Notes under the pieces: generated by a model
Databases searched by the model: none
Told to the model about the DNA's origin: nothing
What the model saw: the letters and a program-made list of their open reading frames with translations, nothing else
From: Podarcis erhardii
Taxonomy: Eukaryota
DNA length: 64,000 bases
Reading direction: 5' to 3' (one strand)
NCBI GenBank assembly: GCA_964252035.1
Contig: OZ176209.1
In this document: positions 1 through 64,000 of the stretch, piece by piece
Layout of the letters: the number at the start of each line of letters is the position of its first letter
How positions within the stretch are numbered: position 1 is the stretch's first letter
Program-made: the position numbers and the translations under genes

Positions 1-1236
1 ATTAGAAGATCACGGTGCTGACATTAGAGTGGCATAAACAAGCACTCCTGTAAAATGCCCATATGAAGAATGAAGTGCCAAGGCATGTACTGGCAGGATT
101 ATGCCATAATGTTTTTGACACCAATAGACTCCTGCAGTCTTGTTTGGCAGAACTTTGGTGCCGAGACAGCAGGGACATGAGATAATTGGCAGATCAAATA
201 TTTGCAGTGAGCATACTGCTTATGTTTTATTTTGTTATGTCATAAACAGCCAATCCAAATGCCCAGAAGTTGAGATCATTTCCCCTCCATGGACAGGTTA
301 TTTGACTCCTGCATGCTGTTTGGCAAAACCCAAGGTCTAAAACGGGAAATGCACAATAGGTAACAATGACATCATTTTTCGACTGTCCTGGTCCTGCTAG
401 TGACAACATGTGAGCTTTCCGTCTGTTGAAGTGTTTGTCAAACAAGATGATTCTTGTGAAATTTGATATCCTACCATCTTTCTCTCCCCCCCCCTTTCTT
501 CTTAAAAAGTAAATTATGATTGTTTCCTGTTCTGGAAATGAGATTGACTGCGAGTAATTCTTGAGCTGTCAGGGAGCACTGTAGGATAGGCATCTTTGCC
601 AGGAAGACATGACTGGCAGATGAAAAGGGATGATTATGGAAACGTTTAAAAGGGGTCAACTGGAAGAGAACCAGGGCAAGGATAACTAAAACAAAAGAAA
701 AAGAGTAAGCTAGCAGCATGCTACTGTGGGTGGCAGGCAAATTAAAATGATAGGGAAAGAGCAGAATCATTTGAGGCAGTGGGGTGTTGCAAGGTCCACA
801 AGGAAGAGGCGCAAGGGATCTGAAAGCCTGTAGAAGAATAAGGGGTTGTGCATTGGCTAAACCAACAAATCAAGGAGCAGATTAATACACTGCACTACTC
901 CTTCATCCTACAACCCATTGGTCTGTGTGCACAAACTCTACACACTTATAACCCAGGCCTTTGTGTTATACTATTGCACCAAGTTACCAGCCGCCGGATC
1001 GTTATTGTGAAACGTAAATTTGTCATTTTGATGTTTTAGGTTTTTTATAAGTTATAATAATGGCATTTTGTATTTTATAATTTTATTTTGGCTTGTTCAC
1101 TGCCCTAGGGTTTTTTGATGAAGGGTGGTCTATACGTGAAAATAACACTAATATTAATGATATATTGTATGTGCCTAGGCTCCTCAGCATGATTGGGAGA
1201 CCCTGCTTTTTTCAGGGTTCTCAAATATGCATCTAT

Positions 1237-1410
1237 GGAAAAGGCCCATAGCTTACTGGGAGAGCATTGACGGTGTATGCCAAAGTTCTGAGGTTCAGCC
1301 CCTGGCTGGGATTGGTAGGGCTGGCAGAGGCCACCGTCTGAAATTCTGGAAGATGCTGTCAGTGTAGACAGTACAGAGATACATGGACCAGTGGCTTGAC
1401 TTGGTGTAAT
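1237..1410 (+). mobile_element. Degenerate tRNA-derived SINE (Squam3-like)
   Basis: Same head/tail layout as 59868-60179; another degenerate copy at ~55370-55555. Confidence 0.55.
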
Positions 1411-2582
1411 GCATGTTCCTTTGTACGCAAATAACTGATCAAAGTGCAGAAGATGAGGCGGTGAGTGTGATCCTTCCCCTCTCTGTGTTAAGAACTCCAT
1501 AAGAGCCTCATGGAACAGACCAAAGGCCTATTTAGCAGAACATTTTGTTTTCCAGCTGCTACCAGTCAGATGCCTCTGTAAAGGTCACAAGCAGGAGATG
1601 AAGGTGATAAACTTCTCTCACCGCTGTTCCCTATTAGCTGGTGATTCAGAGGCATATATGACTCTGAACCATCCTGATTTGTACCCATTGATAACCTTAT
1701 ACGCCATGGTTTTTTATTATTTAATTTATTTAATTTTAAAAAGACCTCAAAACTGTTTTCCCTAATTCCATTTGTTAAAGCCATCTAAGATACTCAACCA
1801 CCACCTTTCCCAATGGTGCCATTTTATTGGTGTCTGGAGGGGCTATAGCAAAACAAAGGCAGGATGAAAACATTTGTGGTATAAAAAGTTACCCAGAAAA
1901 GGTTGATAGATAACGGGGCAGCCTTGTAGAAAAATTCCCTCCCTTTATCTGGTGGCAGCAAGTTGTTTATATGGGGGCGGGCAGTTGAGCAGAGGAGTAC
2001 ACTGTTAGGTTAGCAGAGAAATCCTTTCCCTCAGATGGATGGATGGAGGGAGGCTGGGAGGGGGCTGTCATCAGCCCCATATAAGCTTCTAGAAGGTCTA
2101 AACAGGGCGTATTAAATATAAGAAAACCTGCTTGGCTGAGCTGAGGAGGGAGTCCGCAGTTCCTCCTTTCGAAAGTCAGAATTTGAGCTATGCAAATGAA
2201 GCTTTGGGGGATATCCATTTCAGTTTCCAGATGTTCTAAGTGACGGTGCCACAGGCTAGCTAAAGGCAACTTAGCACTGGTTGCTGGTAAGCTAGTAGAC
2301 AAATTAGCAGTGTTCTGACCATATGAGTTTTGGTGCAGGCTTAGCAACGGCCAGTCAGCTGCTTGCTTAGTGTAAGCAATTGATCCTAGTTGAGAACACA
2401 AGCGGCAGAGCCTGCTCTTGCTTTCATGCAAAGGGATGTCTTCCTTCCTCCTCAAAGGTGGCAGAAGATGAGCTGTGCATGCACTTGTCTTTGTGCTGAT
2501 CGACAGAGGGCAGATCTGTGCCAAGTGCACGTAGAGCCCAGCATCTCCATGCCACACAACAAAGTCTGGCAATATAGCAGCC

Positions 2583-2586
<4 letters not shown>

Positions 2587-2615
<29 letters not shown>
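2587..2615. repeat. (CA)14 microsatellite
   Basis: Directly visible. Confidence 0.95.
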
Positions 2616-2617
<2 letters not shown>

Positions 2618-2994
2618 CTAGAAGCTTCTCATTTCCCATGGCAGTTGCCCCTTCCAGCTTGGGGTAAACAGATTGTACAACACTACAGTTACAGGTTCCA
2701 TTTGTCACGAATGTACCAGCCTATTCTCCCGTCTAAGAGCAGTGAGCAGCCACAACAGAAACAAGAAAGCAGGGGAACCATCTCCTGTGGCCATCAGTCT
2801 TGGACAGAGAGCATGTTATCACTGGAACGTGTATTTGTGTGTGTGTGTGTGTGCTTTATCCACTGTGCGTGTGTGTGACTTTATATACTGATTCAGGAGC
2901 TCCTGAGAGCACTTACCTCCTGCAGTATGCAATTAATGTAGAGAAATGTATTGTGTGTTTTTTAATTATACTGTGTGCATGTGCTCCTTTTTAG

Positions 2995-3083
2995 ATGGTG
3001 CCGCTAATCAACCAGGCATGTGACATCCTGCTGAGTAACTTAAAGGTCTATGCAGATTCTGGCACAGCTTTTGACATCCAAAG
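2995..3083 (+). CDS. TBXAS1: Thromboxane-A synthase (CYP5A1) internal exon, equivalent to human exon 6
   Basis: tttttag|ATG...CAAAG|gtactt; 89 nt, phase 0 to 2; [29 protein letters not shown](R) versus recalled human [30 protein letters not shown]. Confidence 0.95.
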
Positions 3084-4207
3084 GTACTTTAATAAATTAG
3101 AAGCGAGGGAAGTTTTTACAGGTACTTGATTTGCCAAGCTATTCTAAGTATGCAATTATTTTACAAATGGAGTTTTTAATTTTTCTGTCTTGATGTGGAC
3201 ACTGTCACTTTCAAATGATTATATCTGCCCCCCCCCCACTTTACTATAGCACAATATTTTAACAGTAGCAATTACAAGCAAAAGTAATTGAAGTGGAGTA
3301 TCTACTCTGTAGCTGCCAGTAACATCCGTGGGGGGAAGGGGGAGAATGTTATTAGTGGCTGCATCCAGCCATCGTGATAAACCATAGTTTATCCTGATAG
3401 GAGTGAGCCTAGGCAAGACTTGGGTTCACACACTCCCCTCCCTCTTTCCTCTCCTTTCCATGCCACAGTTACAGGGAAATTAGAATTTCGCTTCTATTTT
3501 TTTAAATTAATCACAGTTTAGCACCACATCTGAACCCTAAACTGTGGTCCATCTTTAACTATGGTTTCTTGAAGCAATCCGTGTAACTCAGACCTGTTTG
3601 ACAAAGATCCTTTCCAGTGTTAATTGAAAGCTTCCTTTTGCAGATTCTGCCTCTTTTATTGCTGCTTGTTGATTGTGGTTGGGAAAAAGATTGTGGTTGA
3701 GAAAAGATTTTATGATACTCATTCAGTTTCCAGACGCAGCTCCTGATAAGCTAGTATATAACAGAACAGTCCTAAGAGTGGCCGGGAAGCCATGGAATAG
3801 GTGATCCTCTGTCACATCTGAGCCCTGCCAGTTCCTGCTGGCCAGGGCAGAAAATGGGGCATTTTCCTTTTTGCTGTGCTAGTTCCAGGCTGCTGCAGCA
3901 GAGAAGCTTCAATCAGGCCCCTCTTCAGGAAAGGTCCAGAATAAGATGCAGCACCACCAGTAACACTGCCAGCGTAGCTTTTTCCTTGCTCTCACTTTTG
4001 GTGGATGCAGCAAGGGTCTCCATAGCAGCAGAGCCCAGCAGAGAAACACTTCTGCTGATACCCCCACCAGCTCTACTACTCAGGTAGTTAGGACTGTGCT
4101 CTGACTTAGCATAAATCTGACTTCCGTTTTCCTATGTCAGCACTGACATGATGCTACATGATGGGAGTGAAGAGTGAAAGAGCGCAACCAAGTGAATTCT
4201 GTTAAGT

Positions 4208-4209
<2 letters not shown>

Positions 4210-4251
<42 letters not shown>
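4210..4251. repeat. (GT)21 microsatellite
   Basis: Directly visible. Confidence 0.97.
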
Positions 4252-4254
<3 letters not shown>

Positions 4255-4834
4255 ATATGTATTGATATATTTTATTTCTCTGCACTCAGTACTGTATGCC
4301 TAATGACTGGCAGCTTAATGTGTAGACTTATTACAACATAATGTGTGCCATTTTAGGTCCTGTGTAAGATCTGCCTCTGGTGATATTTATGTTGGCCCAT
4401 TCACAAATGCAATTATCACTTGATGTTGCAGTCATCAACACCATAAACACCTATGTGTGAATCAGCCCCAGAACCTTTGCAAAACTCAGATTCAGAAAAT
4501 GAGGAGTTTGTTGTGTTTAGAATTATTAGCAAGTATACATTCAATTTTGTAGTTTAAAAGTACAACTTCTTTACCATTTGTAAAAATGAAAGCTATAAAT
4601 ATTATTCTCAATCAACTTCAGAAGATAATGTGCTTAGTTTTTCATTTTATAAATATCTCCTGACATATCCTCCTGAAATGAATCTTTAAAAGGCCTGGCA
4701 CATAAAAACTCAAATTGTCTTAAATAGGCTCAGAAAAATAAATCCTAGGAGACAGTTTTGCAACAAAGGCAGAAACAGAAATGTGGGATGACAAACGTTG
4801 CAGTTTAACAGCAACCTTCTTAAATCTTTTACAG

Positions 4835-4983
4835 GAATTACAGTTGCTTTACCCTGGATGTTGTTGCTAGTGTGGCTTTTGGTACCCATGTGGACTCCCA
4901 GAAGAATCCTGAGGATGCTTTTGTTAAGAACACCAGAAGATTCTTTGAACTTTCATTATTTAAACCCATCTTAATCCTAGCCA
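4835..4983 (+). CDS. TBXAS1: TBXAS1 internal exon, equivalent to human exon 7
   Basis: ttttacag|G...GCCA|gtaagt; 149 nt, phase 2 to 1; [49 protein letters not shown], with the DVVASVAFG motif of CYP5. Confidence 0.95.
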
Positions 4984-5008
4984 GTAAGTATAACATGACA
5001 GTGCTCTG

Positions 5009-5175
5009 AAGAATCTGAAGAAGTGTGCATGCACACGATCTCTGAAGTATCTGAAGAAGTGTGCATGCACACGAAAGCTCATACCAAGAACTGACTTAGT
5101 TGGTCTTTAAGGTGCTACTGGAAGGAATTTGTTTTGTTTTGACTATGGCAGACCAACACGGCTACCTATCTGCAA
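5009..5175 (+). mobile_element. Short Penelope-like element terminal fragment, or retrozyme-like insertion
   Basis: Flanked by 14-bp direct repeat ATGACAGTGCTCTG (4995-5008, 5176-5189); contains CTGAAGAAGT..CACGAAAGCTCATA..GTTGGTCTTTAAGGTGCTAC, resembling recalled reptile Penelope terminal sequence. Confidence 0.75.
5047..5084 (+). ncRNA. Minimal type I hammerhead ribozyme motif
   Basis: Stem I GUAU(5047-5050)/AUAC(5081-5084); core CUGAAGA(5051-5057) plus extra A; stem II GUGUGC-AU-GCACAC; GAAA(5073-5076); palindromic AGCU helix III; predicted cleavage CUC| after 5080. Confidence 0.75.
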
Positions 5176-6099
5176 ATGACAGTGCTCTGTACATGGTCCA
5201 ACTGTTCCTATTTTTTCCCTTAAACAATTGTTTGTTACAAACCAAAAGTTGTCCATGACAGTGGTTTAGAATGCAACAGGGAAGAAGAAAGATTATGCAA
5301 GGGCCTCAAACATGTGTAAAAGGAGAATGTATTAATACAGTTAAATTAAGGGTCACACACCTTTTTTGGACTAGTGGGTGCCCTAGAGAACAGTGTATAA
5401 CATGAAATTCGATAATACAGTCATGGTGACATTTCCCCCATAAATTTCCAACTATAAAATGCTTAACCTGCCCCCCCCAATGCCAACCCTAAACCAAAGA
5501 TTAGGTTGTGAACCCACTTACTAGGGAGTAAACCCCTTTAAATACAAAGAGGCTTCTGAATAGATGTGTGTACTGTAACTACACAGTGAATTCTTAATTA
5601 GTGCCTGGGTTTAGGCCATGCAGAGCTAGAGATATGCCCAAACCTCTTTGCAAAGTTTTCACATTTGCCTTTTTTTCCAGGGAGGGGAGGGAGAAGATTC
5701 TTTAACACCCACCAACACTTATAGTTTAGTAGTATTTGCAGAAAATAACTTCTGGGGACCCTTTTATTTCAGACAAACCTTCCACATGAAAGATGTATCT
5801 TGGTTGCTAGGGAAAAGAAAGTGCAAACTACAGGGGTCCCTAGTTCTGCTGGATCTCTCAGCGGCCTTTGATACATCAGAAGTAGCAAAAGTGCACTAAA
5901 AGGATAAGTAAGTCCCATTGAATTCAATAGGGCCCATTCCTAGGTTAGTGGGTACAGGATTGCAGCCTAAGTAGATTAAAAAATGAGCTTGTTTATTTGT
6001 GTATGGCATTTGTGTGTTACCTCATATCATCAAGTTTTCTGGGCAGTTTACAGTAAGTAAGTAAAAATAATTTAAATACAGAATAATCATAAATCCATC

Positions 6100-6420
6100 A
6101 GATTAAAAGTTACATAAGTACCACAAGAAAACAAAAACTCACTGCACCCCAAAATTGAACACAGATTGAAAACTGGAGGCCAAAATGACATAGTTATTTA
6201 AGAGGCCTTGTGTGAACAAAAAGGTATTCACTAGGCACCAGAAACACAAGAAGGATCGCCCCAGGCAAGCATGCTTGGGAAGCCTGCTCCACAACTGAGG
6301 TGCTGGGATTGAAAAGGTCCTTTCTCTGGTGGTTATCCAGGGTGGCAATCATTCAGTACTGGGGGCACCTGTAGCAGGGCTTCAGAAGAGGATCTTGACG
6401 TTCAGGTAGGCACGTGAAGC
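6100..6420 (-). mobile_element. Degenerate L2 3' fragment
   Basis: Minus strand RERTFSIPAPQLWSRLP resembles the L2 RAFSxxAPxLWNxLP motif. Confidence 0.65.
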
Positions 6421-7346
6421 ATAGCATTGACTGGAAAAATGGTTAAAACAGATAATGTATTCATGTTATCATTTATTTGTTACTCCTTAAGACATTTATG
6501 GTGGTGATCCTCCCCCCTCCCAAAAAAAAATTGTAAAGAGCAGTAGAGTTCAAGAAGATTAGTTGCAATTATTTTTGTTTTTTATGTAACTAACCATAAC
6601 AGTGATATCAACAATAGGTGAGGGCTACAATCCTATGCACTCTTACCACCAGCAGTGTAGCGTGGCCAGGTTTGGGTTGTTTTAAAAACTTAGGTGCTCC
6701 CTGTCAGTAACACTTGAGAGGGCTGAAATTCTCTTTATGTGGTAGCATTTACTAAAATGTGAAAGCAAAACCTGTGACTGCTTATCCCTTAACAACATCA
6801 AAGTAATGATGAGGCACGTTGGAAACAAAACAAGAATTTTATTTATATGCAATCTATGAGGGTTAAAACTTAATGGATACTTGGATAAGGCAGAATACTT
6901 TGTTTCAGTCACAATCACTTTACAGAATTAAATTGATAACTTTACTTAAGACTTCCACTTTAAACCTGTTTCTGATTAAAATGATTCCTCCTAAAATGGG
7001 TATTTGTTCTACTAAACCAGTAAAACCCTTCCAGCCCCTTGTAGGATCTTTTCTTTTCCCTCAAGGAAATAAACTGACTTGCCCTGCCTAGCAAACCCCT
7101 AACCACCCAGGTAATCCCTTGGTAAGACATTTCTAAATCTAATCCTGACTCTTACCAAGCAGTACCTGAAAGGTTAACTATGTGGTCTAATTTTTAACTC
7201 CACCCAGCCCCTGCTTGGCTTCTGGGTATCCAGAAAGATGAATCCAAGGTCCGCCCAATCACACATTCATAGAATTGTGCTGCACTCCACCTTTCTGTGT
7301 AGGTGGAGTTTCTCTCTCTCCATTTGACACACCTATCTAGTATGTT

Positions 7347-7445
7347 GTTGTTTAGTCATTTAGTCGTGTCCGACTCTTCATGACCCCATGGACCAGAGCA
7401 CGCCAGGCACTCCTGTCTTCCACTGCCTCCCACAGTTTGGTCAAA
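7347..7445 (-). mobile_element. BovB (RTE) LINE 3' end, heavily 5'-truncated
   Basis: gttgtttagtc..tagtcgtgtccgactcttcatgaccccatggac is the reverse complement of the BovB 3' terminus; 12-bp TSD ATCTAGTATGTT (7335-7346, 7446-7457). Confidence 0.85.
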
Positions 7446-8368
7446 ATCTAGTATGTTAGTCCATTTAATTGTTTATAATAATAGCCACTCAGTGTGTAAA
7501 TTTGGAATTTATTGTTCTCCAGTTTAAGGCAGTTACCGGTTTACTGTAGGAATCAATTGATCAAGTCTCAGATTTGTGCCATGCACACAACTCCAGCTTT
7601 ATGAATATTATGCAGCAAGGTAGTTCCTATGAAGGGAAAAATACTTCGGGGCAAATTCCTCATTTGAAAAAAAAACACACCAGAAACATTTAGTGACCTT
7701 CTATTTAATGGTTCACTTAGTTAAAGGGTACATTTACACAAAACTTTCCTGCAGCCCCGAGACAAACCTTGTGATTGTCTCAAGAGTCTGTAAATACAGT
7801 TTGCTGCAGTTAGTCTCTTTGGAGAAGTATATATAAGCTTTAATAGGGCATTAAATGAGGCACCCTGCTTTCCAGAATGAAAAGGGATGATGGAAATTGA
7901 ATTAATGTAACCTTCCAGTCACATTCTCAGAGCTGTCTTACCTTGCAGGTTGGTTTGTAAAGTGTGTGTGTGTTTTTAAAGGCCTCATAATGCATTAAGT
8001 GTTCTATGGCATACATTGCAATGTTGCAGAACCCTGAAGACACATTGAACCCTATTTCTCTGTAGAACAGCCTTCCCCAACCTAATGCCCTCCAAAGAAT
8101 TTTGGACTTCAACTCCCATTGCCCAGCTCCAATATTGTAAATTAGGGAAATGTATGAGATGCGTCCTACAACAATGTGTTCATCTCAGTAATCGGAGTAA
8201 TCTGAGAAAGTATATGCAACCCTCTAGTCAACAATGACAACATAAGAAAGCAGTAGTATTTTTTATTTTAAAAACTCTGAAAGGAAAGGAAATCCATATA
8301 CTTAGGGGTTGTGGATATTTGCATTAATAGCTAATGATGGTTTGTTTGTTTTTGAAACTCTTTTAAAG

Positions 8369-8499
8369 TTGCATTTCCGTTCGTAATGGTCCCCCTGCTT
8401 CAGATTTTGCCAAATAAGAAACGAGATGAGGTGAATGGATTTTTTATCAATGCCATTAAGAATATGATTGCTTTGAGAGACCAGCAAGACCCAAATGAG
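8369..8499 (+). CDS. TBXAS1: TBXAS1 internal exon, equivalent to human exon 8
   Basis: ttttaaag|TT...GAG|gtaaga; 131 nt, phase 1 to 0; [44 protein letters not shown] versus recalled human [43 protein letters not shown]. Confidence 0.95.
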
Positions 8500-8607
8500 G
8501 TAAGACTTCTTTATGGTAGGAAGAGCCATGCATGACCCAACCAAACTGTGTGCATTTAGTCCACTGTTTCCTACAGTGATTAATTTGTTGCCTCTAGGAT
8601 AGACATG

Positions 8608-8971
8608 GGATAGACATGGGTGGTGCTGTGGTCTAAACCACAGAGCCTAGGGCTTGCTGATTGGAAGGTTGGTGGTTCGAATCCCTGCGACGGGGTGAGC
8701 TCCCGTTGCTCAGTCCCAGCTCCTGCCAACCTAGCAGTTTGAAAGCCCATCAAAGTGCAAGTAGATAAATAGGTGGGAAAGTAAACACTATTTCCATGCG
8801 CTGCTCTGGTTTCACCTGAAGCGGCTTAGTCATGCTGGCCACATGACCTGGAAAAATTGTCTGTGGACAAACGTCAGCTCCCTTGGCCAGTAAAGCGAGA
8901 TGGGCACTGCAACCCCAGAGTTGTCCGTGACTGGACTTAACTGTCAGGGGTCCTTTACCTTTTTTTTTTTT
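8608..8971 (+). mobile_element. Sauria SINE
   Basis: gggtggtgctgtggtctaaaccacagagcc..ggttcgaatccc..gagctcccgttgc..gtcaggggtcctttacct; 13-bp TSD TAGGATAGACATG (8595-8607, 8972-8984). Confidence 0.85.
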
Positions 8972-8976
8972 TAGGA

Positions 8977-9178
8977 TAGACATGTTCAACCGGTCGACTG
9001 TGATTTTCCTAAAAAAAGCTCACCAACTCTGGGCACTCTCCTCTAAAAACAGCTCACCAACTCTGGGCAATCCTCCCCCAAAAAAGCTCAACCATCCAAT
9101 GACAATGGGTAGATCACTGCCAGTTTTTTTTTTAATATTGGGAGTAGATTGCAGTCTCTTGGGATTTGGACATGCCTA
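8977..9178. mobile_element. hAT MITE with internal ~33-bp repeats, 5' TIR hit by the Sauria SINE
   Basis: TIRs TAGACATGTTCAAC / TTTGGACATGCCTA; 8-bp TSD CTCTAGGA (8592-8599) and CTCTAGAA (9179-9186); repeated aaagctcaccaactctgggca. Confidence 0.65.
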
Positions 9179-10359
9179 CTCTAGAAAGCCCATAAGCAAG
9201 GCACAACGGCAGTAGCCTTTGCCTAATTTTTCACTCCCAGCATCCAGCATACTTCAGAATTATAGTGTCTCTGCTAACTGTAGAGATGATATCAAACGCA
9301 GCAAAGGCCTCAGTCCAAATTGCAAACTCTGCCTCCTTTAAGGTGTTCAACAATTTGGCTGATTATTTTGCTCTTGACTTCTACATGTTTTTGCACTTCC
9401 TGATGTACATTGCAACTGGAGCTGTGAAAAGGGTACAGAAAGTTCACTTTTCTGGTGACTCATATGTTCTTATTAAAACTAGTATTGAAAATTGCACTTA
9501 GAACTTGCAAAAATTTCCAACCCAGTAATTTTATCCATTTAAAAGCATGACATTTCTTCCAGTCTGGGTTTTAAAAAAAACATTTGTAATTTTTTTTTAA
9601 ATTTTTTTTTTGCTCTCTTTCTTTCTTTTGCCTCTTCTCTCTCTATGTGCTCCCTTATTATAGATATCTCTTTCCCTTTTGTCACTTTCATCCTTCATCA
9701 TACCTTTGGTGCTGGAACACCCTCCCTGAACTTCTGCATGGTGTCACATCCTTCAGGCCACAGCTCAAACCTCATTTCTTCCATGAAGCCTTTAGCTTAA
9801 TCTCCTTCATCTCCATCCCCAGCTGAAATGAACCATAAATACATACAACACCATTTGTGCATATTAAGGGCTCAGTAGTCTTGCTCTCCTTGCTAGGGTG
9901 AGAGGGAAGCCAAGCTCTGGAAAGTGAAAAGAGTCTAAGGCTGAAGCTACACACCAAATCAAATCTACAGGACTGCATCCTCTCCTCAGCTTGCAAATGG
10001 AGACATGAGACAGGGCTGTGGGCTTGCCTCTGTGCCCAAGGGGCACTCGGGGGTTGGCAGTGCCTATTAGGTTTGCACCTCCAGCTCTGAGCTTGTTTTC
10101 TGCTACTCCCCACTCCCACCCCACCCCTGGTCCAAGCTTAGAGCTGGAAAGAGGAACAGATTTTCCAGTAACCTCATGCTGTGTTTTGAGACTAAGCACA
10201 AGCTCAAGGCCAACACCCTTCCTCCTGGAGGAGGAGGCCCTTGGGACAACAAATTTTTGGTTGGCCAGTTCTAGGTTTCATTTTTCCATTGTGAGATAAT
10301 TTCCCACTGCTTTCCTTCTGGAAAACCCACTGTTTACCACTGAATTGCAACAAACATTA

Positions 10360-10619
10360 CAGCCATACCTCGAGTTACAGACGCTTCAGGTCGCGTTTTT
10401 TCAGGTTACGGATCTGCCAAAACCCGGAAGTACCAGAATGGGTTACTTCCGGGTTTCGGGGGTCGCACATGCGCAGAAGACTAAATCGTGCTTTGCACAT
10501 GCGCAGAAGCACCAAATCGCAACCTGCACGTGCATAGACGCGCCACTGCGGGTTGTGAACACTGTGGGTTGCAAACATGCATCCCACACGGATCACATTC
10601 GCAACCCGAGCATCCACTG
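10360..10619. mobile_element. Tc1/mariner (Tigger-like) MITE, distinct subfamily
   Basis: TA|CAGCCATACCTCG...CGAGCATCCACTG|TA; TA TSD, imperfect TIRs. Confidence 0.7.
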
Positions 10620-10924
10620 TAGTTGGTTTTTCTGAGGATTGATGTTTCTTCTGATTCAGTGGTAAACAGTGGGTTTTCCTGGATAAAACTGTGGGGCAAA
10701 TGAAAAACTGCTCAGACCTGTCTGTGCCTTCTAGCAGAAAACCTCTAGGACCAGTACTTTCTTGGCAAAAGTGTGAATAAGGTCTTAGCCTCTGATTATA
10801 ATAACACTTGTTAAAATATCCTTGTTGACCACATTGTATTTCCTGTTTTGTAAATTAGCAAATAAAAGAAAACAAGGGCCCTTCAAATCTGCTAACTAAA
10901 TTTGTATGTACCGGTAAGTGCTCC

Positions 10925-11273
10925 TGTTGTGACGTGGGGTTTGTGATTTCAGCTCTCTTGACATAATATGCTGGAGACAGTTCTCTAGTAACACTTCTTT
11001 ATTAAAGCAACAAGACTAAGACTTGAGGAGGGGAGAGCTACATTTATAGGGACAGGGAACTAGCTAGAAAGGATACATTTTGGAGGGAACAATATCAGGC
11101 AATCACAGTCCTGCCTTTTGGAGGCAACCAATAAGACAGAGGATCCAAATACAGCAGCTTAAATGAACCAATAGTAGCTGTACCCCCTGGAACCAAAAGG
11201 CAGTCACTTTACCCTAATGCAAATACAGACAATAATAATACAGATATAAAATCCTTTGACTCAATACACAACA
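10925..11273 (-). mobile_element. Solo LTR
   Basis: Inverted termini TGTTGTG...CACAACA; 5-bp TSD GCTCC (10920-10924, 11274-11278); minus-strand TATAAAT (11042-11048) then AATAAA (10998-11003). Confidence 0.8.
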
Positions 11274-14200
11274 GCTCCGATTACCCATCAGATTCCAATG
11301 CAGGCTTCATAGAAACAAGCTTAATTGATTCACTTCCGTTCTTACTGCTACCCTTTCATGATCTGATGCAAGTTTCCAAATTCCAGACCTGCAGAAATAA
11401 AGAATATTAATTAACAAATACCTTACAAACTGAGCACATACTAAATATAATCTTGTGCAAATATTGTAAATATTGTGAAAGCATGGAAAGAACTAAATTT
11501 GGATCAGTGGTGAAGTTGCTGCAGGTAAAAAAAGTCAAATAGCTTAAATGGGGGAAATGATGTTTATTTTAAATATTTATATTAAATAAAGGCCTTCCTT
11601 GTATGCTAGAAAATAATTGTACAGTGGGAAGGTAAAAATAATTATGGGAAGTTTTAGAAATATTCAATTAATTAACAAAATCTATGTACTGCTTAATTTT
11701 AGTAAGCCTCTAAGTAGTTTACAAGAAATATCAAAATTGTCATTTTTTAAAAAAAATAAAATAAAATTAATAGTAGAAAAAGAGATTAAAACATGTTAAC
11801 ATCTATGTATCTGGCTAGGCTTGCCTAAACAAAAATATTTGAGGCAGGAACCAAAAGGAATACAACAGTAGACAGTGAGATGCAAAATGTAGGTGCCATC
11901 ACACTAAAATATTGATTTCTTTCAACTGTTGATAATTTTGTAATTTAGATTGAGCTCTGTGATGTCATTTGCTCTTATCCCATTCCATTTGCTCTCAACT
12001 GCATATGGTCTTTCTGCCACCATTTAAATGTAGGTAACTTCCTGATACCGCCAAAACTATAGATGTCTTCTCCTACTGGGATGTTTTAGGTCCATGCTTC
12101 AGAAATGCCCTATGTACCTCATCAGAATTGTACAAGGAGACTGGCAACATGGAGAGCCTCCTTTTTGTGTTTCAAAGCTCTTTGCACTATTGCAGATGGC
12201 TTTTGAGCTGATAAGTAGGGTTCAAGATAAATGCTTTGTATTTCTGTTGTTTTTGTTTACCTCAGTACACTGTTGAGTTTCACCTTGAACAAAGCGAAAT
12301 TCTACATGCATTCTTACTGATTGTTTAGATGAGTGGGTGCCTGTTTTAATACTAGTCTTCCACTTTGTGTTCAGATGTGTTGCACCCTGATTTATTTCTT
12401 TATAAGAATGCTTATCTACCCATTGCCATAAGATTGTTCCAGTGATTTAAAAAAAAGAAAATAATTCAAGCAGAAATGGTATTCCACAACAACAACAATA
12501 ATAGTACAAAGCACTTTGGGCTTCATTTTAAAGGTGGGTGTTTTTGTGTGTGTGGTTTTTTTACACGTTTGGTTAATCCTGAAGGCAGATAAATAAAAAG
12601 GATTGTCAGATGTGGGTTGTAATAAATTTTAAATGAGTTTCATAAAAGCTACAACTAAACGTAAACCTGCCCAAACAGGGAATTTCTAAAACACACAATT
12701 CCTCCTCAGATTTTTCCGCTGCTTCCTATCATGAAAACTGTCATGTGGATTAATAATTCATTGTTCTTGAATCAGCCCTCGAGGAAAATTGACCGCAATG
12801 TCATTTCCATCTGAGTGGGGTTGTGTTTTTTTTAAGGGGGCTAAAATGGAGGTATGAATCTTCTTGCTTTGCAGAATCACCAAAACACATAGGCCAGAAC
12901 TTGGATTAATTGGCTCTTTTGCTGTGACTCTCCATCAGAGGAAGAAGACTTAAGGGGAGCTCAAAAAACTGCTAAGGCCCCCTCAGAATTTCAGCAGCTT
13001 ATTGTAACATAAGCGTTTGCAGGAAGCAAGACGCCTACAAATCACATAATGGAATGTGTCTTACACTTAACTATACTTTGGGCTTGGGACTTATGAAGTG
13101 GCTTTTCTTTGACCCTTGTTTATGCATCTCCTCTCCTGCCCTACGGTGTGGCACACGTTTAGTCTTCCTTTTTACAGCAGGCAGGGAAACGGCATGGATG
13201 ATGCGACCCGTTCAGGAACGTGAGGCAAAATGGCAGCTGCCTTGCCTCATGCTGTAGTAAAAAATATAGAAGGGAGGAATGGACAAGTTTCAGTCTTCAT
13301 AATTTCTCTCTCCCGCCATCATGTTCCCACATTAATCTGCCATTTTTTAAAAAAAGCAGCACAAAAATATATAGCTCAGTATATGAAATTCTAAACATGT
13401 TTTGACTGAAAAGAGGGGTGAGGAACCTGAGGGCCGAGTGCCGCCTCTATCTGGCTCCCAGAATTCTCCTCATTCCACACACTGTCAGTGCCCCTGCTTC
13501 TCAGCCTGGGCGTTTGGCTTCTCAGGCCTATGCCTCTTTGCTTGTTTGGCTAGAGGATAGAGAGAGGTGTGTGAATGGGTGAAACCACTAGCCTACTGCA
13601 CAAAAGTAAAATTTATATAGTTGCTCTGCCCATCTTTGCCTGTGGACCTGCTCACCAACAGCCAGGAAATATAGCCTGTGGGCTGAAAATGGATTCCCAC
13701 TCCTGTCCTAAATAGGCAATTCAAAACACATTTTGCTATATTTTGAGGAAAAACTATTGCAAAATTTGGAGAAGTGCAGTCTGAAGGATAATTTCATTCC
13801 TGTCTGCACTTTAGAGCCGTGGTTCAAGTCCTTTCACATTGGACTTCACAGAAGTCAAATTCCGCAGGCACTCCTCATTTAAAGGCATGTGCTTGGGCTG
13901 CAATCCTAAATATTTCAGCTACTTTTTAAATCCAGACAGGGAAGCTGTGCCCCCCCCCCCGGTTATAACTGGATTTAAAAGACTAATAATTTATGTATCC
14001 TCTTATTTTTCCTCCCAATGTGCTCCCTTGGAAAGTGTGTCACCTGAATGAAAAATGTGTCAATTAAAAGCCAACCTCCACAAGTCTATTAAAGAGACAG
14101 AGTCCAGAGAATGTTCTGTGATTTTAATTAAAACAGAAATGTGAGTAATTGGTTTTGTGCTGCAAACCTTTATTAATATCTTAATGAAGACTGCAGTGTT

Positions 14201-14913
14201 TGTAAGCCTCTTTCAAAAGCCCTGTTGTGTTATGTTTTGTGTCAGTTTCCAGTCCAGGTTTTGGGGACTCTTCAGTCCTCCACAGATTCAACTTTTCCTT
14301 CCACAGCAACATACCCTCCAACATTTCTCCAGTGAAAACAGGGGTGTCCTGTTCCATAATAATAATAATACCACCAATAATACTAATAATAATTTAATTC
14401 TTTATACCATGCCCATCTAAATGGGTTTCCCTAGTCACTCTGGGCAGTTTCCAACACATATAAAATAATAAAAAACATTAAACATTTTTTTAAAAAAACT
14501 TCCCTATAAAGGAATGTCTTCTAAAGGTTGTGGAGTTGTTAGTTTCCTTGGTTTAGGAGTTGTGTTTTTGTTTTGTTTATTTATTTGCAGATTTATTTAA
14601 GAGTTTTGCAACAAAAAGTTATGAAAACACCAAGCGGTGCACAGTTAAATAAGACTATAAAATGCAACGGATTACAAACTGCGTTAACAATGAAACCACT
14701 TCAGAGTATTAGAAGTAGATATCAAAAGTCACAGAGAGACAGGGGAGAAGGCCTCACTCTTCTTGTCGCTCTTGTGAAAAAGGTTATCCATCTAGGTAAC
14801 CAAGACCCAGGTCTGAATTCGGACAGAGGTGCAACTTGATCATCAGTTCATCCAAGAATGTCTGTAGCTGCTCTGCCACAAGCCACTAAATCATTTTTCC
14901 AATAAAAGGTGTA

Positions 14914-15557
14914 CAGTGGTACCTTGGTTCTCAAACTTAATCTGTTCCGGAAGTCTGTTCCAAAACCAAAGCATTCGAAAACCAAGGTGCGCTTTCCAAT
15001 AGAAAGTAATGCAAAACAGATTAATCTGTTTAAGACTTTTAAAAACAACCCCTAAAACAGCAATTTAACATGAATTTTATTATCTAACGAGACCATTGAT
15101 CTATAAAATGAAAGCAATAATCAATGTACTGTACTATAAAATAAATAAGACAGAATTGTAGATGAAAAAAAATTTTTTTTTTTATTACTTGCACTGATAG
15201 TCACTATTTCTGCAGTCACACAATCAGTCAATCAATCATTAGCTGAACTGGGTTCCACACAGTCACAAAAACAAATTAACCGAAAAAGCCTCAAAAACAA
15301 AAACGCAGAATAAATAACAAAAACAAAAGTGCCCAACTTAATCTGTTCTGGAAGTCCGTTTGACTTCCAAAATGTTCAAAAACCAAGGCGCAGCTTTTGC
15401 TTGGTGCAGACGCCCTGGAAACAATAGCCAACAGCCGCATCGGATGTTCAGCTTCTGAAAAACATTCAAAAACAGGAACACTTACTTCTGGGTTTTTAGT
15501 GCTTTGGAACCAAGACGTTTTAGTATACCAAGGTGTTTGAGAACCAAGGTACCATTG
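14914..15557. mobile_element. Tigger-like non-autonomous DNA transposon (~640 bp)
   Basis: TA|CAGTGGTACCTTGGTTCTCAAAC...GTTTGAGAACCAAGGTACCATTG|TA. Confidence 0.8.
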
Positions 15558-15636
15558 TAGTAGCAAATTATCAGTCGCTATCACTGGCCAGTTGGTCCAG
15601 GGTGGGGGTTTTTAGGAGTAGTCATACCATCTAAAG

Positions 15637-15882
15637 CAGCAGTGTCCAAACTTTTTTCAAAGAGGGCCAGATTTGATGAAGTGAAGGGCTGTAGGGGCCG
15701 ACCAAAGGGCCAACCCAAATTGTTGACCTTTTTTAAGGATTGAAGTTGTTGAGCTTCTTTTAGAATTGAAGTTGTTGAGGGTTTTTTAGAGTTTTACCCC
15801 AGGAAATAAACTGCCACAGGGGCCAGATTAAACCGATCAGTGGGCCGGATAAGGCCCCTGAAATGGACTTTGGACATGCCTG
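15637..15882. mobile_element. hAT MITE
   Basis: 8-bp TSD ATCTAAAG (15629-15636, 15883-15890); TIRs cag..tgtccaaa / tttggacatgcctg. Confidence 0.82.
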
Positions 15883-15904
15883 ATCTAAAGAATCCATGTT
15901 TCTC

Positions 15905-16212
15905 CATGCATACGTTGTTGTTGTTTAGTCGTGTCCGACTCTTCATGACCCCATGGACCAGAGCACGCCAGGTACTCCTGTTTTCCACTGCCTACCGCAG
16001 TTTGTTCGAACTCATGTTAGTAGCTTAGAGAACACTTTCCAACCATCTCGTCCTCTCTCGTCGCCTTCTCCTTGTGCCCTCAATCAGGATCTGTCCATCC
16101 AGTGAGCACTCAGGGCTGATTTCCTTAAGAATGGATAGGTTTGATCTTCTTGCATTCCATGGGACTCTCAAGAGTCTCCTCCAGCACCAGAATTCAAAAG
16201 CATCAATTCTTC
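15905..16212 (-). mobile_element. BovB (RTE) LINE 3' fragment with internal deletion
   Basis: Minus-strand translations IDAFEFWCWRRLLRVPWNARRSNLSILKEISPECSLDG and WRALVHGVMKSRTRLN match the RTE/BovB ORF C-terminus; (CAA)n-like tail. Confidence 0.9.
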
Positions 16213-16383
16213 TGTATTTTAAAGGTTTTTGGTGCATGCTTATGCACCTTCGTCTAATGTCCCCCACTCCAGTGTATCCCCCCACCACAATGCAGCTGAT
16301 GAGATAATAGGTGTCACAAGATTCCTTTGATTTAACAAATGAACCTGCTCAGTTTTCTGCATCAAAATACTGCAAATAATATA

Positions 16384-16736
16384 AAAAGGTAAAGGGACCC
16401 CTGACCATGAGGTCTAGTTGCGGACGACTCTGTGGTTTCGGCACTCATCTCACTTTACTGGTCGAGGGAGCCGGCGTACAGCTTCCAGGTCATGTGGCCA
16501 GCATGACTAAGCTGCTTCTGGCAAACCAGAGCAGCGCATGGAAATGCAGTTTACCTTCCCACTGGAGCGGTACCTATTTATCTACTTGCACTTTGATGTG
16601 CTTTCGAACTGCTTGGTTGGCAGGAGCAGGGACCAAGCAATGGGAGATCACCCTGTTGCGGGGATTCGAACCGCCGACCTTCTGATCGGCAAGCCCTAGG
16701 CTCTGTGGTTTAACCCACAGCGCCACCCACGTCCCA
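16384..16736 (-). mobile_element. Sauria SINE
   Basis: Reverse complement of the same family; near-perfect TSD TGCA(A/T)ATAATATA (16371-16383, 16738-16750). Confidence 0.85.
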
Positions 16737-19014
16737 TTGCATATAATATAGTAATTTGTTTGTTTGTTTGTTTATTAAATAAAGTAAACTATCATTGGAG
16801 CCTCATCCTGTTTTCAGTATATACTGTATATAACCCCACCACCACCAAACATCAGCCAGCTGTTGATGTTAGCAAACAAAGCAACTTGAATGCCAAGCCA
16901 AATCCCCAAACCAGCATTTCTGAAAGAGCCTGAGCTAACACAAGATACTGAAACATGGCCTGGAGTTTAATAAACTTGAAGTCTAGGGAGTAAATTCCAG
17001 AGCTGAGAAAATGCTGCCCTCAACCTCAGTTATGTGCAATTCTAGAGTCTGTCAGTTCAAGCACAGTAGAAGCTTTCAGTGTCTGTACTTCAAAGAGGCA
17101 GGGAGGAAGATTAAATGCTTGAAAGACAGAATTAGGGTGCATGCAGATGTACATGAGAACAAGAGTGTGTGTAGATATTTTGGTTATGAAGTGAGCACTG
17201 TTTTCTCTGCCTTCTGTGAAAACATATGTGCAGTCTTTGGATCAGATCCTGATTTCCTATTCTGGTTTGTCCCCCTGCCATTCCCCACTTCAAGCACTGT
17301 TTGTATATATCCTTCTGATTTTTAAATATTTTTATATTTATATTTTATATTTATAACCCCAGCCCTTCTGCTAAGATGCTCAGTGCACAACTATGTCTTT
17401 ACAGTGAAATGGATTAGGCTGAGGGGATAGTGATAGTGACTTATCGAGTGAGCCTCACCTCACAATTGAACCAGGATTTGACCTGACTCCCTTGACCAAA
17501 GCAAAAGAAAAAAATAAAATCTAACCACATAAATTATAGTCACAGCTGTGAATGCTTAAATTGCATTGAAACCACTAAGAAATAAGCAAGACACTTAACC
17601 TTTGTTGAATTCAGTGATTGTTCTTTGTCCTGGTTTGTTGCTTCAAGCAACAACAAAAAAGGAAGCTTTTATCCTGAATAATTTAATCATTGTGACCTGC
17701 CACAGATACATTTTCAGTATAGTCCCAGCAGTGATGTCTCATTAATCATATATTTCTCAGTCATTTTTCTGAATGCTTCAGCTGATATTGTACCAAAAAT
17801 GGACACTAGGGCCTGGAAGTTGGGGATTCATTTGTTAAAAGTGTGTTCAGTACTTTCAATTAAAGATAGATATCAGAATTCAGTTTCAGGAAAGAAATTG
17901 AGACTGACACTCAATATGTTTGACCTTGAGGAGAAGAATTGGGTTGCATTACGTGCTCAGGTTTCATATTCGTACACTATATTGGATGGTTGTGAAGCTT
18001 AGAAATGAGGATTTAAAGAAGGATTATTAATGTAGTTGAATATGTCTTGCACTGTATGGCTTGTATTCATTCTTCCAATGTGTGACACAAAGCTTGCTAC
18101 TTCCATGCAAAATTGCTTCCCTGAATGACCAGGCAGTGTTTAAGAAGGCTTAACGAACTGGAAAAGGCATGGCTCACAGCACCCGTGTCACAACCTATAA
18201 TGGAAGGTGTCTGTCTTGGACAGACTAGATGAGTCTCTTACCTACAGCATCCACAAAGTCAGGCTTCTATCCTTTTGCAAAACTTCATCAGGCAAGGAGT
18301 CTTTCACACAGCTACTCTGACAGCATCACCATTTGGTTTTCTGATAGATGCTTTGTTGTGCAAAAAATAAAAATACTTTTTTTAAAAAAATGGAAAAAGA
18401 ATATATAATATAAAGCAAGTGTCCATCTTGCTGATGCGTCTTTCAGTTTGCTGCTGGTGTAGCATTTTCCTGCAACTCAATTATTCTGCAGCCAAGCAAA
18501 GCTGAGCAGAGTATGAAGTGCAGGTGTCTGTTTGCAATGAGGGAAACATTTGGGAAGGCCGAGCCAGGTGCCAGATATGATGTCTCCCTGCCTGACTGTC
18601 TGTCTCATTTGCATCCCACCTTTTCTTCAAAGTACTCAAAATGCCTTATGTGAGGAGTTATCCATTTCATCCTAATGCAACCTTTTGAGCCTGAGAGACA
18701 GTTGAATCTGATTGCTTGATATACTTATTGAATTGGTTTTTGTAGGTTTTTACACCTGCCAATAATCCATCTTCATTCCTCTCACGCCAATATTTCATTA
18801 TTACTCAGACTTCATTGTAAAATGTCTCCCAGTGCTGAAAAAAAAAGAAACATCTCTTTAAGCCACCTCACATCTAATAGTGCTTCTTCTCTTTCCTTTC
18901 CTTCTTTTACAGTCACAGAATATGGTCATTTATGAGTTTACAGATGATGTGCTAACTCAGAGATTGTGTAATGTGGGTGTCTGAACACAGCAGGGGTCTG
19001 TGGTTGGTTTGGGC

Positions 19015-19259
19015 CATGGGTAGGCAAACTAAGGCCCGGGGGCCGGATCCGGCCCAATCGCCTTCTAAATCCGGCCCGCAGATGGTCCGGGAATCAGTGT
19101 GTTTTTACATGAGTAGAATGTATGCTTTTATTTAAAATGCATCTTTGGGTTATTTGTGGGGCATAGGACTTCATTCATCCCCCCCCTTATAGTCCAGCCC
19201 CCTACAAGGTTTGAGGGACAGTGGACCAGCCCCCTGCTGAAAAAGTTTGCTGACCCCTA
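19015..19259 (+). mobile_element. hAT (Charlie-like) MITE
   Basis: 8-bp TSD GTTTGGGC (19007-19014, 19260-19267); catgggtaggcaaact...agtttgctgaccccta. Confidence 0.85.
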
Positions 19260-19992
19260 GTTTGGGCACTCGTAATATAGCCTGATCATTATCATCCTTT
19301 TCATTTAAGAAGACTGGTCTTAATATTGTTCCCTGTTCTGTGCTGTCCTCTCCTGTTGTTTGAACTTTTGGAAGGTTTTAAAACCTGAAGCATTGCTCAT
19401 GAGAATTAATCCAGGAAGTATCCCCCCCACCCCGCATAATTACCCTACAAAAATGTAGGTCTTCCTTCCTTCCACTGACACACTTCCCAAGTCTTCAGGG
19501 ATTTATTTCAAGGGCTTCAAACAGCTTCTGAACAAACTATTAAAAGCAGGGTTCAGAGAAAGCTAAGTGCACTTAAGCCCTATTGAAATCAATGGAACAT
19601 TAGCACACCAGTTAGAGTGCTTATATCCAATTGATTTCATTTAATTTTGTCTGAATTGTGCCCTAAGGCTAGAATGATAGTTTTAAAGAACATGATATTG
19701 TTTCCCATGGTGCATTTCTTTTGCCCCACTGTCACCTCTGTTTAAACAGGTTTTGCATGTTTTTAAGGCACTATAAGAACCTGGTTAACAATGATAATAG
19801 TGAGATGAAAGTTCATATGTGAGCAATCATGCCTCTGTCAATCCACATTCAATGCTCTGAAAGAAGTGGTTCTCTGTCTCTAGCCTTAGAAAGGTATTCT
19901 AATAATATGCACTTTACAGCCCAGTCTTAAGCGAAGCCAAAATGTTTGGACATTTCAGTCTTTGAGTTAGTAAGGATGAGTTTACATGATTA

Positions 19993-20234
19993 CAGTGGTA
20001 CCTCGGGTTACATACACTTCAGGTTACAGACGCTTCAGGTTACAGACTCCGCTAACCCAGAAATAGTGTTTCAGGTTAAGAAATTTGCTTCAGGATGAGA
20101 ACAGAAATCTTGCTCCGGCGGCGTGGCGGCAGCAGGAGGCCCCATTAGCTAAAATGGTGCTTCAGGTTAAGAACAGTTTCAGGTTAAGAACGGACCTCTG
20201 GAACAAATTAAGTACTTAACCCGAGGTACCACTG
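19993..20234 (+). mobile_element. Tigger-like MITE (~240-bp family)
   Basis: TA TSD; TIR CAGTGGTACCTCGGGTTA / TAACCCGAGGTACCACTG. Confidence 0.88.
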
Positions 20235-22344
20235 TACTGGGCTATATAAATATGAATTTGTATAATTCAGATTTTAATGCCCAAGTGATGCAAGTCTAAT
20301 ATCTGAAGTGCCTCCTCACACATTTAGCTGCCTGGTTGCTAAGATCAGCAATTGAGGCCTTGTTGGCAGTGATACTGCTTTCCGTGGTTTGAGGGACAGT
20401 GGTACATGAGAGAGTCTCCTCTGTGGTGGCTCCCAGGCTGTGGAATAACCTCTCTGAGTTGCATCTTGGGCTACCATATACTTTTTGACAATTTGCTAGG
20501 ACAAAAGGGGGGGGTGCATTTGAAATATACCCTATCTAGTCCTATGCTTGTGTTCATTGAAGACAATCTTACTCGGCTGCGAGTCATCACCAAAGAAGAA
20601 GAAGCTAGTCTGAGCCCTCTAGTCAACAGATTATAAAGTTATTCAGCTCATTCAGACAATCATATCTTGCCTTTATAATTTAAGGTATGAACAAACCTTC
20701 TGTCTATGCATGCATCACCTTCTATCCCCTCTCCCTTTTGGCAAACCACAATTAAACCCACAAGTCTTCAACTAACATAATTTTCCATTTTGTTCAAACC
20801 AGGAAATGATGGCTACCAATTCAGAACAAGCTAGGATCTTCAGCCACAGTTTACTGGTTCAGATGTTATGGGGAACTATGGTAAATTAAAGGCTCCTGAT
20901 TTTTAATCCCAGTGAGAGGAGAGGAGGGAAGGGGCTTCCTAGGCAGATACAAAGTTGAGATATCTTCTGAACTAAACCATTTACAGTTGTTGCCACACAA
21001 CCCCACCTGTAGTGGTTTTGAACACTGCAATGGAGATTAAGCAAAATATCTAATTAGTTGATCACCTCCTCTCTTTCTTTTTTAAAAAAAGAGAAACAGC
21101 TGCAGAAATGTACCGTAATACTCAATTTTGCTCCTACAGTGATAGAACATTCTCCAGCCGGTGAAGGATACAGTAAAATGTCATTGGCTTACTTCATCAC
21201 AATGTAATACCCACACAGGACGCTTGTAGAGAATGTAGTTCATTTGGTGAAAGATTTTACAGGGCTCGAGGATGGCCAAGCCAATTAATTCCCCACAATT
21301 TAGATTTAAAGCCCACAGTTGGTTTTGTTGAACCTCAGTACACTTTTTGGATGTCCTTTTCTTCTTACCGGGTCATAGCACTTAGCTGACTGCAAAAGCC
21401 AAAGCACAGTATGTTAAGTATTTCTGCTTCTTTGTTTCTCACCATTCCCATGTCAGTGATCTGATAAAAGTCCTTTGACATATATAATGAATGATTCCTT
21501 TTGTGCCCTTATCTCATTTGCCCTTTTCCTGTGCCTGCTCCTCTCCCTCAATTTTATTTCCCATCATGGCTCCAAGAATATAATTTAAAAGCTCTCCCTT
21601 GATCTTAAAAAAAAGTAAAGCAGATTAAATTATTTTTGAAAAGCATTCCAGCCTTGCTTTTCCTTCCCAGTCTGCAGCATCTCAAAAGTCAAGCTCTGCA
21701 ACCACTTCTGCATCCCCTCCCCCTTTTTTTTTGCTCTGACAGATTATGCTGGTGTTTGAGGAACTGAAAATAAATGCAATGCCATAATGCATTTAACAAT
21801 GGATTGCAAAATAGACAGCATGCCCAAACCAGCTTTAATGGAGTGGTGTTAAGTAGACCCCTGCCAAAAGTCACTATTTTCAAGGGCTTATTCTTCATGC
21901 TTTCAGAACTCTGCAGCATGAGAGCACAATAGTGTGTTGCGCTTCCACACTGGTGGTGAAAATATGAGATGACAGATTCTCAGTAAGCATAGGATATAGG
22001 CGGAATGTGACATATTTGAAGCAATGACCTGGATCAAAAGACCTGTGGAACTAGTTCCATGTGCCCAAGTGGGGTTTAGACAGCCCCCTGCCCCAAATTC
22101 CAGATGGCAAACCTCTTTTGAAACTGAGAGGACAGTCAAAAGTAGTTTGTGACATGGCACAGGAATCTTAAAAGCACCCAAGGGGAATACCCAAGCTGTT
22201 TGGATTATAGCCAACATTTTAGGCAATGTTACATGAGGAATGTGCCCAGGATTGTCTTGCACATAGGCTAAAAACCTCTGTAATGAGACAGGGGTGTCAT
22301 TTTTTGTCCTTTCCCATCCACTAATATTGGCACAATGTGTAATA

Positions 22345-23273
22345 TTGTAAAAAGAGGTCCTATGGCTGGGTCGGGATGGCATGGGGATGAGGGACCAACT
22401 CCCTTCTCTTGTGGGGCCCCAATTAGTGCCATTGTCTTCCGTTAAGAGTTTGGGTGTAATCCTTGACGCCTCCCTTTCCATGGAGGTGCAGGTTACAGCA
22501 ACAGCCAAGGCAACATTTTTCCACCTTCGCCGCATCAAGCAGTTGGTCCCTTACCTTTCCCGCCCCAACCTGGCCACAGTGATCCATGCGACGGTCATCT
22601 CCAGGCTTGACTACTCCAGGCTTGACTACTCCGGGGCTGCCCTTGAAGCTGTCCCAGAAACTCCAGCAGGTACAGAATGCTGCAGCGAGGCTCCTCACGG
22701 GGTCTCTGCCATGGGAGCATAGTCACCCAGTGCTTTTCAAGCTGCACTGGCTCCCGGTGGAGTACAGGGTCAGATTTAAGGTGCTGCTTTTGACCTTTAA
22801 AGCCCTTCATGGCCTAGGACCCTTGTACCTAAGGGGCCGCCTCTCCCGGTATGCCCCACGGAGAGCCTCAAGGTCCATAAATAGCAGCACCCTAGTGGTC
22901 CCGGGCCCTAAGGAAGTTAGATTGGCTTCAACCAGAGCCAGGGCCTTTTCAACTCTGGCTCCGGCCTGGTGGAACGCTCTGCCTCATGAGACCAGGGCCC
23001 TGCAGGATCTGATTTCTTTCCGCAGGGCCTGTAAGACAGAGTTGTTCCGCCTGGCCTTTGGCTTGGAGCCAATTTGATTCCCTCCCTCTCTTTCTTTTTT
23101 TCCTTTCCTTCTCCTCCTGCGATGAGGCTAAATTTTAATATTTTAATATTTCAATATTTTAATGTTGTATTTTAATTTTGTTTTTAAGTTGTAATCATTC
23201 AACTTGTTTTTATTATTGCTTGTAAGCCGCTCTGAGCCTGGCCTTGGCTGGGGAGGGCGGGGTATAAATAAAA

Positions 23274-23313
<40 letters not shown>
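22345..23313 (+). mobile_element. L2 LINE 3' portion (RT C-terminus, 3'UTR, (TAT)n tail)
   Basis: VKSLGVILDASLSM..SRLDY..LQQVQNAAARLL..LHWLPVEYRVRFKVLLLTFKALHGLGPLYL..AFSTLAPAWWNALP; (TAT)n at ~23275-23313. Confidence 0.9.
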
Positions 23314-23314
<1 letters not shown>

Positions 23315-24583
23315 GCCTACCTAGTAAAACAAAAACAAAAAACTAGGAGTCACTTTTTAAATTATAATTTCATGTTCCCTTAAGTCAGCTCTATTTAGGG
23401 CTATAAAAAGGCATTGATTTCTATTCTGACCTGTGTTAGTCATATGCAGCACTGTTCCATAATTATTTATTATTCCACACCATTCATTTTAGTTCAAAGG
23501 TAATTCATTTCAATACAAAGGAAACACAATACAAATTTGGGATGGGGTGGTGGGATCACCACTTATCATTTGTGGACTGAAACAGACAAAAAACAAACAA
23601 CAACAATGGTGAATACTGATAGTATTTTCTGAAATGATTTCCATTCCAGACTTGGGATGAATGTTGGTAGTTCTGTGGGCCCTAGGGCTTCACAGCAGAA
23701 AGAGCTAACAAAGGGTTACTTCTGCACCCTTCAGTGTGCTTTTTCTCCTCATGTTCTAATCTGCTTTGCACTTACTGCGATTCAGATCAGGACTGGTTTT
23801 TTAAAAAATGAAGTTAAGTTGATCGAATGGAATAAATTGTTTAAAATTGATTGATTAAATTTGATTTTCAAGTAATTAATTTGATTGTAAGTGGCTACCC
23901 CAAATCAACTGATGCAGTGATTATTTGGCAGTGATCGTGATTGCTCTTAAATGCAGTTACACAAAATCTGAATTTACTGACATCCCTAGCTCTATTCTCT
24001 TCTTCCAAAAAAAATCTACCGCAACACCCGCTTTATTGTTCCCTGTCATCAGTGCAAAGCAAAGACTCCATTGATCACCAAGCTACATGTCAGGATGTTA
24101 CATCATTCCTTCCCCTGCCTTTTTTTTTCAAGGAACAGTTGCCACTGGAGACTGAAATTGGGTAGAGAGGCACTGAGGAGAGGGGCTGCCTAATCCTTTC
24201 CCTTCCTTCCATGTATCTGCTTAAAACCACCCCACTCCGCTGCTTTCCCCTTTTCCTGTGGGAGAAAAGATCCAAGGTCCCAGCAGGTGGGAAAGAACTG
24301 GGGAGAGGGTGATGTGATAGGACAAGAAGAAGGAAGGAGAAGAATTGAGCAGCCCCTCTCCTAACTCATCCTTTGTTCCCAGTTTTGGGCTACTTTAAAA
24401 AAGAAGCTAAAATGAAAAGAATCACATCATCCAGCCTTTACAACACAGTATGAGTAATTGTTAGGCAATGCCAAAAACAAGGCTCGCCCCTTGGAGAAAA
24501 GAGATATCGTATAGCTGTATTAGCGTGAATTTACGTCCACATGCTTGTTCACTGACTTAATGTTTTCACTGTGCATTTTGCAG

Positions 24584-24901
24584 AGACGCAGGGATTTCCT
24601 CCAGCTGATGCTTGATGCCCGAAGCTCTGCTAATGACATCACCGTGGAACATTTTGACACGGTCAGCCAAGCCGATGTTTGCATTCAGGAAAATGAGACA
24701 TCTGCCAGCAAAGCCCGGCCTCAGAAGCAAAATCCAAAAACGTTGAGTGATGATGAAATAGCTGGCCAGGCCTCCTTATTCCTGATCGCTGGCTATGAAA
24801 CCACCAACAGCGCCCTCTCCTTTGCCACTTACCTGTTGGCCACCCATCCTGAGTGCCAGGAAAAGCTGTTACGAGAGGTGGACGAATTCTTTTCAAAACA
24901 T
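24584..24901 (+). CDS. TBXAS1: TBXAS1 internal exon, equivalent to human exon 9 (includes I-helix)
   Basis: ttttgcag|AGA...CAT|gtaagt; 318 nt, phase 0 to 0; RRRDFLQLMLDAR...DEIAGQASLFLIAGYETTNSALSFATYLLATHPECQEKLLREVDEFFSKH; long pre-I-helix insertion typical of CYP5 rather than CYP3A. Confidence 0.96.
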
Positions 24902-26414
24902 GTAAGTAGGCCCCTTGCTTGATTTTTCTGCTTTCATATATAAGGGGTGGGGGTAGGGATGCCTTCAGCCAGAGAGACCAGAATGTACTTGACAGAGTCA
25001 ACTGAAGCAGGTTATCTAAAACAGAAATTACGCACCAGTGTGACATTTAATATAATGCAAAGATTCACGTCAAAAATCAAATGCAGCTCAAAGCCACCTG
25101 TCAAACCAGGGCTGGTATATTCTTATTTCTTTGCATATTTTTTTACATACCTCCCCACTCATCATCACCATCACCACCATCATCATAATCTTTATTGCAC
25201 TAGCCAAAGGCCATGGCATCATTCACAATGGGAACAAAAAGAAAAGCAACAATAACCATAAAAACCATAAAAACATCAGGCACTGCAGATACAATAAACC
25301 ACGATCACATCTCCTAAAAATTATTTGTTTCATACGATATAATAGCAAGGGATTCTCAGGTAGAATGTGCCAGCTTAAATGTCCGAATCACCTTTGCAAT
25401 TGACCGCTATTTTATCTGGTTCTTTTCTCCTGATCTTCTTAGCTGTCAACACATATAGTGCTATTTTATAAGTTACGAAGTCATCAGTATCACTCAGCAG
25501 CCATTTCACCCTTTCCACCCTGTTTGAGTGTGTTCCAGAAATATTTACAAGTAGTAGCATTCATTGTCATTAGGGAAGACTGTAGCATCCACCTTGCATT
25601 GGATCCAGGAAGAGCTGGGAAGGACGCCTGTCTTAAACTCAAGAGGGATGTACTAATATTCTCAGTCTCGGTCAGCTTCCTATGTTCCTGTAGTTCTGGC
25701 AATCACTAAGGCAGGGATCTGGTACTCCATGCTTGTTTCTCTCTGGATTGTCAGTAGCTGTATAGGAATTTCTCCATTATCTCAATATAGAATTCTGTAT
25801 TACATTTAATGGAATTTGAGTAAATATGTATGGTAATCAGTGATATCCAAGGAACCCTCAGAACCCTCCCACTTCTGTTGTGTTCCTCATCAGCTTTGAG
25901 TGTGTCTTGTTAGACCTGTTATGGTCCATCCCCTTCACCTATAATCTCCCATCTTTTCTCCTTCACATCTTTCCCACTGTGGTGTGGATCTATTTGTAAT
26001 AAATATGAGCTCCTTGGTTCTGAAGATTCAGATATGGCATGAATAATTAAAACGGCAAATCAGTGCTATCGGAGACAGTGGTCAGATTTGCAAAGGTTTA
26101 CTGATTCTAAGCAAATAGCATTGCTTATTGAAAAGATCAAAGTACCAAAACTCAAATGGCACTTGAATGAAGTGCAACGCAATATGCATGGGAAAGGTAG
26201 CAGTTGTACTTGCAAGACGTATCAGTAAGTTGGGCATATTAATTAGTCTACTGGTCTTTTATAAGCCTTTCAAGAGTGTGCAGTCTAGAGTAGGGATGGG
26301 GAATCATTTTGAGCCCAAGGGCCACACTCTCTTCTGGCAGCCTTCAGGGGGCCACATACCAATGATGGGCAGGGCCAGGAGAAAACATGTGAATTTTACC
26401 TTTATACAGTAGTC

Positions 26415-26668
26415 CAGGAGTCAGCAAACCTTTTCAGCAGGGGGCTGGTCCCCTGTCCCTCAGACCTTGTGGAGGGCCGGACTATATTTTGAAGAAAAAA
26501 CAACAACAGCAAATTCCTATGCCCCACAAATAACCCAGAGATGCATTTTAAATAAAAGGGCACATTCTACTCGTGTAGAAATATGCTGATTCCCGGGTTG
26601 TTCGCGGGCCGGATTTAGAAGGCGATTGGGCCAGATCCAGCCCCCGGGCCTTAGTTTGCCTACCCATG
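26415..26668 (-). mobile_element. hAT (Charlie-like) MITE, same family as 19015-19259, inverted
   Basis: 8-bp TSD CAGTAGTC (26407-26414, 26669-26676); body is the reverse complement of the 19015 copy. Confidence 0.85.
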
Positions 26669-28400
26669 CAGTAGTCTATAGTTTCTTCTTCATATGCACA
26701 CACACTTCTCTGTCCTTCATCCAAGTAAGCAAGAAGCATTATCAGTATTCAAGAAGACGTTATGTCCAGGCAACCCCCCCCCCAAAAAAAACCCCACAAA
26801 GAGAGTGCAAAACAGGAGCAGCAGAGCGTATGCCCCTGCGCACAGGGGCAGGCGGGAGGGAGCCTCCTGCAGCCCTGGGATAGGCCACAAGAAAGCTGCC
26901 TCCCTGTGTGCTGCAGCCCAGCTGGGGAGCATGGGTGGCAACATTGCTGCTGACTCTCTTTTCTCTGCCCCGTGTCAGGCTCTTACTTTGACATCCTGGT
27001 ACTAGAATGGTAGCTTTCACAACACCTGAGGGCCACAAGCTATCTTAATGTGCACAAACCAGCTCTGTCCTCTCAGAGAAAGGATTGGCTGGGTGGCTCA
27101 TGAGGAATGACAGGGAGGGTCTGCCACCCACCATATGCCCAGCATCAGTGGCCTTATTCTTCCTGAGGGTGGCGCCAGTCCTGAGTACAACACAGGTGTT
27201 GATTTTCAGAGTAAACGCCTTAAAGAAGAGTTCTTTCCCATCCACAGAGTTTCCAGACAACTTGCGAGAGGCAGAAGGATTTATTTTGGTGCATCTGCTC
27301 ACGTAATCAAATACTTTATATTTTAAACTGTTTTTATGGAATCAATCCCCTTAGCCCCAGACGCTGCTTTCTCTGAGCATTAGAGAAAATGGAAGTGATA
27401 GTTGCAGAGACACTGCTGTCAAGGAACTACCCACAACAATTTGCATGTATTTGGTGCCTTTCATGCAGTCTCTCAAGGCACTTTACACTCAGAAGCTGGC
27501 AACTACAGATGCTAAGCTTTGCCGAGCAAATATGCTGACGGAGAAAGCTTGCATTTATCAAGAGAGACTGCAGCGTAAATAGACTTTGGAAGAATAATTC
27601 CACAGGTGAAAGATGCTATTGCACATGAATCCTATGTGCCCACACGCACATACTGAAAACAAGCACTGCCAATGGAAATCATTTTGCTGTCAATGCTGTC
27701 ACAAAGCAAAACAAAGACTAAGGCACTTTGATTTCTCTATTTGTGCAGAGGAAGTACACTTCAGAGCTGCTGGTATCAGTAAGAAGTTCTGTGACTTAAA
27801 AACAAAACAATCCTTTTACGGGATAAATAAATGCTGATCTCTCCTTTCCTAGTGAGATCACTGGATAGCAGCATTTAAATATTTGTCTGCATCACTTGGA
27901 AAGTTTACATTTCAAGGTGAAGACAGCTGGAACAGGAGAAGAAAAATATCTAGCCCTAGTAACCCTCTAGTCTTATTGGCAGTAGGGAAGTATATTCTGT
28001 CTGTTGAGATGAATAGAAGCCTCAAAAGATCGTTTTTGACTGACAGATATTCCTAGTATCACCTTCTCTTCACCTTGCACAGTTGTACACTTGCTGTAGT
28101 ATTTTCTCTTTCCAGTACTATCCAAATACATTCCCTCCCATTCCTCAGAGTAAGAGGCGCCTGTGAAATTGGTAATGCTTCTTTCAATAAAATGTATGCT
28201 CATTATCAAAGAAATTGAGACAGGGAGAGTATTGCTAAATACACATTAGTAGACTGATTCTATGCATATTTCTGCAGAAGTATATCTCACTGTTTTCAGT
28301 GGTACTTAGTTTTCTTCAATATCAGTACAATTATCTCAGATTTTTAGGAAAATATATATTTTATGAACTGGGATATTGTATTCCCTTCTTTCTGAAGTGA

Positions 28401-28763
28401 GGGGACACGGGTGGCGCTGTGGGTTAAACCACAGAGCCTAGGACTTGCCGATCAGAAGGTCAGTGGTTCGAATCCCCGTGACAGGGTGAGCTCCCGTTGC
28501 TCAGTCCCTGCTCCTGCCAACCTAGCAGTTTGAAAGCATGTCAAAGTGCAAGTAGATAAATAGGTACCGCTCCAGCAGGAAGGTAAACAGTGTTTCTGTG
28601 TGCTGCTCTGGTTCGCCAGAAGCGGCTTAGTCATGCTGGCCACATGACCCGGAATTTGTACGCCGGCTCCCTTGGCCAATAAAGCGAGATGAGCAACACA
28701 ATCCCAGAGTCAGCCACGACTGGACCTAATGGTCAGGGGTCCCTTTACCTTTACTTTTACCTT
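28401..28763 (+). mobile_element. Sauria SINE
   Basis: ggggacacgggtggcgctgtgggttaaacc...cctttacctttac tail; flanking repeat (t)TGAAGTGA. Confidence 0.87.
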
Positions 28764-29506
28764 TTTGAAGTGATCAAATGTCTTTTTTTCAGACATGTTT
28801 GGTTGTCAATGGAATCTTGGACTACATGAATTAAAATTTTAAACTTTCCTGATGGTACAGAACAACTTTTGAGTTACCCATTTTAGCATGATAAATACTA
28901 ATGCCCTGTTTTCAGATTTTTGTAGTAGTCATGGTTCTTCAGCTTTCCAAGTCATGTAGATGTAGTGTGACATTGTTGATACCCAAATGAGTTAGTGAGC
29001 AAATTAATCTGCCAGCCAGAAGCAAGCATTTTGACTTAAATGGTATAACATTAAAGAACCAATCATTCTCTGGCAAGAGAACTCAGTAGGATTGCGCAAC
29101 ACTACTTGGCATAAACATTGGAAAGCAAGGAGCATGTTGTACAAGGTGACTGCTTAGTTTGAATATTATTCTTCATGTAAGAGAAAGTCCCTCTAATTCC
29201 CCCCCCATCACCACCACAGCCCCATTAATCATCCAGTTCCTTGGGGAGGAAGAGTGCTCTTCAGCTGTGGCAGTGCAGTCTGTTTTGTGTATTACCATCA
29301 ATTCCTCTTATTTTAAGATGTCATCTTATAGGAAAAGATGGAGTAAAAAATCATTACAAGTAGCTCCTTTCCTGGCAAACATACTCGTGGGCATTTGAGA
29401 CTTAAGAAAAACAGGTGTCTTCTCTTGAGTTGACTCATTCTTTTTTTTTTTTTAAGGGATGATAACACATTCCTCCATTCATGTGTGTGAGAGAGTATGC
29501 AAGAGT

Positions 29507-29537
29507 AAGAAAAGAAAAGAAAAGAAAAGAAAAGAAA
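29507..29537. repeat. (GAAAA)n microsatellite
   Basis: Directly visible. Confidence 0.9.
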
Positions 29538-30224
29538 TTTACTCTCTAACTTAAAAAATCAACTGCTAAATTATGCACATTCTACTTCTAAGATCTGAAT
29601 GCTGATGAGTTGAGAATGCTTGTCTAATTTATTAAGAAATATTAAATCCCCAGGAGCGATCGGTGATGGAATTAAACTCCTATTTAATGTTGTTGTAGCT
29701 TAAAAAATGATCTGAGTTGTTATGAGTGTTGGGTCAGAATGGAATTTTACCTCCAGGAATGTACATAAATTAGGGGAGCATTAATGGAAATCAACCAATC
29801 CCATTTATTTGTCCATAATTGTGCAGAATGAAAACTGAATGACCAGATGCCAGAAAGCTTGATAGCTCATTTACATTTGATGGTTATGTAAAGCATAACT
29901 TTACCTTTAGTGAAGTGAATTTCTTTCTTTTTTTCATTTTCTTCTGTGCCCCATCCTCTCTGGCTGATGATGCTTACATACTTGAATTGTGAGTGTGTGT
30001 CTTAATAGTTTTATCCATCCAATAATACAAAGCAGCAGGAAGCATTTGTAATGCATGTTCCATCTAAAACGCTGCATAGAAAATAATTATGCTTCAATGT
30101 TGGGGGTTTCTTTTTATTTGGGAAGGATGTCATTTGCATGTGGATACCTCAAATCCAAAAGGATTATGAACCATCAGAAAAGGGATTGAAAATAAAACTG
30201 CCAATGCCATTATGCCCATTGTGA

Positions 30225-30945
30225 CATTCTACAAGTCTGTAATATAACGCCTATTGTGCCTTAACAGAAATCTATGGTGTGACCACACTTGGCATATTGT
30301 GTGCAGTTCTAGTTGTGCAACATCAAAAAGGCTATTGTAGAACTGTGAAAAGTGCAGAGAAGGGAAATCAAAATTATCATACGGGTTAGGTTGGAAACCC
30401 CCCATGAGTTTCACTTTTGAAGAAAGGCAAGAAACGTTTATACGCCATGATAGAACTGTAAAAAATTATGTGCTTTGTGGGGGGAAATAGATGGATATGT
30501 TTTTCTCTCATTTTCATAATACTAGAACCTGGGGTCATCCAAAGGAAGTGCTTTAGGATGGACAAAATGAAGTATTTAGTTACACAGTATATAGTAAAGC
30601 TATGGAATTTGCTGCCACAAGGTTTAGAGTTGGGCGTCAATATAACAGAGGTGCCAACTTGAATAAAATATGGGGGGACAGGTAAGTCCCACCCCACATA
30701 ATCACAAGATGTGGCATACACACATCATTTGAATGGCAATGCCCATCAACCTAGGGGATCAGCCCCCTCAAACATTTTATTGGGGGGCCGAAGGGACCTC
30801 AGTCCCCTAGGAGTTGCCTCCTATGAACATGGATGGCTAAGAGGCGTTTATACAGATTTATGGAGGAAAAGACTGCTTGTCATGGTAATTGTCTACTACT
30901 TCCAGGATTTGAGACAGTACACTCTTGACAACTAGTTGCTGGGGA
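30225..30945 (+). mobile_element. CR1 LINE 3' fragment (interrupted by a hAT MITE)
   Basis: Degenerate S-M-VRPHLEYCVQFW (aatctatggtgtgaccacacttggcatattgtgtgcagttc) and FRMDKMKYLVTQYIVKLWNLLPQ motifs. Confidence 0.8.
30646..30825. mobile_element. hAT MITE inserted in a CR1 fragment
   Basis: Sequence matches 51404-51597; interrupts CR1 3' coding sequence. Confidence 0.7.
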
Positions 30946-31139
30946 ACAACACAGGTCTCAATACTGATCCTTGGGAGATTCCACTATTTACAGCCCTTCA
31001 GTGTGAGAACTGTTCACTTAGTCCTACTGTCCGCTTCCCATTCTTTTGATAGTTACTGATCCCAGGGCTGCTAAGTTTACTTATGAATCGTTAGTGAGGG
31101 AACTGTTTGAAAGCCTAAGTGCACAATGTCTGCTGGATC

Positions 31140-31450
31140 ATCCTATCTCAGGCAGATGAGGGCTTGGTGGTGTTACTGCCACTAGGTTGGCAGGACCTGT
31201 GAGAGGACCTTCTCAGTCTTGGTTCCCTGTTTGTGGTATGCCCTCCTTGGTAAGGTGCATCAGTCTCTCTCATTGACCTTCAGGATTAATTTAAAAACAT
31301 TCCTGTTCACACAGGCATTTAACGACTGAAAGATACTGTCCCTGGCAAGCCTGAAACCATTGGCTGACACATGTGGCTGTTTTTAACATGTTTAAGAAAG
31401 TTTTTAATTGCCCTGGGCTGCTTTGGGAGCAAGTGTGGGATTTAAATAAA
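31140..31450 (+). mobile_element. Degenerate L2 3' fragment
   Basis: gagaggaccttctcagtcttggttccc..aaaacattcctgttcacacaggcattt, then 3'UTR ending taaataaaataataat. Confidence 0.6.
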
Positions 31451-31916
31451 ATAATAATATTCATATGCTCATTGACACTCTCAAAGAATTCTAAAAGCAA
31501 CACCTACCCTTGCAGAAGCCATATTGGTTCTCCTTCATCAAAACTTGTCCTTTAAAGATATATTCATACATAGCCACCTGTTTACTTGGTGACTATACAA
31601 AAAATCTTGGAAATGAAACCATGCATAGGATTTTCCTGTGGTCAGCACACCCTCAGATAGTGAGGAGTGCCTAAGTTCTTGATGTGCCTATTAGCAGTAC
31701 ATTTCCTTGAATCTGACAACCTTTTTCCTGATTCCATAGTCCTGCTCAATCCACTTCCTGCTCCTCTCTCCACACTTGTCACACCCATCTGTACTGTCTC
31801 TGGCTTTATCCTGCCACCCAGACCAGCCATTTTGCCTTGTGCTTCAGTTAGATGACTTGTCCCAATGCTTTGTCAAGCGCAGGAGACATTAGATGCGAAT
31901 GATGTATATGTAAATC

Positions 31917-32051
31917 TGGGGGTGGCTAATCTGTGGCCCTCCAGATGTTGCTGAACCACAGCTCCCATCATCCTGACCAGTGGCCATGCTGGTTGGGGCT
32001 GATAGCATCTGGAAACCAACAACATCTGGGGTGGCATAAGTTAGCCACCCC
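31917..32051. mobile_element. Short MITE-like repeat
   Basis: TIR ggggtggctaa / ttagccacccc; core ccagatgttgctgaaccacagctcccatc, with similar cores near 8070-8125, 33090-33220 and 62600-62700. Confidence 0.6.
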
Positions 32052-32208
32052 AACCCATTTGCTATAGAAGCGAAGTTATTTTTTTTCAGTTGGATCCTTC
32101 TGTATAAATGATCTGCTGTGTGATAAAGATGGTCTGCAAGCAGGAGGCATGCTTCTAATAGCTTGATTTAAGTAAATGGTGTAGTTAATCTTAGGGTGTT
32201 ATTCCAAC

Positions 32209-32469
32209 TCAGTGGGGATTTAGTTCTATGGTTACTCCAGAGCAATGTAAAAGCCTGTGTTGAAATATGTTAACATTATGGTGGGTTCCAAGGAGAGCGT
32301 TTCTTTTTTTAGAAGAGCTACTGCTGAATAAAAGATTAATTTTGTTTTCCCCTCCTTGATGTGAGAGAATAACTATATAAGATGGATTTGGTAAACGTAC
32401 TTCTTTTGACTCGATACTTTTCTCATCTCTAATTAGCAAACTCAAGCTTGCTTCTTTGGCAGATCGTAG
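32209..32469 (-). CDS. Hypothetical nested antisense gene, candidate terminal exon
   Basis: Strong acceptor ttctcccccccttccttttctacacag|CTA, phase 0; 86 open codons to TGA. Confidence 0.22.
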   Translation of the reverse strand, partial: LRSAKEASLSLLIRDEKSIESKEVRLPNPSYIVILSHQGGENKINLLFSSSSSKKRNALLGTHHNVNIFQHRLLHCSGVTIELNPH

Positions 32470-32719
32470 CTGTGTAGAAAAGGAAGGGGGGGAGAATGTT
32501 AAAAACAAAAACCTGTAGAGCTGGAATAATTAGGCAATTGATCATGGGGGTAATTGGACTTTTACAAAGCAACATTGTTTTCCACATGTTTTTATTTCTC
32601 CTCATTGGGAGTGGAAAACACAGCTGCATTGATCAGGAGGAACCTCTGGTGTTTTTCTACAATATCCAGTAGCCCTGTTCCAAGTGAATAGATTGTGAAT
32701 AGAGTCAACATCACCTTTC

Positions 32720-33075
32720 TTTTCTATACGGGTTCTTTGCCTGTGCAGATCAACATTTGGATCTTCACATAGCACATACTATAGAACTTGGTCTCACAAG
32801 ACACAGTGACAGTCACCAACTTGGATGGCTTTAAAAGAAGCTTAGATAAATTGTTGGAAGACGAGGCTTTCAGCTGGCTACTAACCACAATGGCAAAGTT
32901 CTCCCTCCCTCCACTGTCAGAAGCATCATGCTTCTGAATGCCAGTTGCTGGGAAATGCATATAGGGAGACTGCTGCTGTGCTCATGTCTGGTTTGCAGGC
33001 TTCCCACAGGCACCTGCTGGCCACTGTGAAAACAGGATGCTGGGCCAGATGAGCCTGATTCAGCTTAGGCTCGTC
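32720..33075 (+). mobile_element. CR1 3' end and 3'UTR
   Basis: caccaacttggatggctttaaaagaagcttagataaatt..ggccactgtgaaaacaggatgctgggccagatg. Confidence 0.75.
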
Positions 33076-33323
33076 TTTATTTTCTAGAGCTGGGCTAGGT
33101 AACCAGTGGCCTTCTAGATGTTGTAGGACTCAGCTCCCATCAGCCCAACCCCAACTCCAGTGATGATGGAAGTTGTAGACCAGCAGTATCTGGAGGGCCA
33201 CAGGATCCCCCATCACTGATCTAGATATAGGAAATGGGGAGGGGATTGTTGGGAGGCCTGTTCTGAGACCTCAGGGCATACGCTCGAATAAGTTTAGCAT
33301 CCTGCCCACAGCAATTTACAATA

Positions 33324-33562
33324 CAGTGGTACCTCAGGTTAAGTACTTAATTCGTTCTGGAGGTCTGTACTTAACCTGAAACTGTTCTTAACCTGAAGCA
33401 CTTTAGCTAATGGGGCCTCCCGCTGCTGCCGCGCCGCTGGAGCACAATTTCTGTTCTCATCCTGAAGCAAAGTTCTTAAGCTCAAGCACTATTTCTGGGT
33501 TAGCAGAGTCTGTAACCTGAAGCGTATGTAACCTGAAGCATATGTAACCTGAGGTACCACTG
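33324..33562 (-). mobile_element. Tigger-like MITE (~240-bp family)
   Basis: Same TIRs and TA TSD; body in the opposite orientation to the 19993 copy. Confidence 0.88.
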
Positions 33563-33844
33563 TAAAGCAGTAAAAATGCAATAATTTACACAATCTATTT
33601 AAAATATATTAATTAGAATAGCAGAAAGCAACATCATGAGCTGACTAAAACCGACATTGCCTATGTAAATAGTTTATTTACCTTAGAGCGGAAAAGCAGA
33701 AGAGTTGTTACAGGTGAGCCTGGCTGGGGACAGATATAGGATGCCATCCCTGGAAAATTTCCTTTTTCTGACACCATTTGCCTCACCTGTGTAGCTGGGA
33801 TACACAGAGAAGGCCTCCTTGGGTGACCTCAGTGTTCGGGCAAG

Positions 33845-34500
33845 TTTTTTTAAAAAAAATAGTTTTTATTAAGTTTATTTGTAGTTTTTTGTCCTACAAA
33901 GCAAACAGATAAACATGAAAAGGTACATCTATTGTCTCCACATGGGATTCATAGTGTTTTTCACAGTTTGTTTACATTTTGTGAGAGACACTTTTGCCAT
34001 AGACCTCTTGCAGTTGGAAGGGGGGAGAGAGATGGAGATACTGTTATTTTGTTCTATTGCTTCTTATTAGTGTAGGGTGTGTGTGTCAGCATTACATGGG
34101 TAGGTCCTTTGTTGATTGATTGATTGATTGATTGATTGATTAATGTTGTGAGAGGTTAGGGCTTCCCGAGCTTGGTTGGTTGTGTTCAGTTGATTGCAGT
34201 GTGACTTATTTGTGTGAGGGAGAGTGAGCTAGGTTGTTGGGTCAGGTCATTTGTATTGATTTGTATGCTGTTGGAGGGGATAGGTCTGCATATGTAATAA
34301 AAGGGAACCACACTGGGGTGAAGGAGTCTTATATACAGCATGTCCCCGTGCTAGTTTGAGTTTGTTGGTTAACTTTAGGGGCACAAGTTCATTTAGAAGT
34401 AGGCAGTCTAGATTTTTATTCACCACTATAAATCTGCCGCTGTGTTCCAAAAGAATGATTGCTAGGAGGTAGCACACAACTAGCTGAGATTCTTATGTTA
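33845..34500 (-). mobile_element. Degenerate L1/Tx1-like 3' fragment
   Basis: Minus-strand LKLTNKLKLARG resembles squamate L1 ORF2 C-termini; T-rich end near 33845-33870; internal (ATTG)n. Confidence 0.4.
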
Positions 34501-34803
34501 ATTTCTTAAACTTCAGAAGGGCCCAGAGCGCTGCCCTTCCAAAAGATTAAAAGCCAAAAAGAATTAATGATCATCTTACTTCTCCATGCTGCACCAATTT
34601 TTGTTAAGGATAAGAGTGAGCACTTGCTAGTAGGTGAGACCCAAACTAATCTAAAGTCTGTTGCCTGATATGTGACTTCTTTATATCCATGTGAGCAGAT
34701 TGCCCACATAAATGTTTTCACAAATAAATATTTCCATTAATTTGAAATGCTGAACATGGGGCAGCATTCCCTTTTTGTCTTGTCAAAGTTCCAGTGATCT
34801 TAC

Positions 34804-34946
34804 CATTCTCTGCAGAAAATATGTTTTCCTTGATTTAGCTAGCCTCACTTTGAAAGGTTTGTGTGGAGGGGAGCCCTTCTTTATTATGGAAACAATATTT
34901 TTTTTATCACACTTCATCTTCTCCTTTCTCCAAAACGAATAGCTTA
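34804..34946 (-). CDS. Hypothetical nested antisense gene, candidate exon 3
   Basis: catacattag|TA...ATG|gtaaga; 143 nt, phase 1 to 0; VSYSFWRKEKMKCDKKNIVSIIKKGSPPHKPFKVRLAKSRKTYFLQRM. Confidence 0.18.
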
Positions 34947-36100
34947 CTAATGTATGATGATAATTGTGCAGAAAGCCTGTTACAGTCACACTACAGTGTC
35001 ACTACAAACTGACTGGGAAATTGGTGCCTTGAGTTTGAAATTACATGTTGCATTTACTAGGCATCATTTCAGATTAGTTCTACCTGTATCCTGGGCAGCT
35101 TACAAGGTGCTACATTGGTGAGTCAGGGAATGGAGCCTTCCACACCTTAGAAGCTGAGGCAGAAAATACAATTAAGGAACAAGTTAAAAATAATAATGAT
35201 GAAACAACCAAGAAGCAGTTCTTTGAGCTTTGAATTTAGATGTGTAATCTGATGCTAGTGTCACTGTGGCATAGGGCTTATGTGCATTTTGTATTACAGT
35301 ATATAATTTTCAGGATGTTTGGGAAGATGATGTAAGGGATCTAATAAACCAGACACTGTATATCTATGGGAGAAGGCAATATCTGTTTGTTGGACTACTT
35401 AGATGTGCAGGGCCTGCAGCTGATAGAGTGGGTTCCCAACCAATCTCTTTAGTCTCCAGTGACTGTGGTCCACATTGCATAACACACTAAGTCAAACCAT
35501 GGCTTAGTACAAACACGCAAGATTGTAGGCTCCCAGAGAAGAGTTCCTAGCTGCTTCTCTCCTCCCTGCTTGTTTTGCTGATGTGTCATGCTGAGCTAAG
35601 CCAAGCCATAGCTTTAGTGTGTTGTCTGAATTATGTCTCTGTAGCAATACAGCTCTTGGAAGTAAAAAAACACTACCCTTCTTAAATCATCAAGAACTAC
35701 TTTGCAACAGAGTCATTGGAAACTTAAGAGAAAGATGGGATGTGTTTGAGAGTTTCCCTGAAAAAGAGCCTCATATGAAATACATTGATCCTAATAAAGT
35801 ACACTTCTGTGCATCTAAAGGTTTTCTCTCCTCTTTTTCCAGAGAAAAGAAGGTACTTTTCCTCCTACAGGTGATAAGAATTACATTTTCACCTCTTTTC
35901 TTAAATCCTGCCATTTTGATTGGATTCTAATTGCATGTTTCCAACCTTTAAGTATCAGTTCTAAACTGTAAGGCATTTCCCACACACTTTTCTAATGCTT
36001 AGCATGTTTCTCCATGAATAGTAAGTTGGATGTAGTTCAAGAGCAGATGATGGGGTCCTGGCTGTTTTCACAGAGGTTGCCTTCAGAGAAAGACATTTAC

Positions 36101-36185
36101 CTTTTGGCAAAGCAGTAATTACCCCTTCATGGTCCACAGACAGGACCTGATTATTCATGAGGATTTGTTTATCTGTTGCTTCAGT
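36101..36185 (-). CDS. Hypothetical nested antisense gene, candidate exon 2
   Basis: tatcatcag|ACT...AAAG|gtaaat; 85 nt, phase 0 to 1; TEATDKQILMNNQVLSVDHEGVITALPK; weak polypyrimidine tract. Confidence 0.18.
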
Positions 36186-36863
36186 CTGATGATAACATTG
36201 TCAAGGACTCCCCCTGCCCCAGTGAGTAAACTGTAAGGCTGCAGCCCTAGGCACTCTTAGTGAGCAAGAAGCATCATTGAACATAGTGGAATTTACTTCC
36301 AGGTAAAGGTGCATAGGATTGCACTGTATGTAAGATAAGACACACACCAAAGAGAAAAGTGTGGGTCCCAAAACTAAAGAAATCAATAAACAGATAAAAG
36401 TCATGGGCTATCAAATATATCAAATAGAATATGAAATCAACGTATTTGATTATATCTTCTAGAAAGTACAATATATAAAATAGCTTTTTAGAATTACCAG
36501 TATAATATTAAATACTGCAGGAGTCCTTAGTTTATAATTTAGAAGACTTGCTCCAAGCCTAGTGGCTGCTTATTCTATGTACTCTCAGCTGAGTTTATGG
36601 TGGTTTATTTTCTTTCCAACTGATGCTTACTCATAAGATTCTGCGTTCACTGCAATGTTCTCATCAGTCTCCAGTGCAATGTCTTATGGTAATACGGTCC
36701 AATGTGGTCTGCTGCTTTGAAAGGGGCTTCTTAATCATCCTTAATATCACTAACAGTAGAACGACACCTGAATAATGCAACTAATGAAATATTAACCTTA
36801 AGTAACTTCCAAGCTTAAAAGTGCTTCACCACTTAATGTGAATTGTATTCAGTGTAACATATA

Positions 36864-37105
36864 CAGTGGTACCTCAGGTTACATACGCTTCAGGTTACAT
36901 TTGCTTCAGGATACAGACTCCGCTAATCCAGAAATAGTACTTTGGGTTAAGAACTTTGCTTTAGGATGAGAACAGAAATTGTGCTCCGGCGGCACGGCAG
37001 CAGCAGGAGGCCCCATTAGCTAAAGTGGTGCTTCAGGTTAAGAACAGTTTCAGGTTAAGAACAGACCTCTGGAACAAATTAAGTACTTAACCCAAGGCAC
37101 CACTG
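36864..37105 (+). mobile_element. Tigger-like MITE (~240-bp family)
   Basis: Same TIRs, TA TSD. Confidence 0.88.
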
Positions 37106-38210
37106 TATTGTTACTTTAAACTGCAGGTGTATAATCACTAACATAGTTAAATTTTGTGTGCACGCATATGTATCTAAAACATACATGTGACTTTAATCTG
37201 TATGTGTTTGTATACGTTCATAACCCTTTTTCAAAAAGAAAAGAAAAGAAAAAAACACAGAAAAGCAAAGTATTTCCACGTGGTGCCCTTTGCAAATATT
37301 AATATAAATGAAATCCTGTCAACTGCCCTGAGTCCACAAGATAGGACAATATATAATAGACCAGCATATGGCTAGTACTATTGACAGCCTTATCCACCAA
37401 GGTCTTGTCCAATCCTTTTTAAAAACACATCCATGTTGGTGGCCATCACTGCAAGTCAATGAACAGTTGTAATGGCGCCAAGGAGAAGGTGGACCCACTC
37501 AAGGAAAAGTCCCCCTGTGGGCTTCTTACCCAAGGACCCCTTGAAACCTGGAACCAGCACTGCATTGAGCATAGTCATTAGATTTACCTCATATAAACTG
37601 CTGATTCTATCAATTCAGGGCCTTCTCGGGTTATCACTTTTTAATGCTGTAAATGGATAGTTACCCTTCTTTTTTATTAGAAAATTTCCCCTCAAGGTCA
37701 GTCAGCTGGTCAGTAACTCAGCCCAGGAGGGCAGATAGAAATCACTTAGCATCTTGGTAGTGGGATTAAAATCTACTGAAAGATATTGTACAGATGGTAT
37801 TCAGTTCTTGTTGGAAGAGACAAATAAATTCTTGTCTAGTTTCCTGGCTGATGTCCTCCAAGCTGCCTATGACACAAAGCCCCACAAAGAAGTAACATTT
37901 GGGCAGCTATGTTGAACTGGCTCCACTGGCTTTGTCAAGATTATTCAACTGGAAGTTAAGCTTTGAATTTGTTTCTTCCTTTAACCTCTCAATTGGAGGA
38001 GGCAACAGATTTTGCTCATGTACAGTCCCATTGAAGGTCTTAGTTGATAATTATATTAGGGAAGCACCTTTAAAATCATAACTTGTAGGGCAACTGAAGG
38101 GAAGAGGAATCACCATCCTTACCGGGAATCATGGGGATGAGACAATAGGGGCACTTCAACTGGCACTGTAGAAGTGTTTGTTTGCTGATGGACTAGGTGC
38201 CCTCACTCAC

Positions 38211-38255
38211 CTGCCATGTTTGCGTGGTGTTGACTGTGATCCCCTGTGCCTCCAT
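38211..38255 (-). CDS. Hypothetical nested antisense gene, candidate coding exon 1 (MEAQGITVNTTQTWQ)
   Basis: gagATGG Kozak context; 15 open codons; consensus donor CAG|GTGAGT, phase 0. Confidence 0.28.
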
Positions 38256-38325
38256 CTCTGTCTTCTGCTGGCAGGTACTATTAAGATTTCCCTTGCCACT
38301 CAGTTGCTCCACAGCAAACCCAGTG

Positions 38326-38362
38326 TTTTATATCGGCTTGACTCTCATGCCCTATCCCCAAT
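38326..38362 (-). promoter_or_regulatory. Candidate antisense promoter (CCAAT box plus TATA box)
   Basis: Minus-strand TATAAAA at 38332-38326; CCAAT at 38358-38362; Kozak ATG ~70 nt downstream and CAG|GTGAGT donor ~115 nt downstream. Confidence 0.3.
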
Positions 38363-38700
38363 CCTCTGAATTATATGGTTTGTTGAGAGTGCTGAGAATT
38401 CTGTTAGACATCCCTGGCAAGCCAGTTCTGTGAGTTCATGTGAAGAGGAAATGGCTATAAAACCAGTATATGTCAGCAAGTATATATTATATATCTTTAC
38501 TTAAGCAAGGTTTATATAAGGACAACAGCTGGCCAAGGGCTGTATTTTAATCGCTGCAGGGCAGAGAGGAACTAGGCAGGTATTGCTTCCACAGCAGTTT
38601 CACAGGAGAAGTGGATGTGCTTCCATTGTACTAAAAGGACAGAAACACTCTTGGGAGTGTAGTGACTATGAGGTGACAAAGCTGTGATGGTAGTCCTACT

Positions 38701-38858
38701 CAGTGGCGTAGCGTGGGGGGTGCAGGGGGGGCCGGCCGCACCGGGCGCAACATCTGGGGGTTAGGGAAATCCACGGGTTAGGGGGCGCAAATCCATGGGT
38801 TAGGGGGCGCAAATTACTTGCCTTGCCCCGGGTGCTGATAACCCACGCTACGCCACTG
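38701..38858. mobile_element. Young GC-rich hAT (Tip100-like) MITE
   Basis: Perfect TIR CAGTGGCGTAGCGTGG / CCACGCTACGCCACTG; perfect 8-bp TSD GTCCTACT (38693-38700, 38859-38866). Confidence 0.88.
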
Positions 38859-39215
38859 GTCCTACTTCAGTCAATGAATCTAGAACAGACTTTTGAATGT
38901 TCCCCACCATCTCCCGTCAAAGGGAAGCGAGGTGCCAAGAAACCAGGCGTTAATCCAAGGAGTGTAAAGGAACACACTCAGAACCAGGAAGACCAGTGTT
39001 GCTTGGGCAAAGTCCCAGGCCAAATAGGATGTCTTTTAGGCCCTTCCTGTGTAGGCCTGCCCAATGATCAGTCTGGGTGGGTCAGCTCAGTCCAGAAACT
39101 GAAAACATTTCAATGCCAGAAAGGTGCCCTAACCATACAGGGCAGCGGCACAGAGAGCTGACATTCAGTGGTTGTACCCCTGGTGGCTCTTGACATAACC
39201 CAAGTCTTTTCCTGT

Positions 39216-39375
39216 TAGGAACATAGGAAGCTGCTTTACACTTAGTCCATCCAGCTTAGTACTGGCTGTGCTGATTGTCTGCATGGGACATACCCAGCCC
39301 AGCCTTGAGATGGTGGGGATTGAACCTGAGACTTCTTGCATGCAAAGCAGAAGTTCTACCACTGAGCTGCAGACC
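39216..39375 (-). mobile_element. tRNA-Ala-derived SINE (Squam3-like)
   Basis: Head gctcagtggtagaa..ctttgcatgcaag..ggttcaatcccc has box A/B and a TGC anticodon-like loop; tail ..gcagcttcctatgttccta. Confidence 0.7.
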
Positions 39376-42300
39376 AGGTGCTACTTAGCTGCTTCCAAGG
39401 ACTTTTGTTTCGCTCTCCTCTTCAAAGATGATATCTCACATGCCACATGAACAACCCACTCTTCTGCATATTCTGCTGTCAGTGGACTAGTTCTGTGGTA
39501 GTAGCAAGCCTATAGGATCAGCCCTTAACATCTCTGCCAACTGTCTCTTTCCCAGCTCCAGTCATTCCCACACCCAAGTTATTTATGTGCCTATGTATCT
39601 GTGCTAGGTAGGATATCCTGTGGGTAAAAAGCTTTGTGAATAAAATAACAGGTGTTATTAGCATTATTATAAATCCTGGATGCCTGATGGCAGGTGTGGA
39701 AACAGAACATTTTGTCATCTCTGTGGATAGTCCCAAGACATTTAACAAATTGTAATAACAATTTTCCCTTCTGTGAATATTTCAGATTGTTAAATATTTA
39801 AACATCCATTTAATAGGAAGACTGCATCCGTGGCAAAGTGGGAAGTAGAGTTGAGCAAGAGAAAAATGCAATTCTCTCCTGTCAAAAATGCCATTCCAGG
39901 AAAAAGAAGCCATTCTCTCCACACTTTCTCTAATGTTACGCACATTCAAACTCCCCAAACATGCAAAAGGTTACAGATGGCCAAGTTAGATGGTGCATAG
40001 CCAATGACTATGTAACAGTCTCTCAGTTTTATTTTAATTTTTTTAATGAAAATCAGCAGTTGGAAGCCAGGGGGGAGGTGTGTGGGGAGAGGGAGGGTGA
40101 CTTAACCCTCCAGTTTTTTATCTGCTCAAAATCCATCCCCAGATGCTTTTTCACTTATGGGAGAAATTATATGGATGCATAGCTGCTTTTAAGAAAAATA
40201 CAGTCATCACGTCTAAATGTATATATGCAGATCTCTGCCCTTTTTTCTGTGTGACGAAGTTCCTCTTTTTAAAAAAGCAATGCATTCTATTGGAGTTAGA
40301 AAGTGCTGGGCCTCAACTGTATTTTTATCGTAAAGCAAATGGTTGAAGTTCTTCAGTAAGAAGCTATGTCTGTTCTTTGTGGAAGATAGATAGCACCTCT
40401 AAATCTCTGTTATAGCACACAAACTACATGGCTATGTAGCTTTGTCTCAGGAATGTGGTGTTAATGTTCCGTCTTCTGCCCCGTCACTACACCTCTGTGG
40501 ATGGGAAAAAATCCACATCTATAGGACTGTTAAAGGAGCTGTTACAGAAGGAGTATTAGTATAATCAGAAAGAGCACTCTTTGGATCCCTGTGCCACCCT
40601 TTGGGTAGGAGGGTGACTTGACAAAGGAAGAGGAAAACTCCAAGTTCAGTCCCTGGCATTTCCATTAAAAAGAATAAGCAGGTGGTGGGAAAACCTCTCT
40701 CTTCCTGCCAGAATACTAGGCTAGAAGATGGACAGTTACTCTCACCTGTTAGCTTTGCTGCTAACACCTGCTGAAGTGTATAAACTGCATAAACTGATGT
40801 GGCAGTGAAAAGATGACTGCCTCAGTGGATTCCTATGTCCTATCTGGACTCCTGACGTTCTCCTTGTTCTTGTCATAAGTATGCACAGTTCTGCATTTTC
40901 TCTACTACTCAAATCACTCAGGCTCATCAGATAAGTGACCGACATATTGCTACATAGCTGGTGAAGCCATGCACTGATTCTGCTAGAATGTAGAGCCCTA
41001 TGGATTTACAATGAATCCTCAGGACTTAAACAGTTGCCCTTTTACGTAAAGTATTCCTGTTTCAATGATGAGCCATATTTCTGGCAGATATAATTTTTAA
41101 AAAAATGTTTTTATCGAAAGATTTGGTGGTAGGGTGTGGGCTTCTGCAAATGTCCAGTGACACTACCCACTGAGACTGGCTCTGAAATAGCTTGAACACA
41201 TTCAGTAATGCTTATGATCTGGATCTGTGGCTATTTCATGGAGGGAAAAGAAAGAAAACCATAACTTGGCATTTTGTGTCTATTGGTGGTAGTGGTTTTT
41301 TTAACATGCCTGTGCTCTACAGTCATGACACATCCGCCCCCCACTAAGATTTAACTTCCACATACCTGTTAGAGGGAGGCGTAAACTGTAGAGTACATAT
41401 AAATTTTCACATGCAAATTTTATGCAGTATGCAAATAATTGCCCTCCTTTCCTTATTTACATTCTGGTATTACTGAAAGAAATCTACCCTTTCTCCATTT
41501 TTGCAAATAGGTTCCAAAAAGTTGTTAATTGGCCACATAAATATACATATGTTTTAGAAGTTGGGGGCAGGGGAGAGTATCTAACTGCCATCTCTGCTTG
41601 AGTTGCACACATATTGGAAAGCCACCCTTCACAGTGGAGCAGTTGTCATTAATAAGTGAAATAAAAATTGCCTTTCCCCCCCTTCCTTTTAACACCCAAA
41701 AGTTAGAGCTCAAGTGATAGATAGCCCTGGAGATTTAAGGCTCCCCACCCCTTCCCCCTTCAGAGAGAAATCAGTGCAGCATTAATTTCTTCCATGATGT
41801 CAGGAATGACAGCTTAGAAGTGTTTTTTTCTAGAATTGAAACAGAGGGTGAATTTATATTCAGGCAGCAATGAGCATGGGATTGCTGCATGGGACATCCA
41901 GAAAGTACAACTGGTGCAGAATTCATTAGCCCCATTGCCAACTGGGGCTGGGTGCTGCAAGCATAGTGTACCTGCATTGGCTTCCAAGGAAGGAGGTGAT
42001 AATAAGGTTTTCAAGTTTACTTTTTGTTTGTTACATATTGGCATAGAGGAAACCAGAGGATAAGGTCAGCTTATTATTTCATGACCTGTCAGCTGAGCCT
42101 CATAATTCAGGTGTTATGCTATATACTACTGTTCTGTAGGTGTGGATTTGGGTGTAATGAATGGATCAGAACAGTTGACTGCAGTTTTGGACTCTATAGC
42201 TATAGGGACTGTTGTGGAAAATTTACCACTACACTATTGCAAAGCCTCAAGATCCTCAAGTTTGTGGCATATAATTCATCATAGTGATAGTCTATTTCCT

Positions 42301-43936
42301 GCCCTCTCTATAAGGAGCTCACATTAGCAATTTAACCGCACACTAACCCTCACAGGGTTATGGGGAGGCTAACATGAGGGAGGGTGTTTGTTTTTTATCA
42401 GCAAAAACTAAAATGGGGTCAAGAGAGCAGTTGAAAACTGGATGCCTATGCCAAAAGCAGTAACCAACAAATTCATTTTTCCAGAGCTACATTCTGATAG
42501 TTCACCACTACAGCACAAATTCCTGGGAGCTCTACTAACCTGCAAGGAAGCAGGCAAGCTGCCATGATCACAGGAATGAGTTGCTTGCTCTTCTGCGTAG
42601 CCAAAGATAAATGGACACATGTGGCACTGTAATGTATGAGCTGCTTCTTGGAATGAGAAGATCTACTCTGAAAAAGCAATTGGGACCAACTCAGAGGAGC
42701 GTAAAAAAGAGCAGAGCGAGTTTTGGCTGGCTAGAACAGGATAGTTGACTCTGTTGTAGAGATAGCAGGGCAGCAGTGATGATGGTGGGGGAGCCATACT
42801 TTTAGGAAACATGCTTAAGATTCCAGGATATACCACCCAGGAAGCAAGCTGATGTCAATTCACTCTGATGCTCTGTTTCCACCGGAGCTACAGAATAAAC
42901 AACTGTGCTTTTAAGTTGCACACATTTGGAGCACTAAAATGGTGAGCAACCTGTAAATTTATCTCACTTTGAATCCTGCTTCCTATAGTTGTATTGAACT
43001 GAGGTGTGAGGTGAGTTAGGCAGGAAGGTGTGTGTGGCGGGGGAAGTGTTTGGCAAAAGGGGAATTTAATTTAGAAAAAGGGAGAAAAAGTACAGCAGGC
43101 CCTTTCAGGTGCTGCTGTTTGATGCTATTTAGAACAGTCACTCATGTCTCTCCGAATAAATAGTAATGACTGTTTCTTGCAACTCCACTGTGAACCATAT
43201 TCACTCCATGCAGGGAAGCACAAAATAAAGCCACATGCAACTCACACAAGATGATGTCTCTTGTAATATTCAGCAGTCAGGCCTGGTTAGAAGCATTTCA
43301 TTATCTCAGAATTACGAGGGAGCTTCCTGCAGTTGCCAAGGCTTGTTTATTCCTCTGCTCCTTTCTTTCTTTTTTTCTTTTCCTTTCTGTGAAATGCCAC
43401 ACTTATTGATTCTGAACAGAGCTGCAAGGTCAGATTGCGGACATCTGCCCCTAAAAACTATTGTTATGATTATTATGTTATTAGAACCCCGTTTGATTTA
43501 AGGCAAATATGCCTGGGAATTTTGTTTAAAATCTTTTCTTCTCCACTCCCTACTCCCCCACCTCCATTCCCTCAGTTTTTAGTGAAAAAAACTGGCAGTT
43601 GAGGTATGCCTTTGAACAGCAAGGCTGTGTATTCAGTTTTGCCCTGGGCCTGACATATAAATCCGTGGGAGACAACACAGTGAAACTGTTGACTTAGGGC
43701 CCTTCTGGACCATCAGTATTCTCAGGTGGGATTCAGCACATTCAGTTCGTGCAGGGTAAAGTTGATTTTGCACTTTTGCACACACCCCATTTATACCTTT
43801 TGCAAGAAGGAAAGTGATGAGAAAACACACTGGAAAGTGTGTGGTAACCAGGGATGGATTCAGGTTTGATGAGGCCCTAAGGTACTGAAGGTAATAGGGC
43901 CCTTTATATGTCCAGCTGTCCTTTGTCAACAACATT

Positions 43937-43939
<3 letters not shown>

Positions 43940-44021
<82 letters not shown>
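43940..44021. repeat. Compound (CT)n(CA)n microsatellite
   Basis: About 26 CT units directly followed by about 14 CA units. Confidence 0.97.
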
Positions 44022-44024
<3 letters not shown>

Positions 44025-44251
44025 CAGTAGATGTAATGGCCAGCATACTGGAATTTACTGGGTCTTTGAACTGAGTCTGCAAGTTCCATGTAGTTGCAAT
44101 GAAAACTTGTGTTTGGTGACCACATGGCAGGGCACCAGGAATTCAATGTACAGTTGTAGTCTTGTTGGCGAGGAACAAAGAGAAACATACCCTGATATTT
44201 CTGCCATTAACAAATGGAAGTCCTATTCAGCTTTCAATTATAAACCTTCTC

Positions 44252-44931
44252 GATACAACCTACCTGAGTTTAATACTCTCAAATTGTGGAGCCCTGATAA
44301 AGTTCGGGAATGGATCTTTGAAAAAGACGCCTTTTTGGACTCCACCAAGATAAAAAAACTCAGGGTTTTCCTACTGGTTCCCCCGAGTAAAAGCAGTCAA
44401 AATCTGTGCCAACTACTTGGTGGATATCACCGATCCCATCCTTCGGAGAGCTTTCACATGGCACGGTTTTAAACATTGCCAACTGCCTACCTGACCGGTA
44501 GATATACAAAAACCCCAGTAGAACATAGTTTATGTCCTTGCCTTATGAAAATTAAAGAGGATCTTACACATTACTTCCTCTATTGCCCCATTTACTTGGG
44601 GTTTAGAGACGCATTGCTGCAAATTATACCCAACTCTATAACCAGTCCTGAAGATAGAGTAAAATTTTTGTTAGTTGATGCAAACCCACGCATTACCCAT
44701 GTGGTAGTGGTCTTTGTGATGAAGGCCATGAAAGCCAGGGAAAGATTTATAGACGACAATGTAAAGACCCCTTCACCGTCTGTTTAACTCGCTGTTCGTT
44801 TTCCCTCCTTTTCTATCTTGTGGGAAGAAGGTTTTGTTGGCATAGTATGTAATGAATTTTAATATTTTTAACTACTGTAGTGTTGATTTTTGTGCACAGG
44901 CATGGTCCTCACAATAAACGGATTTGATTTG
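44252..44931 (+). mobile_element. 5'-truncated non-LTR retrotransposon with C-terminal CCHC-type knuckle (RTE-X-like)
   Basis: 15-bp TSD ATTATAAACCTTCTC (44237-44251, 44932-44946); frameshifted ORF ..YLVDITDPILRRAF..PTAYLTGRYTKTPVEHSLCPC..EDLTHYFLYCPIY..; AATAAA then (GATTT)n tail. Confidence 0.8.
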
Positions 44932-47900
44932 ATTATAAACCTTCTCCAAAAATTTCAGTCGTTTCTCTGAAAGTTCTCTTGCTACCAAATTCCATTTGAG
45001 ATATTAGATTCCATGTTTAGACCATAGAGGGCTGCAAACTGTCCAAGATGGTTGGGTAAATTTGAATAAATAAGTCTCTCATTGAAGTAATATATTGCAG
45101 AACACTCTAGGAGGGTGAACACAACTCATTTAGATAATAGAACTTGAAATTTGGATAAAGGGGTTTCTACTGTATTAACATCAGGAAGCAAAAACTTGCT
45201 GTCAGAAAAAAAGGCAGATCATAAATGCCTGGCTGTGTCGGGTTTATTGCTCAGAGCTGCTGTAAAGAATTCTTGTTTGGCTTCTCAAGGTTTCTGTGCT
45301 AGGTAAACAGTTGAGAGATTTCACCCTACGGAGGAGTACACCTTCATCCCCACTGTTTTTCAGGTGGAAATAAAAACACACCATCACCAGAGTTTGCTTT
45401 CCTGAAGGAGATTCTATTGTGCCCCTTTCTGAGAATGGATTGCACTTGATTTGCAAAGAAGAGGCAGGAGAATTAAATGAAAAGAGATGTTGCTGTTTCC
45501 TAAGGAAAAAATTGCATACACATACTTACTTAACTGGATTTGTGCTTTATTTTAGTTCTGCAATTCTTCTTTCCCATCCTTGATGTAGTTGCCTTCTTTT
45601 TCTTTTTCTTTTTTTGGAAAAAATGTATTTGTGTTCCTGAGGTGACTGCAGGCTGGTTTATAGTTTCCTGTGCCTCAACTTTACAGAGCAACAGAAGTGA
45701 TACACGTATATATGCAGCGCTTTAGGCAGAGCCTTTTAAGTTGGAAAAGAGAGTGTTTTCTGCTTTAAAAGTGTCAAGGTTAATACACAGATGCAAAAAA
45801 AGCAGGACTTCCATTAACTCCCCTCGCCAGTCCCAGCCTCCCCACTTCCCTCCATTAATTCTTTATTGGGGTTCCCCCACATAAGGGATTGCTTATAATA
45901 TATTACTCTCACCTTGTAAATTTCATTTTGTCCTTGCTTTTTAAAAATATTTTTGTACCCCTTAAAACCAAATTGAAATGTACAGCAACATAAATGGAAG
46001 GATTCTACCCTTCTCCATAGTATTCTAGTAAGTTTTTTTGTGTTCATGGATAATGGTTTATTGAGGAGGGGTTTTTTGTTTTGTTTTTACTTGTGAGTAT
46101 TAAGACATGTAGTCCTCTAACCTGAGTCCAGCTCAGGATTGCAGCACCACGTGTCCCAGTTTGCATGTCATGTTAAAACATAGTTAACCATAGGTTTACC
46201 GTGCATGAGCCTTCCCACTTCCCACTTGCACTGTGGGTAAACAAACCACAATCCTTGGTTTGTTTAGCTCAGACAAACTACAACTGGTAAGTACGAACTT
46301 CACCTTATCATTATGGTTTGTTTAGCATGAAACTCAGCCCAGGGACTGTGCTTTATTTCTCCCAAGTCCTAGTAGGGAGGAGCAAAATGAAAGCAGTAGA
46401 TTCATGCACAGTAAGCCATGGTTTGCGACTTACTGCACTGTTCGAACATAGTCTCTGGATGTGTGCTTTGGCTTTAAATTTGAACCCAAACCTCCAGTGA
46501 GGTACTGCACGCACACAAAAGTCTACTCTTGACTTTCTTTGAGCAGATTGTTGCTCCACTCCAGTAGAAATTATAGTGGGCTCCACACTTAATAAGACAA
46601 TTTATGCTGGTGTTTCCTGGGATCTCTGTCCCAGTCAATGTCCCTCAATACATGCACATTCATGGCTATTTAAAGATGTGTCTTTTGTCCACAACTTACA
46701 TGCCCAAAACACTGGTGTACACACAACAATTGTGTGCTGCATGCAGCATGGATCTGCCTTTACACCATGTATGTCAGAACATGTGTGAATTCTGTGATAC
46801 TTATGACTATCTTCAGATGTTTTAAAAAAAAACAATCAGGCCACACAGCTGTATGTGTGTGTTGTGTCAGTGTATTGTGTTATAGCTGCTGGACGACCAT
46901 TTCTTTGTCATAGGCTGGAGTGGTTGCTTGATGCTCCCTCAACAAGATATAACAACAGGAGATGGTCTCCTGATAGTTGGAGGTCTCTCCTGCATGTTTT
47001 TGAAGGAGATAGCCATCAGAGCTTAGAGTGTAGCTTCCAGTGTAGAAGGGTGTATGTATGCACACATGCAAACACACAGCCATGTGAAAACAGGACTTTT
47101 CGGATAACAGTATGAGAGAATGCCTAAAGGAGTCCCTCTTTGCCTCAATGTATGCTTCATTAATATATTTGTATGTGAAGAAATATACAAAACTCCACAA
47201 GGCTGGAGCCTTTGCAGAATGAAAGCACACTGATTTTGTGATTGTGCTATGGTTTTTGCAATGTTTATAGGTATTTATGTGTGTTAATTTTGGGTGTGAT
47301 TTTGTTGTGCATCACTCTGGGCTGCTTTTGGAGGAAGAGCAATCAAAATAAAATAGCCTTCAGTGCTCTCTTATAGAATTGTAGAGTTGGAAGAAAACCA
47401 AGGGTCATATTCTCCAACCCCCTGCAAAGCAGGAATATTTGGGTTGTGCTGCATCTGAAACTTTCATATCCTGGTGATGTAGGGAACACATAACAATTTG
47501 TACATACACTGAAAACACGCTCTCTGAAAAACAAATGATCAATGGTATACGCAATTTCAAATATTAGAAGCATTATTCATGCCTTCAAATATCCAATTAT
47601 AAACTTCTGTACAGTATGATCTTTTTTTTTAATGCACTACAACTGACCAAATGCGCACACCCTGGCAAGGCTATTAATACGATGTGGCCTAAAGGAGTCC
47701 AAGTGACCCTGGCTTCGGGATTAAGTGGTCACAGTCCCAAATTGAGGTCAGAGGAAGGCACCTTTAGAAAAACAAGAGGAGAAGTGGGAGGGAGGTGGAA
47801 GGAAAAGCCACTGGCACCACAGAGTACTAGTCTCAGCAACGTAGACAAGCAGTCAGTCGCCTGTTCAAAGACTTGTGCCAGTGACCTTTTAATTCCTTTG

Positions 47901-48732
47901 TGAAATGAAAGCAGACATTCCAGCAAGCTCTGTGCCTTGCTGCCTCAGCAAAGAGAGGCTGCTTATATTATCAGAGGATGGGCTTTTTTTCCCCCTTTTG
48001 CTTTTACACAAACAAAATGCTCCCCATAGTTTTCTGACTGCCTTCATTCTTCAGCCATTTCATCACCTCACTCCCATCTCGAGTGTTGGAAACAGTCTTG
48101 ATTTTATCATGTATCAAGCGGCAGCACTCCCCCCCCCTCCTGAAGCGATAAGGCAGGTACAAATAGAAACCTGAAGTGTTTTTTTAAAACAAAAGGGGGG
48201 CAACCTTCCATTTTTGTGAGCTATCTTGGTTTGCAAATGCCCAGAAACATTGCAACGGTAGGATCCCCCATGTCCAGGTCTATGACCTTTGGGCAGCCTA
48301 ATCCTGTGATCTTCTTGAGAGATCTGCTACTATTCCTCTACTTCCCTCCCTACAGACCCCCTCGGGTGTAGCCTGCTTGGGAGTTCCATTGCTATCAGAA
48401 GTAGCAGCTGGTGAGACTCCATTCTCTGTGGTAGCATCTAAGTTGTGGAATTCTCACCCCACAGAGGTGTGTCTGGTGCCTGCGCAGTACAACTTTTGGC
48501 AAACACTCTGGCCCTTGACACCTGAGAAGTGTGTTTTCAGGACCCACCCTGTTCCTGTAATTTGCTTTAGCTGTTTTCAGTGCTGAATTTTAAATTGTTG
48601 TAGCCTGTCCTGGCACCTGCTGGTGAACAACAACAGTAATAGTGATAATAGTGATAAATAATACTGTGGTAAAATACTTGCCCAAGTGAAAGATAATCAG
48701 GATCCTATACTTACCCAGCAGTGATATAATAA

Positions 48733-48752
48733 TTATATTATTTATACATACA

Positions 48753-48783
<31 letters not shown>

Positions 48784-49270
48784 CCCGTCCATCTAGCTGG
48801 GTTTCCTCAGCTACAGCATATATTGAAACATAATAAAGCATCAAACACTAAAAACTTCCCAATACAGGACTGCCTTCAGATGTCTTCTAAAAGTTATGTA
48901 CTGTTGTTCTTTAGCTGCTTGACATCTGGAGGGAGGGTGTTCCACAGGGAGGGTGCCACTACCAAGAAGGTCCTCTGCCTGGTTCCCTGTAACTTCACTT
49001 CTCACAGTGATGGAACCAGCAGAACACCCTCGGAGGAGGACCTCAGTGTCTGGGCTGAACGATGCGGGTGGAGACGCTCCTTCATGTATACTGGGCCAAG
49101 CCCGTTAAAGGTCAGGACCAACACTTTGAATTGTGCTCGGAAACATACTGGGAGCCAATGAAGATTCTTTAGGACTGGTGTTATATGGTCCTGGCAGCCA
49201 CTCCCAGTCACCAGTCTACCTGCAGCATTCTGGATTAGTTGTGGTTTCTGAGTTACTTTCAGAGGTAGCC
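48733..49270 (-). mobile_element. L2 LINE 3' fragment
   Basis: Minus strand HITPVLKNLHWLPVCFRAQFKVLVLTF; (TACA)n tail at 48746-48781. Confidence 0.85.
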
Positions 49271-49392
49271 CACGTAGAGCGCATTTTTGTCACATTCCTC
49301 CAAGGAGCTCAAGGCAGTGTACATGACTCTGTCCACCCCACATTATATGCTCATTCTGTGAGGTAGGTTAGGCTGGGAAAGAGAGGGAGATA

Positions 49393-49634
49393 CAGTGGTA
49401 CCTCGGGTTACATATGCTTCAGGTTACATATGCTTCAGGTTACAGAATCCGCTAACCCAGAAATAGTGCTTCAGGTTAAGAACTTTGCTTCAGGATGAGA
49501 ACAGAAATCGTGCTTTGGCGGTGCGGCGGCAGCGGGAGGCCCTATTAGCTAAAGTGGTGCTTCAGGTTAAGAACAGTTTCAGGTTAAGAACGGACCTCCA
49601 GAACGAATTAAGTACTTAACCTGAGGTACCACTG
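49393..49634 (+). mobile_element. Tigger-like MITE (~240-bp family)
   Basis: Same TIRs, TA TSD. Confidence 0.88.
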
Positions 49635-50714
49635 TACTGGCATGCCCAAGCTCACCTTAATGGCTGAGTGCAGAATGTGCTCTCATTCTGACTTCCTACC
49701 ATGCAAAGGGAAGCAATCATAGCCAAATCACCCAAGACATAAAAAGCACAGAAAATATACACCATCACCAGCAAACCAATTGTAATCGTGCAGTTCCTCT
49801 ACCAACCATCTTCTCATACCAGCAAGACAGAGAAAACACCAATCATAGTATAGTAATCCCACTTCTGTGTTGATGGTAAGACTTAACAAGGCACTCTATA
49901 AATCCCACTAAATCCAACAGAGATTATATCCAAGTGAATGTAGCCTATATTCCCCCTTCCCTGCTTGCTCCAGACTGTGGCCAGTGGTAGTTTCAAGGAT
50001 GAGGAATAGCAACCCTCCCCCTCAGTGACCTGAGCTGTGACAGTGTAGGCCAGCAGTTAAGAGTGTATAAAGATGAAGGAGAATTTAGGTCAGTCCTGTG
50101 AGTAGGAGTGGCAGATTCAAGGGTTGTCTCAAGACAGCTGGAATGACATGGAGGTGTAGCAGATGACTCAGTCCCACGGACAGTTTTGGAGTTAGAATCA
50201 TGTACATGGGATGAGGGAGACATCATGTTGTCCATTGCCTCAGGTAGCAGAATATATTGAGCTGGGAGACTGAGTGGTGTTGTTCCTCCAGACAATGGGG
50301 CTCAACTACATTCTTTTATGCACCGACAATAGCTTTTAATTTCTTTCATGGTTGAGGCACAAGCAAGGTATTTGTTTTCTGCTCTCATTGGTGCTCCTTT
50401 TTTGTAATATATATTAAAGGGGTTATTTCTAGGGAAAGCTAGGAGTGAGCTAGCTCTGTTTTCTGGAATATAATAAGTGCTAAAAATGAACTTTATTATT
50501 ATTATTTTTAGCAGTTCTAGCCTTCATGATTGCAAAGGCATTGTTGGCAAGATGACCATACTGCACTGGTAAAGATTCCAAATTAAAGAATCCAGTAATC
50601 TCATTTTCCCCCTTTTAGAACACACACACACACACAGTAAAAAAATAAATGATGGAAGGGGAGAATCAACATAGGGTTTTTGTGAGGGAGCTGTCAATAG
50701 TGGGATTTTTTATA

Positions 50715-50932
50715 CAGTGGTACCTCGGGTTAAGAACTTAATTCGTTCTGGAGGTCTGTTCTTAACCTGAAACTGTTCTTAGCCTGAAGCACCACTTTAG
50801 CTAATGGGGCCTCCCGATTTCTGTTCTCATCCTTAAGCAAAGTTCTTAACCCAAGGTACTATTTCTGGGTTAGCAGAGTGTGTAACCTGAAGCGTATGTA
50901 ACCTGAAGCATGTGTAACCCGAGGTACCACTG
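50715..50932 (-). mobile_element. Tigger-like MITE (~240-bp family, small internal deletion)
   Basis: Same TIRs, TA TSD; lacks the GC-rich gctgccgcgccg core. Confidence 0.85.
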
Positions 50933-51403
50933 TACTGGCATTGCATGTCAGGTACCAAAAGGATTTCTTATATTAACCAGGCCTAACATCATACAGCTTG
51001 ATTTTTTTTTTAATCAAAAGAGAATTAAGAAGTAACTGAATTCATAATCTCAGTAACAATGCTCTATTAAATACTGAACGGTTTGTCTGGAAGAGAGGTG
51101 CACAGCTGTAGCTGAAAAATGAAATATAGCCAAAGGCTTGTGCTCAGGATCCAAAGGCTAAGAAAAGTCAGGAGAAGAGATACCCCAAAGTATCTGAGAC
51201 TTCATAGCAAATAAAAATATACAGAGAGGGGACATGATAGAGCTGGCATTTGGGGGCAGCTGCCAGGACCACAGCAGAGCCCCACTGCTGTTGATGTTCC
51301 TGGAGTCCCCATTCTGGGGCTGCAAACCAGCCAACATTTTAATTACCAACAATACCTAGGCTGTCTGGGGCTGAAAGAAATTGTAATCCAAAACATCTGC
51401 AGG

Positions 51404-51597
51404 CAGGGGTGCCAACTTGAATAAAATATTGGGGGCGGGGCTGACGGCAGGTAAGTCCCACCCCACATAATCAATCACATGACATGGCTCATGCACACTA
51501 TTTGAATGACAATGCCCATCAACTTTGGGGGGGAGGCCCTGAAATATTTTATGGGGGGGAGCGAAGGAACCTCAGCCCCTAGGAGTTGGCTCCTCTA
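51404..51597. mobile_element. hAT MITE (CAGGGGTGCCAAC family)
   Basis: 8-bp TSD TCTGCAGG (51396-51403, 51598-51605); related copies at 30646-30825 and 56775-56935. Confidence 0.8.
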
Positions 51598-52341
51598 TCT
51601 GCAGGCTGTCAGACTGGGAAGACTGCACTACCTGCTGGGCTTTCTACACTGGCTGAGAAGTGAAAGGCTCTGTCTCTGGGTTCAAATAATCTAGGTTCTG
51701 GACCACCAGGCCCCATGTTTCCTTTGTGATGCCATTTGGGTATTTTTTACTTAGGGACTTAGGGCTAATTTGTATGAAATGTGCTATGCACAGTTCCACA
51801 TGGTGAATACATTGCACCAAATGTGCAAATCCACGTGGCGAGTATGTTGTTCAAATGTATCCTCTGGCAAAAGTGCATTGCTGGGGTGGCACCATCTTGG
51901 ACGCAGTGTGGCTAAGGGCCCAGGAGTTCTATATTTTGGACAAGATTTTAATTACCAAATAAATAAATAAAAATAAAGGATGCTGTCCAAGCATATAAAC
52001 TTCCTGCTCAGATTCACTTCCTTCATTTAGCTGAATAGCATTCAGCTAAAGCATGAACCATTTTGTCAAAACATACTGTCCCAAAATATGTTACACCCAA
52101 ATTTGTCCTTTATCTCAAAACGCAACACAGTTCATTTCTATGCCCATGGAAAATCAGGTTGTCAAGTAAGAACCATGTGTTTCTGAGTTGTTTTAGGGTT
52201 AAGTTACAGCTGTTCTATTTGCTGAACATAAATTCTTCCCTTGACATCCTATTTGAGGTACTCCTAAATTTTTTAATTATGTCTGCTTTCTGTGCCATCA
52301 GTTTTCTAAGTAATAAACCACTAGATACAACTGATTACAGC

Positions 52342-52342
<1 letters not shown>

Positions 52343-52372
<30 letters not shown>

Positions 52373-52378
52373 TACTAC
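52343..52378. repeat. (TAT)n/(TAC)n microsatellite
   Basis: Directly visible. Confidence 0.9.
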
Positions 52379-53698
52379 TGATTCACCTTTTCCCTCTTTC
52401 ATGATTTAGCTTAGTAGTTTAGTTGAAGGAAAGAAGTGACTTTGAGCAGGAAGTTTAAATAAGCTCAGACAGTTGTCATTTTCTTTTCTTTCCTTGGTAA
52501 TCAAAATTGGCTTCCTGCCAAGGGAACATAATTAAAATTATTCTTCATGGCAAGGAAAAAAAGATGTAAAGGGGAGGGTTCCTGTCTCAAAGTACATAAA
52601 CAGCTATAACTCATCTCTCTGCATACGTGTTTTAATGGCATGCTTTTTGTGACATTCTAAAAGTGGATAATGATTGCAACTTTGGATAACTATTTTATGG
52701 AAGTGGGTTTAATTTTTTTTAATAGGGTCTTTTTGTTGTTCTTGCTTGTTTTAAAATTAAACCATCATTGAAAAAATAGGCAAATGTGTCCCATACCCAG
52801 CTGTAGTCCCTAAATTATAGGGTTTTAAAAATTGCATATGGTTACTCATACACCATTACGTTAATCCACCAGGATGTAAAGATATTTTTAAAAGTCCCTG
52901 CCTGATATGAAATTAATCTTCCACTGTTCTGAATGCCTACAACTCCCACTGAAAGCAAATGGAAACTATATGTGCTCAGTAACCTTTTCAAGATGAGGAT
53001 TTCAACTGGAAAGGAGGAAGTGTTGTGGGCTTCTCTGCAAAAGTGTCCTCCTGGCTGGTTGGGGCGAGGATGAGAAAAGTTGGTAATTTCTAACAATTTT
53101 AACATGCATTTGTTTTGCATTCCAAAGGAGGCAACTATAGGGTTTCTCTTTAGGACATTTTTGCATACAGCACAAAGAACACTCTGGCTCAGAAGCCATA
53201 GCAAACATATGGAGGCAACTTCACTTTTTCCCCAGTCTTGCTGGTGCTGTGCTACCCAGGGCTAAGCCATGGTTTGACTTAGCATTACAGCCAAACCCCG
53301 GGTTTGTGGTTTGTCTCCTCCAGACAAATAGTGAGCCAAGAATAAACAGGCTATACAGATCATGGTTTGTCTGGAGTGAGACAGACCATGAGGATGGGTT
53401 TGGGCATAACACTAAGCCAAACCAAAGTACCAGTGGGCCAGTTTTGAATCAGATCTTCATTGCAGACAGTGTAGTCACTTAGACTTACTTCAAAGTACAG
53501 ATGTTTATAATGATAGCTTTGAACCTTACACATGAAAACTGCTTTAAAAAATGGATAGCCCAGCCCTGTGCATATTTACTCAAGAAAAAAGTGATACTGA
53601 GCTCAGTCGTTGGGTGTGCATAATGGGCTGGTTTGTATGCCACATTAAACCATGGTTTAATGCTAACTCTGCCCAATAAAAACACTGTACTTGTTGTA

Positions 53699-53928
53699 CA
53701 GTGGTACCTCGGGTTACAAACTTAATTCGTTCCGGAGGTCCGTTTGTAACCCAAAACCCTTCTTAACCTGAGGTGCGCTTTTGCTAATGGGGCCTCGCGC
53801 TGCTGCTGCCGCTGCCTTGGCCTCGTGATTTCTGTTCTCATCCTGGGGCAGAGTTCGCAACCCAGAGCAACTACTTCTGGGTTAGCAGAGTTTGTAACCC
53901 AAAGCGTTTGTAACCCAAGGTACCACTG
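53699..53928 (-). mobile_element. Tigger-like MITE (related subfamily)
   Basis: TA|CAGTGGTACCTCGGGTTAC...GTAACCCAAGGTACCACTG|TA. Confidence 0.85.
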
Positions 53929-55761
53929 TATGCTTTCTCCCGCCTCTCTTCTTCCATATGTCCAGGAGGGGGACTTCTAATGAGTCTACTTTCAGTTTCA
54001 AATAAACTTGGCTTAGTGTCATGTTTCAGAAAACAAAAATGTCCAGTTCTCATAAAAGGCAAGCAAATATTGGGCCAGCTCAATGGGATGGCAGGTAAGG
54101 TAAACATTCAATATATGCTGCCAGCAAGTGGGTATTATTGTAAGGAAGTAGGGACAGAGCAGGAGGATTTCATACCTTTGTGAGCAAAGAATGTGGCAGG
54201 GAGAAGATTTTGTAGTGTTTCTTAATGAGATGAAGTCATATTTTATACCATGTGAGTTTCATAGAAAGCTTATGAATAAGAAACAGTTGTCCCATTGCTT
54301 TTCAATCCCAGGAAATTATTTAGACTTAAATATCCCATTGTTCAGAGCACTTATCTTTATTTATCAGCTCTCCAAGGACGCTTGCTCTGTTCTGTAGTTT
54401 CCTGTGAAACCAACAACCAGAGACAAGCAGGAAATTCTGGCTTCTATTGAGCTGGTGGGTCAGGTTCTTTTTTTAAAAAGACTGTCATTTTAGCTGCAAT
54501 TTTCGGTTTTTACTGTAGCTGCTTTATTCCCTTCTGTCCTCTTGCTTCAGTACCCTGGATAACTTGACACTAAATCCTTTGTGTGGGGATCCTGTGCCTC
54601 TAATTTGTTGACCTTATGATATTTAAACATTATTAAGAGTTGACAAAAGGGCCGTGTGCCCTTTCATTTCCCATCAAGTAGAGGCTGCCGCACGGTATCA
54701 ACAACTTGCCTTGTGCATGGTTGGCATCCCACCCCCCACCCCCGCCAAATATGAGTCATCTTTCAATCTGAGTACAGCTCTCGATGCTGATAAAGAATAC
54801 TGGGCTCCTGTTGTTATTGTGGCAGCAGCATCTTCATTGAGCACCTAATCAGTGGTTGTGGCAGCACTTTGCTCGGTTTAATAAAATGAAAAATGCATCA
54901 TGAGGATTATAGTGTAGAGCTGGAGGGTGCTGGAACGATCTGGGGCAGGGGGCAGTAGTAGGCTCAGGTGCAATTGGAGGGCATTGAATAAAAAGGAGGT
55001 TCCCGTGGAAACATGAAGAAGAGAGTTTTGAAAAACCATTCGTACATGTTTCATCTGTTGTGTAATGACGCTTACCGCAGGTCGGGTGCTGCTGTGGATC
55101 TGGCAGTCATGCTGGAGGTGAGAGGTTTTCCTGGGCTTGGCCTCGGCTTCACCCAGGCCTGGGAAGTGGATTGCAGCTTGCCTGCCTACTTGGCCAATGG
55201 CAAAATTGTGTAGGACATAGGTAGAAATATACATACATAAAAGAACGGAAATTTATCACTGCATCTTTCTGTTTGTTCACTTAAAGAAGGTAGATTTCCA
55301 GGGGGACGCGGAGTATTTTTCTTTCTTTCTGAAAAGGGGCTAGCAAGCCAAATAAGTTTGGGAACCTCTGGTGTAGAGCATCAGCGGTAAATAATCTGCA
55401 TAGCAGGCCAAAGGTTCCAGTTTCAATCCTTGGTGCCTCCGGGTAGGGCTAGGAATGTCCTATGTCTGGATTGCCACTGCCTGTAAGTGCAGACGCCACT
55501 GAGTTAGATGGACCAATAACTCTTGACTCTAATAAGGCAACTTTCTGTGTTCCTTCCTAGGCCATCCAAAGGGGTGGCAAGGCTTGCTAGTAACAAAGGC
55601 TTTTACAAGAGGAGAGAGAATGGGATTAGTCTTTTGTTTAGGTGACGGTCTCCTGTCTCTTGATAATTGACAGTAGTGACAGTTCTAGGAGTTTCGGGGG
55701 GTTGCTCTTGGACAATATGACCTCAGGTGGAGTAGCTAGACTTCCTGAATGTGTCCAGATA

Positions 55762-56002
55762 CAGTGGTACCTCTGTTTAAGAGCAGTCCTGTTTACGAAT
55801 GTTTGGGTTTACGAACTCCCCAAAACTGCAAGTAGTGTCCCGGTTTGAGAACTTTACCTCGGTCTAAGAATGGAATCTGAATGGTGGAAGAGCATCAGCG
55901 GCGGGAGGCCTCATTAGGGAAAGTGTGCCTCGGTTTAAGAATGGTTTTGGTTTAAGAACGGACTTTCAGAATGGATTAAGTTCGTAAACCAAGGTACCAC
56001 TG
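55762..56002. mobile_element. Tigger-like MITE (related subfamily)
   Basis: TA|CAGTGGTACCTCTGTTTA...TAAACCAAGGTACCACTG|TA. Confidence 0.82.
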
Positions 56003-56935
56003 TATTGCTGTTAAGCTTCTCCTTGCTTTTGCCACATGCTGGAAGAAGGCATGTGAACAAGCAGCAGCAATCTGGAAGTGAGGGAGCAGAGCCAGCATGC
56101 TCTGGGGGTTGGCAGTGGGACCCCTGATGCAAAGTGGGTCTAAGCAGGTGCCCAGTGGTGCCAACTTCTACCCCTGACCTTGGTGGACAGTGTTGGCTGT
56201 GTGATTGTGAAACAGTGGAAAGCTTGTATGCATATTGAAAAAGCAATGTTGCGATTAACTTATGTGTCTCTACCATAGTTATTGTTACAGGATAAAAACC
56301 TAAATAACATAGCTAGTTTCACTGATGTAACAAAAACAACAACAACAAAAATCTGCAGTGTTGTTGCTTTTACCTTTGTTAGTTTAAAACCCCAGATGCG
56401 ATGAAATTATAAGCGAATAAACGAATTGTGCAATCTGCTCCACTGCACAGCAACAGAGCCTACTTTCTCTGGAGCAAGATCTATAGCAGCAGTACAATAC
56501 ATCACATCTCATCCGTTTCCTCTGGCATTGCAAGATGGTCTCCTGCACTAAGTAAGCCTTCAGTGCCACTGCTGATGAGGTCTGAAATTCCATGCCCTTT
56601 GGAAGCTGCTTCTTTGGGGGGGGGGGGGAGAAGCAGAACACCACCAACCCATAACCCCTTATGTTCTGTGTAAAGGTTCATTGCAAATGACTGTCCTACC
56701 ACCTGTCCAACACTGGAGTGGTTTTTGCATTTGGCAAAATAATCTTGCAAGGCAGATTTAGCATTTTCAGTGAGCAGGGGTGCCAACTAAAGGTGGCGGA
56801 AGGGGCTTTGGCCCCCTCAATATTTGTGGGCAGGGGGCCGAGCCCCCCAATATTGAGGGGACTCCAATCAGATTGTATTCCTATCAGCAAACACTCCCTC
56901 CATACTCCATACTCCCTATGCCCCCAAATCACTGC

Positions 56936-57054
56936 ATGATTTCTGTTCTCATTCTGAAGCAAAGTTCTTAACCCAAGGTACTATTTCTGGGTTAGCGGAA
57001 TCTGTAACCTGAAGCGTCTGTAACCTGAAGCATCTGTAACCCAAGGTACCACTG
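56936..57054 (-). mobile_element. Half Tigger-like MITE
   Basis: Only one TIR (..AACCCAAGGTACCACTG|TA) and half of the family body. Confidence 0.8.
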
Positions 57055-57056
57055 TA

Positions 57057-57480
57057 TAATACCAAGCCTGGCTTGGCTACACTGGTGGGCCCAATTCCAA
57101 ATCCTTAAATGGCTCAGGAACGCAATACCTAAAGGACTGCCTCTCCCCATATGAACTGACTCAGACCCTGCAATCATTATCTGAGGCTTTTGTTTGTGTG
57201 CCTCCTCCAAGAGAGGCCCAGAGGGTGGCAACACGACAATGGCCTTTTCTGCAGTGGCTCCCCTCCTGTAGAGTGCTCTTCCCAAGGAAGCCCGCCAGGT
57301 GCCTTCATTACATATCTTTAGGTGCCAGTCGAAAGCATTCCTCTTCTCCCAGGCCTTTGGCTAATTAAGCAATCAATGGCCTTTAAAGCTGTGTTTTTGT
57401 TTTGCGTTATTATGGTATGTATTTTTATATTGTAAGCCTCCCTGTGATCTTTGAATGAATTAGAAATTTAATAAATAATA
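57057..57480 (+). mobile_element. Degenerate L2 3' fragment
   Basis: ggctcagg..cctaaaggactgcctctccccatatgaac..gccttttctgcagtggctccc..cattcctcttctcccaggccttt resembles the L2 3' coding end. Confidence 0.7.
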
Positions 57481-58409
57481 ATGCTAGGGTTTTTTGGAAG
57501 GAGGGAAACAAGTCACAAGCCCAAGTTCAGATCTAATGCTAAGCTTAGCTATGGTTAACATAGCAGCAGCAGGACCAGGGGAGGAGCAAACCAGCTGCAA
57601 TTTTCTAAGTGCATCAACACACTTGGTCATCTGCATTAATTCATGGTTTGACTTAGCATTGCATGTGAACTGCAGGCAGCTCCATTACGGGAACTCAAGG
57701 ACTGTCTCCATGATTTGGAGAATATATTCCATGTGCTTAGTTGAGACAAGGGCAAATCAAGGGCTTGTACAGGCAGTAATTTTTTTATGGTCACTGCAAA
57801 TTGCTTCCTCCTTAGTACTACTGTGGCATTACCCATCTTCTTGCAATAATAATGTGATGACTGGACAAAGGTAACGGACAAGGGTAATAGCTGTGCTGTG
57901 GAGGAAGAAGCCAGTTTGCTCCATTAAAAAAAAGAAAAAAAGTTCCCCAAAAGGAATATGTATGCTGTAGTTCAAGAGCAGGAGAGCACTCATATTTCAT
58001 AGGACAGTTGATTGATTTTTTAGGAAAAAATCTTGAGATGATGAAACATAGCTGTAGGAGTGAGAAGCTTTGTCCTTTTTCATCCAGGGATATATGAGCG
58101 CTCATCCCTCCTACTGAAAGGAGAATTAGTAAATCATAAGCTAATAGTGAGAATAGGAAGAAAGAGAAAGCAAAAACCTTACAGTTGCAATATATTTTTT
58201 GCCTTCATGCCCTCGTTCCTTTGATAGTATTGAGCAGAACCAATTTAAAGCAACCAACAGGCCTCCAATGTTTTGGTCTTCCTGTGGCACCTTGAATTTA
58301 AAAGATGGTCCCTCGTTGTTGTGTTTTCAAAGCCAATGCTTGTAACAAATCAAAATGTTAGGGTTACTTAGAGTACACTACATTTAAGGGCACCTTCAGA
58401 CATCCTTTT

Positions 58410-58570
58410 TAAGTACATACGGAGAGCCTTGCTGGATGAGGCCAATGGCCCCTCTAGTCCAGCATCCTGTTCTCAGTAGCCAACCAGATGTCCATGGGAA
58501 GCTCACAAGTGGGACCTGGACACAAGTACTCTCCCTTCCTGTGCTTTCCAGCAGGTAGCATTCAAAAGCC
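58410..58570 (-). mobile_element. CR1 3'UTR fragment
   Basis: gctggatgaggccaatggcccctctagtccagcatcctgttctc is the reverse complement of the CR1 tail; a similar fragment lies at ~1500-1740. Confidence 0.65.
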
Positions 58571-58934
58571 TCTAACAGTGTGTGTGTGTGGGGGGGAGAG
58601 TGTTATGCATTCTATTGTCCATTCACGATTTGCGCTCATTATGGTATCAGGGTGGTTCTGTGTCATCCCTGCAAACGTTTTGGGACGCAGCTTTCGTTTC
58701 TGTGTCCCATAGCTTCCTGCTGAAATCCTGTAGCTTTTTATATGTCCCAAATGTTCCAGTTTTATTGTTTTGTCTCACTTCTGTTGCGTTATAGTACAAA
58801 AAAAAAGTCTTCCAGATGAAAATAATATAACAACACTGGGTAAGACTTGCAGAAGACCTAATAAAGTAGAACGGTGTGTGGTTTAAATCCACCCCCAATG
58901 CACCGCTGTTGCTGTTGTGAGGTGTTGCAGAATA

Positions 58935-59160
58935 CAGTGGTACCTCGGGTTAAGTACTTAATTTGTTCCGGAGGTCCGTTCTTAACCTGAAACTATTCTT
59001 AACCTGAAGCACCACTTTAGCCAATGGGGCCTCCCGCTGCTGCTGCGTTGCCACTGCACGATTTTTGTTCTCATCCTGAAGCAAAGTTCTTAACCCGAGG
59101 TACTATTTCTGGGTTAGTGGAGTCTGTAACCTGAAGCGTATGTAACCCGAGGTACCACTG
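58935..59160 (-). mobile_element. Tigger-like MITE (~240-bp family)
   Basis: Same TIRs, TA TSD. Confidence 0.88.
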
Positions 59161-59867
59161 TACACCTGAAAAATACTCTAGTCTAGAGGAGCCCTAAATG
59201 TATAAGTGAATGTCTGCCTCTCCTGTCTTAGGTCTGTCTATCTTCTCCTCTACCCAGCCATCAAACTGGAACAGTAAACAGCTTTCTGTGTTACAGAGTC
59301 ATAGACATTTCCCCACCAGCACGCAAATCCACCCTAAATAAACTTAAAAATACTGTTCAACTTTCTACAGTAGAATCCCACACAAGCAGCGAGTGATTAT
59401 GCTGTGTGCTCTCTAGAGAAAAACCCTTTGGGTTTTTCCCCTTTCGTGCTCACGACACTAAAAGAAATAATAAGCACCCTTCATCAGTCTGATGGGCTCT
59501 ATTTATATACCAAGTCAGGAAGGAGGGGAGAGGTTGGAGAGCCCCCCCCCCCCGATTTAGGATTTTGACTTTTTAATTAGATTTCCTCTCACAATCACCC
59601 AGCTGTCTGGGTTTGAGCCACAGATAAGTGGAGCTAGAGCTGATAGCAAGAGCAGCAGGATTGGGGTGGGGGAGGAAAATGAAGTAATTATTATTAGTAG
59701 AAGAGTACAATGCATTCATATGTTTATATGCATATGCACAATTTTCTCAAATTAGGAGGGTTTCTCCCTCAACATGGGTTAAAGCCCATGTTGGATTAAA
59801 GGTGACTAATGCTAAACAATATTTTTGATCCTCATGTTTGACCCTCTGCTTTTCTTCTACACAGAAA

Positions 59868-60179
59868 GGGGAAGGGTCATGGCTCAGTGGTAGAGCATAT
59901 GCTTTGCATGCAGAATGTCCCACTAGCATCTTCTGGTAGGACTGGGAAAGACTTCTGCCTATGGCTTAGCTCTGTGTAGTGCACAGCAGCAAAGCAAGGG
60001 GAAGAGTGAAGTGATTTCTGATCCATGAATTCACATGCTTGCTTATTCACCAGTTGTCCATGCCATCCAAAACGAGCCATGTCTGAAACCCCAGAGAGCC
60101 ACTGCCAATCACTGTAGACAGTACTGAGCTGGATGGGCCAATGATCTGACTCGATATAAGGCCACTTCCAATGTTCCTA
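59868..60179 (+). mobile_element. tRNA-Ala-derived SINE (Squam3-like) with ~120-bp internal insertion
   Basis: ggctcagtggtagagcatatgctttgcatgcag head; tail gtagacagtactgagctggatgggccaatg..atgttccta. Confidence 0.7.
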
Positions 60180-60504
60180 AGGCCAAGGCACAGTCAAGGC
60201 CAGACATTCTCGGGGCCTGAGGCACTTCCCAAGTCATGGTGAAGGCTAGCCAAGTTATTCTGCACGTGATGCAGAAATCCTGCAAGCACCTCCTTCCACG
60301 CCTAGGAGTAAAGATACAATAATAAGCCAAATTAGTCACAATTTGCCACCCTTTTATGACACCCTAGATCAGCTGCTGAGGCACTCACTTCACCCAATAG
60401 TGTTTAATTCAATTTATTTACCTATTTGAAATATTTCTAACCTGCCCTAGATCTCAAAGTGGGGTGCATATTTCATTTAAAACAGCATGCTGACACACAC
60501 ACAT

Positions 60505-60556
60505 TATTATTATCATTATTATCATTATTATCATTATTATCATTATCATTATTATT
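60505..60556. repeat. (TATCATTAT)-type simple repeat, likely the tail of a minus-strand L2 fragment
   Basis: Directly visible; followed by ataccacccatcatctgatgatcacagagcag. Confidence 0.8.
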
Positions 60557-63500
60557 TTACTAAATTTCTATACCACCCATCATCTGATGATCACAGAGCA
60601 GTTTGCCATATAAAAACACAAAAATGAATAACATAATAACAACAAACAAAAACAATAACCTCCTCACACAGTTATTATTTATTAAATTCCACACAGTAAA
60701 CAATTACAAAAAAAAAAAATCTGTCACACCCAAATGCCACAGGAAACATCCAGATTTTAACTTGGTGCCAAAACAAGGCCACAGGTGGAACCAGGTGATT
60801 CTCAGAGGAGAGTATGTTCCATAGCCATAACAGGTAACCCTGGTGTTCTGCTGGGGTAGGTAATGTGGGCTGCATCCAATGTTCTCTGGCTACTAGTGCA
60901 AAGGCAAGTTTTAAAGTTGCATAACAGAGAAATCCAACCTAACAGCTGTGCTAGCAGAAACTTGCTGCTGAATATCTTGTACTGTTAGGCATGCAACAAA
61001 ATTTCTAGCAACCTGCTTATGCATTCTCTTTATGCAACAACACTCTGCTAGCACAAAATATGTGTAACACTTAAGCTACCAAGTGACTTTAACTTAATGC
61101 TGCATTAGATCCAACGCAAAAGAAAAGGAAAGATGCAGATATTCCCTGTACATCTTTCTACACTTCAGAGTCTGTGGGATATATACACATCTTTTCCCTT
61201 TAGATAGAACTCAGAAGTGTGAAGAAATACTACTTCCTCTGGTTCAGCTTCTGGAGAACATGCAAAGAGATTTGTCTTTTCCTGCTCCACACACGCTTTC
61301 TAAATGCTATATCCAGGATCAGAGGCACCTCTGAATATGTGTTGCTGCAGAACATGAGTGAGAGCTCCGCTGCCCTCCTTCTGGGTTTCCCATGGGTTGG
61401 CCATTGTGGAAAACAGGTTACTGCATTTTATAGGCCGTCAGTGAGAGGCAGCAAAACTCTATTTATGTTCCTAAGCTGCAAGTTAGTTAGACTTTCTCCA
61501 TAATTACATATGCAGGGTGTTGGCATCTGTTCATTACTTTACTAGTCTGTCCAGTAAAATCATGTGCTGGCTGATAAAACAGTGTTTGGATCTCACACAA
61601 GACAGCAAACCTTAGAACTCGGCTGATAAAAAGAGTTTGTTTGTTTCACGTGTATCCTGCCTGTCTCCCATCATGGAATACAAAGAGGTTATCAGAGGTC
61701 TTGAAGGGCACCAGTTTTCTCTTGGGAATCAGCCATTCTGGGAAGGTCCCTGAACCATGATGAAATTGTGAGAAAACACACACGGTTTCTGCCAAAATAT
61801 TTTGACCCCAGAATAAATCTATTGATGGCTGAAATCTCTCGCCTGCTTTTTCACTTTTTTATTTTTGCAAGCTCTGAAAAGATGCCATTGTCAGCTTTTC
61901 CTCCCCTGGTATCTGGGATTATGAAATTTTAATTATTATGTTTTCATTCTATCCAAAAGTGCTTTCTTGTGACCAGCAGGATTAAAGGCCAGAAGACAGG
62001 TTTGCTCTAGGAGGGTAAACAAAATCAGGATAATGTTTCCTGCATAGCTCTTTTTCAGACACCTCTTTTCTTCTCCTAGGGTGGTAAAGGTTTCCATGGT
62101 TCTGATGTAGTTACAGTGTAATTAGAGCTAACCAGCTGCCTGTGAAATAACCAAGTGTGTTTATCTATGCAATCGGAAACAAGGCATTGTAACGGGTAAA
62201 TCATAAACAGATGGGCATGCTGCCCTGTGGGGTTTGAAAAGGGGAGAGGATGACGTGGGAGGAGGAAACTCTTGCAGGATGGGAACAAATCATGGATCTT
62301 ACGATCTCATTGGAGTCAAATCCCAGTGTGATGTTTTGCACCATGGATGTCTGAAACTGTTATGCATGAATGGTCATCCATACAGCTCAACTACAAATAA
62401 CCTCCTAAACCACAATGGGCAGAATGTGACAACAATCCTCATGAAAGGATGTGAAAGCAGATTCATACAGGAAAGGGGATGCGTTCAGTTTACCTTCCTA
62501 GAAGGGAGAGTTTTGACAATTTACTTGACTTCTATCAAACCTTTTTGGAAGAAAGTTCTATTGAAGTTAAAGGCCCAATTTGGATGAACACTTAAGCAAA
62601 CCTTCCCCAACCTGGGGCCCTCTTGGATGACACCTCCCACCAGCCCATCAAGCAATGTCAATGTTCAGAGATGATGTGAGTTGTAGTCTAAATTGTAGAA
62701 TGCTGATCTAAAATCACAGTGAAGCCTTGGACTTGGTCTGATGCTCTTTCCCCTTCCCTCTCTTTGGTGCATGAGACAAGGATACCAACAGATTCTGTTT
62801 TCACTTTAGAACAAACCACAGTTTCAGGTTACACCCAACTTAGGGAACTTTGGTTTGTCCTAACCAAAGCCATGGTTTCAGTTCCTGTTCATTTTAAGTA
62901 ACGTCAGGTTAAACAAATCACAATTCTTCAAATTCAGATGTACTCCAAAAATAGGGGTTCTTCTAAGTGAAAGCAGAAGTTTTCACAGTCCTCCTGTATA
63001 GAAATGGTGATGGAGATTGGAAAGGCCATGGCTCAATGCACTTCATTCCCAGTCATGCCAATGAATACATGCATTCAGGAGTAGCTTCTTCATCTTGCAT
63101 GCCTAAAGCATGGTTCCTGGAACTATCTAGGCTGAACTGAAGTCAGCAGTTTCAAATTCACAACCTAACTTCCAGCCTTTCATGGACTAAAGCTTAAATC
63201 ATACAACCCGAGGGAATCCCGTTCTTACAAACTCAGGGTCTGAAGTCAATCTCCAATGTTTTAAGCACTTGATGTGGGCAATTCTGCTTTTCGCCTTGTG
63301 TAAGACAGAGATAATGTGTACTTTATAGTTCCTAACGACATGAGCATGGAGAAGACTATTAATTATATTCATCTCTATCAAATGCTTCTAAGCACCTCAG
63401 ACAAAAGGTGCTATACAAAAGTGAAGTGGCATTATAAAATGCTGTAAAACTGTAAGTTGCCACAGAAATGCTTGATACAGAATTAGGAAAATGAAGTTTC

Positions 63501-64000
63501 CCCTTGTCAATGTAAATAATAATTATTCTCTGTGGTGGGGAGTTCTTGATTTTATTTCTGTTATTATGATTACTTGCCTTAATTCCCAGGAAATCTAATC
63601 GGGATGTATTGACATACTTGCCCAATGGAAGAGAAAAATTGCTATGCTTGCTGTAGATAACTATTTACAAATACCTTTGGGAGGGCCCCACAGCTCAGCC
63701 TTGGAAGGAATGCGTACTTTGCATGTGTTGGGTCCTAGGCTCAATCCCGGGCTGCATCTCTCTGTTACAGTCCCATTTTATGATCCTTACTATGGGGAAT
63801 CTAATGATGAAGCTGCTACAGTGTCACAGCTCAGAAAAACCTTTTGAGGTTATTGTTGAAATACACATTTTCCTGTAGTCTGTAAATATAGTTTGGCACT
63901 CAGAATGTGCATATGTTTTCACTGCCACACTACATTTCCCTTCAAAAGTAACAAAAGGTTTTGAAAATTCAGCACATGCCAGTGGTGAGATCCAGTTATG

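What the first reader, a model, noticed from the sequence alone, without database searches (positions are those of the whole stretch)
5047..5084. Sense-strand hammerhead ribozyme motif ~97 nt into TBXAS1 intron 7
Seen: all elements of a minimal type I hammerhead on the same strand as the gene. Stem I GUAU/AUAC, core CUGAAGA, stem II GUGUGC/GCACAC, GAAA, and NUH triplet CUC with predicted cut after 5080. Established: Penelope-like elements carry minimal hammerheads whose palindromic helix III (here AGCU) works as a dimer; an extra A between A9 and G10.1 is tolerated in the CChMVd viroid hammerhead. Inference: every TBXAS1 pre-mRNA would carry a potential self-cleaving site next to a splice donor, which could modulate co-transcriptional splicing or TBXAS1 output. 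Helix III is only 4 bp even in the dimer, so activity may be weak.
Basis: partly seen in the sequence, partly recalled or inferred. Interest (0 to 1): 0.8.

Follow-up and report, generated by a model that had tools for sequence, protein, structure and literature searches.

The report
Penelope retrotransposon relic with minimal hammerhead
The hammerhead ribozyme motif is really there, but it is the standard minimal ribozyme carried by a short Penelope-type retrotransposon insertion in a lizard P450 (TBXAS1-like) intron, and nothing suggests that it cuts or regulates the host transcript.

Summary
The motif at 5047-5084 (+) is present letter for letter. It has a complete type I hammerhead core, with the cut predicted after 5080, 97 nt into the intron. 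It is not chance: a general minimal-hammerhead descriptor finds only this site in the window and none in 300 shuffles.

It lies inside a 167-nt insertion (5009-5175) flanked by a perfect 14-bp direct repeat. The insertion has no poly(A) and ends 95 nt after the cut site. It is built as a partial tandem: a truncated first copy of the ribozyme, then a 136-nt full unit. The motif shows every hallmark published for Penelope-like-element (PLE) minimal hammerheads. It has the same build as the Anolis Poseidon_Ac hammerhead.

So this is a transposon relic. The same scan has already reported this kind of element many times elsewhere in this lizard genome.

The proposed effect on TBXAS1 splicing is unsupported:
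- Helix III needs a dimer whose 4-bp contact has a millimolar Kd.
- The only neighbouring copy lacks A14 and helix III.
- In context the ribozyme fold is about 15 kcal/mol worse than a 14-bp pairing between the two palindromic helix II copies.
- Published PLE hammerheads cleave poorly, or only with the element's own protein.

No related copy or orthologous intron could be fetched, so the assignment rests on architecture. Interest is low.

The parts
4835..4983 (+). Coding exon of a CYP3-clan cytochrome P450 (TBXAS1/CYP5A1-like). Frame from 4836 reads [49 protein letters not shown].
   Evidence: frame; matches CYP3A4 residues 157-200 at E 3.5e-07. The acceptor position (4835, after tacag) was read from the sequence and not tested.
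4984..4989 (+). 5' splice site GTAAGT. It is left intact by the insertion, which begins 25 nt downstream.
   Evidence: read directly from the sequence.
4995..5008 (+). Left copy of the 14-bp direct repeat ATGACAGTGCTCTG (target-site duplication). Its last 5 nt, CTCTG, are also the first 5 nt of the element unit, so the true duplication is 9-14 bp.
   Evidence: D2, 100% identical, spacing 181; only about 0.15 such repeats expected per random window.
5009..5039 (+). Truncated upstream copy of the ribozyme end of the unit. With CTCTG from 5004 it matches 5040-5074 at 34 of 35 positions. It stops after G12 A13 and is followed by a T, so it has no A14, no helix III, no cleavage site and no 3' strand of helix I. 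It is not a ribozyme.
   Evidence: (D1).
5040..5175 (+). Full 136-nt unit of the inserted element: 7-nt leader, hammerhead, hairpin tail and AC-rich 3' end. It has no poly(A) and no open reading frame.
5047..5084 (+). Minimal type I hammerhead motif. Helix I is 4 bp. The core is CUGAAGA plus a bulged A. Helix II is the palindrome GUGUGCAUGCACAC. Then come GAAA, the palindromic GC, U16.1 and C17. The cut is predicted between 5080 and 5081.
   Evidence: Hallmarks as in PMC4209133.
5023..5072 (+). Competing structure: the palindromic 14-mers of the two copies (5023-5036 and 5059-5072) pair as a perfect 14-bp stem. Helix I's 5' strand and the CUGAAGA core end up in the 22-nt loop.
   Evidence: I1. 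MFE -29.6 kcal/mol, z -3.77. HHR fold disfavoured by about 15 kcal/mol.
5100..5156 (+). Predicted long hairpin of the tail (UUGGUCUU... paired with ...AGACCAA).
   Evidence: present in the MFE of every context folded. The unit as a whole does not fold better than shuffles (z +1.1), so this is a prediction only.
5148..5175 (+). 3' terminal segment GCAGA-CCAACACGGCTACCTA-TCTGC-AA. It is an AC-rich stretch between 5-nt complementary arms, and the insertion ends here.
   Evidence: Analogy with the AC-rich stem-loop where the Anolis PLE reverse transcriptase starts (PMC11167929).
5176..5189 (+). Right copy of the 14-bp direct repeat (target-site duplication).

Best explanation
The motif is the minimal hammerhead of a Penelope-like retrotransposon (PLE). 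It belongs to a short 167-nt sense-oriented insertion, 25 nt downstream of the splice donor of a TBXAS1-like P450 exon.

Inferred mechanism of origin:
- The PLE reverse transcriptase started at the AC-rich site that now forms the 3' end (5175).
- It copied the 136-nt hammerhead-to-start-site module back to the RNA's 5' end (CTCTGAAG...).
- It then switched template and re-copied the first 35 nt or so of the module.
- The cDNA was joined to the target through the 5-nt microhomology CTCTG, leaving a 9-14-bp target-site duplication.

In the element's own life cycle the hammerhead is thought to process PLE transcripts, working as a dimer and/or with the element's protein. Here it is a single passenger copy that most likely never cleaves. 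It has no helix III partner, and its helix II is sequestered by the truncated neighbouring copy. It has no role in TBXAS1 expression beyond being intronic filler.

Shown: the motif, the repeat-flanked insertion, the partial tandem, and the fold energetics. Inferred: PLE family membership (from architecture and literature, not from homologous copies), the template-switch history, and the inactivity.
For: 1. The motif is unique and non-random.
2. All four non-descriptor hallmarks of PLE minimal hammerheads in PMC4209133 are present. [quoted passage not shown]
3. The Anolis Poseidon_Ac consensus (PMC11167929 supplement) has the same build across its tandem junction: CTGAGGA, one extra base, a 6-bp helix II, then GAAA-CG-T-C. 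Here the last part is GAAA-GC-T-C.
4. The insertion has a perfect 14-bp flanking repeat and no poly(A). It is preceded by a truncated tandem copy, a classic PLE arrangement (PMC8557442).
5. Its 3' end lies 95 nt after the cut site in an AC-rich segment. In PAc the reverse-transcription start lies in an AC-rich stem-loop 111-118 nt into the ORF, which by my count on the consensus is about 82-89 nt after its cut site.
6. Against function: and the published weak or protein-dependent activity.
7. About 44% of retrozyme/PLE-derived hammerhead copies in Xenopus lie in introns, so the location is ordinary (bioRxiv 10.64898/2026.07.22.740005).
8. Earlier notes of this scan report the same kind of ~130-nt hammerhead-headed PLE module as very abundant in this genome. 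These are leads only.
Against: - No second copy of the element is in the window.
- None could be fetched from the viral or metagenome collections.
- No PLE reverse transcriptase/GIY-YIG reading frame was found among the ten longest window ORFs.
- Membership of a PLE family therefore rests on architecture, not on demonstrated homology.
- The unit shows no sequence similarity to Poseidon_Ac outside the shared hammerhead layout (by eye).
- The target site is not the ATT motif preferred by PAc.
- Equilibrium folding ignores co-transcriptional kinetics. Each palindrome could first fold as its own hairpin.
- No Rfam hammerhead model scores the site.
Confidence: 0.85

Rival explanations
1. The 136-nt unit is a separate non-autonomous mobile RNA: a retrozyme- or SINE-like derivative of a PLE pseudo-LTR, mobilised in trans by PLE proteins. 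It would not be a truncated or run-off copy of an autonomous PLE transcript.
For: The unit is short, non-coding and begins just in front of the hammerhead. Vertebrate non-LTR retrozymes derive from PLE pLTRs and average 176 bp in reptiles. Partial tandem arrangement.
Against: Only one complete hammerhead is present, so the unit cannot be excised at both ends or circularised. One copy cannot separate this reading from a 5'-truncated or transcription-start-defined PLE copy. For the host gene the outcome is the same either way.
Confidence: 0.1
2. The hammerhead is active in the pre-mRNA, alone or helped by PLE protein or chaperones. It cuts the intron 97 nt from the donor and so tunes TBXAS1 splicing or output.
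For: The catalytic core is intact and in the sense orientation. The isolated unit adopts the helix I plus helix II fold in about 10% of the ensemble. An intronic ribozyme can tune host mRNA maturation (CPEB3, PMC10919898). PAc protein assists its hammerhead.
Against: There is no helix III partner in cis and the trans contact has a millimolar Kd. The ribozyme fold is about 15 kcal/mol disfavoured in context. Monomeric PLE minimal hammerheads are inactive in vitro. No reads began or ended at the PAc presumptive cleavage site in RNA-seq. The identical flanking repeats suggest a recent insertion rather than a conserved regulatory element, although conservation was not testable here.
Confidence: 0.03
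3. The hammerhead is a chance look-alike in unique intronic DNA, unrelated to any mobile element.
For: No other copy in the window. No Rfam hit.
Against: 0 of 300 shuffles give any hit. The motif lies in a tandem-duplicated, repeat-flanked insertion. It also carries features that were not required by the descriptor: the G10.1-C11.1 pair and a helix II longer than the minimum.
Confidence: 0.02

Closest known systems
Minimal hammerheads of Penelope-like elements (min-HHR; Cervera & de la Pena 2014, PMC4209133)
   Same: Both are type I. Both have a 4-bp helix I, a long helix II, an unpaired nucleotide between A9 and G10.1, the G10.1-C11.1 pair, and no helix III hairpin, only a palindrome (A-GC-U) that can pair only in a dimer. 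They occur mostly as dispersed single copies from truncated elements, and were reported in reptiles.
   Different: Helix II here is a perfect 14-nt palindrome with an AUG at its centre. The dimeric helix III would be only 4 bp. Association of this copy with a PLE reading frame could not be shown.
Poseidon_Ac (PAc) of Anolis carolinensis and its protein-assisted hammerhead (Frangieh et al. 2024, PMC11167929)
   Same: Both come from a lizard host. Both have the same hammerhead layout, GAAA plus a 2-nt palindrome plus U-C. Both lie a similar distance (82-95 nt) upstream of an AC-rich reverse-transcription start that defines the 3' end of insertions. Partial-tandem organisation is shared.
   Different: There is no sequence similarity outside the core layout. 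In PAc the hammerhead overlaps the start of the long ORF, whereas here all three frames close within 15 codons. PAc prefers ATT targets, and no such motif is seen at this site.
Vertebrate non-LTR retrozymes (de la Pena lab, NAR 2020, PMC7229834; Li et al. 2026 preprint)
   Same: Both are short non-coding units carrying a type I hammerhead, are derived from PLE pLTRs, and are frequent in introns.
   Different: Retrozymes are tandem arrays of complete units with a hammerhead in each. Here there is one complete unit and a truncated half-ribozyme, so no excisable or circularisable RNA.
Conserved intronic ribozymes of amniotes (HH9/HH10 hammerheads; the CPEB3 HDV-like ribozyme, PMC10919898)
   Same: Both are self-cleaving motifs on the sense strand of an intron.
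   Different: Those are stable monomeric ribozymes with minute-scale self-scission and deep conservation. No Rfam HH9/HH10 model matches here. This motif lacks helix III and sits in what looks like a recent transposon insertion.

Membership tests
Hammerhead ribozyme (catalytic core) | Conserved core C3 U4 G5 A6 N7 G8 A9 / G12 A13 A14 / A15.1-U16.1 / H17, between three helices | tested here: met
   all core positions are present at 5051-5057, 5073-5076 and 5079-5080. Helices I and II are predicted in the isolated motif and in the unit.
Hammerhead ribozyme (catalytic core) | A stable helix III closing the three-way junction in the monomer | tested here: not met
   Only A-GC-U lies between A14 and C17, which cannot form a hairpin. 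The intermolecular duplex is -2.5 to -3.9 kcal/mol.
Hammerhead ribozyme (catalytic core) | Match to a curated Rfam hammerhead covariance model (Hammerhead_1, _3, _II, HH9, HH10) | tested here: not met
   No hit at gathering score or at E<=10 on 4950-5250. This is the expected outcome for a form without a helix III hairpin.
Hammerhead ribozyme (catalytic core) | Self-cleavage at the predicted site | not testable with these tools
   Needs in vitro transcription or RNA-end mapping.
PLE minimal hammerhead (min-HHR) | Unpaired nucleotide between A9 and G10.1 | tested here: met
   A at 5058. Hallmark 2 of PMC4209133.
PLE minimal hammerhead (min-HHR) | G10.1-C11.1 pair, long helix II (6-8 bp) and short helix I (4-5 bp) | tested here: met
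   G5059-C5072. Helix II is 5 bp plus a 4-nt loop in the fold, and 6-7 bp if counted on the palindrome. Helix I is 4 bp.
PLE minimal hammerhead (min-HHR) | Palindromic positions 15.2-16.2 (dimeric helix III) | tested here: met
   AGCU at 5076-5079 is self-complementary.
PLE minimal hammerhead (min-HHR) | Belongs to a many-copy consensus family with covariation within the genome | not testable with these tools
   Only this window of the genome is available, and there is no other copy in it. Earlier scan notes report abundance but were not checked by me.
Penelope-like element insertion | Retrotransposed insertion with a target-site duplication and no poly(A) | tested here: met
   14-bp perfect direct repeat flanking 5009-5175. 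The 3' end reads CTGCAA.
Penelope-like element insertion | Partial tandem (a truncated copy preceding the main copy) and/or an inverted 5' copy | tested here: met
   The truncated copy 5004-5038 precedes the unit at 5040. This arrangement is described in PMC8557442.
Penelope-like element insertion | Sequence homology to an element encoding a telomerase-like reverse transcriptase plus a GIY-YIG endonuclease | tested here: inconclusive
   No such ORF among the ten longest window ORFs. No related loci were retrievable. There is no similarity to Poseidon_Ac beyond the hammerhead layout.
Non-LTR retrozyme | Tandem repeats of a complete unit, each with an intact hammerhead, allowing excision and circularisation | tested here: not met
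   The second copy is truncated at G12 A13 and lacks a cleavage site.

The most novel reading that the evidence does not exclude
Sense-oriented intronic copies of this minimal hammerhead might be cleaved in trans-assisted fashion when the active PLE's protein is expressed, since PAc protein assists its own hammerhead. A burst of transposon expression would then cut host pre-mRNAs such as TBXAS1 close to the splice donor and lower their output. In this copy the truncated neighbour would act as a built-in lock.
Probability: 0.03. Interest if true: 0.6.

Novelty: already known. Interest (0 to 1): 0.1.

Why it matters
As it stands this is routine repeat annotation: one more dispersed copy of a ribozyme-bearing retrotransposon end in an intron. 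Its value is negative. It removes a tempting 'regulatory ribozyme next to a splice site' reading. It also shows why such copies should be checked for a helix III partner and for competing folds before any function is proposed. It would matter only if PLE hammerheads turned out to cleave host pre-mRNAs in vivo, for which there is currently no evidence.

Tried and rejected
- Rfam scans at gathering score and at E<=10 gave no hammerhead. The only hits were chance-level mir-277 and snR79.
- blastn of 4995-5195 against the window gave no second copy.
- A viral-contig scan and two metagenome-contig scans, using tail and hammerhead patterns, gave 0 loci. These collections probably hold no lizard DNA.
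- The word search with the exon peptide, meant to reach orthologous exon/intron contigs, found no candidate.
- The exact-product look-up of the exon-to-junction ORF found nothing on record. The empty-site test in relatives was therefore not possible.
- Pfam on the ten longest ORFs found no reverse transcriptase or GIY-YIG domain, only the next P450 exon.
- A literature search for 11-mers of the tail returned unrelated primer matches.
- Other TAAGGTGC sites at 22777 and 31251 are unrelated repeats.
- The supplement of PMC4209133 is not held.
- I did not run the large representative protein search, because the claim does not rest on a protein.
- I recall a similar GGTCT.TAAGGTGC...ACACGGCT repeat in turtles and crocodilians. 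I could not verify this with any tool, so I give it no weight.

Full report
**Observation.** One search shows that 5047-5084 on the + strand reads GTAT-CTGAAGA-A-GTGTGC-AT-GCACAC-GAAA-GC-T-C-ATAC. Every invariant hammerhead position is present:
- C3-A9 at 5051-5057.
- G12-A14 at 5073-5075.
- A15.1 at 5076 and U16.1 at 5079.
- C17 at 5080.

Helix I is 4 bp (5047-5050 with 5081-5084). Helix II is the perfect palindrome GTGTGCATGCACAC. The predicted cut is between 5080 and 5081.

The upstream exon (frame from 4836) ends at 4983 and is followed by GTAAGT, so the cut site is 97 nt into the intron and on the sense strand. The exon peptide matches CYP3A4 residues 157-200. An ORF at 24545-24922 matches the P450 I-helix region. 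Identity to CYP3A in the aligned stretches is only about 36-49%, which fits the other vertebrate CYP3-clan family, CYP5A1/TBXAS1. The gene name and the intron number were not verified by a tool.

**Is it chance?** I wrote a general minimal-hammerhead descriptor: helix I of at least 4 bp, CUGANGA, an optional bulge, helix II of at least 4 bp, GAAA, a palindrome of 0, 2 or 4 nt, then U and H. It finds only this site on both strands of the window and nothing in 300 dinucleotide-preserving shuffles. A looser version still finds only this site and hits 6% of Markov-random windows. No Rfam hammerhead model scores the site at gathering score or at E<=10. I read that as a limit of models that expect a helix III hairpin, not as evidence against the motif.

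**Surroundings.** The motif is not in unique intron DNA.
- A perfect 14-bp direct repeat, ATGACAGTGCTCTG, lies at 4995-5008 and 5176-5189 and brackets 167 nt. Repeats of this kind are expected about 0.15 times per random 64-kb window.
- Inside, a 35-nt stretch is duplicated in tandem: 5004-5038 and 5040-5074, identical at 34 of 35 positions.
- The first copy stops after G12 A13 and is followed by a T. It has no A14, no helix III element, no cleavage site and no 3' strand of helix I.
- The second copy opens a 136-nt unit (5040-5175). This consists of a 7-nt leader, the hammerhead, a predicted long hairpin (5100-5156), and an AC-rich end GCAGA-CCAACACGGCTACCTA-TCTGC-AA.
- There is no poly(A). 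All three frames close within 15 codons of the AUG in helix II.
- The last 5 nt of the left repeat (CTCTG) equal the first 5 nt of the unit, so the true duplication is 9-14 bp and the 5' junction shows microhomology.

**What it is.** Cervera and de la Pena (PMC4209133) defined the minimal hammerheads of Penelope-like elements. They listed the features that emerged beyond their search descriptor:
- the conserved G10.1-C11.1 pair;
- palindromic 15.2-16.2;
- a larger helix II with a short 4-5 bp helix I.

All of these are met here. They found such motifs mostly as dispersed single copies from truncated elements, including in reptiles.

The Anolis Poseidon_Ac consensus printed in the supplement of Frangieh et al. 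(PMC11167929) has the same layout across its tandem junction. It reads CTGAGGA, one extra base, a 6-bp helix II, then GAAA-CG-T-C, where this locus has GAAA-GC-T-C. A helix III that is only 4 bp in the dimer is therefore normal for lizard PLEs.

That paper also shows that PAc reverse transcription starts internally, in an AC-rich stem-loop 111-118 nt into the ORF. By my count on the consensus, that is about 82-89 nt after its hammerhead cut site, and this start defines the 3' ends of genomic copies. Here the insertion ends 95 nt after the cut site, in an AC-rich segment.

Craig et al. (PMC8557442) describe heavy 5' truncation and a truncated copy preceding the main copy as typical of PLE insertions. 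I therefore read 5009-5175 as the terminal hammerhead-to-start-site module of a PLE, or of a non-autonomous derivative of one. It would have been copied to the 5' end of its RNA, partly re-copied after a template switch, and joined to the target by microhomology. The template-switch history is inference.

**Limits of that assignment.**
- No second copy exists in the window.
- No reverse transcriptase or GIY-YIG ORF was found among the ten longest ORFs.
- No related DNA could be fetched.
- Outside the hammerhead layout, the unit does not resemble Poseidon_Ac.

Family membership thus rests on architecture. Earlier notes of this scan state that this lizard genome carries a very abundant PLE. They describe its ~130-nt hammerhead-headed terminal module as inserting alone, with reiterated tips. 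That agrees with what I see, but I could not check it.

**Does it work in the host transcript?** Four points argue that it does not.
1. The motif has no helix III in cis, and the neighbouring copy cannot provide one. The AGCU/AGCU contact is worth -2.5 to -3.9 kcal/mol, a millimolar Kd. That is far above any pre-mRNA concentration.
2. Because helix II is a palindrome, the two tandem copies pair with each other as a perfect 14-bp stem. This leaves helix I's 5' strand and the CUGAAGA core in the loop (z -3.77). With helix I and helix II enforced and the core kept single-stranded, the 4984-5190 ensemble is 15 kcal/mol less stable. The equilibrium fraction is about 3e-11, against about 10% for the isolated unit. 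Co-transcriptional folding could soften this, since each palindrome can fold on itself first.
3. The published data point the same way. Single PLE minimal hammerheads gave no detectable cleavage, and dimeric or trimeric constructs gave only low activity. The PAc hammerhead cleaved only when PAc protein was added, and no RNA-seq reads began or ended at its presumptive cleavage site.
4. Intronic location is ordinary. About 44% of retrozyme-type copies in Xenopus overlap introns.

The CPEB3 ribozyme, the real precedent for an intronic ribozyme that tunes splicing, self-cleaves with a half-life of 2-3 minutes as a monomer. This motif has none of that ribozyme's properties.

**Verdict.** This is a known kind of object, a PLE relic with its minimal hammerhead, already reported many times by this scan on other DNA of the same genome. 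Interest is low.

Noticed in passing
window 19991-20240; also 33318-33564, 36861-37110, 49388-49640, 50712-50934, 53697-53930, 55757-56007, 58931-59162, 56934-57057: A family of ~250-bp elements with terminal inverted repeats (CAGTGGTACCTCGGGTTA ... TAACCCGAGGTACCACTG). At least nine copies lie in the window, at 68-92% identity. It looks like a MITE.
   Followed up: partly
window 8613-8972, 16375-16735, 28402-28758: Three copies of a ~360-bp dispersed repeat at 80-87% identity, one of them inverted. Not classified.
   Followed up: no
window 24545-24922 (+): An ORF containing the next recognisable P450 exon (Pfam p450 positions 217-309, I-helix region). The residues expected between the two exons were not located, so another small exon may lie in between.
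   Followed up: partly
window 22640-22900 (+): A stretch resembling a common vertebrate SINE/LINE tail (…CTGCACTGGCTCCCGGTGGAGTACAGGGTCAGATTTAAGGTGCTG…). It overlaps ORFs of 163-211 aa that have no Pfam family.
   Followed up: no
window 5065-5067: An AUG sits at the centre of the palindromic helix II, as in Poseidon_Ac where the ORF starts at helix II. Here the frame closes after 9 codons. The insertion ends at base 111 counted from this AUG, inside the 111-118 window reported for PAc. This is probably coincidence.
   Followed up: partly
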